A stretch of DNA of 59,532 bases, the filler included, from Sphacelaria rigidula (lineage: Eukaryota), in the NCBI GenBank assembly GCA_964200075.2. It is 7 parts of 7 records of this genome, joined end to end, with 100 filler letters (N's around TTAATTAATTAA, not from the genome) between each part and the next. Parts side by side here need not be neighbours in the genome. Positions count along the whole stretch, not along the records: positions 34,077 to 42,495 come from CAXNAA020011208.1; 6 more parts are not named here. One strand, written 5' to 3'. Under the pieces are notes generated by a model that saw nothing but the letters and a program-made list of their open reading frames with translations, ran no database searches and had not been told where the DNA came from. The stretch's first letter is position 1. Each line of letters begins with the position of its first letter. Below are positions 1 through 59,532 of this stretch, in pieces. The translations under genes were made by a program, and so were the position numbers.

Positions 1-323
1 AAGCATGTGTCTGTTTTAGTCTCACTGGCTGTTCACGCGGCCCGTCTGTCACGGTCCGCAACAAATTCGTCGCCCCCCCCCCCCCCCCCCCCCCCTCTCC
101 CCCCCGCGCGCCATAGAGGGTAGGAACGGTGCTCCGTCTCGCAAGGGATGAAGGGCCAATGATCAAATGAGTACGAGTAAGGCAAGCAACAAAATCCCCC
201 CTCCCCCATACGCGCAATGGTCAAACGACTGAGCCAATCAACAAATGAGTACGCTCCCCCCCCATACGCGCGCGCCCCCACACGCGCTCGCTCGCTCGCT
301 ACCGTCTCCTTGAATATTTTCAG

Positions 324-3300
324 ATGTGCGACACCAGAAGCAACAGCGCCTCATCGTGCGAAACCTGAACTTCAACGCAAAAGAAGAGGACCTTGCCATG
401 GCGTTCTGCGATTTTGGCCCTCTCAACGAGGTGAGGGGAAAATAATTATGATTTCGAAATTTCGCAGACTACTGTGCAGTCAATGCAATTTCGTCGCTGT
501 GTGTTGACTGATTGTGCGCACGAAGTACTTACCCTTCTGTAAAACGAAATGAATCCCGCTGTCGACAGTTTCACCGTCTGACTTCGCGCAAGCGGTGACT
601 TCGTGCAAGCGTCACGAGTACTGCATGCCAACTCGTGTGTAGCAGTGTCGTACTGGGTATGTGTGTGTTTTTTTAGCAATCAAAATGAGCACAGCTGCGT
701 CACGCGAAGATTTATGGGATCAAGTCGCGCTCGACAGTTGAGTAGTGGTTGGGTGTTTATGAAAACGTCATCACGAACGTCACCACGAATGCAGCCACAT
801 GGTCGACAACTATTTCACGATTTGAGAGCGAGCCAACGTTCAAGGTTCTCCAACGTGTGTGTGGAGCAGGGTCACGCAGTAGTTTCTTCAGCACACGCAG
901 AAACCAAGTCGTATTAGCAAGCAGCGCTCGGCGATGTGAATGTTGGAGTTCTCGTACGCATACGTTCCGTAGCGTGAACACGTTTAGTTGGATTATTTAG
1001 GTGGCAGGGAGGTCGGTCCTCTTTGAGAGCGTGAACATGCGCGATACGTCTTGTTTTTGTTTTGTACTGTTATGTGCAGAAATAATAAGAATAATGAAAA
1101 TAATAAGATGAGAAGAAGAATGATGATAGTCATGATGATCATGTTAACCCTTTTGGAACCGTTGATAAAAAAGTGACGATTTACAACTGACGTTTTTTTG
1201 GCCAGGATATGGTTGTTTTTATGCAAGTGTTGATGGTGCAGCCCACCAGATCGGTGCACTACTCTTCGGTCAAGTATGCTAATGTGACAGACTCGTGCAC
1301 CGAACTCGAAGTGACGTCTTCCCGGTGACGAAAGCTCGCATATGGGAGTTTGAAAAGTCGTCACGTTCCCATCAGCGGTTCCAAAAGGGCTGATGATACT
1401 GATACTGATCATGATTATGATTATGATTATGATGATAACGATAATGATGGTGATGGTGATGATTATGATTATGATTATGATTATGATGATAACGATAATA
1501 TCGATGATAACGATGATAATGATAATGATAGTGACAATGATAATGAAAATGATAATGATAATGATAATGATACTGATACTGATACTGATACTGATACTGA
1601 TACTGATACTGATACTGATACTGATACTGATACTGATACTGATACTGATAATGATAATGATAATGATAATGATACTGATACTGATACTGATACTGATACT
1701 GATACTGATGGTGATTGTGGGGGTGGTGGTGATGAGCCCTGGCTGTTCAGGTGGCAGGAGGTCCTCGCTGAGGGGGAGGGGTGTACTCATTTGTTGCTTG
1801 CCTCAGTCGTCTGACCATTGACCACGTATCCCTTTGGGCCCTCGCTGAGGGTGTTCACATGCGCGATACGTCTTTCTTGTTTTGTTTATGAGCTGGGCCA
1901 GCAGTAAATCCCGAACTCACTTTCCACACCACAACTTCTGAAGTTTTCCAAATCAGCGCGACTTGAGCATATCGCTTTGAAGTGCAAACCAACCTGGTAA
2001 CACATGGCACCGCCGCTGAACGACAGAAAAAAAAAAAAAAGTATGTACTGCATAATATATAACCTCGACTACGGACGAAAAATAAAAAAAAATGTCGGGA
2101 TTCCAACTCGTGACGTCCGTAATTGGAGTCTCCTGTATCACTTGAATTCGAGGGGCGCGGCCGTGTCACACGAAAAGTGCGATGTCGCGCCCAAGTTTAG
2201 GTACTTTTGGCCGAAACCCTACCAGACAGCCGCTGACGCGAGTGTGTGTTGGAGCGTTGTCGTCGTTTTTATCCAATTTTAAGGAAGTTATGGCATTTTT
2301 CCTTCTTTTGCTGAAACTTCAACTCGCTCTAATCTCCATTTTTTTTCTCTCTCTGCACCCCCAATCGGGTTGCGCGGGTTGACAATAAAAAATGTCGTGT
2401 CAAAATTTAAGCGCCCAACTCTTCGAATTACCAATGGCATCTCCACTCTTCGTTCAAAAACCACTGCAGCTGGCCCAGCTCGTGTAATGTACGGAAATGA
2501 TAGGAATAGTAAGAATGATAATAATAATGATGAGAGGAAGGATCGTAATGATACTAATGATGATGGTGATGATGGTATATTTTTATAGTAATAAACACCA
2601 AACGCAAACGAGCGGTCTTCACGCGGGCTCCAGTTTTGCGAGAAAGATCCAGGTCTCCATTGGGTTCATATATTGGACTAGCAACATTTGTGGTGTTTGT
2701 ATGGTGCGATTTTTGCGACATCCTGGGTCCGCGTTCTAAGTGCTTAAGCTTACCCTTCCACCTTTTATGTTAATTTCCTTCATTTTTACTCTTACATCTC
2801 GTCATTCTGTGACGACATATATGTATGTTTGCGACGCGCGATACATTGCTATTTAATTAACTCGAAGCGCAAGTCCTTTTCCCACTATAGTACTATCAAC
2901 GCTGCGTATTGCCCCATGTCCGCCAAAATGCCCCTCCCCCCCCCCTTCCCACCTTGGGAAAAATAATGAATAGAAGGAAAACGAAAAAAGGTCGAGATAT
3001 AACGTACAGTCCGTTTTTCATGCAGTACGTATCAACCGATTCCAGGTGGAGGTTGTTCGCAGTCTTCTTTCAAAGGGTACACGTTCGTTTTGTACAGGTT
3101 TAATTGTGCTTTTTGTACGTGCATTACATTTCCTGCTCCCCCCCCCCCCCCCCCCCACCCCCCCCCATCCCCCACTCCCCTCCCCTTTCAACACCACACC
3201 GCCGTCCTCCAAACCCCNNNNNNNNNNCGTTCTTTTTTTACAGTTTTTTGTGTCCTTTTTGTTGCGCCCCTTCATTTCCCCCCCCCCCCCCCCCCCCCCC

Positions 3301-6300
3301 CATCTCTCCCCCCGTTCCTTAGGTGCACATCCCAACCGTGAAGGTCACTTCTCAGAGGAGAGTGCGCGGCTCAGACGAACAAGAGACAGTTACCGAAAAC
3401 AGGAGTCGCGGCTTTGGCTTCGTGCAGTTCTTGTGCCCCAAGGACGCTGCGCGCGTTGTGAAGGTATTGTGCGAGAAGCTGAACACGAGTGCGAAGATGC
3501 TGCTACGAGAACATGAATGCCAACTTATCGTGGTTTATATGTATATATGTGGGACACTTTTTACGATAGCCCCCTCCCCACATCATGCGATTCGCCGAAC
3601 ACACCACGGCACTTCACGCTTGGTGATTGATTGCGAGCCTGGTCCGACGAAAACCCGGCGTGCTCCGTCCCGGCTTTCTAGGGATGCGAGGTCAATGGTC
3701 TTATGACTGTGGCATACATGATCATGAGTACCCCCCCGGGTGCTCCGTCTCGAAAGGGATGCGTGGTCAATGGTCAAATGACTAAGGCAAGCAACAAATG
3801 AGTACGCCCCCCCCAAAAAAAAAAAAAAAAGTGCCTGGTTTGGGGGGCAAAATCTTCACGTAAATCGAAGTGGAAAAAGCCGAGCACAACGAGCAGCTGG
3901 GAATTCCCACGCTTGGGTTCGTTCTCGCCGATGTTGCCCATATGAGGCGCTTCACGCACCCTGAACCCAAACATCAGGCGCTGTATGACCATTTTTTCGA
4001 GACACTTTTGGGTTGGTTTTGGGGGAGGACTACCGTAGAAACTGTCGTGTGTGTGTGTATGTGTGTGTGTGTTTCCACTTGGCTTGTATATTTTCTGGAG
4101 TACATCTACCCTACTGTATGTAGTCGACGAGGGTTTTGCATTTGTTCACCTTGGGCGGTACGTATGCCTATTTTGTGACTATGGCGGAGTTTGTCGCGAG
4201 TATCAGCTAGTTGATGAACGTGAGACAAATGATATCTCAATCAACCAATCAAGGGATCATGAAAAGAAAAGAATCACCTGGTCCTACCGCCCGACGGAAG
4301 TTATCATTATGGGAAATGACCAATTTTAATTTACAACCGTCGTCCCCCCGGTTGCTGGCCGCAGGATCACGGAGTGCTCAAAATCTGCGGGCGGGACGCG
4401 GCCGTGGACTACTCCATCACTAAGGAAAAATATGACACCATGCGTCAGCAACAAAAGATCCAAGCGCCACCGGATCAAGCCGAGAACAAAAGCAAAGACA
4501 AGAACAAGAACAGTAACAACGCTGATAGCAGCGGGGAGGACGAATCAGTGGAGGATGACGATGACGATGATGATGACGAGGAGGGAGGGGAGGGTAGAGT
4601 AAAAAAATCGGGCACCTCCGAGTCTGGCATGGATGACGATGACGACGACGATGATAACGATGATGATGATGGGGATGATGAAGCGGAGGAAGGGGGACCC
4701 GATGCGGGGGCGGGGCTAGGGCGAACCCCGAGGGCGGCGGCAGCGAAAAAAAAGGCCCCGGACGTTCAGCACGGGTGCACTGTGTTCGTGCGCAATGTAG
4801 CGTTCGATTGCGGAGAAGATGAGGTCCGCGAGAGGTTCGGGGAGTTCGGCAGTGTGAAACTGGCGCTGTTAGTGAAGGATCGCGCTACTGGGATGCCCAG
4901 AGGGACGGCGTTCGTTAAGGTGCGTTAGCAGGGGTGGTGGGGGAGGGGATCCATGTTTCGGTAATTCAGGATATGTGTGTGCTTCTCGCTATTACGTTAC
5001 CGAAATATTGCGGGGGGGGGGGGGGGGTTAGGTGTACTCATGATGTTGCATGCAGCAAACAAATAATCACTTATCTCCCGACCCCACAAACCNNNNNNNN
5101 NNGGGTGGCGTGTGTAAGGTGGAGTGGTCATGGGAGGGGGGGGGGGGGGGTTAGGTGTACTCATGATGTTGCATGCCGTAATCAAATGATCACTGATCTC
5201 GCGTCCCTACAAAGCCGGGACAGAGCACGGCTGGCTTTCACCGGACCAGGCTCGCAATGAATCACCAAGCGCGAAGCGCCGTGATGTGTCCGGCTAGTCG
5301 CATGAAGTCAAGGCATCCCGCGGAGAGGGGAACGTAGGCATAGGGGGTCGAAGTGTTGACGTGATTGGTACTGCTACTGTATAAAAGATACAAGATATAT
5401 TGTGCAGAGAGAAGTATCCCCGACATGAAATTTCGCAGCCGGCCAGAAGTTTGATTCGTCCAATCTCAACACGAAATTTCGCAACCCAGGTGTGTACCGG
5501 TTTTTGATTTTTGGCTGAAGGGTAACGACGACGACGGCAGCAACAACGCCTATTTCCCAAAAGGAGGGTGGGGGCGGGGGGGCATGAGGGCTGATGGTTG
5601 GTTGGGTGGATGGTTGATGTGGATGGGCTTCATGTGCGCATGGTTTTACTTAGAGAGTAGATTGATGATTTACGGTGCACATTCGCGGGGAAAATAATCG
5701 TGGACATGAAGGGGGATGGATCGCGGGGACTACAAGTCGTTAGGTGCGAATCAAACGTTCACATCCAATCGTTCACGAGGCTGCCAGTTGGAGTGTACAA
5801 CATGCTGCACGCTCGAGCCCGATTCTGCGAAAATCTGTCGGTGAACTGACATGATGGTCTTGGGCCTGGTGCGCTGCATGTACTGGATCAGGACACACGA
5901 CTGCCAGTACTTTTATAATCGACATCGATGATGGTTTAGAGTACAGGGGTGATTGCTGAAAAGTTGACAGCCGAAAAAATCCAACCATCAATGAACAGGT
6001 TGGTTAGTGAACACACCACTTCCCGCAATGTCGGGTGAAGTCACTTACGTTGTGTTTTCTTGTCACGAACGATTCACGGAGCTTCGTAGATTCACTGAGC
6101 CTCGTAAATTCGAGGAGCTTCGTATATATTTTGTTGTTTCAGGTCACGATTTTACGGAGCTTTGTATATATTTTGTACCTTCATGTCATGATTCAAGGAG
6201 CTTCGTAGATTCGAGGTTCGACACACGGGCCATTAGAGGGCGAATATTTGGAAAGTGAACTTCCGTTCTTCGAATCCTCATCAAATATGAAGATGAATAT

Positions 6301-6582
6301 TATGAAAGAAATAGAACATGACTTGCTCTTGATGTGACAAAGGAACGGGCTGCATGGGGCGGCGTATTGAAGGTGACACTCCACGGAGTCCTGTAAATGA
6401 TGAGTGTTTCATTCCCCTGCAACTGATGGATGATGCAGTTCGGAATCAAGGAGGATGCTGATCGGTGTTTAGCGGGCGCCATGGGCGCAATGGACCCCGC
6501 CCACGCCAAGGACACGGGGGGCTCCTGCATCTATCTCGGCTCGAGGGCGCTGCACGTGACACGTGCTGTCGACAGGGAAGAG
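324..6582 (+). CDS. RBM28: Multi-RRM nucleolar RNA-binding protein (RBM28/Nop4-like), partial; exons 324-430, 3323-3463, 4365-4919, 6439-6582
   Basis: Four AG/GT-bounded exons join in phase. They give RLIVRNLNFNAKEEDL (RNP2) ... SRGFGFVQF (RNP1) ... GRDAAVDYS, a long D/E-rich linker, then TVFVRNVAF ... TGMPRGTAFVKF ... GSRALHVTRAVDREE. RRM-acidic linker-RRM with these motifs is the RBM28/Nop4 pattern. 5' and 3' exons were not found in this contig. Confidence 0.8.
1148..1389. mobile_element. piggyBac-like MITE (TTAA-CCC terminus)
   Basis: TTAA|CCCTTTTGGAACCGTTGAT at the left end and ATCAGCGGTTCCAAAAGGG at the right end form an inverted repeat. Related palindromic elements occur at about 18063-18183 and 26918-27057. 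Confidence 0.55.
1390..1733. repeat. Compound microsatellite (GATACT)n/(GATAAT)n/(GATTAT)n in an intron
   Basis: Directly visible hexamer and trimer repeats. They explain the spurious ISIS/DTDT/ILIL ORFs. Confidence 0.95.
1775..1839 (+). repeat. Short (~70 nt) dispersed G-tract-bounded repeat, here with a 12-bp flanking direct repeat
   Basis: The core GTACTCATTTGTTGCTTGCCTCAGTCGTCTGACCATTGACCACG recurs near 130-262(-), 3740-3812(-), 6975-7040(-), 54612-54772 (two copies) and 57155-57220. CCTCGCTGAGGG is duplicated at 1763-1774 and 1840-1851. Confidence 0.8.
1887..2486. mobile_element. Tc1/mariner-like non-autonomous element
   Basis: TIR TATGAGCTGGGCCAGC ... GCTGGCCCAGCTCGT(GTA). A similar left end occurs at about 15603, 28942 and 39394. 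Internal sequence CCAACxTGGTAACACAxGGCACCGCCGCTGAA is shared with 39440-39550. Confidence 0.55.
3553..4046. mobile_element. MITE (GACACTTT..TACGATAG TIR family) carrying nested G-tract repeats
   Basis: GACACTTTTTACGATAGCCCC ... GGACTACCGTAGAAACTGTC. Its 3810-4046 part matches 6596-6857 in reverse complement. Confidence 0.65.
6070..6217. repeat. Minisatellite with ~18-bp unit GATTCACGGAGCTTCGTA
   Basis: About five degenerate copies are visible. Confidence 0.7.
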
Positions 6583-6595
6583 GTGTGGCAATTTC

Positions 6596-6857
6596 GACAC
6601 TTTCTTCGATGCCCCCCCCCCCCCCCCAAAACCAGCCCAAAAGTGTCACGAAAACAATGGATTTACAGCGCCTAATGTTTGGGTTCAGGCTGCATGAAGC
6701 GCCTCATATTGGCGACATTGGCTAGAACGAACCCAAACGTGGGATTTCCCCTGCTCTGCTCGTTGTGCTCGGTTTTTCCCGTTTCGATTTACGTGAACAT
6801 TTTGCCTCCCAAAACCATGTACTTTTTTTGGGGGGGGGGGCTATCGTAGAAAGTGTC
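6596..6857. mobile_element. MITE with TIRs and 4-bp TSD (TTTC)
   Basis: TTTC|GACACTTTCTTCGATGCCCC ... GGGGCTATCGTAGAAAGTGTC|TTTC. A diverged copy lies at about 17070-17295. Confidence 0.75.
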
Positions 6858-8419
6858 TTTCATTTATTTTTTTCTCGCCGTGCTATTGACCACCCCTCCG
6901 AAAATATGTAATATCTTCTTGTGTGATACATGGACGAAAGGTAGTGAGCGCCCAAATGGTGATGTCTCTTTTAGGGGTAGGAAGGGATACGTGGTCAACG
7001 GCCAAATGACTAGGGCAAGCAACAAATGAGCACGCCCCCCCCCCCCCCCCCCCAAAAAAAAATCCTGTTTGCATCCCCCCACCCCCCACCCCCCTCACAA
7101 ACGACTAAAAGCGCATTTCGCTGACTGGTCTTTCGTTAGTGCAGAGAATGACGCGTATGACTAAGATCAACCAACATACGTTCACCGTCTCGAAAAAGTG
7201 TAGCCCATGCATACATGCAGTACTCCACCGGTCAATCGGTACTGCAATACAGCAGCGTAGGAAGGTGCTAGCGGAGCACAGTGTAGTACAGCACCGCACT
7301 GCACCGTACTGCTCAGGAGAGTAGTCCTACATCATAATAGGCCCATATGTATCTGATCCTGTCACCGCCGGACGTAACTCCCAGCTGGGAATCAGGGTAG
7401 CAACGACCCGTCTTGAGATTTGATCGCCAGCCACCAGTACGGTATAGTACACATGCGGAGATATGGATCAGTCAAATCCCTCTCGGCCCACCAGTTCATG
7501 TGCGCCACTTGCTGGCGGCTCGTGCCCCCAACTACCAAGGATGACGCTGCTGCCAGCCTTGGTTGAAGGGGTTAGGTGGGAGTTGCAGCCTCAGCCGCTT
7601 TAGCCGCCGTATACTCTCGGTTGACCTGATCTGCCAGCTGCTTGTTGGTGTTCGTAAATTGGATGATTTGGCTTTTGTGTCTAGGGGGGTGGTGAAGGTG
7701 GGGTTCTCGGTCACCGTTCTTGTTCCTAGTGATGGAAGATCGCACAAGAAAATACTAGAGAAATTTCTAATTCGGTAAGGATCCACATCACCCACACACA
7801 CAGTGTTATACGTTCGTGTCTTGTTCACCCGTTACTCCAAATTACTTGATTATTGTATAGGGGTGTTGCCCACGCGGCACGCGCTTTTCGTGTATGGATG
7901 AAGAAATAATGTCCTTTGTTTTTGGCTGCCAGGCGGTTGATCGCTCCGCCCTCTGCTGGTGTGATTGGTTCGGCACCACCGAAGAATAAAAATAAAAAAA
8001 ACGCCAACATTATATTGATGTGGTACTTGAACGGGGGTGGGGGCGCTTAAGGGTTGCTCTTGGCATTCGAGTATACTGCTCGGCTCAGATGATCACCTGA
8101 CTGTGTGTGTATGTATGAATGTATACAGTATGTATTTGTGCCCTACCCATATTGTACCCATGCTTAGTTATTATTCCTAATTTTGTTGGTTTGTTTTACG
8201 ATCTCCGATCCGCTCTCGTTAGTTTATTTAAGGATCAAATGTGTGTATTGTACATGTTCCCGTGTTCTGATATACTCCAGTAACTGTGTTCTATACAGTA
8301 TACATCATCTTTTTTTTCTTGTTTGGTGTCAATATTCACGTGCTTAACCCTTTTGGGACTGAAGCTCACTAACACCACGTTCACGACGTGGTGGTAAAAT
8401 AATAATAAACAAGTCTGGG

Positions 8420-8519
8420 NNNNNNNNNNNNNNNNNNNNNNNNNNNNNNNNNNNNNNNNNNNNTTAATTAATTAANNNNNNNNNNNNNNNNNNNNNNNNN
8501 NNNNNNNNNNNNNNNNNNN
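8420..8519. other. Artificial contig spacer (44 N + TTAATTAATTAA + 44 N); repeated at 16939-17038, 25458-25557, 33977-34076, 42496-42595, 51015-51114
   Basis: Identical 100-bp spacers with a six-frame stop linker. The flanking segments are all 8,419 bp (the last is 8,418). Confidence 0.97.
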
Positions 8520-9349
8520 CAGGACGTCACATCCTTAGCCTATCCCTGCCTTGCACTGATTTCGCGCTGTCCCATGCAGTTCGCCAGATCATGAACGCAG
8601 CCGCTTGTATCTGCGGCCAACGTGTACGCAGGATACGCGGCATCACTCCTCGCTAAGCGGTATATCGCTACCCTACATTTTGTAAAGCTGTGCGTGTTGC
8701 AGCTACAACGTGCGTTTACCCCAGGTGGTGCACGCAGGAGTAAAAGGCTGCCTCCGCCGCTGTCTTGGCTGCCTGTATCTTGGGCGAAGCTGTATGGTAA
8801 CACAGCCGCGGATGTTGCGCACACATTTACCGAAAGGTGAAGACCGGCGTCCAGAATAGATGGCACTACAACACACACAACACACTGTGCGCAGCACACT
8901 TTCACAATCGTGCGTACCGCCTATAAAAACCTTTGTCCAGTCTGGTACAGTTCCACAAATAATGCAGGGTCTCGTGCATTTCCACGTACAGTGCAGGGTC
9001 TGGCACATCAACACATGTAAATGCATGTAATGATACTCAGTGATATCGTGAAAAACCTCCGCAACATCTGGGCGAACTGCAGGTGAGGCAATCGCCGGAA
9101 TACTCACCTGCAAACGCTGCTCCAGTGCACTGTAAAGTGATATCGCTAGAAGGATACTACCATGACCACCTTGCCGGCTGCCAGACTGTAAGGGCGTAGG
9201 ATCCGCTAGCATTGATACTGTCTGTACAGAAATGTTGCCCCCATGTCGGGTACGTCGGGGCGTGGCAGAACGCAGTGGTAGTGTCAAGCAGCTGCACGCT
9301 GGGCGTCCTCACTCAAGATTTCGACTTGGAGGATGATACCTGGCTCTGT

Positions 9350-9773
9350 CTTTTTGTCTCTTGTATTGCTTTCTTCACGTTTTTTTCTTCTATTTTTCTT
9401 TCCTTTCATTCATTTTTCTCTCTTCTTTTCTGATCATGAGCTGGAGTGTTGCAATCAGCTACGTAATGCGATATAATCATCTCATTGTATTGTTTTTGTT
9501 TGCGTTGTTAATGTGTTTGTTTGTTATTGTTACTGTTGTTATTGCTCTTGTCGTTCGTTCTTGCTCTTGTTGTTTGTTGCTGCTGTTGGTGTTGTTATTG
9601 TTGTTGTTGCTACTTCCTTTGTTCATTTCTTTCTGAGGCCGTTGCTTCGGTCTTTTTCTGTTTATATCTTTCTTTTTCTTCTTTCATTATTCTGTGTTTT
9701 TCTGCTGCTCCTGACCACGGGCTGGATTATTGCAATCAGCTAACGTGAGAAAATCAATCAATCAATCAATCAA
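9350..9773 (+). repeat. LINE-3'-end-like repeat ending in (AATC)n
   Basis: T-rich body, then CTGACCACGGGCTGGATT...ATCAGCTAACGTGAGA-(AATC)n. It matches the reverse complement of 32125-32460, which lies 3' of the RTE ORF. Confidence 0.65.
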
Positions 9774-10699
9774 CTAGGTAGGCAGCAGCAACTGCTGCGT
9801 CTCCAGGTGCCCCTTCGAGCAAGACGCGTTTGGTTTCTGTTTGACAAAGTTTTCCCCCCAAAACGAAAATCAACAGGGGTTCTAGGGTGGAAAAATCTAG
9901 CAAGAAAAAAGTCGCAAAAATCGAGTCGCAAAGAACCAGTGAGCCGAATTTCACCCGGAGCAGAAACCAAATGCACTTGGTGAAATTGGAAACTCCGGAC
10001 AAAAAACCACGGGCAGATTCCAAAAGCTATTCAAATCCGGTGGCAGAATCGCCATCTGAAAAGTGAACCCTTGGAATACGCGAACAAGATTTTCCAACTG
10101 TTGAGCATTAAGGGACGAGGAATCGGGGAAAATCTCCATAGATTTCTCCGCCTGGGAACAGGGCTTTCAACAGTCGCACCAAATTTCGGAACGATTACCT
10201 CTACCCCGAGACGAGTCTACCTGTGTGGTGTGGGGCAGAACAAAGGAATTGTCCTAGACTGACCATAGTGTACTGCATTTTATTCACGTGCGCAGTCGTA
10301 CAGAGTGCAGTACAGCATGCAGGTATTCAGAAATGAACGATGCAGCGTAGAGCTATAGATAACAGACTGCAGTGCCCCAGGCGCAAGTTTAACACATATA
10401 GGGTCTTACACGAATAATCAATGTTCTTCAGGAGGAGCATCACCTCTCTAGTCGAGTTGGTGACCATGCGAGTGCTTTGTTGGTTTCAGAATGCACATAC
10501 CTGGCCCACGCGGTATTCAAGTGATGTAAGGTAGTATATATATACTGTATCTCTCTGGTTCACTGGTGTATACTAAACTCTAGTAGTGCATGGAGTAAAA
10601 TGAAATCAAGTAGTCAGCTGTTACTATTGTAGTACATACGACCCGTACGTGCTGTACTGCATGACGGGCTGGGAGAGGTGGAGGGTTTGATGCGACATG

Positions 10700-10733
<34 letters not shown>

Positions 10734-13700
10734 CGGATTCCCTCCCTGGACGGGCAAGCAGGGAAGGGGGGGGGGGGGGGAAAGGGNNNNNNNNNNGGGG
10801 TGGGGGGGGGGGTGGGGGGGGGGGGGGGGGGCGGGGGGGGGTGCGGTGTGGGTGGGGGGTGCATGAGGTCAGTCGCGATTCCATCACTCGACGGTCACGA
10901 TGATGTAAAGTGGCTGGATTTGATCGAGAGCTCGTAGCTGCAGACAAAACCCCTAGTATAACTTCATGGCTTGGCTTTCGATGTCGGAGACGGTATTCGC
11001 TGGTTTTGGGGTACCTTCATTGGGTTATGCGAGGTAGTCTCATCCCCTTCCACAGTTCAAGTCGCCGTTGCTCACTTTTGTCGTGCGTGTGCCAAGGCCA
11101 CAGGAAGACAAAATCTCCAACACGGTATTGCTCCACGGCGCTGATAAGCCTTACCTCTTCGCCCCCCAACAACTACTCCCATGGAAAGCACTACTCCGGG
11201 ATATGATTTGCTGCTGCGGGTCTCAGAGGCAAATCCTTAATGCTGCTGATGCTAACGATTGTCAACGACATCGAGTAGAGCCGCTGCTGGACGCACATCC
11301 ACTTTCAACTCGAAATCCGCATTTCATAGAGAGGACGCACGGCAGCTCGCTCGCACACACGTCCAAACAAGTCATTAGCACAACGAGAACGAACCATCGT
11401 ACTCCGTACATAGGCGTGTGAACAGCCGGGATGACGAGCAGCGTCCTTTCGACCAATGTTGTGCCGCGGGAGCAAGGGCAATGGAGGAATAGCGCTTTTC
11501 GGGCGTGGTAACTGGTTGTGCTGCGGTGCTGGAGTTACAGCCCTTCACGCGAAGCAGATCAAGATATGCGCCAGTGCCGCCCAAGATACTGCCACAAGAA
11601 ATCGGGCGGTCAACAATTGTAAATGAATATTAAATGAGGTCTTACGTGGCCTTACTTGATCAGGCTTCATTTCAAGGGCTCTCGCTACAGGCTGATTCAC
11701 GCTCATCAACCTAGAAACGCTCATCTACAAAACTTCATGCGGCTTGTAGGAGTTAGACCCTGAAGTTTTGCACAAAATTGATATGGGTCATTACGCAACT
11801 TTCAAAGGTCGAGGTTTTCCTTCACTTGTTGGACTCTTTTACCGTTTTTCGGGGACCCCAGGGTTTGGGGGGAAGCTTGGATCCCGTAGGACGCCCGAAG
11901 AACTACAAAAGAGTCAAAAAGTAATGAAATACGTCCATCGAAAGTTGCGTCATGACCCATGGCACATTTGTACGCAGCTTCACGGTCGAACTCCTAAAAC
12001 CGGCGTGGAGTTTTGCGCGCTTATGTGATGACATGAGGTTGAAATGCGCACGTTGTTGACTACTTGGTTTTGGTTTGAAAACGTCTGTTTTGGGTGAATT
12101 AAACGTTATGGCGAGTAAAACTGTACGAATTACTCGACCAAACTTCGCACATATGTTCCTTCGACTACCCCGGGATTCATCACTGTATTTTATTCATTTC
12201 AAGGGATTCTGTACCGCCTTCCAGGGGTCTTCTTCACACTGGGACCGCCGTAAGCCGGAAGAGAACGGAAAAACTTTGCAATGTTGGCAAGAATACAATT
12301 TTCTCATTTGGAGCATCAATAATCACGAAAGTGCCAAGTTTGAGGGCGATCTGAGATTTTCTACGACAGATATGAGAGATATCGTCACGAGGCTCCCTAG
12401 GTCTTTCGTCAGTATCATCAGTGGAAATTAAAACGCAAAAACCCGCAACGCCGAACAATATGGTTTTGCATATGATTTTTGCATCTCGTAGTAGCCGTTT
12501 TCGAACCTGTTTTTCCCGTCGGTCCCCGAGCTGATGGCGGTTACCACGATCTGAAGCATGATCTGAAGCATTTGGCGATAGAGTAAAAATTGGGCTTGGA
12601 ACGTATGTTCGATTTCAGACCAATTTAACGGGCGCTGATTTGTCGAGGAACATCTTCGCCCTCAGCGCCACCACGATGGCCTAAACCCTTAGACAGCGAG
12701 CGTCGCCTCGGAATAGTTTTACAGGCTGACAGTCTGGAGACATTCGGGGGTTTCCAAGGGGCGGGGGGGGGTGATTTTTTAGGGGAGGGGGGGTGTCTGT
12801 CCGTAGAGCAGCCGGAAAGCTCACAAAGCTAACTATGTGTGTTCAGAAGTTTTCTACGGAAGATCCCAAGCCAGGAACGAGGCCTAAGAATCGCGGAATG
12901 ACCATTCTGACCAAATCGCGGCTGTCAAAATGATCACTTTGTTTCCCTACAGGTGGACTACAGATGGACGACGTCGCTGCCTAACCGTATTTTTGATTTT
13001 GATTACGGCACTTCAATCATAGATAAAAATGGACACAAACGAAGTGCTCTTCACTCTGCTCGTGGTATATGCCGCCCGCCTGACCCCTCATGTATTGCCG
13101 GCATAGCTTCGCACCGTCTGTAGTGTTGTTGTGGAACACTAAGCAGACACATCAGCAGCGTGCATTAGGCTGTGTTCAGTGGGGAGCGATGGCACGTTTT
13201 CTGTCTCTTGCCGTTGTATCCAGCACATAAATCAGCATAAATACTGACTGCACGCAGTTGACTGCAGGGTCAAAACTGGTGAGGGGTTCTCCGGGACTAG
13301 TTTCTATACAGATGCTGAATATCCACATGTTCATGAAAAATGCGTTTCGTCTAGCGAGAAACGAGCTACTGTATTCTGAACCCAAAATGTGGCATATTCC
13401 AACTCAGCCCACCTGCTGGGGGGTTGCTGTCTGAGCGTAAAACACAAATCCGGCTATGTCGCTCTTCAGCTGTCCATGGCGGACAGTATGATATCATACA
13501 CGTAGCCAATGGGTACGTATCGCGAAAGGCATTCGCTGATGACACGATTTTGGGTGATAGCGTGAACCAGCTTGTAGATAGAACCCATGTCAATGGTCGA
13601 CTGTGCGCCCCCTATCGTGGTGGAAGTCCCGCTACATCTTTGGCAAGGCCATGCAAGGGTTATAAACCAAGGTACCCAGTTTCCGCCAAAACATTTTGTT

Positions 13701-14026
13701 AGGAAAATGTAACTGCCCCAGCTGTCACTGCACTGTCTTTACGGCGCCAACAAGCGGCCTGGTGCCCCCTGTGTCGTCACGGTAACACCGATGCGCAGAG
13801 TGGCCTCCACAAGGCCTTTGCTCGGAGATAATTTCCTTACGACACTGGCCTCCAACAGGTCTTTGCTCGGAGATCCCTTTTCTTACGACCTACCTGTTTG
13901 CAGCGGTTTCCCTGCAGCATGCGCGTTTCGGACTAAGCTGAAAGTATAGCCTCGCTGAGCTCGTCACGAATCGCAGTACTTCCTCGCCGGCTACTTCAAG
14001 GGCAACATTTCGACAGGGTAAGGCCG

Positions 14027-14187
14027 TGTCTTATCGAGACAAAAAAAAAAACAAGCACGTCGAGGAACAGGCGTCCGAAGCAGCACGTTGATTGGTCGCG
14101 ACAACCATGGACCCGTCCGACGGCCAATCAATTTTCTGCTTCAGACGCTTGTTTCTCTTCGTGCTTGTTTTTTGTCTCGATAAGACA
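14027..14187. repeat. ~160-bp long inverted repeat (hairpin)
   Basis: TGTCTTATCGAGACAAAA..ACAAGCACG..AACAGGCGTCCGAAGCAG..TTGATTGG pairs with CCAATCAA..CTGCTTCAGACGCTTGTT..CGTGCTTGT..TTTTGTCTCGATAAGACA. Confidence 0.85.
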
Positions 14188-15717
14188 GCCGAAGGCCGTG
14201 TCTTCGCACACCATTTTTCGATCGAAAAAATGCGGTGGAAAACATAAATTCCGATCATCTGATAGGTGGTGATTTCAACCATCTTCAAAATGAACCACGA
14301 TAGTTGAAGTCACGACATATCAGATCGGAGTTTTCCTTTTGCACCGCACATTTTCGATCGAGACATAGTGTGCTAGGACACGCCCTGAATGGTGGCCCAA
14401 TGTTTCGGGCTGTGAAGTGGACCAGTTTATACTGTCGATGAAACTGGAACTGGAGGTGAACTGGAACTGGCGACAAGGGCGCCAGTTTGTCCAGTTTATT
14501 CGAGGTTTGCCGTTTTTGACCATTTTATACCAGGTTTAGTACAGGTATTATACAACAAAGATGTTTACACCGTTATATACAATTTGAGTGTACAATCAAT
14601 CAAGGCCTACACTTCACAGTTGGAGAGAAATATGGTGTATCAATTGAGACGGACGGCACTTCGAAGGCGTCGACGAAAATTGTTTGCGTCGATGACGCGT
14701 GAAGCAGCGGTGCATAGCTTCATTCTTCGTGTTTCGTGTTTCGGTCGACTTTCAACAGCATGGGTCTGGCGTGCTGTGGTATATTGGTACCATGGCACAT
14801 GAAAAACGGGTTCGCCCTGGGCCAGTCAATAGCTGACTACTTCAGGTGTTCTCCGCTTCTTTTGTCACGCCTGTTACATTGTTACCTCGTGTTCTTGCGG
14901 TTTTCCGTTTCGCTCGGCCGTAGCGTGTACAGGTCGGCCCGTCGAATGAGGAAAATGAAAAATAAAGAAGAGTTGTGACTTATACTGCGGGAGCATTGAT
15001 GCAGAACTGCCGAACGCCAAACCCCAACTGCCAATTGCCAGCAACTGCATGGCGAAGCGCGTTTTGAACACGATGCAGCACATATTCACTACACCTCGGA
15101 ATAATTATAGCGGCTACATACCACGGTTTGTCGTTTCACATCACATCCGAGAAAGAAAAAAAAAGGGTAACCCGCGACCACATAATACAAAATACACCAC
15201 GGTTTTCTGTTCAACTACACGCATATTTGATGGCCCAAACATGAATAATTTTGCGCTCGTATCCCCACGTGCTACCAACCTCGGCTTTCTTGTTCCCATC
15301 CTCCGCTCCTCACGGGGTCTCTGCTGCTGCATCCTAGAGATGAATGGTTTTCGAATCGCTCACCGCTTTGAATGGGATTTTGATGTCATCTAAGCCTCTT
15401 AGCTCCTCGACGTGAGGGGTCACATCTTTTACAACTACTCGTATCCAATTTTTTAAAGGAAGAACAAGCCAAATACCGCATTTTTTCTTGCCTCCGGCGG
15501 GGCTCCCGCGAGGCCCCCTCACCAACCGGGCTTTGAGCGCCGATGTGCCGAGTAAGTGGGAAAACATCGATGTACTAGCCGCCGGCGAGGCCAGTTTACA
15601 CATACGAGCTGGGCCATCTTAAAAGCGGCTAAAAGTCGCTTACGTCGGACGAGCACGAGTGTGACCCGTGGCACTCGCACTCGTTGGGCTGCTTGTTGGC
15701 CGTAAAAATTAATAGGA

Positions 15718-16938
15718 CGAGCACTCGAGTCATTGCTCGTTGTGGAAACTAACTAAAAGGGCGAGCACTCGAGTCATTGCCCGTTGTGGGAACAAACTCA
15801 TAGGGCGAGCACTCGAGTCATTGCTCGTTGTGGAAAAAAATAATGACCAACCGGGCCCCCAGAACGACCAATGAGGCAGGTTAGGAATGACGTGCCTGAC
15901 GCCCGCACGAATCAGTGGCACGTTGCTGAAAATCCGCGGATGTAACCGCAGGGTTATGACGAAGACCGAAAGTTTCATCCAATTTATTTTCAGGTGCAGG
16001 GTGCGCGTTAGGTTATGTACATCTGATATAGCAAGCAGTACGGGTCGCGGTAGAGAGCGTTCAAGAGGATGCGGCGACCGGCAGGCCGCCCGCCACTTGT
16101 GGCCTTGGATGATGACAATGTCCTTTTCACCTTGCCACACAGGCCTTTGCGGGCGGGGTGAGCCGCCATTTCCCTCTTTGTTGCATGCGACAAATTCTCT
16201 CCAAAAGGTACGAGCTTTGCGGCGCACATACATACAATACAGTTTAGTAAAGGAAGTGCAGTACGCCTTCCCGACTGCAGCAGCTGCTGCCGCTGCATAC
16301 TCCCTTGCACGTTCTGGACAGTTCTCAGCGACGGAGATCAGCTGCCTATGCACAGCTTGTTCATCCCCGCCCACTACATACATGCTCACAGTGTTCTGCA
16401 GAGGCATAAGCAGATTTCATCACGGTAGCTACTTTACTCTTTTCACGGCCCACATGGGTTTAGTGCCTCGTGAAAATGACCACATCGTAGCATGTACACT
16501 CCTTCCCGGTTTTTCCGATCCACGTTGTGTTAGTGTAATTACTACGTTTTAGTATATAGGCTGGCGACCCCAAAAAACTCCTGGGAAACCCCGGGAACGC
16601 TAAACTGAGTGCAAGTAATACAATAAGCCATGCTCCGAGCACCCTGGCTTTAGGAATCTGGAAAGGCTTATCTGGGCCAGGGATAGGGTCCCCACACTAT
16701 CTTTGCAGTGACATCACACTCAGCAACAGTCCCCGCGCTGGTCGTTCGGGTCTGGTCGATAAATTTCGCCTCGCCGTGATTGGGCAGGTTGCTCCCTGAC
16801 TTCTTGTTTATTATTTCACGAAGACATGGTCAATCTCTTGTTAATGAGGGGTCGATCCTAAGAAAAAGGGCGAGCACTCGAGTCATTGCTCGTTGTGGAA
16901 AAAAATAATGGGGCGAGCACTCGAGTCATTGCTCGTTG
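15718..16938 (+). repeat. Two clusters of a 30-bp palindromic repeat with 43-44-bp period
   Basis: CGAGCACTCGAGTCATTGCTCGTTGTGGAA starts at 15718, 15762, 15806, 16871 and 16914 (the last copy is cut by the contig end). Confidence 0.85.
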
Positions 16939-18640
16939 NNNNNNNNNNNNNNNNNNNNNNNNNNNNNNNNNNNNNNNNNNNNTTAATTAATTAANNNNNN
17001 NNNNNNNNNNNNNNNNNNNNNNNNNNNNNNNNNNNNNNATGACTACGGCATGCATGATCATGACTACACCCCAAACTAGCTCCTAAACGGCCACGAAGCA
17101 AATAGCCCTACAGCACACGATAGCTGGTTTCAGACTGCATCAAGCGCCTTATATGGGCGGCATTGGCGCAAACGGTCCCCATCGTGGTAGTTCCCAGCTG
17201 CTCGGTATCCTCGGCTTTCGTCATTTTGATTCACGTGTAGATTTTAGCTCATAGTAACGGTCACTTTTCTGGGGGGAGTTATCGCGACATCTCTCCTTGA
17301 TCGGACAAAGTGTACGTGTGTGCGGCGGGCAGTGAAACACTCAAGGCCTTTCGACGTGATGTACGACAGAGCACACAAAGCCAAAGCTCGTAGCCATCAG
17401 CGCGCTGCTGTACTTTATTTGTGCAGTTTCATCGAGCTGCGGTCGATACCACCGTTAACATGTGATCATGGGGGGAACACTGCGTGTGGACTTCTCCAGT
17501 GTGACGCCGGGTGGTGCGCTCACACATACCGAAAGGTGCAGGCGCCCGGAATATGTGAGATGAAACACGCACTGCAACACTTCAAACAGTCAACACTTGT
17601 GTTTGTAAAATCCAGCACTCAGTGCTTTCACTCGACAAGTTCGCAAGATCTAGACCATCACTATTGCAGTATCCACCCCTCGCCCCCTGTTTTATCGCTG
17701 TAACATATCATAAGAATGACCCACTCAAGGTCCTCTTCCAGCGCGCCGAACCTTTGCCTCGGTCACTAATGCGACACACGGTTGGTGAAATGTGTACGCG
17801 TACATATCTCCTCTAAACTCAACATACTCACGCGTGCCCCCTCTCAACTCGCCTGCCCCAAGCCACATACTATCTCTGGACTTCCAAGATTCTTGCGTGT
17901 GCCCCTTACACATCTATCTGACTCCAGCCGCTCACGTGAGGACAGATTCGAAATCGGACACCCTCTACGGTTCTGCCACCGATTGCTTCCCTTGCGGTAA
18001 TTCTCGCTCTACTGTGTCCTTTCACAAGCTCCGAAAATGCTGTATACCCCGGCAACACTGCTCAACCCTTCGGAAACCCATTGGCGATTTTTGGTTTGTG
18101 AATCGGCAGTAGTTTGACTTGAGAATGACTGGAAGTGATGCCGATTCACTAAAACACCAACCGTCAATGGATTCCGAAAGAATTCAGGCGCCGAGAGGGG
18201 GCTCTTGCCGGCCTGTGGTCCCGTTGTGATTTGTGCGCTTGCATTGGAAGCCCTCGGTAAAACTCGCAGAAAATTCCAGTGCCCAATCTCTTCTGCGCGA
18301 GCGAGCACACGACACTACACCCTCTCCCGTCGTCGCCGCGGCGATCTAACACTCTACTTGTACAGCACCAAGAGACGAGCGGTTGAAACATTCCAAACAC
18401 TTCTTCACCTCTTGCGGGCAGCAACAAACAGCCGCAAAACGAAGGACACACCCAAAAAACGCTCAGTACCACACGCTGAATCGCTCAAGTGCGCAAATCC
18501 CCCACAAACTTCACTGTGTCGTCGTTTGCATTTGCGCGCCAGAATTTCCGCCAGAACATCGCCAAAATCGTTCCTGCTTTCGCTCGGTCCGCGCTACCTT
18601 ACCCGCTAGCTATGACGCTTATTCCTCACGCAACCAAGCC

Positions 18641-21600
18641 TCAGTTTCCGCTCTCCGGCTCGATGAGGCCCACACCACCCCCCTTTCGCTTGTAAACCAC
18701 GTTAACTTCCTTCGTTTCAGCATTGCGGAACAGATAGACTGGGTCAACAGGAGAACCAGACGGAGAGCGCAGGATGGGGGTGGGTGGGGGACCAAGTGAA
18801 ACGCACGCAAGCATGAGCATCGGACGTAACAAGCAGCGATGTTTCGTCACGTACTCAACCTTTCAAAATGAGGCTGAGCACGCAGATCAGAATGGTCAAT
18901 GTAAAAATAGGTCATGACTGAGTAATTCGCCCTCACGCAAAAAAAATACATTTTCCGAGACACGATGCTCCACGGTTCGGACGAATCATCGCCGGTTCGA
19001 ATAACCAAATCCACGATTTTTCAGACCCGATAACTCAACAAGGAGAAAACAAAGTGACCGCTGGTGTAAAAGGTCTCCACGCAATTTTTGCGCCATTCCA
19101 CGTGCCTGGGTTGCAACGCTGAAAAAAAAGCCCAAGGATTGGTTCGTGCCGCACGAATCAATCAAACTAAGATCAGGTAATTTCCAGACGAATCGTTAAT
19201 TTGTCCGACCCTTGCAATGCTCACAGTCGTGGTCGATGTAGTCCAAGCACATGACCGCCTCATCCACGGCGATTGGCGGCATAGGGAAGCTCTTCTTCTT
19301 CACCACGGACATGTCTACTAGACTCCCATATTTGTCCTCGTAAGGGTCTTCCTCGCTCTTCTGAAAAACAAGCATCACATACAGGTACACGCAGCACGAA
19401 TATGAGACATAAATCACAACTCATCTTTCCCATCACGATACAATCAATTGTGCGGCAACCGGCAAAGTCTCAACGCCATCGATATCCCGACCCTCCGCAT
19501 GCTCTCCCATTCGCTCTTCAACGTTTTTTTCCTGTCCATGCAAACCCTGCCAGGTACGTGCACACAAATCACCTCGAACCAAATCTGCTCGATAAGCACA
19601 ACGTACTCTGGAACCTATTCAGAACCTTCGGCTCATTTCACTGAACACTTATGATCGCTCCGAACCAGAACGATGAGAACCAACAACTGCGTGAGAACCC
19701 ATCGCAATGTCATCTCTCTCCCCTTTCGATCAATGCATGTAGCATATCTCACGACTACTTCCATTGCAGTATAATGTACTTCATTCCGATTGGCCCCTGC
19801 TGGCTCCAATCGTCAACCAGAAATGATCACGAAGCAACATCATGACCCACGTCTAATTCAAAGCGCACTCTAGATATAGAATCTCTGACGACTATTCGCA
19901 CACCGTGAAACGTACCGTCTCTGCCTCGAGTTCCGCAATATCTGCGCTGGCCTCCACCACCTTCAGCGCCAACGGAATGAGCGACCAAGCAGAGATCCAT
20001 ACGACAGGCGATCCAGCAAATCAGCGAGCCGCATCCACAAGACAAGAAATGCAACGAAGATCAAGCTTAGAGTGCGTCAATAGTGCAACAAGGGATGGGC
20101 GTACAACGCATAATGCGACCGCGGCTTACGAGTCTGTGTTGGGTATCAGGTCCACTTCGACTTGGAAAGTGGCGTCAGTGTTACTTGCGCCTATTGCGCA
20201 GGTGAACAGGGCCGCGCCCCCGTGGAATAATGGTCCGACTGTCGCCATTGGGGTGGAGAGAATGAGGGTTCGATTCCCGATGCGTTGGGCTTTTTCTCCG
20301 TAATGTACGATTTCCACCGTGGAAAGCGTGAGAACGTGAGCAAACAAAGTAGTGGACTGAGTTTGTTTGACGTGAGTTGACGCGGTGCGGGAGTGCTGAT
20401 AGTCATGACCCAATCCACGAGACCAAAATGCAAGGCGTGTACTGGGGAGAGACTGGTTGATCCCTTGAGACCACGGAGTCATCACGAGAGAAGGGAGGGG
20501 TTCAAAGTGTGACAAAAAAAAACAGGGGCAAACGGTGTGGTTCCACTACTACCTGGGCAGAAAGCTACGAGTAGCCGCGATGACTCGCACATACACACAT
20601 ACATGGCCATTGTGGACAAGCGAACTTCAGTATATAGACAAGATTCAAGGGACATACATTCAACTCCATCCAATATATGTCCATGAACGCAGGGTGGTGC
20701 ACAGAAAAAGAAACTTTTCTACTTAAAAAACACCGAAGATTAAAAAAAATACCGCCTACGGCGTCGGACACCGTTAAGGGTCTGGGTAATCATAAGGGCC
20801 TTCACTTATGGCACAAAGGAAGTATATCAAAATCATCCATCGGTATTTCTCTTCTCCGCGACGTTCCAAATTGGAGGGCAAATACCTCCCTTGAAAAGCC
20901 GCAAAACCCATCATATGCATGCTAGAGCAGCAGCTTTAAGGTGCAGTTCCTCGCTGCAGAGGGTACGTGGTGTGGCCCAACTCGTAACCAAATATCTCTG
21001 GACTCAAGACGCTAGGAACAGCCTGGAGTTTTGGGGGCATCGCTCTTCGGTATTTTTCAAAACGACATAATTTGAAGCTTGTTTTAGAGAGTTTTCTGCG
21101 CCCCAGCCTTGAAACTGCTCTGCGGGAACAGAGCTCGTGCAAGGCCGTTCCGAGGAGCAAGTTCACGTCGACAGAGAGCACCAAGTAGGTCTCGAAACAT
21201 TCTGGGTTACGGTGAAACTTCACTTCAAGAATGGACAGGTTCGCTTGGGGCACATCGAGGATTGTGTTGGGGTTCAGAATTGACCTGCGGTGTGCTGTTC
21301 CGAAACTAGACCGAAAAACTAGCGGTCGTCCATCGGTGCAAAGGATGGGTCTGATAGTTAAATGTGACTTTTCTGTGAGCTCTGTTGAGACCAAGTTTGC
21401 ACAACAGAGTGCACCCGTTAGCAGTCGATACGACTGCGTCAAATTGGGGTTCGCTGAACTCTCGAGGATTGATGTGAATAATAGTGGTTGTCGTGCAGCC
21501 TTCGGCCTTCCGTCTCGTGCTTGTGAATCTGACAGCGTACGGTGCTTCCTGAGAGAACTTTACCCCGTAGTGAACACAACAGACTGTAGTCGTAGATAGG

Positions 21601-23570
21601 GTCGGTTCAGCATGCAATACAATACATGCAGCACTGCACCAACACGTACGCAGTCGGTGTTGTGTAATTCTGATCATGAATATAAGACACGACTGACATA
21701 CAGCGTATCAGCACATGTATCTTATATTAATGATCACATTCGAGGGGGATTTCAAACGGGCCGCAACGCAAAATTGGAGCACGACACTTTTTAAACCACA
21801 GTTACAGCCTTTTTGAGGTGCTTCCATGCCGTGACCGCCCATACCAACCTGTCAACCATATGCCATTAATCCACCACGACTTGTACTTAGCGCCTACAGG
21901 GTAAATTGACTTGTTGAAAAAAAGGAGGATTCTGATTTTAAACATTTACTCCAGAACAACAGCGCACATTAGTCTATAGTAGATTTTGTGTGTTCTCTGC
22001 TGTGGTATGCTCGGCGGCCCTTCGACCACCGAGAAGAAGGAATGAGGCAGTCATCCCGGGGGCAAAAACAAATCTTCCCTATATGAAATCCGAACATTTT
22101 CTATCCTTGCTCATATTGCCAATGCAAGTCCGCACCGTACTTGAAGCTTCGATCTACCAGTATCGATTACCTCCGCGGACACGTCCCCAAGGTGCTGCTT
22201 GTGACGTCTAACGTCCACGGCCCGTTCCTTGAACCTCCGAAGTTTCCTCTTGATGCGGTCCGACACTAGATCCACGGAGGCGTACATGTTGGTGCTACAG
22301 GATTCACGACATAAGATACCCACAGGTCAAACGCGGGCAGGAAAAGGCGAACGGTTATCCGTTTGAGAGCCGGCAGATAGGCAAGCATACCTGTCGGTCA
22401 CCCATCAAGCGAACATTGAGCCGATTCAGCAGATGGAGAAGTCACGGTGCTACCAGTATGTACAAGGGAGGAGATATGAGGTTGGTTGGCGGCTATTAAC
22501 CCCCGACCGCGGTGCATGATGCAGTAAGCTCAAGCCGTACTACAACTCGAGAGCTTGAGGATTTCTCCGAGGGAGAACAGGACTATGCAGGGGATCCTGC
22601 TGCTCCCGCCACTGGTTGTGAAATTCCCTGAGCTTCACTACAGCGTGTTCGCGTTTAGGCGGGCATTCTGCCGACACTCAAGATGACCCGGAACCTTACT
22701 TGAAACGACATTACGATACTCATCAGTGCCACCCGACGACGGCGCGTCATGTCCGCACCTGGATTCCGTAGCCCTAATGACGTGGTTCTTGGCAAAGACG
22801 GTGACCTCGGTGTTGTGGTTGTCACTCACGCGAGGGTTCTTGTTTACGCTGAGGTGCACGTCCACCTTCGACACTGTGGAACCAAGCTGCAGAGAGAAAG
22901 AGAGAGACACGCACAGAGAGACATACAATAACCGCAACGGCAGACAAGGGCACGCAGTCACAAAAACAAAAGTTGGACTCAGCGCTTTCGAAGCGGCTTG
23001 CGTTGTATGCGGCAGGCAGCTGCGATAATCGCAGCGAGTAATACTCGAAAAAAGCGACAGCACGGAGACTGGTCGTAACCGCCACCCACCACCAACACTG
23101 GGCATTGGAGCGACGCTACGGTAGGGGTGCACAAATATTTTTCGAGGTTAGAACTGCTAGGAGCCCTTCATCTCATCCAAAACACGACTTACGACATATG
23201 TTAAGAGTACGCCAGGATTACTCTTCTAATGTGCTGGGGTTGTCCCGAATAATTTGCAAACGGGGATGCTCTGACCCACGTTCTTGCGCATCTAGAATCG
23301 TTGGGAGCCCCTGAACCCAGGCAAGATTTCCCGAATAGAGTGAACCTCTATCGCAGCATTGCTCATCGCGCCTGTCGTCATTATCTCATGAACGTACCCC
23401 CGGTGGCATACGCATCATCACGCCTTACCCAGTACCACCCTCGGGCAACGCCTCACCTTGTCGAGCACGTTGACTACCTTCTTCTCAACATACTCCTTGA
23501 GAGGCTCGGTGACTTCCATGTTGTTCCCCGTCACCAGGATAGGCGCTTTCCTCGAATCCTGTGCTACTGT
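18641..23570 (-). CDS. PSRP1: Ribosome hibernation promoting factor, long HPF/PSRP1 (sigma-54 modulation/S30EA family); exons 23570-23457, 22886-22759, 22294-22171, 19960-19916 (tentative), 19360-19225, 18738-18641
   Basis: The phase-consistent splice gives ILVTGNNMEVTEPLKEYVEKKV ... VDVHLSVNKNPRV ... [41 protein letters not shown] (HPF N-domain). It continues to [55 protein letters not shown] (long-HPF C-domain). The start codon is not resolved; a possible presequence exon lies near 24783-24886. Confidence 0.88.
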
Positions 23571-26500
23571 CTGTTGTGCGCGCGTCAAGTTTTGGGCAAT
23601 ATTGAAGAATTAAACGAGGCCCAAACGAGTGTGGTACCGCCTGCTTTTCTCGCATCGGAGGGAACGCATCTCTGCATCCATGCCTTTGATCCCAAGTAAA
23701 TACAAGGATAACCCTAGTGAAACCCCTCAGGACGGATAAGTAGGACGTCTTGTTATAGGAAAGCTCAGTCCACCATCAGAAATGATTGGAAGTGTCGCAG
23801 TCGCAAGCATCAGAGCAGAGCACCTCGCTGCATGGACTATATTGCTCACTCGAGACGCAGACAGTCGTCGAAGCAAACATCGGTTGTGTACCTTGAACGG
23901 AAACATATTATTCGGTGGGGCTTGAGGGACATCGAAGAAAGCTGCGAAGTGGCGCACTACTAACGGCACGGCTGCCTGTGAGCCTGCAAAAGGAACCATT
24001 CAATATATTGAGACACTCTGCATACAATCAATCAAGCCACTTGCAGTAGTGTTCAAGGGTCGGACAAATAATGAATCGTCTGGAAATTACTTGGTTTTAG
24101 GATAACGAGTCGACTCGTGACGAATCAACCCCTAGGCTTTATCTCAGCGTTACAACCCAGGTACACGCAGCNNNNNNNNNNATCAGGCCGAAGAAATCGT
24201 GAATTTGGTGATTTTGAGTCGTGATGATTTGTCCTAACCGTGGTCTACAATGGTCACCGCTTGGTCGATTAGAACCTTCCCGGATTTTTTGTACTTGATT
24301 TGAATGTGAACACCAGTATTCGGATCTTTAGCGGGGCTGACAGCCCCAACTGCCCCTCGCGTGCGCAGAACGCGTTTTCGTCACAATCGGCGCCTGGGGC
24401 GCCGTTGTGAGGTCTGCCAACGCCACACTTTGCCGAGGAAACGCTTCACACACCCCTCGTCCGAGGGTTATCGGTATGCCTTGGGTTAGGATTAGGGTTG
24501 ACGTTAGTGTCATTCAAAAAAAGATGTTTCCGCGAAATTTCGTCACCGACCAAGTGGTAAATACACCTCGCCACTCGAGTGAGAAGCACCTCGGGGCGAT
24601 TTTTACTGCAAGAACATGGGAACATGACCATCAATGATCGAAGTCCCAAGCGCTCGCTTTGGCAGCAAAAGAAGGAAACTGGACTGCGAGTACACTACTT
24701 CGCGATCGGATGCTTGAATAGTACAGGACGGCATTTTTTCACGGCCTACAAAAGGCTATCAACATACGTTGGAGCAGCGTACCATCAAGGGTGTGCTGCC
24801 AGCACGTGTTGGTCCAGCAGACGCCCACCGCCGTCGTGACCCTCCATGGGTCCGAGCTCCCGCACTTCTTGCAACAAAATGAAAACCTGGTTGGGCGGAC
24901 AACATAAACGCAATGCAAGCCGTTACATAGCCGTCGGAAGTGGGAGAGGGGAAAGTGCTTTGGACACCATGAAAACGCAGCGATGTGATTTGCGGTGCCA
25001 CCAGGTGTAACTGGTTTACTTAAGGTATTGGTTTATTCGGAGTTATGCCACGGTAGGGGTGATGCATATTTGGGCCCAAATACTTCTCATCGAGGGGCTT
25101 GAAGTTAGAAGCTACACAAGAACATAGCTGAGGACATTCCTGTTTCAACATTTATTCGCGGCCACACGATCACCACACAATCAACCATTAGAGCGCGCAG
25201 AGATGAACACACGAGTCTTGATCCATTTTTCAAGCGGACGTGATGCCGATGGAACACAAGGATACACCCGGGCGGTCAAATGCTTCACGAGAGCAGGTGC
25301 GACGTATAGCCCCCCTGTGCCGCTGCGAATCACACGCATATGTCTCCGTACGTGTTGGTGTCACACGTTTGTCCTCCCCCCTCCCCCCTCCTCACCTCTA
25401 GACTCTTGGGTTGGCATCGAGTGGCAACGGCGCTGTAAAACAAGCCACCAAAACCTANNNNNNNNNNNNNNNNNNNNNNNNNNNNNNNNNNNNNNNNNNN
25501 NTTAATTAATTAANNNNNNNNNNNNNNNNNNNNNNNNNNNNNNNNNNNNNNNNNNNNTCCGTCCCGGCTCTGTAGGGATACGAGGTCAATGGTCTTATGA
25601 CGATGGCATGCATGATCATGAGTACATCCCCCCTCCCCTGCAGCCACTCTTATCGTAGGATCATGAGAAATACGAGTAGCATGTTGAGCCGAGGTACTGC
25701 TACAATGGCATCTACGTCCTCGAAAAGTAAATGTGAAATAGGGATAGGCGCAGCACACGTGCAGCATTTACGCCATGAAACAGAAAGGACATAGCATCAA
25801 GCCCGCAAATTCAGACGTATGCATGTCGTGTCACGTATCACCAGTGCAGACATTCGTGAGTACGCGTTCTCACTTTTCTTGTCTCGTTAAAAGGGACCCT
25901 CGCATATGTGATGTATCACAACATTTTGCCTCCTACAGGTATCACGTTATATATATGTATGTAGTGATGTATATGTGATGTTTTACATAATCCTGTGCAA
26001 AAATTCAGGGTATATGAAGTTGACTACTAATATATACATTTCACGACGTGATCATGTTTCTCGTAGTACGTGGTCTTGAAGCTTACAACACCCGGGACGA
26101 TAAATAACATTGCCGAAAAGCGTAGTGCGTACAGTATTGACTTTTGCGTCTATTGCAACAGACATCATATTCCATACCGTATGTAGTACACTTTATGACA
26201 ATACAATCTATTGTCCAGGGTGTGAAGCTTACACACTGAGTGAAAGTAGAGCAGGGAATCCCGCATCACCCCCCCCTTGGAGAAATAGTCGGAGCGCATG
26301 AACCATAGCGAGATGGAAGACAATAGGAAGAAACCATTTGGTCACGTAACGTGCTGCGGTCAAGCGGACTCCAAGCTCTCACAACAGTGTGTACACCCCC
26401 TACCTACCTTACACCAGTACAATCGTCGAGCTGCATAATGAAAACGCGTTCGCGCTTCCTCGTCATGTAATGGTCCCAAACGTCACACACCATATGTTCA

Positions 26501-27560
26501 AACTGATCGCAAGGATGATATTCGTGTCGGGACTTGTTCCGGGTAATGGTGTCTCTTCATCCTCAAGTTATTGAAACGAAAAGTTCATTGTTATGAGTCG
26601 TGGTAACCGACAAATCCGGAGAAAAATGGTTCCAAAGGAACAATGTCGGTTCGACTGTCAACGCTAATTTGTAGTTCGTGACGAGGTATGAGTTACACCG
26701 CTTTTCGTCCTGCAATAGGTGACATGTTGTTGACGATAGTGGAGGGTAGTTGACAAAGTTTACGATTTATTGAATGACCTATACCGGGCAGCTCCTCCCG
26801 GCTCCGCAAATATGGACATCAGGGTGTCGTCTTCACGGACTCTTGTGCGTCATGCTACGGTGAGGGTGTACAGTTTTGGCCAAAGCGTGTCTGAGGTATT
26901 TTCACGGTGTGAAACATAACCCTTTGGGAACCCATTCACTATTTTTGTTCTTGTGAGTCGGCATTATTTTGACTCGGCATCATTTTGACTTGAAAATGGC
27001 TGAAAATGATGCCGATTCACACAAACAAAAATCGTCAATGGGTTTCAAAAGGGATAACAACGGCAATGTTCGCGAATTGCGATGTTTGCCTGCGAGAGGA
27101 TCGCCCGGCGTTCAGACGTAACTCGGTCTTAACTGCACGAGTGCCGTCAGTGCGCGAGAGTCTGAATCGAAAACTCCCGCACGCCGACCCAGAAACTATC
27201 CGTGCAACCCTACCGTACCACGACTATTTTGGAAATTGTCTGCTTGTACGAGTAGGCCCCCCCCTTTTTTTTCCCATGGTTTCATTGTATCTTATTTTAT
27301 TTGCTTTGTACTTTCCTCTGGTTTTCCTTGTTCTTGTTTTAGGTCGGCCATTTCTTTCTGTGCTTTGCTTGTGTTGGCTTTTTGTTACTTTTTTTTTGTC
27401 CCGACTTAGTCTGCTATGTCGTTCTGTTCGACCCCTCCTTCTTTTTTTTTTTTACTGTTTTTATTTTATTTCATTTGAGTGTTTTAGTTTCGTTCTGTTG
27501 GGTACGTCTATCATGAAACCACGGCTGGATCATGACCCCTGGGGGGTCAGTTAAAGTGCG

Positions 27561-27561
<1 letters not shown>

Positions 27562-27628
<67 letters not shown>
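27562..27628. repeat. (AATC)n microsatellite, tail of LINE-3'-like repeat
   Basis: About 16 tandem AATC copies after CCACGGCTGGATC. Confidence 0.9.
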
Positions 27629-27848
27629 CGAGTGTGTTTTCTCCGCATTCGGATGGCACTTTAGTTTCGCCGTTCTCTGCCAATGCTCCTTGCAACTGCG
27701 TGCGCCCACCGCACTTTGCTTCGAACGCAACCCGCAAGCTTCCCTGACGAACGTCCGTACGCTACACGCTCACATCCGCTCTGCCTGTCTCTTCCTCTTC
27801 TTCGGCAGTTCAAAGCCATGAGAATGAACGACGCGTGTTTGGTGGCAG

Positions 27849-30520
27849 ACGGTGAGGGCGGAGTGTTGGGCTTCACTGCAGCGAGAGCGTTGGGATTTCG
27901 CGGCCACTACGTTTCTTATGCCGACGCTTCTGGAGACGGAGTCAGGTGAGAAAGGGGTTTCGTATAAATAGACTTGGTGCTCGTCTTTTGAACCGTGGGT
28001 GCCACAGCGGCGTGCGGACTCTGGTAAGACTATTTCGCAGGGTATTCATGTTCGGCAGGTGTTCCGTGGATGACAACAGGTCACACGGGCGTCAAACGTC
28101 GAACGAATACTTTTCATTAGAGCCGAACGATGCTGTTAGTTTGTTTCCCGACCTCCTTCCGCCTGCATGCCGACGCATCAGTCCTGACGATACGTTGTTG
28201 TTCAACTGACCTCTTCTCGGCACGGTCATCAAGTTGCCCTTTCGCTGCCAAGGGTAATTTCAAACCCGTGTCTTCATCTTCTGACCGTTGTCACTGTTGT
28301 TCAGTATGCAGCTACTGCTGCAGAGTGAGAGAAGCCGAATGTTCACGAGTGAAGAGCCAGCGACCAAGCACTTTTCCCTTGCTTTGTTATTCTTCTTTCC
28401 CTCCCTTCCTCCTTGTTTTATGTGTGCGTGTTTTCATGTTCCTCGTTCTTCATTCCTCTCTGTTGTCTTTGTTTTCGGTTTCTCCATTCGGGAGTGTTTC
28501 CGTTTCTGTTTTCCTCGCGTGCGTCTCTCTCGTGACCACGGCTGGATTACTCGGTGATCAGCTAATGTGTAACCACCAATCAATCAAACCTGACTGACTG
28601 GGCTTGGTGGGGGGCTGTGGTACAACCTGATGTCCCCTCGTACGGTTCCATACTGCATCCATACCACAACACGCCAGGGTCGAGCGTTTTTACTTCTCTA
28701 CCGAAGACATTGCCCCCGAACCTTGAGTTGGTACGATAACCAAACCTGTGAGCCGACAAAGCTGCGAAGGTGGAACTGGGACGATGAACTGGTTCGTGCG
28801 AGCCCTCTTCAAAAAGGGGACCTGATGTTATTCGGAATTCGGGGAGGGGTGCTAATCTCGGTGGTGGCTGGCTGTTCTATACAGCGCTGCAACAGCACGT
28901 ATAGTGCAATATTTCCCTTTCCCTGTAGCTCAAAAAGGAGCTACGAGCTGGGTCAGCCAAGAAGCCCGCGTTCCTTCAACACACGATAGCTTCATCATTT
29001 TCCCGAATCAGTCCGATGTGAGTATGTGGCTCTGAACTGCAGACCAACCTGCGAAAGGCACTCTGTCGCTATCGCGAAAACAAATGGGAAAAATATACGG
29101 CATAACGTATGGCCTTCACCACGGAACGAAGTTCTGCAAAAAACAAGAGTAGCCGTCAGGATTGGAACTCGTGATCTTTCGCCCTTGTGGAAGTCTCTGA
29201 TACCAGTTACACAATGGGGTGCGGCGGTTTTACAAAAAGCGGAGTGCCCTGCCCAACTGAAGTTGTTGAGCCAAAATTGCACAAGGTTCTACAGACAAGT
29301 TGGGGTTATTCTTCACGGAAGCATTCATATATATATATATATTTATTCATCGAGGTATGGCTTTCTCTTTTAGTTGGTACCCATTTTACCAGTCGGACTC
29401 CGGGGTGCATATCTGTCATACAAGAAATGGAATGCCTTGCCCATTTCCAGGAGTTTTTGGCTGAAGGTCCATGAGGAAGCCCCCAGAACTTTTATCTTCC
29501 CATCTCGTTATGGCATTCTCCGAAATTACACATCGCTCAAACGTCGTATTTATTTCCCATTTCTTGGTTGCTTCCGCTACTTTCCGTACACTGATGACAT
29601 GAATCACGTTTCAAATTTCAGTGCCCAAATCCTAAAATTACGCAGAGCACAAGTGTTCAACCGCCAATAGGAACCCTTGGCTGGTCCGTGTCGTTTTGGG
29701 AGAATCCACAGTTCGGGAAGGGAGCACCGAGCTGGGTGGTGCGTGTGCTCTCTCCGCGGTGTTCATGTCTGCCGCACTTGTCGAATCACTGTCTGTACAC
29801 GGCCTGCATTTTCAACGCTGTTTGCTTCAATCACTGAACATAAATGTTTGATTTTGAAAAAGTAACTGTCTGTACACGGCCTGCGCTTGCAATACTGTTT
29901 GTTTTAACCACTGGATACAATTATTTGGTTCTATAACTCGGAAGAACAAGGACGGGAGCCAAACCGCGATTTCGGTACACCTGCTGCTTGTCTTTGAGCG
30001 CTGCTCAAGTACCGTATGGCGTAGCGACGAAGTACATTACTTGTGCCCAGCATCACTCAAATACTAGTACAGCAGTACCGACACAAAAAGTTCTCAAGAC
30101 AGAAAACGCTGATCGATTCTCCCTTCTTTTGACTACCGTGTGCGGCTTTCTAAAAATGCTTGTTTCGATGTATTCGGCACGCCTTAAGCAACCTACTCCC
30201 CCCCCCCCCCCGGTCCCGGTGGCTTCCCGTCGCCTGTACAAACGGCACTCGCCGCACCGTTCCCAAATAACATGACCGAGGACAGTTTACCTGTCGCAGG
30301 GCAAATTTTTAGCGACACTCGATGCAGGGGTTTTTCTCTCGCAAGATGGATGAGACAGCGCTCTTCCGGGGAAGCCCGAGCCCTTGTTCGGGAAGCCCTT
30401 CAAGCGGCGACCGAAGGACAACTTCGACTGGACGATACGCAGGAGTTTTCATTCTCAGACGCCGTTACGGCGATTGAGATTGCTCGTACGCCTGGTGGTG
30501 GTCCTGTGGTGTTCAAGTAA
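27849..30520 (+). CDS. MDR-superfamily enoyl reductase (MECR/trans-2-enoyl-CoA reductase-like), 3' part; exons 27849-27945 and 30286-30520
   Basis: A phase-2 join gives DGEGGVLGFTAARALGFRGHYVSYADASGDGV-S-LPVAGQIFSDTRCRGFSLARWM...EFSFSDAVTAIEIARTPGGGPVVFK*. This resembles the D-x-x-GG...L...G..V.YG..S...V..P....IF.D....GF....W C-terminal pattern of MECR-type MDRs. Upstream exons were not identified. Confidence 0.65.
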
Positions 30521-32124
30521 TGGCACTTCATCGCCGTACAATGCAGCATACTTCGAAGTATGAAGAGTAGATACACTTCGAAGTATGTGTGGTAGCGGCT
30601 GGCTTGATAGAAGACCGGCTGTGTTCGCGGTGATACTTATTTTCTTCCATGTATACGTAACACCATAGGACAGCACGCGGATACGAGGCGCACGTGCTGG
30701 CTGGCCACCACTACGCCCGGCATTGGCAAACCTACTCTAAATACGGACGCGAGGGGACCTCTTATGAAAATGTAATGTAAACGTCAGTCGTACATTGGAT
30801 AACAGGCCGATTTGGGAGTCAGCAGCAGTCAGGACATTATGTATGTTGCCGACGCTTGCCGGTGGTCTGACTGCTACAACTGAAACTCATCAATGAATTA
30901 ACTGAGGGTTTGGCTCACTCGCTGTTACTACGTTGTGTATACACCAGTACGTGGCAAAGTAGTCGGAGAAGTCACACGCGGGGACTGATTCCAGTACAAG
31001 TAGGTCTCCTGTAGGTCAATCGGTCTCATACGGATCTTTTGTAGTGTGGGTGCCCTTTTTTCCGTGTAGATGCTTTTGTTTCTTGCCTTCTTCTGCGGGC
31101 TGTTGAAGTTATGGGTTTATTGGTGGTATGCTCCTTGCACTCTGTGACCATGGATTCGAGAGATCGAGCTAATGTAATGGATATAATAATAATAATAATC
31201 GAGTTCCAGCAGATGGGTTGGGGTTTATTTCCGAGAAATAAAGTGTTAGATTCCCACCGTTAAAAACGTGAGGACGTGAGTAGCAAAGAGAACAATATTT
31301 GACGAAAGTAGACACGATGCGGGAGTGCTCATCTAATCCGCGATACTGTGCCACAATTTAAGACGTGAAACGGGGAAGGGGAATGTCTAGAGTGTGGCGG
31401 GAAATGTATACCATAGTGTACTGTATGCGTATACTCAAGCGCTGTGGTAAGGTTGCATATCCGACGGCTTTATTATCAACTTTTTTCGCGCGGAGACAGG
31501 AATATGTATACTCACGATGTATACGTATTGCTTTCTATTTCTCTCGTTCGATGCTCTCCCTCGTGTACAGCTAAGCACGTTGTAGTACAGTAGTCGCAGC
31601 GTAGGCCAGAAGTGAGCAAGATAAGGGCATAGGATGGGTCTCTGGGAGAGACCACGACATCATCGAGGGTTATTTATGCGAGACTTCCTCAGGGCGCTGG
31701 TCTGACTTGTATTGAAACTCCTGGAATCCACCTATCCGTAGATAGGATTCCAACACTGCCTCTGAGACCCACGATAGCGCAGGGGCACTGCAACATTGAA
31801 TCATGTGCTTTGGATGCGTGTGCGTAGGACACGTGAAATATATATATAGGTGCTGTAGCAGTCATCATTGTGGAAGTCATTCTACTTCTTCAACGGAAGG
31901 AACTTTGGTGTCGGAATGTTTGAAATTTGGGGCATTTAACAACGTAGCTCCCAAGCAGAAATTATCGCAACGAGCGCTTCATATCCATTTTCAGAAAGAC
32001 TGTGACACATCGTTTGTCTGTTGCGGCGTAGTTATGGAGGGTCAGTACGAGTTTGGGCTAGCTATTCGGCCAGCGATGCCTGGACGGCTGGCTGATGCAT
32101 ATCGGCGCGGAACGCAGCCAGGGG

Positions 32125-33898
32125 TTGATTGATTGATTATCTCACATTAGCTGATTGCAACATTCCAGCCGGTGGTCAGGAGCAGCAAAAATAGAGCATA
32201 ATGATAAAAAGAGAAAGGAAAGAGAGGAACAGAAAAAGACAGAAGCAACGGCCTCCGGAAGGAAAGAAACGGAGCAGCGATAACAACAAAAACACCACCA
32301 CTACCACCACCAAGAAACAATAGCAACAAGAACAAATAAACACAAAATAACGACAAACACATACACAAACACAAACACAATCACGAAAAACACAAAAAGA
32401 TGATGATCGCGCATTACGTAGATTGCAACACTCGAGCTCGTGATTAGAAAAAAAAGAAGAAACATGAAAAAAATGAAAGAATATAAAAATAAAAAAGAAT
32501 AAAACGTAAAGAAGGGAATACGATAGACAAGAAGACAAAGCCAGGCTCGTTCCGACGGCGGCGGGGAGGGGGGGGGGAGGGGAGCACAGACGAAACAAAA
32601 ACAGACAAGAAAAAAAAGAGACCACCAGGAACAAAAGATGAACAAATCAGGGATGGGGATCAAATACAATGCTCTACGTATCTGGCGTAGGCTATGATGA
32701 GTTACTTTTGGTACTCTCGGTCCCAGGTGCTGTCGGTGCATCTTGGCCTGCAGCTTTCGCGTGCCGTATCGCTGCCTCTGCGTCATCCTTTTGACACCAG
32801 TCCGCCATAAACCTTTTTACTCCCTGTTCAACACAGCTATACCACTCTTCTGCATCCAAAGCTCTGGTAATCCACCCCTGCCACTCGATACCGAACGCCT
32901 TCATGCCTTGCGCTAGGCAGCGGATCGAATTCTTGTGCCTGCTGTTCAAGTCTCTTTCTTATCCCTCCACGGCTATAGTTTCACCGAACATGGCGTGTTT
33001 CGGTATCCGTCCGGATTACCTGCGCGTGACGAAACCGGCAAAATGGAGTCCCCGCTTCCTCACCGTCGTTTCGATGCTTTCGCACCCTGTCCTCGCGAGG
33101 GTCTCTCGGTATGACAGAACGTGGTCACTGTGCGATTGCGCTTGTGCCATCCAAGACAGCGTCTGGGCAACGCATGGTGGGCCGTGCGCGGTGTACTGTA
33201 GTGGCCGTTGAGAGGGGTCCATGTGATGCACCCGTACAGGAGTGCTTCGACAGCCTTAGCTTTGATCATGCAGACCTTGAAGTGGGCGGCCGCGTTTGGT
33301 CGATTGTACAGTTGGACTTTGTACTTGTGGTAGCTCGACCATGCTCCTTGTACGCGCTTTTTGATTTCGACCGAGAGGTCGCCACTCTCCGTAATCGACC
33401 CCCCCAGGTATACAAATTTGTCTGTTTGTTCGTATACCTGGCCAGCCGCGTTGATGTCAAGGTGCCCCACCTGTGAGTGCAGTCGCATGGTCTTCATCTT
33501 TGCTTCCGACACGGTCAACCCGAACTCTTCGCAGATCGTTACAATTGTCATGCGTGAGAGGACCGCGTGCTTAGGGGACCGCGGCGTAGTCCAAAACACC
33601 CCAGGATCGACATATTTTTACACCAATCGGGCCAGTCCCTGCAGGTACCACGCCCTTGACCCTAACCCCAACACTAACACTAACCCTAACCCCAACCATA
33701 CGGATATTCAAATTCAGATGCGGTCCTCTAAGCACGCGGTCCTCTCACGCATTACAACAATCACAGTCATCATCTTCCCGAGGCTCGATGATGTCCGCGA
33801 GACGATGCAGGCGTCATCGGCGTACAGCATACTCCATAGGGGTCGTTCCTCTTCCGCCGCTATTACTGTGGCCACGTCTGGCTCGACCCATGCTACAG
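32125..33898 (-). mobile_element. Degenerate non-LTR retrotransposon (RTE-clade-like LINE): RT C-terminal part plus 3' UTR
   Basis: MLYADDACIVSR (YADD, about 33790-33832), then FGLTVSEAK, KFVYLGGSIT, EALLYGC.TW, RKRGLHFAGFV.R. The ORF is frameshifted. The 3' UTR ends in (AATC)n at about 32125. Confidence 0.88.
33546..33756. mobile_element. MITE with TGT...ACA ends, 37-bp TIR, 5-bp TSD (ACAAT) and internal telomere-like repeats, inserted into the LINE RT
   Basis: ACAAT|TGTCATGCGTGAGAGGACCGCGTGCTTAG ... CTAAGCACGCGGTCCTCTCACGCATTACA|ACAAT. Removing it restores the RT frame MMTVIVTICEEF. A second copy starts at 33899. Confidence 0.85.
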
Positions 33899-34217
33899 TG
33901 TAATGCGTGAGAGGACCGCGTGCTTAAAGGACTGCGCCGTAGTTCGAAACACCTCAGGATCGACGTTTGTCAAAACNNNNNNNNNNNNNNNNNNNNNNNN
34001 NNNNNNNNNNNNNNNNNNNNTTAATTAATTAANNNNNNNNNNNNNNNNNNNNNNNNNNNNNNNNNNNNNNNNNNNNTGTGCAAAACTCTGTGCATGCCGA
34101 CCCCCGCCAGTTTGCCCAATAATCTGTGGAGATCGCCGTAAATGTTATTGCACACGAATTATTGTTCAGCGGTCGCTCTCGAAATCTTGGAGCCGAGCGA
34201 ATCTGAAAAGTGGGCTA

Positions 34218-34460
34218 GGCTCCTCTCTGTGGGGTGATGTGCGAAGTGTCGGGAGACGTGTGTTGGCGATTTTACCTGTTTGAGGGTCGAAAAGTCGGTC
34301 AAACGTCACAAAGTTGAACAATCCGTGGGCCAAATATATGGGGCTCCTCTCTGTGGGGGTGATGCAAAGTGTCGAAGACGTGTGTTGGCGATTTTCCCTG
34401 TTTGGGGGTCAAAAAGTGGCTCAAACGTCCCAAAAGTGAACAATCCATGGGCCAAGAATC
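34218..34460. repeat. Tandem duplication, ~124-bp unit
   Basis: GGCTCCTCTCTGTGGGG...AGACGTGTGTTGGCGATTTT...CAAACGTC...GAACAATCC..GGGCCAA occurs twice. Confidence 0.8.
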
Positions 34461-35026
34461 TGTGTGCCATGTAAGACTCAATATCAGGGTTGAAACCGAT
34501 TGCTTGATTGCTCGATTGCCCAGTTGGTTGTCGCTCTCTAGCTGATCGCCCCAAGGGATCCAGCCGTGGTCATATACATGGCAGAAAGTATGACCAAAAA
34601 CTAAAAACTTCGAATGAGATTTTTCCTTTTTGGCATTCCGACGACAAGCACAGAGCTGCCGTGTGGAATTGCTCAGGTTCTGTCAACAACAACGTCGGAC
34701 GGAAAACTAAAGCTCGTGCAACGCAGGTAAGTGCTCCATCACCTTGAAAACAACTCTGGGACAGAAAAAACAGCAGCGCCTACCTTTCGTGCTTGTACAT
34801 GTACAAGCACGGAGCACATCACTCGTGGAGAACAGTACACAAAACAAACACCAACATATATATGAACAAATGTGGCAAAATATCATACATGAAACAAACA
34901 CGCGACAAAAACAAAACAAACACACAACTATAGGGCAAGAAGAGCACAAACACGAACAAACACGCCCACCATTTATTTTCCCACGCACGAACATGTACGA
35001 ACATGTACGTAAGTGCGACTTCTTGT

Positions 35027-38000
35027 CTATTTCACCTTCTTCTTTTTGTGCACCCTATCCCACATCCACGTGTCATAATCCAACCGAATGTAACTGGTAA
35101 CCCGCGTCTGTTCCCCACTCTCCGCAGTCGTAACCTCTTCGTGGTACTTCACTCTCTCCTGCGCCGGTCCCTCTCGCGGCTCCTTCCGGAAGTACTTCTG
35201 CAACTTCTCCATCCCGTCGGGGCTTAGCGAGTTCGCAGTAGCCAAGACAGCCGTGAGCGCCGGCGGGAGGTAAGACGTCTCCTCCTCCGCGGCGCTTGTT
35301 GGTGCCCCCGCCACTCCGAGTCCCATCATTGCTGCAACGGCGTCGATCTCACCCGCTCCAGGTATGGTTGGCGCCTCCGGTGGCGTGGAGGGCTTCTGTG
35401 GCCTACCCCCCTCGGACCATGACGCAGCACCATCCGCGCTATCCTGCGCTCGGCCATCGGCGATGCCACTACTGGCGGACGCTTGTTCTGTTGTCATACT
35501 AGAATTGATCGCCCCGCCAGCTCCGCTGCCGCCGCCAACTTCTCCAGAAGCGGCGGACCCTGCCGACGGATTTTCTTCCTCGCTCGGGGTAACTTTGGCC
35601 TTTTTCCGACCGGGTCTACCCTTGGCCTTCTCTCTCGCGGATTCCTTCTCCGCCTCGATGGCCTGCAACTCATCGACGTTTATCATCATCACGCCCATCT
35701 TGCGCCCGCCTGCGCCCCCGACGTTTCCTCGCGCGCCGCGCGCCCCGTTGCCCCCACCTCCGCCGGCCTTGCGCACTCCAAGATTCAGATGATGCCCCGA
35801 GCCGCCGGTGCTACGCTGAAGAACCCCGCGCGAATGCGCCAAGGCCATAGGCTTGCTGGTGCGCCGACGTCCGTCAGACCCTGCAGACGGGTCCATCGCT
35901 GTCAAGTTGACCCTTCGCGCCTGAGCGAGATTCGGCCCGGTAGACGACGCGGGCTGGGACTGCGGTGCGGGCGGTTTCATCAATCCCCCGGGGGTTGCGC
36001 GGAAACCAGCGGTGGCCCCGGCGTTTGGCGGGGAATTGGACGCGCTAGACGCGGCAGCAGCGCCCGGGTGCCATGAAGAGGCCAGATCCTCGGAAAAGTC
36101 GTCGAAAGTGTTCCCCCGCGCGTTGAAGTGTACATTTTCGAATTCGTCCTTCGGAGGTTGTTGCTTCCGGCTCACCTGTGTCGCGATCGCCAAAAACATG
36201 GCACCATACACACACATATATATAGGTATACTATACCCGTGACTTCTCCCGCTCTCAGTCTGAAAGCCGGCATGTTTTTTCTTGAATAGAAAATGTGCAG
36301 TTCACGCGTTTTTATGTGCTGTGGTGTATTTAGTGATGATCACAGGCGGTGGACTGTCGCAGGCTGTTCGCTGGGCATGTGAGCACTCTTCCGCCAATCG
36401 TGGGCGGGGTTGATCATGTTCTTCCCGTGCGAGACGCGCTTCAAAAGGTCTGCGGGGAAGGGCAAATAAGGTGATGTTAGCCAGAACAGGATATATTTCA
36501 TGGGCAGAAAGTAAGAAAGCACACAGGCCGCCTTGAGTATCCAAAGCTTGGCCCCCCAATTCCCGATTTGTCAGTTTTCCCCACAACATCAGAACTCCAT
36601 GGCATCGAGGTCAACAACCGCATACCAAGTACGAACGCTCCGCGTTGGCATAGGCTTCAGGCGTTACACCAGCACCCTTGCTGTGCGTGGTAAACCATCA
36701 CAGGTTAGGCTACAGCACCAAGTCTGAAGGTGTGTGGTGAGCTGACGTGTAACGTTACACCCCTGAGTTTCTTAACTCTTCTTCGGCTGAAAAACTGTCG
36801 GTACCGTCATTACTAACCGCATTTTGAAACACAGGTTAAAATCGGTATTTGCACAAACGCGGGAGCCATTCTCCATTCTACCCTTCCGATAAGCGACCAC
36901 AGATAACTCACCCTGTACCATACCCTGTGCCATCCCTTCGAACGGGCGAGCAGCACTTGCTGGCAGCCGTCGTTTGAGCCAAAGTTTTGTTCATAGCCGC
37001 AGTTAAAGAAGTACGATATGTCTCGGTTGTGCTCACCTCCGGTCATCAACATACGGAAATAATGTATCACAGCGGCACTCAAAGTAGTGGTAGCTACTGT
37101 TCCTTAGCTATAAAGCGCAAGCTCAATTGCCTGGCACCGAGTGGATAGAGATGCCGTTAACTACGTGCATAGCGCTTGAGCACAGAAAATGTGCTGGAAA
37201 TGATAGTTGAAAGCAAATGTTGAACAAAAACGGCAGCTCCGCAGCATATGGCTCTTCCCAACTAATCCAAGCTTCTTGGGTCTCGTACTGTTATGGGGGG
37301 GACTGGAGGGCCTAACAACCAATAATCAGCGGCAAACTAAAAAAAAAAGTGCGGAGGAATAATGAACACGTCAGGAGGTGGTCACACCTGTGCCGAGGCC
37401 CTCTCGAGCAGAACGCACGCTTCATCACTTATAAACTTGGTTTACTATGGGACAGCTCTAGCACGGGAGATCGCGCGGTTCTCGACACAGGAAAAAAATG
37501 GCCCACGGCACTTCACACCCTCCCGCATACACACAAGATCTAAAAGATTCTAATTCACATTTTCCTGGCGTTGCGCCAGCAGCGAGAAACCCTCATCCCA
37601 GAGCGCAAAACACCTCATTTTTGTACGTTTGGGTTTGTTGCGGCTCAGTATCACGCTCAAACGAAAAAGTAAAATAGATTGACCTAGCTTGGGTGTGTGG
37701 GAAGCGCACGCAAGAAACTGCGGTCCAATCCTCTGCTTCGTCGCCGAGTTCTACGCATTGCGCGATCGGCACTTTTGGGTTGAGGATTAGTATCTAGCGC
37801 TACTAGAGGTCCAACATCGCAAATTCAAAAAAATCGGTGCGCATGATGTTTTTTCTCGCCGCAAGTTGTCACGACATGCAGTTTGGTTGCGTGTCGGCAG
37901 GCGCTGCTGCTTAGTTCTGTGCGGCTGTGCACAAAAGGCAATTTCGCCTTCCAACAGCGAGTATCCCTTCAAGTGTCGAATTTCAGAGGGGGAGTTCACA

Positions 38001-40449
38001 GAAGAAAGACAAAGCTAGCGGCTACTTCGTGTCAGAGCTCCAGGGCAAAAGCCGAGGCTTCTAGAGCGATTGTAGTACTTGCACCGCCTTACATTTGCTG
38101 GCGACTGTTGTGATCATGTACTTGGTAATTTGTCTGTTTATGTTATACTAATGTAAGAGTGAGATGCAAACTATGCGACGGTCGACAGCTTCGTTCTGGG
38201 CTGCATATTTTTTTCTTGCAGCGAGCAGTGTGTGACGGTGTTTCACTTTGTGGCGTGCCGCCAGGTGCTGCTTCGTTCTGTACGGCTGTGCACATTGAGC
38301 AAATTAGTCTTTCAACAGCGAGTACCCTTCATGTATTGAGTTGCAGAGGGCGGCGTAACACACGAACTTCGGCTGTTGGATCTGAGGGTTCCAGCGGAGA
38401 AACCAAGGCACCAAGGGCGATTTTTATTTTAGACTATACACTATGTATGAACAGGTCAGCAGAGCCACGGGGCTTCGACTGACTGCCTGTATATACTGAA
38501 AATAATATGTAAACCATGCGATGTACACCAACTTGCATCTTCGACCAAATGCTATTTTTTGGCACCAATGTCACGACAATCGCTTCGGTGGCGGTCCGCC
38601 ATGTGCTCCTCTGTTCTGTGGGGATGTGTACGGAGGACAACCTCACTTATCATGGGCGAATGCCCTTTCACCCCTTGGCTTGTAGAGGACGAGTTCATCG
38701 ATTAAACATGGCCGTCTTCTCACAGACGTTTTCGAGACAGAACCCAAGGGATGCGCAACGCTGCTGCTCATGGTATCCAAATTTCCGTACTTTCTCGTTC
38801 TAGCACGATGTCAGGCACGCCCTTCACTGCAGATGCGTTGGTGTGTGGCGGCCACAAGTGCTGCTGTTCGTCTTCTTGTCTTCTTGTCTTCGCAATGGTG
38901 GTAAACGTGGGGTGCCAGCTCGGGGGCGTGCGCTTCCCGAGTAGTACAGCAGCTGAACACTTGCACCAAGAGTTTCCACCCACTGATCTGGAGCGAGTTA
39001 TCCGGAGGAACAATATCATCTCAACACCGAGCACTCACAGGCTTGAAGATATGTCCTATGTTTATGATACATTTTATATGAGCCAGGTCGTTGTTTCTAG
39101 GTGACGCATGTATTTTTTAATGATATGATATGATATGATTCGCCTGATTACGGTCCAGTTCTTACGCATATAGCGTTCGTGATCCATTTTCCCGAAATAT
39201 AGTACCCAAAATCGGGCCCCAGTCCCACCCATAACTGTACTACACTCATGGTGTACATTGTCCTGAATTTTGTACTTGAAGTAAATATGACCTCAATCGT
39301 GTACTTGTTTGGAGTTCGAACTCTATCGATCAGCCTGTTCTTTGTGTTTGGAAGCCGGCACAACGCTGTACAGTGTTGGATACGGGCTTTGTATACGAGC
39401 CGGGCCAGCTTAAAAGCGGCCAAACGTTGCCCACACTACAGCTTTCCCACTTTCCCGAATGAACCCGATGTGAGCACATCACTGTAAAGTGCAGACCAAC
39501 GTGGTAACACACGGCACCGCCGCTGAATGAAGAAAACAAATGAAAAAAAATGTACGAGAGAGGTGCTCGCAACAACATGGGGCTTGTGCGGGATGTGTGT
39601 GGGGGGAGGGGGGGGGGGGGAACACAAAAGCACCGACAAAGTCTACCTTCCTTCGTCCCATACCATTTCATTTTGCTAAATAGGATCGATAATACCCCCC
39701 CCCCCCCCCCCCCCTCACATATGCATCTTATTGTAACCGTATTGTTATTACAGTCGATCACAATCATACTCGGTGGGTGCTGCAGCTTGCCCTAAAGAAA
39801 TAGGCGGCGAGGAGCCCGAAAACCGGCATATTTGTCATCATCTACAGTATACGTAGGCCGTTAAGCAAGATAATGATTAAAAAATGGTCGGCGCAACACT
39901 GCTCACGTATCTCTCCTCTACAGGGCCGAAGTAGGGCGCCTCCCCGACCAATCGACGTTTGCTTCCAGCGGTGGAAGCAGACCCAGTTCCTCCATCTGCT
40001 GTTCCTCCTCCCCCGCTTCCATTGGATGGGTCATCGATTATTCGTTTGGCCCGTGTGAGAACATCCGCAACTGTTCGGTTCAAGATGGTGGTCGACGTGA
40101 TGTTATCGGCTGCATCAGCTGCACCTGGTAAACCTTCCTCCCGTTCCTGCTGCAGTAACAGCTTATTCCGCACCAGACCGGACACTACCTGCACCCACTC
40201 ATCCTTGTCATCATCGGCTACGCGCAGAAATTCCGGTAGGTGACGCCGCAAGGACCTATGCTGCTCTGTTCGTATTCCCAAGAAGGCGATGAGGGCCCGC
40301 ATCTTGATCGTGGGTTCAAGAGCAGGAAAGCCCGGCAGAAGCACCTTATCTACGAAGTCAGACGTGAGCATCTGCACCACATCTTCGCTGCTCCAGTTTG
40401 CCTCTAGTCTTAGCTCGAACGCCCGAATATGATTTGGTTGCGCAGGCAT
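35027..40449 (-). CDS. NELFA: Negative elongation factor A (NELF-A)-like protein, ~563 aa; exons 40449-39907 and 36175-35027
   Basis: ATG to TAG with one phase-0 GT-AG intron. The N-terminus reads WSSEDVVQMLTSDFVD..F..LEPTIKMRAL..DDDKDEWV..PVEERY..VHF and the C-terminus ANSLS..KYHEE..TSYIRLDYDTWMWDRVHKKK. These match, in order, the conserved NELF-A N- and C-terminal blocks as I recall them, with a low-complexity middle. Confidence 0.75.
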
Positions 40450-41353
40450 TGTAATCTACTCTACCCCCGGCCTTGGTGTGTAGTGGCTGGGATTTGGCTG
40501 GGACCATACCCAGCTGGTTGACATCGAGATTGCGGGGAGTTCTTGGGCTTTGGACTTTGTTTTTCGATCCTTGCATTAGCCGTTTCACTCAGACCCGCGG
40601 TCGAAATATACGCTATGAAAGACTACAGTGCGACTCAGCCTCCCCTGGCGGAGGTACGTCATTGCAGTGGCGAGCTAAAGGTAGTCGTCCCCCGCGCTAG
40701 AAAATATACGCCATCAAGATAATGACTCAGATGTGAAAACCCGAGCAAGGGCATACCACCGATATGTAAGAAATGAAAGTAGTCACGAGGCGTATAGTAG
40801 AAAGTCATACATGCTACAATTATTTTAGAGTATCGTACCTTACTTTATTATTTGTTTTCTTTCAACAACGTTTTCGTGGGATTGAGAGCGGGACGCTGAT
40901 TGAGAGTGGCTTTTGTAGTTCGCTTCAACTTGGCCAATTTTTCATTTCGTGTGTGCTTTTTTTGCCTTCATCACCAGCGTGTGTTTACAGCTATTTTACA
41001 CGTCGCAAGGGCATCTTCTGTGGCAAGCTACTACAGAAAGCATATATCGGGCCTCGTGGAGGGGCAATTCGGAACTGAAACGATTAGTTTACTAATTGAC
41101 CGCTTTTCACTCTCAATCGTATCCTCTGCTCTCAATATCACGAAAACATTGTTTTATTCCGTTTGGTGGCGGCACCAATGATAAGAGTGGTGGGAGCGGA
41201 AGTGCCCGACCGATGTAACGGCGCTGCTCCACCACGCCTTCTGTTCCTGTTCGATTTTTGCGCTTGATAATACTTGTAGGGGGCATATCTGATCTGATTT
41301 TCGTACGCTACCACGTGATCGGTTTTGTTTCGCTTGATTATGCTAAAGCATGG

Positions 41354-41810
41354 AACACGGGATTTTACAAAGTGGGCAGTGATTTTTCATTGAGGATGAT
41401 CAACCCGAAGAATTAACATTTCCGTATCGACACAAAATCTTCGAAATATGGTTCCATTTCTTCACTTGCTGGTATTATAATAGCTATTATTGGCAACTGA
41501 ACTACTACACGCCATACCAATTTGGATTTCGAAAACCGAAATTTTGAGGACCTAGATGACATTTGGGTGGGGGGGGGGGGGGGATTCCGGCGAATTAACC
41601 GGATCATCTGAATTCCCCAAAATTGTTTATTCACCTAGGATCCCAACATGTCGGTTGTCAGGATCCAAAATTGTACGGCGTGTAGTAGTTGCCAATAATA
41701 GCAAGCTACCAGTAGGTGGATGAGTGGAACTACATTTCAAAAATTTTAATTCTCCGGGTTCTCATCCTCAATAGAAATATCAATCCCAAATTAAACAAAA
41801 TCCGTATCAA
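41354..41810. mobile_element. Diverged copy of foldback element (see 48235-48677)
   Basis: Shares AAATCTTCGAAATAT.GTTCCATTTCTTCAC, CACCTAGGA and CAGTAGGTG..GA..GAAC with the 48.2-48.7 kb element. Confidence 0.65.
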
Positions 41811-43342
41811 TGGCGCTCCTGTTGTTGCCGTGTGCAATGTGTCACCGACTAAGTAGTGTTTCATCCTACGGTAGATACACTCTGAATGGTAGATGAGATG
41901 TATGTCTATCCTCTTGTCTTCGGTGAGGCTACGTAGGGCAGCGCACGGACACGGAAACTAACACAACATGGTGAAACAGTGACTTCGGCGTATATAAGAG
42001 GTAAACAATATATAGCCGCACGATATCCCCACGTTGCCATATTCCTAGATTGTGGTCACATGCGGTCACGTGGTTTCACCATATCGTCTGACCCTTGCAG
42101 TGAGCAAGCCACACAATTGACGGAGTTCACATTCATACTGCTGACTACCAAATTACTTCGGGTCAGATTATTCTCTGCTCACTATTATAGCTACTTGAGT
42201 GTAGTGTGGCAAAGACCCGCGCCTGGTACTGTACAAGCGGTCACAACGACTTCGACACGAAAGGAAATGTACACACGTCGGACAGGTCATGATCTACCTA
42301 AAAATACAAATCGACGAAAACTCTCAGATCTGTGGTCCACTACACAAAATATATATGTGACGGCAGGGTCCGAGAAGCCAAAGCGCTACGTTTACGCTAC
42401 TACCCCGCATGCTCGGCGTCCAGCCCTGCAGGGAGCAAATAACAGCCGATTTTCGAAAATGGGGTTGAAAAAAAAAATGAGGTTCAACTCAAAAGNNNNN
42501 NNNNNNNNNNNNNNNNNNNNNNNNNNNNNNNNNNNNNNNTTAATTAATTAANNNNNNNNNNNNNNNNNNNNNNNNNNNNNNNNNNNNNNNNNNNNCCCCC
42601 CCCCCCCCTAAAAAAGAAGTAGAAATGGCGGTTTCGGACAGCGCTGTAAGATCACAGAGTCGATAAAATGCGCTGAAGAAGTATCTACGCGATCGAGGGG
42701 CATTAGGCCGGCAAGAAAGTTGTTGGGCTCCATCGCTGAAAGCGTGGAGAAAGTACTGTTTTGAGCTCGAACCTCATTTGATAGAATCCTCTGTTTAGAG
42801 CTTGAAAGGTGTAGGTGTACTGCCGTGTGCGTCCTAGCTTTGTGTTTTTAGCCGCACCACTCGGTCGGTGCAGAAACGCCATATCCTCGGCTATGTCTTC
42901 GTTCGCCTGCTCTACCCATTCGTTCGGTTCAAACCGTAAAGAGATTTATTTGCTGTTTTTTCATGAATGGGCTGCTACTCTTCTCGATAGTTTCAAATGA
43001 CGACTGACAGTAACACGACTGATGATGAAATAGAGTTGAGACGGCCAAACATAGTTCCGCACGGTTCGTGTTCTAGTCCGTCAGAGAACGGAGTTTTGAA
43101 TTCACATCAAGAGGAGCCCCGAGTATTCCTTAGTGCAGCGCAGCTGGGCCTCTACAGCGTTTTAGCTTCGAATCGAAAGCGACGACTGACAACGAAGTTC
43201 CGCCTCGTCGCTGACCGGCCTATTCTGTGCCATCCGTCCCCATCGTGCGTGAAATAAGGAAACAAACGTGCACGAGGACGAACGTACGTGGTCGAAGTGC
43301 ACAGAATAACAACACTGGTGTGACCACTATCTCATCATTACC

Positions 43343-44788
43343 ATGGTAAACCCCTACGCGGTCGGAGAACGGGCTGTCCTACAGAAGTCGAAGGTCAAGC
43401 TGTTCGACCTTGTCTGCAAGAATGCCACGGAGGAGCAGTGGGCGGAATGGCTGAGGGTGCCGCTAGAACATGCTGCTGCTGGGGGTGATGTAGCCCTGGT
43501 GAATGATCTTCTCGCAGCCGGAGCTAATGGGGAGGCCGGCTGGAAGGGTTGCCACAACCGGACCCTGCTATGTGCGGCCGCGCAGGGCGGAAAGCTGGAG
43601 GTGGTAAGGGCCTTGATCAAGGCAGGCGCTCGACCAGACGTGAATGAGCCTGGCGGCAAGCAGCTACGATCACCGCTGCACTATGCTGCACTCAATGGAT
43701 GTGAGGGAATCGCGGAGGAGCTGTTGCTGAGCGGGGCTAATCCCAATGACAAGGACAGTGAGGGCATTGCTCCCATCTATACCGCCGCCGAACTAGGCTA
43801 TGAGGGAATCACGTCTCTGCTGCTAAAGGCGAGGGTGGAGGTGGACGTGCGGGGCTTTGATGATACCACCGCTCTACACTGGGCTGCGATGAGCGGACAC
43901 TTTTCGGTGGTGATGGGACTGTTGATAGCTGGCGCCTCTGTATCTTTGAGAAGTAAGAAGGGGCGCTCGGCGCTAGACTTCGCCGTCATGGGAGGACATT
44001 TGGATGTAATTAGGTTGCTTGGGCAGCGCGGGGAGCATGTGAGCTGTGCAGAAAGCAAGGACACCGTTCTGCACTTGGCGGCGACCCACAACCAAGCAGG
44101 CGCTGTGGATGTGCTGGTTGACGTCGGGTGTGATGTCCGAGCGCGTGGTAGACATGGCGCCACACCTCTTCATTTTGCTGCGTGCAAGGGAAACTGCGGT
44201 GCTTTGTCTGCCTTATTGCGACACCACGCGAACGTAGACGCCAAGGCTGCCAAGGGCAGGACGCCGTTGATGTGGGCCATCAGTTGCCTGCATCAGGAAG
44301 CTGCGGACCTCCTGCTGAGATGGGGTGCTGACGAGAATAGTGCCGACGACGAAGGCCGCTCTGCTAAACAGTTCATTGGAATCAGCCTACAAAAGGCCGA
44401 ACGTGAAGGGAGACGGCGGGACGTGGATAATATTCACAAGCTACTAGCGAATGCCCCGGCGGATAGAGCATGGCGACGGCGGGGATTGTTGCTGCTATGT
44501 CGCGCTTTCTGGAATAAGGCGTGGTTCGGTACAGTCAACAATCAAGATCGTGGCAGCGTGGCGAAGAAGGGTAAAGCGAGCAGCCGGACCAGCACCATCA
44601 CGCTCGACAGAACGCAGAAAATGGACGCGCACACCAGCAGTGGTGATTCTGCTGGGGAGGCAGAGAAGGCTACAGCGTGCATCGCCAAATCTGAGCACGA
44701 AGCTCGGCGTGGTTCGTGCAGTGTTGAGGTCAGGGTGGTAGGAATGGAGGAAGATATTATCTTCCGTCGCATCGTGACTTTCTTGTAA
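43343..44788 (+). CDS. Intronless ankyrin-repeat protein, 481 aa
   Basis: Uninterrupted ORF in good ACCATGG context. About nine ANK repeats (SPLHYAALNG, TALHWAAMSG, TVLHLAA, TPLHFAA, GRTPLMWA). The C-terminus is APADRAWRRRG...EEDIIFRRIVTFL. Confidence 0.93.
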   Translation: MVNPYAVGERAVLQKSKVKLFDLVCKNATEEQWAEWLRVPLEHAAAGGDVALVNDLLAAGANGEAGWKGCHNRTLLCAAAQGGKLEVVRALIKAGARPDVNEPGGKQLRSPLHYAALNGCEGIAEELLLSGANPNDKDSEGIAPIYTAAELGYEGITSLLLKARVEVDVRGFDDTTALHWAAMSGHFSVVMGLLIAGASVSLRSKKGRSALDFAVMGGHLDVIRLLGQRGEHVSCAESKDTVLHLAATHNQAGAVDVLVDVGCDVRARGRHGATPLHFAACKGNCGALSALLRHHANVDAKAAKGRTPLMWAISCLHQEAADLLLRWGADENSADDEGRSAKQFIGISLQKAEREGRRRDVDNIHKLLANAPADRAWRRRGLLLLCRAFWNKAWFGTVNNQDRGSVAKKGKASSRTSTITLDRTQKMDAHTSSGDSAGEAEKATACIAKSEHEARRGSCSVEVRVVGMEEDIIFRRIVTFL

Positions 44789-45597
44789 ACGGTGAGACTG
44801 GTTGGTTTTGTCAGAGTCTAACAAGGTGCGGTTGGTGCGAGAGTGAGGCGGGTACGCATGTGATGAAGTTAATCAGGTAGTCCCGATCAAATAATTGATC
44901 GGGAAGATGGGTGGTTCGAACCCTGGATCGTACCTCGCGCTCACCTCCTTAGTGGGGTACTCGAGATCAAAGCTATTGAGCTACCACACGAATAGAGATC
45001 ACGATTGGTACACGCTTTGTGATCCGTACGTATTTTGCACTCGTTATCCCTACATCGTGGGCAAGAGGTGAATTTTGGCATTTTCCCCGGCTGTGACTGG
45101 TGTACTACGCGTCAGAGCGTGTGGGATCGACTTTCGCTCAAACGGGCTTCTACAGCAGGACGCCTTTGACGCATACGGCGACGCAGCATGAACACGTTTT
45201 TGATGTTGAGGACGAAGCGTCGTACTTGCCACTACAAGAAAGTACGGAGACGCAGATAGCGCGGATGAGACGAGGGCGAGATGGTTACGTTCACACTCGT
45301 GAAGGATGGTGACGACTGGGTGTCGCGTCGTCAAGGATAGCGATAGTGCTGGTGTTGATGGTTCGGATACTGGAAAGAGCGTTCGCTATGGAGCGTTGGG
45401 GGTGTGGGAGAGCAGAAAAAGTAGATATATCAAATAGCTGCTGTCCATTCTACAGGCCGCGGGTCGAGATGCGTGTACTTGATTTCGGACAATATGTTTA
45501 TATGTCGCCCATCGAACCCCTCCCGTTTCTCGGGATGAGCCCGTGGTCTGAAGGGATCAACCCATCCCTCCCCGGTACACGCTTTGTTTATTTTTTT

Positions 45598-45870
45598 GAG
45601 CCATGCTACGATAGCGGGGCGAGGAGGAGGGGGGTGATTCCACGAAAACATGGGCTCATGGGTGCGTCAAACGACCTTACGCACTAGCGATGCGCTTTTA
45701 TTTGGGTAAAAGCGGTGTCAAGCAGTATGAATGAGCGTCAGTTATCGGGAGCAAGCGCGTTTGAACCACCGTTGACTGCTTTCAACGACGATTGGAGTGG
45801 ACTTTCGTGGGAGAAAACGGACCAAAATACTCCCCCCTTCCCCCCCCCCCGCCCTATCGTAGGATGACTC
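45598..45870. mobile_element. MITE, GAG(T/C)CATGCTACGATAG TIR family (copy 1)
   Basis: GAGCCATGCTACGATAGCGGG ... CCCTATCGTAGGATGACTC. Internal homology with 49436-49693 (reverse) and 52515-52781. Confidence 0.75.
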
Positions 45871-46491
45871 TCTTATCTCGCGGATTGGGCTAGCACTACC
45901 GCACCGCGTCAACTCTCGTCAAACAAATGGTACACTATGTTTTGTCTACTCACGTTGTCATGGTTTCGATAGTGGAAATCCGACAACTCGAAGATATAAC
46001 CCAAGGCATCGGGAATCGAAACCACGTTTTCTTCGCCCTAATGGTGACTGGCGGACCATGAGACCACCGAGACGCCAAGCTGCAGTAATTGGTGAGTTTT
46101 ATCGGGGATATTATCAAGTATTCGGAACGGGTGCCACCGCTTTTCTGGCTGGAGTAATTGATGAGTTTAGAGCAGCTTTCGTGACTGTGACAGCATCTTT
46201 TCTTGTTTTCATTTGATGCGGTTTAATTAGCGCGTCTACGATTCGCTCTGATCCATGCACCACTGCGGCAGACTGCATTTGGAGCGGAACTCGCTTCGTA
46301 ACCTACCAATCAGATCGCTCCATTTCGCTTGGGAATCGCCATGGGAGTACATGGGAGTACTCTATAACCAAGTGTTGGTGTTTGTGCGCCAGGGGAGTAC
46401 TCTAAAACCAAATGTTCCTGCGGTCTAAGTCGCAGCGCGTTTCAGCCAAATATAGTATCATAGACAATACAGTTTTGTACACTGCAAGCCG

Positions 46492-46832
46492 GTCGCCCCG
46501 GTGGCTCAGCTGATAACCTCGACACTTTCTGTCGGTTGGATCGCGGGTTCAATTGTCGGAGCGATCTGGGACTTGTTCTCACACCATGCCCAGCAGTGAA
46601 GAGCGACTTTGTCTTGGGTACACAAAATTTGACTTAACGGTCGACGAGGGGAAGGGACTGCTGAATCCCTCTCGCGACAAACAATGAAGGCAAGCACCGC
46701 AGAAGAAAGGTGGGGTACTACAGTAAAAACGAATAAAAACGAAAAGCTCCTGTGTGTCCCCGACTGGTGTGCCCAAATATTCCGAAAGGGGAAGACTGAC
46801 GTCCAGAATAGATAGGATGACAACACACACGC
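46492..46832 (+). mobile_element. tRNA-derived SINE-like element
   Basis: The 5' head has an A-box-like TGGCTCAGCTGA and a B-box-like GGTTCAATT about 45 nt apart. The 3' end GACGTCCAGAATAGAT..ACAACACACAC is also present at about 8830-8890. Confidence 0.6.
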
Positions 46833-48234
46833 ACACTGAACACAATATAGTAGTACAGTACAGTACAGGCGCCCCCAACGCACGGCACCAGCTGGAGTGT
46901 CGCAGCAACGGACATCGCGTTGTTCGTCTTACCGAAGACGAAACAATTAACACACCCATGAAACTTTCAACAGTGTGCAGCCAGCACTGCGTCCCGACTA
47001 ACAAGAATCCCATAAAACGAGGTTGATCAATGAAATGAGGTTTGAGGAGGCTCGCCTGTGTGCGCCAACAATCGGGAGAAGTACCGTCCGCGAGTGCCGT
47101 CGATCATTTTCGGTGAGGGGAAACAAGTGTCGGCCGTTGTACTCACCGTCTTTCGACTGTTCCTGTTTGCCTGCAGCCGGCGGCAGCGTGGAATTCCATC
47201 ATGGGCTGGAAGAAAAACGGCTATCTAACAACAGTTTGTCCCATGTGGATCTGGTGGGTGACGGTCTTCTCGCTGTTACGTGCGTCGAGGCCGGTGTCAA
47301 AACGACGTTCTCCGGCGCTGGTTTGCTCACCAGTGACGTGCTGGAGGAAGGATGGACTGTTACCACAGGGACGTCTTTTGGGAGCAATCACTAGCATGTC
47401 TGGGATGGGATGGATTTTCTCGTTTCGAGCGTGTTTGCACAAGGGAGACAACATTTATTACTCAAACTCAGAAAGTACCGCAAATATGCGTCGAGCACTT
47501 CAACTCGTTTCAAGCATGTATGATGCACCGTTGGTGAACACTCGGCAGTAATGGCAGAGACCATACCGCTGGCACCAGCACGCTCGTCACTCTTCGCCGC
47601 ACATCGGCATTGTCCACTCCAATTCGACCATCTTGTCATCTCGTTATCCAGTCCATTGGGACGTGTCGTGTTACACGACAACACCTCCACACACCTGAAT
47701 TGTACGTTCACAACGGACCCCCAAACTGTATGCGAACCTATCCTTGTTATCCTTCAACTGCGCCACCGCAACCTGAGACTTCAACGTCATCGTTACCAGC
47801 TCCATCATCGACTTCATCGTCATCGTCTTCATCTTCGTTGTCCTCGTCGGACGACTCGCACTGTCCCGTGCAAAGTGTGCCCCTCAACCACCTACGATCA
47901 GACCCCCGGGACTCACCCCGATAGGCCGTCTCGCACCGATCCTACCGCTCCGCTGTCGACTCTCTGGGACATTGCCTGTTACTCCATGTTGATTTCCGTC
48001 TTCACTGCCAAGCGCAGCGGCCAGTAACACGTCTCTCTACTTTCTTTGTGTGGTATGGTCGAAGTTATTTGTATGTCACCAACCGACTCGCCCGCTTCCC
48101 ACGTCAAATAATAGAACGGACACGTGTCTGCAACCTCTAAGTATAGAGCAGCGTCTGGCTGACAAGCTTCCCTTCCGGGATCTAGCATGCGTCTTAGCTG
48201 TTTTGTCGATGCATGCAGCCAACACAAGGTGAAC

Positions 48235-48677
48235 AACACGGGATCTTCCGAATTGGGGATGGATCTTTTGTTGGGGATGTGAAACCCGGGGAAGTAAAAT
48301 CTTCGTATCCACACCAAATCTTCGAAATATTGTTCCATTTCTTCACCTACTGATAGCTATTGCCAACTTCTACAAGCTATGGAAATTGGGATTTCGATCA
48401 CCGAAATGTTGGGGTCCTAGTAAAAAATCAAATTTGGGAAATTCAGGGTGTCCAAACGGACGCCAAAATGGTTCCGAAATTGGTTTTTCACCTAGGACCC
48501 CAAAATTTCGGTGATCGAAATCCCAATTTCTATGTCGTGTAGCAGTTGTAAATAGCTATCAGTAGGTGAAGAAATAGAACAATATTTCGAAGATTCGGTG
48601 TAGATACGAAGATTTTACTTCTTCGGGTTTCTCATCCCAAATAAAAGATTCATCCCCAATTTGTAAGATCGCATGTT
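48235..48677. mobile_element. Foldback element with ~190-bp inverted arms
   Basis: The left arm (...TCTTCGAAATATTGTTCCATTTCTTCACCTACTGATAGCTATT...GAAATTGGGATTTCGATCACCGAAAT) is the near-exact reverse complement of the right arm. Confidence 0.85.
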
Positions 48678-48744
48678 GAACGCGCTGTTCGTCCAGGATG
48701 TGTTGTGGTATAGACTCCAAAGCCCCTCCGGGGGTGTTGTATAC

Positions 48745-50789
48745 CTTGCACTTTCCCCACAGGGGAATATACGGGTACTCAAGCTCTTGGTCAGGCTTCG
48801 TGATGACGTGCAGCTGTCGAACCCGATGGAGTTTCGAGTACCGCGGCGGGAATCAACAGAGGGTACGGCGAAGACAACCGGCGTCGACGTGCATCTCATT
48901 CCGTTCGCGAGAGGGTAGGGGGGGCGTGGGGGTGCAGCAAGCTGACAGGGGACTCGAAAAAATGATGGCTCATCACTCTACTTATGTCTCGGCAAAATGT
49001 GGAGAACCCTAAGACACTGGGACGTGGATACGCGGAGAACTGGCCCCATGGTATGCATAGCCTAAACGCAACCCGGGAGCTAACAGTGCGGAGAACACAT
49101 TGCTGCGAATATTGCAGGATTTCGTCAAAGCCGGGGGACAAACACGCAGTAACACGACACACAGGGCTATACACGACGACACATCGTCACGCCAATGGAC
49201 ATCAACCAGCTATACACCGAAGAGCTCTCGGTAAAGTGAAGGACGCTACGGTAGAGGTAAAAAAAAAGGTTTTGAACTCAGTACTGTGCACTGCCCTCTT
49301 TCGCATAAAAACACGACATACGAAGTATGCGAGGGTACTCCACACTAATTATTCCACTGTGATAGGGGTAACCCGGGTGGATTTGCCAAGGGGATTGCCC
49401 TAACCCATCGTATTGTGCATCAATAATCGTTCCACGAGTCATGCTACGATGGGGAGGTGGGACTTTGGGCCGTATTCTTCGACGCAAGTCCGCTTCAATC
49501 GCCGTCGAAAGCAGTCACCAATTGTTCAAAAAAAGCTTTCTCTCCATAAATAACGCTCATTCAACGTTCTTTACACGGCTGTTACACCAAAACAAGCGCA
49601 CCATGAGTGTTTAAGGTCGTTTGACGCATCTATGAGCACATTTTTTTGTGGAATCGGACACCCTCCCACCCCGTCCCTATCGTACCATGGCTCTTCCTGA
49701 ACCAGGCACTGGTTTATTCGAAAATTATACCCCTACCGCAGCACTGCAGTTGTGAGGATAACGACGGGCACGAGGCGAGGGAAGAGAGTAGATAATGAGG
49801 AGAATGGGGATTATAGCGTGGCTATAAAATACCATCAGGACAAGGAGAAACCACCACTCCGTATCCTGATTCTTATCGGTGGAACGATTCCGCCACGGAA
49901 GAGAAAATAAGGGGAACAGAGCGAGAAGAAATGTTGTGGGCGCCGCCTCACCTCGAGCACCGTAACCCGTGCCGCTATTGCATACGTACTGTTCTCACCT
50001 CCATCTTATAGCCCAGGGCCTGCAAAGCGTCCGTCATTGAGCCTTCTGGCGATTTTCCGGGACGGGGATCCATCAAGTTAGTCAGGGTAATATCCTTGGG
50101 CAAAGCGGACGGGAGGAGTTTTGGTCCCACGTATACTTCGCCGCTGATATCATGCTGCCGACAAACACAACGCATGTACGGTTGTCGTGATTATCGGAGT
50201 ACTCGTTATGTCGCGCTTCAAGGTTTGAGAAGATTTCGGTCGCGAATGACGCCGGCCACTCCGGTAACTACACCGCGGGAAAGCACGGTCGCCCGAGGAT
50301 CCTAATACTCGCAGTAGTGATCGGTTTCTCGGGACTTACGTTGAACATCCCCGACATGACTGCCTTTTGGAAGCCCTTCTCCACACGGCTTTGGACCTCT
50401 TTGATCGGGCCGTTCACAAGATATAGCTCCGTCGGGCGACCTAGCCCAAGAGCGACCTCCAGTAGCTGTGTGTCCTCGACCCCGATACCCTTGACGGCAT
50501 CCCCTGCCATGGTGAACCTGTTCGAATACGAGTGATGTCAATCTGGCGGACCCAACACAAGGTGCTGCAGTATACCCTGTGCGATTCGTCCCTGAATGTT
50601 TATGTCGTGCTGCAAATGTATCGGAAGTCAAAGTCGAACGTATACGAACGTGATGTATGCATTATTCTGACCCGTCTGATATCCCTTTCTCCCCAACCTG
50701 ACAATAGGGCAGGAATCGCATGTCAGACACTCGCGGATGAGTCTGACCACGACGCCGACAGGAACGTCAGTTTTCACGGCTTTGTACAT
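48745..50789 (-). CDS. Unidentified multi-exon protein; exons 50789-50698 (tentative), 50517-50340, 50154-49999, 48813-48745; possible further exons 48197-48135 and an acidic one near 47860-47775
   Basis: Phase-consistent GT-AG exons give FTMAGDAVKGIGVEDTQLLEVALG...MFN|HDISGEVYVGPKLL...ALGYKME|LHVITKPDQELEYPYIPLWGKCK. No family was recognised. Confidence 0.6.
49436..49693. mobile_element. MITE, GAGTCATGCTACGAT TIR family (copy 2)
   Basis: GAGTCATGCTACGATGGGG ... CCCTATCGTACCATGGCTC. Confidence 0.7.
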
Positions 50790-51469
50790 CTCGGCGCCGA
50801 TCGACAGAAAAAAGAAACATATTTGTGTCGTCATATGTACGTCACGACCGCAGGGGGGAAGGGGGAACCCCTACAAAACAAAAATAATCACCTATTGACG
50901 AATGTCGTCAGTATTCTGGGGGAAAAGGAATTGATCGGCCCGCCGATAGGCCCTCCTTGTTTGTATATCAGCTAACAGCCGATCCTAATTTTTGGGGTTG
51001 AAACATAATAATATNNNNNNNNNNNNNNNNNNNNNNNNNNNNNNNNNNNNNNNNNNNNTTAATTAATTAANNNNNNNNNNNNNNNNNNNNNNNNNNNNNN
51101 NNNNNNNNNNNNNNTCCGGACTACTACACGCCTCTCATGTCGGCGAAGTTGCTGCAAACGAGCCCAACAGTGGGATCGCAGCCGGTTCGTTGGATGGTGC
51201 CGGTGCACTTTTTGTGGGGGGGCTATCTCGGCATTAGTCAGTAGTTCAGCATGTTTTCGTTTCAGCAGTCCCACATGTTGAGGGCATGGTTGAACTGACG
51301 TCCGACGCTCTCAACTTCCGTCGACATCATACATACAACAGCATGCGGCTACACGTGCGTTTGATCAAGTCGTGCAGAATTTACGTATCTCGTACACCTC
51401 CACGGATGGTCAGAGCGCCAGTTCTCAACAGTTGTACTGTTTGAAAGTGATATGAGGATTGATACTCAC

Positions 51470-54400
51470 CTCGATGCCCCACTGCATTCCGAAATACTCG
51501 TTTCCGATACAGCCCTCCTCGCACATCTGCTCTCGTTCCGGTGACGAAAAGGCAAGACAGGGTGGGGGAGACGTGTGTAGGGTTAGGTATGAAAACCGTC
51601 AGAGCCTCGACGCATTTGGCCGATGTCTGGTTGGAGCACGTTTCGGTTGAGACCCAATATTGTCGAAGAAGTATTTTCTTGGAGAAATCCTGAAAGTTTG
51701 GATATCTCCAGACGGCCAGTTCTTCTCAAGTTCTGCCATTGCCGCTAAATCGTTAATCACGGACACAACAGTTGCAATCTCGTCGTTGGCCTGACGCCAC
51801 CACTCCGCCAGTTCACGGCGAATCTTACTCTCCGATACGGCCCCAGAGTATCATCGGCGGGGTTTCTGACGAGTCTCGGACACTCGCAAGCGCCACGATG
51901 TACACGCGGGGCAACTCTCCGAAGTGCTGCGTCGCAAGAAGCAGCCCTAGCATCCTGACCCAAACATTATACACCAATGTGTCCTTTACATGCGCATGAG
52001 AGCAGTGTCGAACCAAACAATATATACCACCACAGCGACTATCACCATCACCCCCACCCCCACTGCCACCAACGATCCACATCACCAGGTGCGCGCCGCA
52101 ATCACCAATGACACTCGACAACCCCCACCTCGAACGATCAGCTACGCCCATTTCGTCCCTCGCCGCTCCCTTGCATACGCACCTCGGCAGTCATCTTATC
52201 GTCGACTGTGAGCTTCGTCATGATACGATCTGTGTCGCTATCGGAGAAGCATCCAAGCAGCGTCGATCCCTCGGGCGTCATGTCGTCAAAACTATCGTCA
52301 TCGGTGGGCGCAATCACCGGCTGTTCGGTCTCCATGGGACTAGGTGCGGGGTTGCTGCCTGGGGTTTTGAGAGAATCAAGCAATTCAGTGTGATTTGTGA
52401 GCCGGGGTGCGCCGAACACCGGACAAGTGAGCGTGCTCTGTTTTTTTTTGCGCTATTGGGTCGCACAGAAACGTTCAACAGGAACATATCACGATGTGTT
52501 GAGGTCTCAAACACGAGTCATGCTACGGTAGGGTGTGTGTGTATGATGCCACGAAAAGTATGGCTCATGGGGCTCATAGACGTGTCAGACGATCTGACAC
52601 ACTCGCGATGCGCTTGTACTTGGGTGAACCCGGTGTCAAGCGGTATGAGTGGGTGTTATTTTTCGGTAACAAGCGCGTTCGAACAACCGTTGCTGCTTCT
52701 AACAACGATTTGAAGGGAAATTTCGTCAAAACAAAAGGCCCAAAATACCCCCCCCCCCCTCCCCTTATTGTAGCATGACTCATACACAGCATAGAAGGCT
52801 AAAAATGTAGCCCTAATTTGGGCGATCACTCACATTTGTCACACCTTATGGTGGCTGCTTGTTTTGCTTATAGAGATCATTATTCTAAATACAGAAACAT
52901 CACAGGGGCGCCGATGAGTCCCTTACCGCCCACAAGAGAGATGTCGGAGCATTGCCAGAACTCCTCGGGGTAGGTCCCACCTGTTCCGCATACCACCCGT
53001 TTGTTCGTGAGCACCCACTGGTCTTTGTTCGGCGCGCAAGAGCTTGGCCACGAGGGAGGGTTGAACTCTTCGTAGCCGACGTGCTTGCAATTGTTGGCGG
53101 CGTCTGCGATGAACCGAAGCGCGCGAGGATGGGTGCCCGAGTCAAACGACGCGTCCACGGGAAAGAGGGGAGCAGGGATTGCGCGGGCGCTTTCGGCGCT
53201 CACTTTTATCTCGGCCCTACGTTGCTATCGCGGGAACTTTCAGGACACACAACACCTACAATTCAGCAACGATCGATGCTTATCGATCTCCACGACTTAG
53301 CATTTCCTGGCACAAGTCACAAGAGTGCTCGGTAACACGTGGCCACCTGAAAATACCCGCTGTTACTGAGCACAGCACCCTCGCACGTTCATGTATCTCC
53401 CAAAAGCTTAGATCATGATATTCAATGTCTCAATTCTTCAAACACTTTTACGTCAATAACCCAGTAGGGAACCTGGAGTAGCACAGAACCACCACATCTC
53501 ACCCCCCGCCCCAACTCCTTCTTTGATCGGGGTCAAACCAACAGTCGAGGTAGACACTCCATGCCTTTTCCTGGGAGACTCGTGTAAACACTCACAATAG
53601 ATCATCTGGAGGACACAGTGCTCGCAGGTGATGTCGGGAAGCCGGTACCGCATGTTCATCACCTGGCCCTCCTCTGCACCCTCAGGCTTGGACTGATCCA
53701 CCTCATTCTCCCGGCACTCGGCGTCCACGTAGTAGCGGCCAGGGAAAGCTGGATCGATAGGGCTATTGTTATCGTCACCGTCGGCACGAGTGAGTGGGTA
53801 CCTGTTGAGACAGCTTTGAGTCACTACATCCTTTGGGTCATCCATATCCTCAGTGTTGCAGAGGAAAAATTCGAAGTGACCCTGAACGTGCGTATGCCAA
53901 GTATATTCCGCGAGAGGGGGCGGGGGGTGGAGAGTTGGGGGTGCAACGACTTTGCATGCGGGATGTATGGGATGTGGATGTGTGATACCAGGGTGCCGAG
54001 GTTAAGAATGTCCTACGATCGAGTTGGGGGTCGTGCATAGCTCACTGTCCATCTACACCGTGTGGATTGCATGGTGCCGTAAATATAAATGAGTTGCGAA
54101 GCAGACCGAGGTTTACATACGAACACGTTGTCGCCATTCATTGTGAAAAACGTTCGACACTAAATTTTGTTGGTTTGATACTAGGTCAGGTTGAGATCTG
54201 GTCGTAAATTTGTTCATCGGTCAAGCCTTGCTTTTTCACAAACGTGTGGCGTGTTCGAAGCATTCAATCGCCTTGCGTTTGCGAAAAAGGGGAAAAATGG
54301 ACAAAACCGAAAATATACGGAACCAGACATCGGCGGGGTTAGCCTCGCTGCTCACCCAGTGATGAAATCTCATGACGGCCTTGATGTCTATGATGGATCC

Positions 54401-56847
54401 TGCCTCGAAAGTTTCGAGGACGGGCCACTCGATGTTCGGTGTGCTGTACGTGTTCGAGCCTTCGTCAGAAACCTGACAAAAAGTGTGATTCATGGAAATT
54501 GTAGCATCGTCCAACGGAAACAAATGGGATGTGGGGCATCAACAGACTGCTATCTACCCTCAGAGGTAGAAGGATGCAATACCTCGCTTTCCCCCCATTC
54601 CGACCGTTCGGAGGGGGGAACGTACTCGTTTGTTGCTTGCCTTGGTCGTTTGACCGTCGAACATGCATACCTGTCGACACGGAGCACCATTAGAATTAAG
54701 GGGGGCGTACTCATTTGTTGCTTGCCTTAGTCGTTTGACCATTGACCACGCATCCCTTTCGAGACGGAGCACTTTGAATTAAGGAGGGGGGGGGGGGGTA
54801 TGTACGCCCTTGACGTCCACCCCGAAGTACTAGACAGCGGGATCGTATACTCAGTGACTTCCTTGACTCGACAGCCGTGCAAGCGAATCGTCATTTTCAT
54901 ATGCGCTCTAACTCGAGCAAATCAGTAACAAGAATACTGCTTTGACTGTACTCGAGGCGTTTTTCATTACAATGCAAAAATACCACGGGCGACAGTCACA
55001 GCCGCACTGAAATACCTGCTTAGGGTCACCGCAGATTCCCGCCCTTTTCGAAAGTTCCTCGCTCTGGTAGTAGTTCCCGTTGGGGTGAACTTCGTCTTTC
55101 TCGTACGCCACGTAGGAGGGCCATTCGTCACCCCCACCGTAGTCGGCCAAGACGGCCGGATTTGTGTTTTTCTTCGCACGTGCCCTGATCGAATCTTGCC
55201 CTGAGAAAATAGTCAAGGGGGAACATATCGTCCGACGAGTTGCATATCTTTCAGAACTGGAAGCACCGAGTCCCCCAAATCGGTGATAAATCCCTCAAAC
55301 ACGGGGAGCAGGGGTTGGAGGGGGGTGCTATAATCATTGGACATGAAAATTGCCCTTCTGGAGTATACTCTTCATGGGCAACAATAGAGTATCCTTATAC
55401 CACTCGAATTCAGATTTGATCATGTGCATAAGCGTGCGAAGAGCACGTAGTAGTGGTTCATCGCTGTTGCAGAGGACCTCGAAGGAGCACAAACAGAAGA
55501 CAAGGCATCAATATTGTTGACGTCTGTGAATCGGCGAATGTACGGAGAGACGGCCGAGGTACATGAACCCCGGCTACCGACCACAGCAGAATAAGAGTGC
55601 ATGTACAAAGCACGAGAATTTTCTCAGCTTGTTGTCCGACATCTCGCATTCATAGCAGATTAGCCCACCAAAGAGGTACGCTACAACATGGGGGTTATCA
55701 TGTTGCGTGCATTTTTAGGAGGAGCCGTTTTACCCTCGAGCTGCATGTCTCGACAGAACAATATGAAAACCTAGGCTTTGCCTCACCACTGCACTACGCG
55801 GTGCTACATTAGAGCGCTTCCCGACAAGTACAAGACGAGTCAATACAGTCGCAGCAGTGCAACTGGCTCTTCACACCTTTGGCGTTGTAGAAGCTCGGCT
55901 GGTACTCGAACGTGCGGTCGTTTTTTCCATTCCTGAGAAGGTAGAGAGGAATTGCCATGCATGCGCGCAGCGACACACCGGAGAGGGGGGGGGGATCATC
56001 AAACACCACACCGACATGCAACATCATCGGTCGAAAAAACAGTCGAAACCTGCACATGCCTCTTGTACGGGCAATGTTGCGCCTGCTGCACGGAGATATG
56101 GATCTAGAACCTTCAGGGCAACTCATTGTCAGCATAGTATGTATCTGTATATTGAGATTTCCAATCTCACCACACCCTGCTCGTCACGCAGGGAACTTGA
56201 CACACAATTAGTTCAGGATGCATGCGTCATAAAGATTTGCAACACACATGACATCGACCTATATATATATTTTTTTTCCTTGATGGAAGGAGGAAACCCA
56301 ACCCAACACTTACCTCGCTGGCGACCGAAACGATCGCAAGCGAGTTCGTGTGCCGATTACCCGAAGGCTCGGCTAGACCACCTTTCGGCGATCATGTGTG
56401 ACATCGACCTATGGTAGTGCGTAATTACGAGGTGTCTATCATCGGAAAGAAACACGGTCATTTTGTGCCTATCTAGTTCACACATATGCCCAGCGTAGGT
56501 CCGCACACATTCAAGGTTCTTTTCGTGCTAGGCTCTGAGCCACAGCGTTCACTCAAGTGATTTAAAGATCCTCTCAGTCATTCAGAGAACACAAGGACAA
56601 CTGTACTGTACTGCGTAGTAGCCTCAACGACTCCTGCACTATATTTTGCACGCGGAAATCACAACAGCCAGACACAGCTGGTATCAAACCGCCACAACTG
56701 AACTCACACGTTGGCAAACACTTTGGAGTTGTAGACGGCGCGGCTGGGGGGATACAGACAATAGGCGTGGCCCTCCGTGCCTTGCATGAAGGACACGAAC
56801 GCCATTGTCGTACCCGCGAGCGCCACGATTGCTGCAGGTCCAATCAT
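51470..56847 (-). CDS. Secreted lytic polysaccharide monooxygenase (AA15/AA10-like, chitin-binding type-4 fold) fused to a WSC domain, 3'-truncated by contig end; exons 56847-56708, 55932-55877, 55200-55016, 54472-54356, 53881-53596, 53103-52927, 52358-52183, 51526-51470
   Basis: All eight exons join in phase. Signal-peptide-like N-terminus ...QGTEG|HAYCLYPPSR (His1), then GICGDP, HHWGHFEFFLC (second His), YRLPDITCEHCVLQMIY, PEEFWQCSDI. A P/T/D linker follows, then LGCFSD..R.M..MTAEMCEEGC..NEYFGMQWGIE (WSC). Confidence 0.88.
52515..52781. mobile_element. MITE, GAGTCATGCTAC TIR family (copy 3), intronic
   Basis: GAGTCATGCTACGGTAGGG ... CCCCTTATTGTAGCATGACTC. Confidence 0.75.
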
Positions 56848-57408
56848 TCTGCTCGAAACCGTTCTTCCCAACGTGGAAGACAAGGTTAGGAAGAGGGAAG
56901 GGACGTGCGATGACAGAAATAGGGAGGGAGTGTAACGATAGCAAGGTAGTGTTATTGATGGAGGGGTAATCGGCAGGTATTTTAGCGGGCGCACTATATT
57001 TGCCGCACACGCGCACGCAATATACGCAGTTCATCCATATTAATGACCGATGTATATACCATATTACATGGTATAATAGTCCGTTGTATCAGGGGGCAGC
57101 GAAAAACAGTTCTGGACACATAGGCCCCAAGATCGGAAATTTGGGTTTTCGAGAGGGGCGTACTCATTTGTTGCTTTCCTTAGTCGTTTGACCATTGACC
57201 ACGCACCCCTTTCGAGACGGGGGAGGGGGGGGCACCCAGCCGTGTGTACCCTGGTTTATTGCCGAGACGTTGGCGGATGCGGTCAGTTGCCGTGGACAGT
57301 AGAGATCCTTAAATGTACATATCTATATTAGATGTTATATATATATATATGCTTCTGCTACTTGATATATACTGCTACTTGATATATACTATGTAATATA
57401 CGCATATT

Positions 57409-57764
57409 AAGGAGCAGAAGCAAATATATATACCCCGCAAAGCTCTCAAGACTGTTCGAATTTTGTCAATATTTATTGATCTGTTTATTGCAACAAAGTT
57501 AACGGGAAAATATGCAAAAAATCAGGACAATTTTCGAAAAAATGCCCTCCGGCATCTTAGACCATCAGGACAGAGCGGGTAAGGAGCAGAAGCGTATATA
57601 CAAACCCCACCAGATTCTTCGGTTTTTGTCAGTGTTCATTGATCAGTTTCTTGCAACAAAATAATTAACAGAAAAATACCCGAAAAATGATAAAAACTTC
57701 CGAAAAAATGCCCTTAGGCATCTGATGTCATCGGGACAGAGCGGGCAAGGAGCAAAAGTAGATA
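57409..57764. repeat. Tandem repeat, ~170-bp unit (two copies plus the start of a third)
   Basis: AAGGAGCAGAAGC...TTGATC.GTTT.TTGCAACAAA...CGAAAAAATGCCCT..GGCATCT...GGACAGAGCGGG repeated. Confidence 0.8.
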
Positions 57765-58598
57765 CAGTGGGGGACTCTCAGTAGTGCCGGTATGTGCCCA
57801 CCACGGACACCGGCACTACTCAGAGAGCCCGGCACTACTCTGAAAAGTGCCAAAACAGGTGCAAGTGAGGGCTCTGAATACCTCAGTAGTGCCGGTTCTG
57901 GCACTACTGACGACCGTCCGTTCGTACAGTGCTACGCTTGCCCTTCGTGGGACCAACGGAAGCACAAAACGGACGAGGACCTTTGTTTCAAGGGGTTTCG
58001 ATAGGATACGTCACGTAAGGTTTCGGGGTAGCAGAACTCAACCCGATGTTTTTTTGTTTTTCACATTCAACTTGATTGATCCTGTTCACAGGTTGATCAT
58101 TTCCTTCCCTACTACCACAACAGCAGCAGTACGGGCACAAAAGTTGCTCATGCCGAAAGACCTTCCCGACAAGAAAAGCAAGGACACATCTGCACCCAAC
58201 GCCACCATGAAGGTGCGGCCCCACCGCAACCGTGGAGCCTCCCGCCACATGTCCCCTGGAAACCGTGGCCATGACGGCCTTCTGGCGTCGTGGCCTGCAC
58301 CAGGCATAGTTCACCTTCTGCACAAGGCATGTTGTGTCGCTACGTTGCAAGGTCTGCGCCAGCACGTGCCCTGCTGTAACCCTACTGGTGCTTGGTTGGT
58401 AGGGGATAAGGTGTGCGTGAGTGTGTCCGGAGCCGGCACTGTTGAGGGTACAAAACCGTTCAAACCGGCACTACTGAGGGTCATCTGTCAGTAGTGTCGG
58501 GCGGCACTACTGCGAGCTCTGGCTGTGCCCGGAGATTTTACCGGCATTAAATAAGTCGTTGGCACTATACAACCGGCACTACTGAGAGCCCCCCACTG
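57765..58598. mobile_element. Tc1/mariner-type non-autonomous DNA transposon (TA TSD)
   Basis: TA|CAGTGGGGGACTCTCAGTAGTGCCGGT ... ACCGGCACTACTGAGAGCCCCCCACTG|TA, with several subterminal CCGGCACTACT motifs at both ends. Confidence 0.88.
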
Positions 58599-59254
58599 TA
58601 CGTACACGGAAAAAATAAAAATCAGCCCTGTACCTGTACACGCCAAAACTGTCTGGCTGCTGGCAACAAAATTTCTACTCTCGATCGCCAGATGATTGCC
58701 CTATATATTGCGATCAAAACAATTAGTTGAAAGAACGTTGATATGTTCGGAGAATGGCAAAGTATCAACACTGAAAGACTGCTGTACGCATTGAGGGATT
58801 GATTGGTCGATTGACTGAATCTCGCACGTTGACATCATCTTGTCCGCTAGGAATCCGGGCATGGTCATTAGATATACATACGTTTATTCCAGGTGCAGTA
58901 GAGAGACGGAAGCAACCGCGAGCCAACAGAATGGAGGAGGAAACAGATTGACCTGAAACCAAGCCAGCAAAAAAACAAAAGAAGATGGGAGAGAAGAGAG
59001 GAGAAGAGAAGAAAAAGAGAAGAGAAATCAACAGAGAAAACGAACAGAAAAAAAGAAAGCAAGAACCCTAGCAACACTCCAGACAGGAGATCCAGACCGG
59101 CCGGCCCCTCCCCCATTGCTTCACGTACGAGTAAGGGAGCCGTGAAAAACCAAGCTTGTGGAAGTAGGTTGAAACTCAGCTGTCCAGGTTCCGCACTATT
59201 CGGGCGGGAACTCAGGAGCTCACACCCTCCGGCTCTGCGGGAACGTACACATAC

Positions 59255-59362
59255 CTTGGAATGTACTGCCCCAGTCGGATTGCTCGGATTGCAAAAAATA
59301 AGCATACGGGTGCGGTCCGATAAAGCAGATCGCAGCCGCTCCGGTGTCAGCAAGAATCCTTC
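59255..59362 (-). CDS. Internal exon of a class I/II PLP aminotransferase (aspartate/prephenate aminotransferase-like)
   Basis: AG|EGFLLTPERLRSALSDRTRMLIFCNPSNPTGAVHSK|GT is 108 nt, phase 0. NPSNPTG is the fold-type-I aminotransferase signature. Confidence 0.8.
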
Positions 59363-59532
59363 CTGAGCCAACAAACAAGAGACGAGGGAATAAGACAAGG
59401 ACAAGCGATTGACATCTGACGCAATTTCGAGTCGTAGCCATGTTTCTGCATGCCGTAGTCACATACTTCGCATCCCTACAAAGCCGGGACGGAGCACGCC
59501 GGGTTCTCGCCGGACCAGGCTCGCACTCAATC

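Follow-up and report, generated by a model that had tools for sequence, protein, structure and literature searches.

Does a brown alga carry a full-length gene for NELF-A, and with it part of a machinery for promoter-proximal pausing? NELF holds RNA polymerase II (Pol II) near gene starts in animals, and NELF-A is one of its subunits. A sequence-only reading of DNA from Sphacelaria rigidula (assembly GCA_964200075.2) had proposed such a gene, and had presented it as possible pausing machinery outside animals. The DNA analysed here (the window) is a stretch of 59,532 nucleotides, filler included, consisting of seven parts joined end to end; the locus lies in the part from CAXNAA020011208.1 (positions 34,077 to 42,495). 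Taken as a whole, the results are probably best explained by a vertically inherited NELF-A orthologue that encodes a three-part protein with a putative role in a NELF-like complex.

Gene model and splicing

Translation and inspection of the splice sites reproduced the proposed gene exactly, with two exons and 563 residues, and every motif string quoted for it is present in the exon translations. The gene is encoded on the minus strand, with its start ATG at 40449-40447. Exon 1 (40449..39907, 181 codons) is followed directly by GTGAGC, with the GT donor at 39906, and is joined in phase 0 to exon 2 (36175..35027, 382 codons), which is immediately preceded by an AG at 36177-36176. The resulting junction, PVEERY to VSRKQQPPK, is colinear in the alignment with annotated brown-algal proteins, for example those of Hapterophycus (P0003) and Scytosiphon (P0004).

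Contigs from three of the four runs examined (X1, X4 and X6, from two studies, presumed by a guess to be RNA) omit exactly 36176..39906, in agreement with the 39907/36175 junction that had been predicted. This placement of the 3731-base joint was obtained after a shift by 6 ambiguous letters and gives CT..AC ends on the plus strand; its shorter side, 24 (+6 ambiguous) letters, is under the 31-letter rule of the tool. In the same three runs, word depth reached 200-370 over the exons but stayed near 20-30 over the opening part of the intron, and the DNA-like run X5 did not contain the exon-exon joint. Within the intron, word depth in X5 was 1e4-8e4 at ~37200-39700. The gene is a real, spliced brown-algal gene.

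Direct orthologues include an Ectocarpus siliculosus "expressed unknown protein" (P0024) and unnamed products of Hapterophycus, Scytosiphon and Choristocarpus (P0003-P0005). These orthologues are 44-59% identical to the window protein over exon 1, and are colinear with it over the full length, including the splice junction. Apart from P0003-P0005, the aligned database relatives begin at an internal Met (MRALIAFLG...) or with an unrelated N-terminus; the opening ~48 residues, encoded by one exon in the window, are missing from them.

Table 1. Features of the NELF-A gene, in order of transcription, with positions in the window
Feature	Position	Strand	Basis
Exon 1, residues 1-181, most of the NELF-A N-terminal helical domain	39907..40449	-	open frame, GT donor
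G/S/A-rich lineage-specific insert in the N-terminal domain, residues 137-168	39946..40041	-	composition, hhalign gap
Single intron, 3731 bases, GT..AG, phase 0, with highly repeated DNA	36176..39906	-	splice sites, contig joint
Start of exon 2, residues 182-203 (...DEFENVHF...), last part of the N-terminal domain	36110..36175	-	
Low-complexity middle, residues 204-480, presumed "tentacle"	35279..36109	-	composition
Conserved block, residues 331-375 (...MMINVDELQAI...KGRPGRKKAK...)	35594..35728	-	alignment
C-terminal domain, residues 481-563	35030..35278	-	AF2, hhalign to animal NELF-A C-terminus
Stop codon	35029-35027	-	translation

The N-terminal domain

The top match of the window protein by hmmscan was the Pfam family NELF-A_N (PF23553), with E 9.9e-5 over residues 17-94. 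The direct score of 22.8 bits is below the Pfam curated cut-off of 27, and the family was matched at E<=1 by only 4 of the 17 sequences of the brown-algal alignment (A1). A profile built from all 17 sequences gave no matches against the PDB, because the first ~48 residues are missing from most rows and those columns dropped out. With a profile of four brown-algal full N-termini, all three matched PDB sequences were NELF-A (E 0.004). Run against 1.84 billion proteins, the same four-sequence profile retrieved 188 with E<=1e-3, and a Pfam scan of 146 of these revealed 85 that pass the NELF-A_N cut-off, 20 that match below it, and 41 with no match at E<=0.001. This count leaves out four of the 150 listed matches, two of them brown-algal (P0005 and P0023) and two from long proteins (P0090, 2246 aa; P0176, 3546 aa) that match the first ~40 profile positions only.

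Alignment by hhalign of the window protein and the 17 brown-algal rows to 20 named animal NELF-A proteins gave 97.5% and E 6.7e-12; with 21 further non-animal members added, the values were 99.8% and E 4.8e-30 over residues 1-203. Reversed-template controls gave E of at least 0.37. The profile match that the sequence-only reading had proposed as a check was obtained between profiles, but fell short of the cut-off in the direct Pfam score. Residues 1-203 align to residues 1-166 of oyster NELF-A, with NVHF paired to VKHF, and the segment of exon 2 at 36110..36175 is conserved in a wide alignment (A4). The NELF-A motifs that had been cited for comparison are also present: the human chain contains WAPPSIASLLT and DSDPWV, LPLEC.YLN and KHF occur in the animal consensus, and the Latimeria row has FEMNYATGQW as FEMNY-ATGQW.

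The N-terminal helical domain resembles that of animal NELF-A (5L3X chain A, 6GML chain U) in sequence, register and predicted fold, with an identity of about 15-30%. It differs from its animal counterpart by the 32-residue disordered insert, which is gapped in the hhalign alignment, has a GSAP content of 56%, and shows an identity of only 24% to other brown algae; pLDDT in the AF2 model is <50 over residues 144-170, in the region of the insert. The stretch that follows the insert, aligned alone to animal NELF-A, gave no significant hhalign match (E 0.11).

The AF2 model of exon 1 has a pLDDT of ~90 over residues 10-100. Comparison with 48,161 chains using VIA-align ranked human NELF-A (6gml_U) first, and the predicted fold superposed on it with Z 13.5 and rmsd 2.2 Å over 97 aligned residues (model 4-101 versus chain 6-105), as had been expected of a NELF-A homologue. 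The second chain, 5l3x_A, is also NELF-A (Z 12.9), and the next, unrelated chain scored 8.9. Foldseek analysis of the same model likewise placed 6gml_U first (E 0.019), and no chain reached E<=0.001; ranks 1, 2, 3 and 5 went to NELF-A chains, with a TM of about 0.35, a low value attributed to the floppy tail. As a general observation, helical models often obtain middling Z scores in VIA-align. The top ESM Atlas clusters for the N-terminal domain carry NELF-A_N, with scores of 0.93 and 0.90. By profile-profile alignment and by fold, the domain belongs to NELF-A_N, despite the sub-cut-off score in direct hmmscan.

The middle region and the C-terminal domain

The remainder of the protein shares the architecture of animal NELF-A, in which a long low-complexity middle leads to an alpha/beta microdomain at the extreme C-terminus. 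Residues 216-480 are 54% G/S/A/P and 14% hydrophobic or aromatic, a composition that suggests a long flexible tentacle. The sequence of the middle is unrelated to that of animal NELF-A: no Pfam family matched exon 2, even with E allowed up to 10, and hhalign gave no significant match of the middle region to animal NELF-A, the N-terminal alignment ending at residue 203. An HDAg-like or Pol II-binding stretch after the N-terminal domain was likewise not detectable with either method; in the available text of Chivu et al. (bioRxiv 10.1101/2023.02.19.529146), the HDAg-like domain is reported only in animals and Capsaspora. The best-conserved segment is the block at residues 331-375, which is 72% identical to the 17 brown-algal rows; the wide alignment (A4) has it in its consensus as well. 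A correspondence of its MMINVDELQAI sequence to the animal KLLDI motif was considered and rejected, the hhalign match being not significant (E 0.27).

The AF2 model of the C-terminal domain (pLDDT 85.6) contains two helices and three strands. An ordered C-terminal domain is a feature of NELF-A, and hhalign of the block against the C-terminal ~85 residues of animal NELF-A gave a weak direct match (41%, E 2.9e-4) and a strong one through 18 non-animal intermediates (97.5%, E 7e-12), which include choanoflagellates, close to animals. In 27 of 148 family members, a C-terminal HMM found its match at the extreme C-terminus. These include choanoflagellate proteins (31 and 24.5 bits) and a Polysphondylium protein (26.5 bits), all of which also carry NELF-A_N; the dictyostelid NELF-A proteins possess the C-terminal block as well (26.5 and 12.8 bits). 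Comparison of the C-terminal model with the PDB, in which this domain has no solved structure, gave no clear fold match (best VIA Z 4.0, best Foldseek E 0.07), and the ESM Atlas gave no usable match for this piece.

According to the available part of a preprint (10.64898/2026.06.30.735463), the tentacle of human NELF-A ends in an ordered C-terminal domain (residues 431-528), which binds the INTS12 PHD finger and inserts its critical R453 into the pocket of that finger. From vertebrate C-terminal spacing, R453 would be the arginine of the animal VTRPEK motif. In the window protein (ANSLSPDG), the corresponding column holds Pro or Ser, the alignment being ambiguous by one residue; most brown algae have ANSLRPEG, which places an Arg one column before the presumed R453 position. 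On this mapping, the critical human arginine would have no counterpart in the same column.

Brown algae may have a genuine NELF-A homologue but lack its canonical partners, or have them in changed form. The protein would then work outside the four-subunit NELF, for example as a member of a reduced A-C/D-B core that gives only a weak and dispersed pause, or through its C-terminal domain in some other nuclear process. The undetectable HDAg-like or Pol II-binding region is in keeping with such a change, as is the lack of conservation, on the mapping above, of the INTS12-contacting arginine. We nevertheless consider it unlikely: the conservation of both structured domains between brown algae and animals speaks for interactions that have been kept, and the available text of Chivu et al. 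(10.1101/2023.02.19.529146) describes NELF-B and NELF-C/D as widespread in eukaryotes.

Highly implausible is that the protein is not NELF-A but a generic helical-repeat protein, similar by chance or through a common fold. The sub-cut-off Pfam score, the lack of a Foldseek match at E<=0.001 and the frequency of middling Z scores among helical models would fit such a protein, but its profile recovers the 85 proteins that pass the NELF-A_N cut-off, and the 99.8% hhalign match stands against reversed controls at E of at least 0.37. Moreover, the NELF-A chains lie 4 Z units over all others and align in register, and a second, independent domain has a match too, at the corresponding end of the protein. 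A generic helical-repeat identity is contradicted by profile, fold and C-terminal domain together, and we regard the gene as very probably a NELF-A orthologue.

Descent and possible role

Each of the 27 near relatives found is either brown-algal or unnamed, the named ones being from Hapterophycus, Scytosiphon, Choristocarpus and Ectocarpus, and the next named relatives come from the ochrophyte genera Chrysoparadoxa, Tribonema, Phaeothamnion and Mallomonas. In the tree, the window gene falls with the brown algae (97/96 support), within an eight-row ochrophyte clade (99/97) that stands apart from animals. Practically no credence is left for an animal contaminant contig, which the sequence-only reading had named as a possible refutation, or for a recent gene transfer from an animal, since both are contradicted by these relatives and by the 99/97 separation from animals, and no evidence in their favour was found. 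Vertical inheritance is the best explanation of the tree grouping. The proposal of a full-length NELF-A-like gene in a brown alga is upheld, for the N-terminal domain by profile, fold and tree, and for the C-terminal block by profile.

The presence of the family outside animals, which the earlier proposal had stressed, is not in itself new. The available text of Vos et al. (2016, PMC4940160) reports NELF-A and NELF-C homologues in Chlorella and Dictyostelium, and that of Chivu et al. (bioRxiv 10.1101/2023.02.19.529146) describes what appear to be NELF-A homologues in certain unicellular eukaryotes. Proteins of Polysphondylium and Heterostelium, which belong to the same family, are named "NELF-A N-terminal domain-containing proteins" in databases. 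Dictyostelium, Chlorella, Polysphondylium and Heterostelium belong to supergroups different from that of brown algae. The brown-algal proteins score under the Pfam cut-off, and none bears a NELF name in the sources examined. A literature search for NELF in Ectocarpus or stramenopiles found no report, and a search for the NELF complex in algae returned a kelp methylome paper, mentioning a GO term only, as its sole brown-algal match. A wider search for NELF in brown algae also caught nelfinavir, and among the titles listed most dealt with antivirals. What is new here is the extension of the NELF-A family to brown algae.

The role of the orthologue can be proposed by analogy with the animal system. 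In the NELF-A/NELF-C core structure, as described in the available text of Vos et al. (PMC4940160), the NELF-A N-terminal domain binds NELF-C. The brown-algal domain would similarly dock on a NELF-C/D partner, and the docked protein would join a NELF-like complex on early-elongating Pol II. The flexible middle would tether the C-terminal microdomain such that it reaches another factor, which in human is the INTS12 PHD finger. Whether brown-algal NELF-A acts in this way, as part of a NELF complex that slows or checks Pol II during early elongation, we judge to be evenly balanced. A broader scenario is possible but doubtful: the full NELF-A architecture of N-terminal domain, tentacle and C-terminal microdomain would date back to the ancestor of eukaryotes instead of having been added late, close to animals, and would survive intact in brown algae, other ochrophytes, dictyostelids, choanoflagellates and animals, with brown algae running a NELF-dependent early-elongation checkpoint. 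If it is true, the brown-algal checkpoint may include a tethered contact between the C-terminal domain and Integrator, of a kind described only in 2026, in human cells.

Both structured domains of NELF-A now extend to stramenopiles, and their joint occurrence on both sides of the eukaryote tree qualifies the published view of NELF-A as a more recently derived subunit. A set of brown-algal "unknown proteins" gains a name and a testable role, and the gene described here is a candidate for asking whether brown algae, which are independently multicellular, may use regulated Pol II pausing.

Gene structure and descent

The sequence-only reading had described a clean two-exon gene of about 563 residues. 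Its coordinates, the phase 0 join and the length of 563 residues were all confirmed, and every sequence string that it quoted is present in the exon translations. The spliced protein is colinear end to end with its brown-algal relatives, including over the proposed junction (...PLEERY-VSRKQQP...). For that junction, a contig with a 3731-base skip was found in three of four public runs (two studies), corresponding exactly to 36176..39906 after a shift by 6 ambiguous letters, with CT..AC on the plus strand at the ends of the skipped stretch. Word depth in these three runs was 200–370 on the exons versus ~20–30 in the first part of the intron, and the fourth, DNA-like run gave flat depth across the exons without the skip joint. 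The short side of the joint comprises only 24+6 letters and the runs are RNA by guess only; the contig skip backs splicing at 39907/36175 as supporting evidence, short of proof.

The intron, chiefly at ~37200–39700, holds hugely repeated DNA in the DNA-like run, with a word depth of 1e4–8e4 versus ~57–70 on the exons. This single intron also gives many short alternative joints in the run contigs, so its repeated DNA presumably derives from dispersed repeats or from relics of transposons; tandem repeats found in it are limited to a single small one.

Features of the window
Feature	Position	Strand	Description
Open frame, NELF-A gene	39877..40455	-	long open frame
Start ATG	40449-40447	-	in open frame
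Exon 1	ends 39907	-	181 codons, then GTGAGC donor
Exon 2	entered after AG at 36177-36176	-	382 codons
Open frame, NELF-A gene	35027..36301	-	long open frame
Tandem repeat	37576-37618		small, in intron
Open frame	4320-4928	+	long acidic D/E run, then first half of RRM (Pfam RRM_1, E 2.5e-10); apparently a single exon from a gene for an RNA-binding protein; no test tied it to NELF-E
Open frame, 492 aa	43310-44788	+	packed with ankyrin repeats (Ank_2, E 1.8e-47); closest clear gene on the upstream side of the NELF-A gene start
Open-frame fragment	53453-54001	-	weak Pfam LPMO_10 match, E 2.2e-5
Open-frame fragment	58868-59458	-	weak Pfam class I/II aminotransferase match, E 4e-4

A search of 5.8 billion proteins with exon 1 returned 27 longer relatives, and the named ones (Hapterophycus, Scytosiphon, Choristocarpus and Ectocarpus) are all brown algae. 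Brown-algal entries in the sources searched are labelled 'unnamed' or 'expressed unknown', with no precomputed Pfam domain. Among the related proteins P0006–P0029 and P0033–P0046, the brown-algal relatives included in the alignment (P0003–P0005 aside) start at an internal Met (MRALIAFLG...) or have an unrelated N-terminus, and many proteins of 60–160 aa match profile positions 1–50 only, which suggests that in other species the gene is interrupted by an intron after about 48 codons and that the initial helix-bearing exon has been left out of their gene models.

N-domains from 25 rows, picked for carrying names, were used for a maximum-likelihood tree. In it the window protein groups with its counterparts from Hapterophycus, Scytosiphon and Choristocarpus (support 97/96), and that group is nested in an 8-row ochrophyte clade (99/97) separate from the rows of glaucophyte, dictyostelid, choanoflagellate, Capsaspora and animal origin. 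Animal contamination, a concern of the sequence-only reading, and transfer from an animal are both ruled out by this position. The gene belongs to the brown alga and is of vertical descent.

The N-terminal domain

Pfam NELF-A_N was the best family for the window protein (residues 17–94, E 9.9e-5), at a sub-threshold 22.8 bits versus a cut-off of 27, and phmmer against the PDB ranked human NELF-A first (E 0.004). Among the 17 aligned sequences, only 4 matched NELF-A_N at E<=1. Such direct single-sequence evidence is thin, and a profile was therefore built from four complete N-termini. This profile matched three PDB sequences, all of them NELF-A (E 0.004), and 188 of 1.84 billion representative proteins at E<=1e-3. 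Named matches include the ochrophytes Chrysoparadoxa, Tribonema, Phaeothamnion and Mallomonas, the glaucophyte Gloeochaete, two choanoflagellates, Capsaspora, Hydractinia ('negative elongation factor A-like'), and the dictyostelids Polysphondylium and Heterostelium, under the database name 'NELF-A N-terminal domain-containing protein'.

A Pfam scan took in 146 of the 150 listed matches; of the four omitted, two were brown-algal and two were very long proteins that match only the first ~40 profile positions. NELF-A_N was above its curated cut-off in 85 and below it in 20, and 41 had no match at E<=0.001. All 18 top-ranked matches fall within these 41 and are unclassifiable by Pfam; two are the ochrophytes Chrysoparadoxa and Phaeothamnion, and 11 are short, matching only the first ~50 positions. 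One distant match, P0148 (500 aa), has a weak NELF-A_N (22.1 bits) alongside a strong Cupin_8 domain (JmjC-like, E 1.4e-55), perhaps through gene fusion or an error in the gene model.

The window protein and 17 brown-algal rows were compared by hhalign with 20 aligned named animal NELF-A proteins, giving a probability of 97.3–97.5% (E 7e-12 to 2e-11). Adding 21 further non-animal members to the query gave 99.8% (E 4.8e-30), with window residues 1–203 aligned to oyster 1–166; column-reversed templates gave E>=0.37. The alignment pairs DKDEWV with DsDxWV, PYFGPVEERY with LPLECxYLN and NVHF with VKHF, the motif echoes guessed from the sequence. Residues 137–168 form a G/S/A-rich insert, poorly conserved even in brown algae and of low model confidence.

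The exon 1 fold predicted by AlphaFold2 reaches pLDDT ~90 at residues 10–100. Against 48,161 PDB representatives, this predicted fold superposes best on 6gml_U (Z 13.5, rmsd 2.2 Å over 97 residues, model 4–101 on chain 6–105), followed by 5l3x_A (Z 12.9); the next chain, unrelated, scores Z 8.9. Foldseek also ranked NELF-A first, at a non-significant E of 0.019, and the nearest ESM Atlas clusters carry NELF-A_N.

Middle region and C-terminal block

Residues 216–480 are 54% G/S/A/P, with no Pfam family match and no hhalign alignment to animal NELF-A; these searches found no counterpart of the human Pol II-binding region. The best-conserved middle segment in brown algae (72%) is the block ...MMINVDELQAI...KGRPGRKKAK..., which is present again in the wider non-animal alignment. 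Its similarity to the animal KLLDI motif was not significant by hhalign.

An HMM built on the final ~105 columns of the brown-algal alignment matched 27 of 148 N-domain profile matches at E<=1e-3, always <=30 residues from the C-terminus (reversed set, best E 0.6). Acanthoeca (31 bits), Polysphondylium (26.5) and Diaphanoeca (24.5) are also above the NELF-A_N cut-off. Compared directly, the compact C-block aligns with the last ~85 residues of animal NELF-A at 41% probability (E 2.9e-4), and with 18 non-animal intermediates at 97.5% (E 7e-12); as the intermediates include choanoflagellates, the second value amounts to a transitive argument. The shared pattern is ..AN.L..E....I..F...NP.P....IKL.EE...DG....Y..L.Y.T..W...KK.K. 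AlphaFold2 confidently folds the C-terminal 101 residues (pLDDT 85.6) into two helices and a three-stranded sheet, with no clear PDB counterpart in the fold comparison.

A 2026 preprint (10.64898/2026.06.30.735463) describes human NELF-A 431–528 as an ordered domain of ~10 kDa, not recognised before, that binds the INTS12 PHD finger through R453, and the window C-block fits this domain as described there. Judging from vertebrate sequence spacing and the 528-residue human chain, we infer that R453 corresponds to the Arg in the animal motif VTRPEK. Here the window has ANSLSPDG versus ANSLRPEG in most brown algae; the critical arginine would therefore be at best one column off, and appears absent in the window species and its closest relative, P0006.

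Identity and evolutionary meaning

The gene is real and full-length, as first proposed, with the N-domain recognised by profile, fold and tree and the C-block by profile. Since both structured domains are homologous, the protein is a NELF-A subunit, and a genuine NELF-A orthologue. For brown algae, its partners, its contact with Pol II and a role in pausing, if any, we infer from animals: the N-domain would bind NELF-C/D, and the middle region, low in complexity, may be a tether that lets the C-terminal microdomain meet a further factor at the early elongation complex.

The sequence-only reading presented pausing machinery outside animals as a possibility; the NELF-A identity holds, but an occurrence outside animals is not new, homologues of NELF-A and NELF-C having been reported in Chlorella and Dictyostelium by Vos et al. 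(2016, PMC4940160), who suggest that early eukaryotes already had NELF. Chivu et al. (bioRxiv 10.1101/2023.02.19.529146) describe NELF-B and NELF-C/D as widespread in eukaryotes, NELF-A as more recently derived, with apparent homologues in some unicellular eukaryotes, and an HDAg-like domain in animals and Capsaspora only. Literature searches found nothing on NELF with Ectocarpus or stramenopiles, and the sole brown-algal mention found was 'NELF complex' as a GO term in a kelp methylome paper (PMC9923482).

Conservation of both the N-domain and the C-terminal domain in stramenopiles argues that the whole NELF-A architecture is ancient. The added value is modest: both structured NELF-A domains are kept in stramenopiles, and brown-algal database entries now 'unnamed' or 'expressed unknown' can be named as NELF-A.
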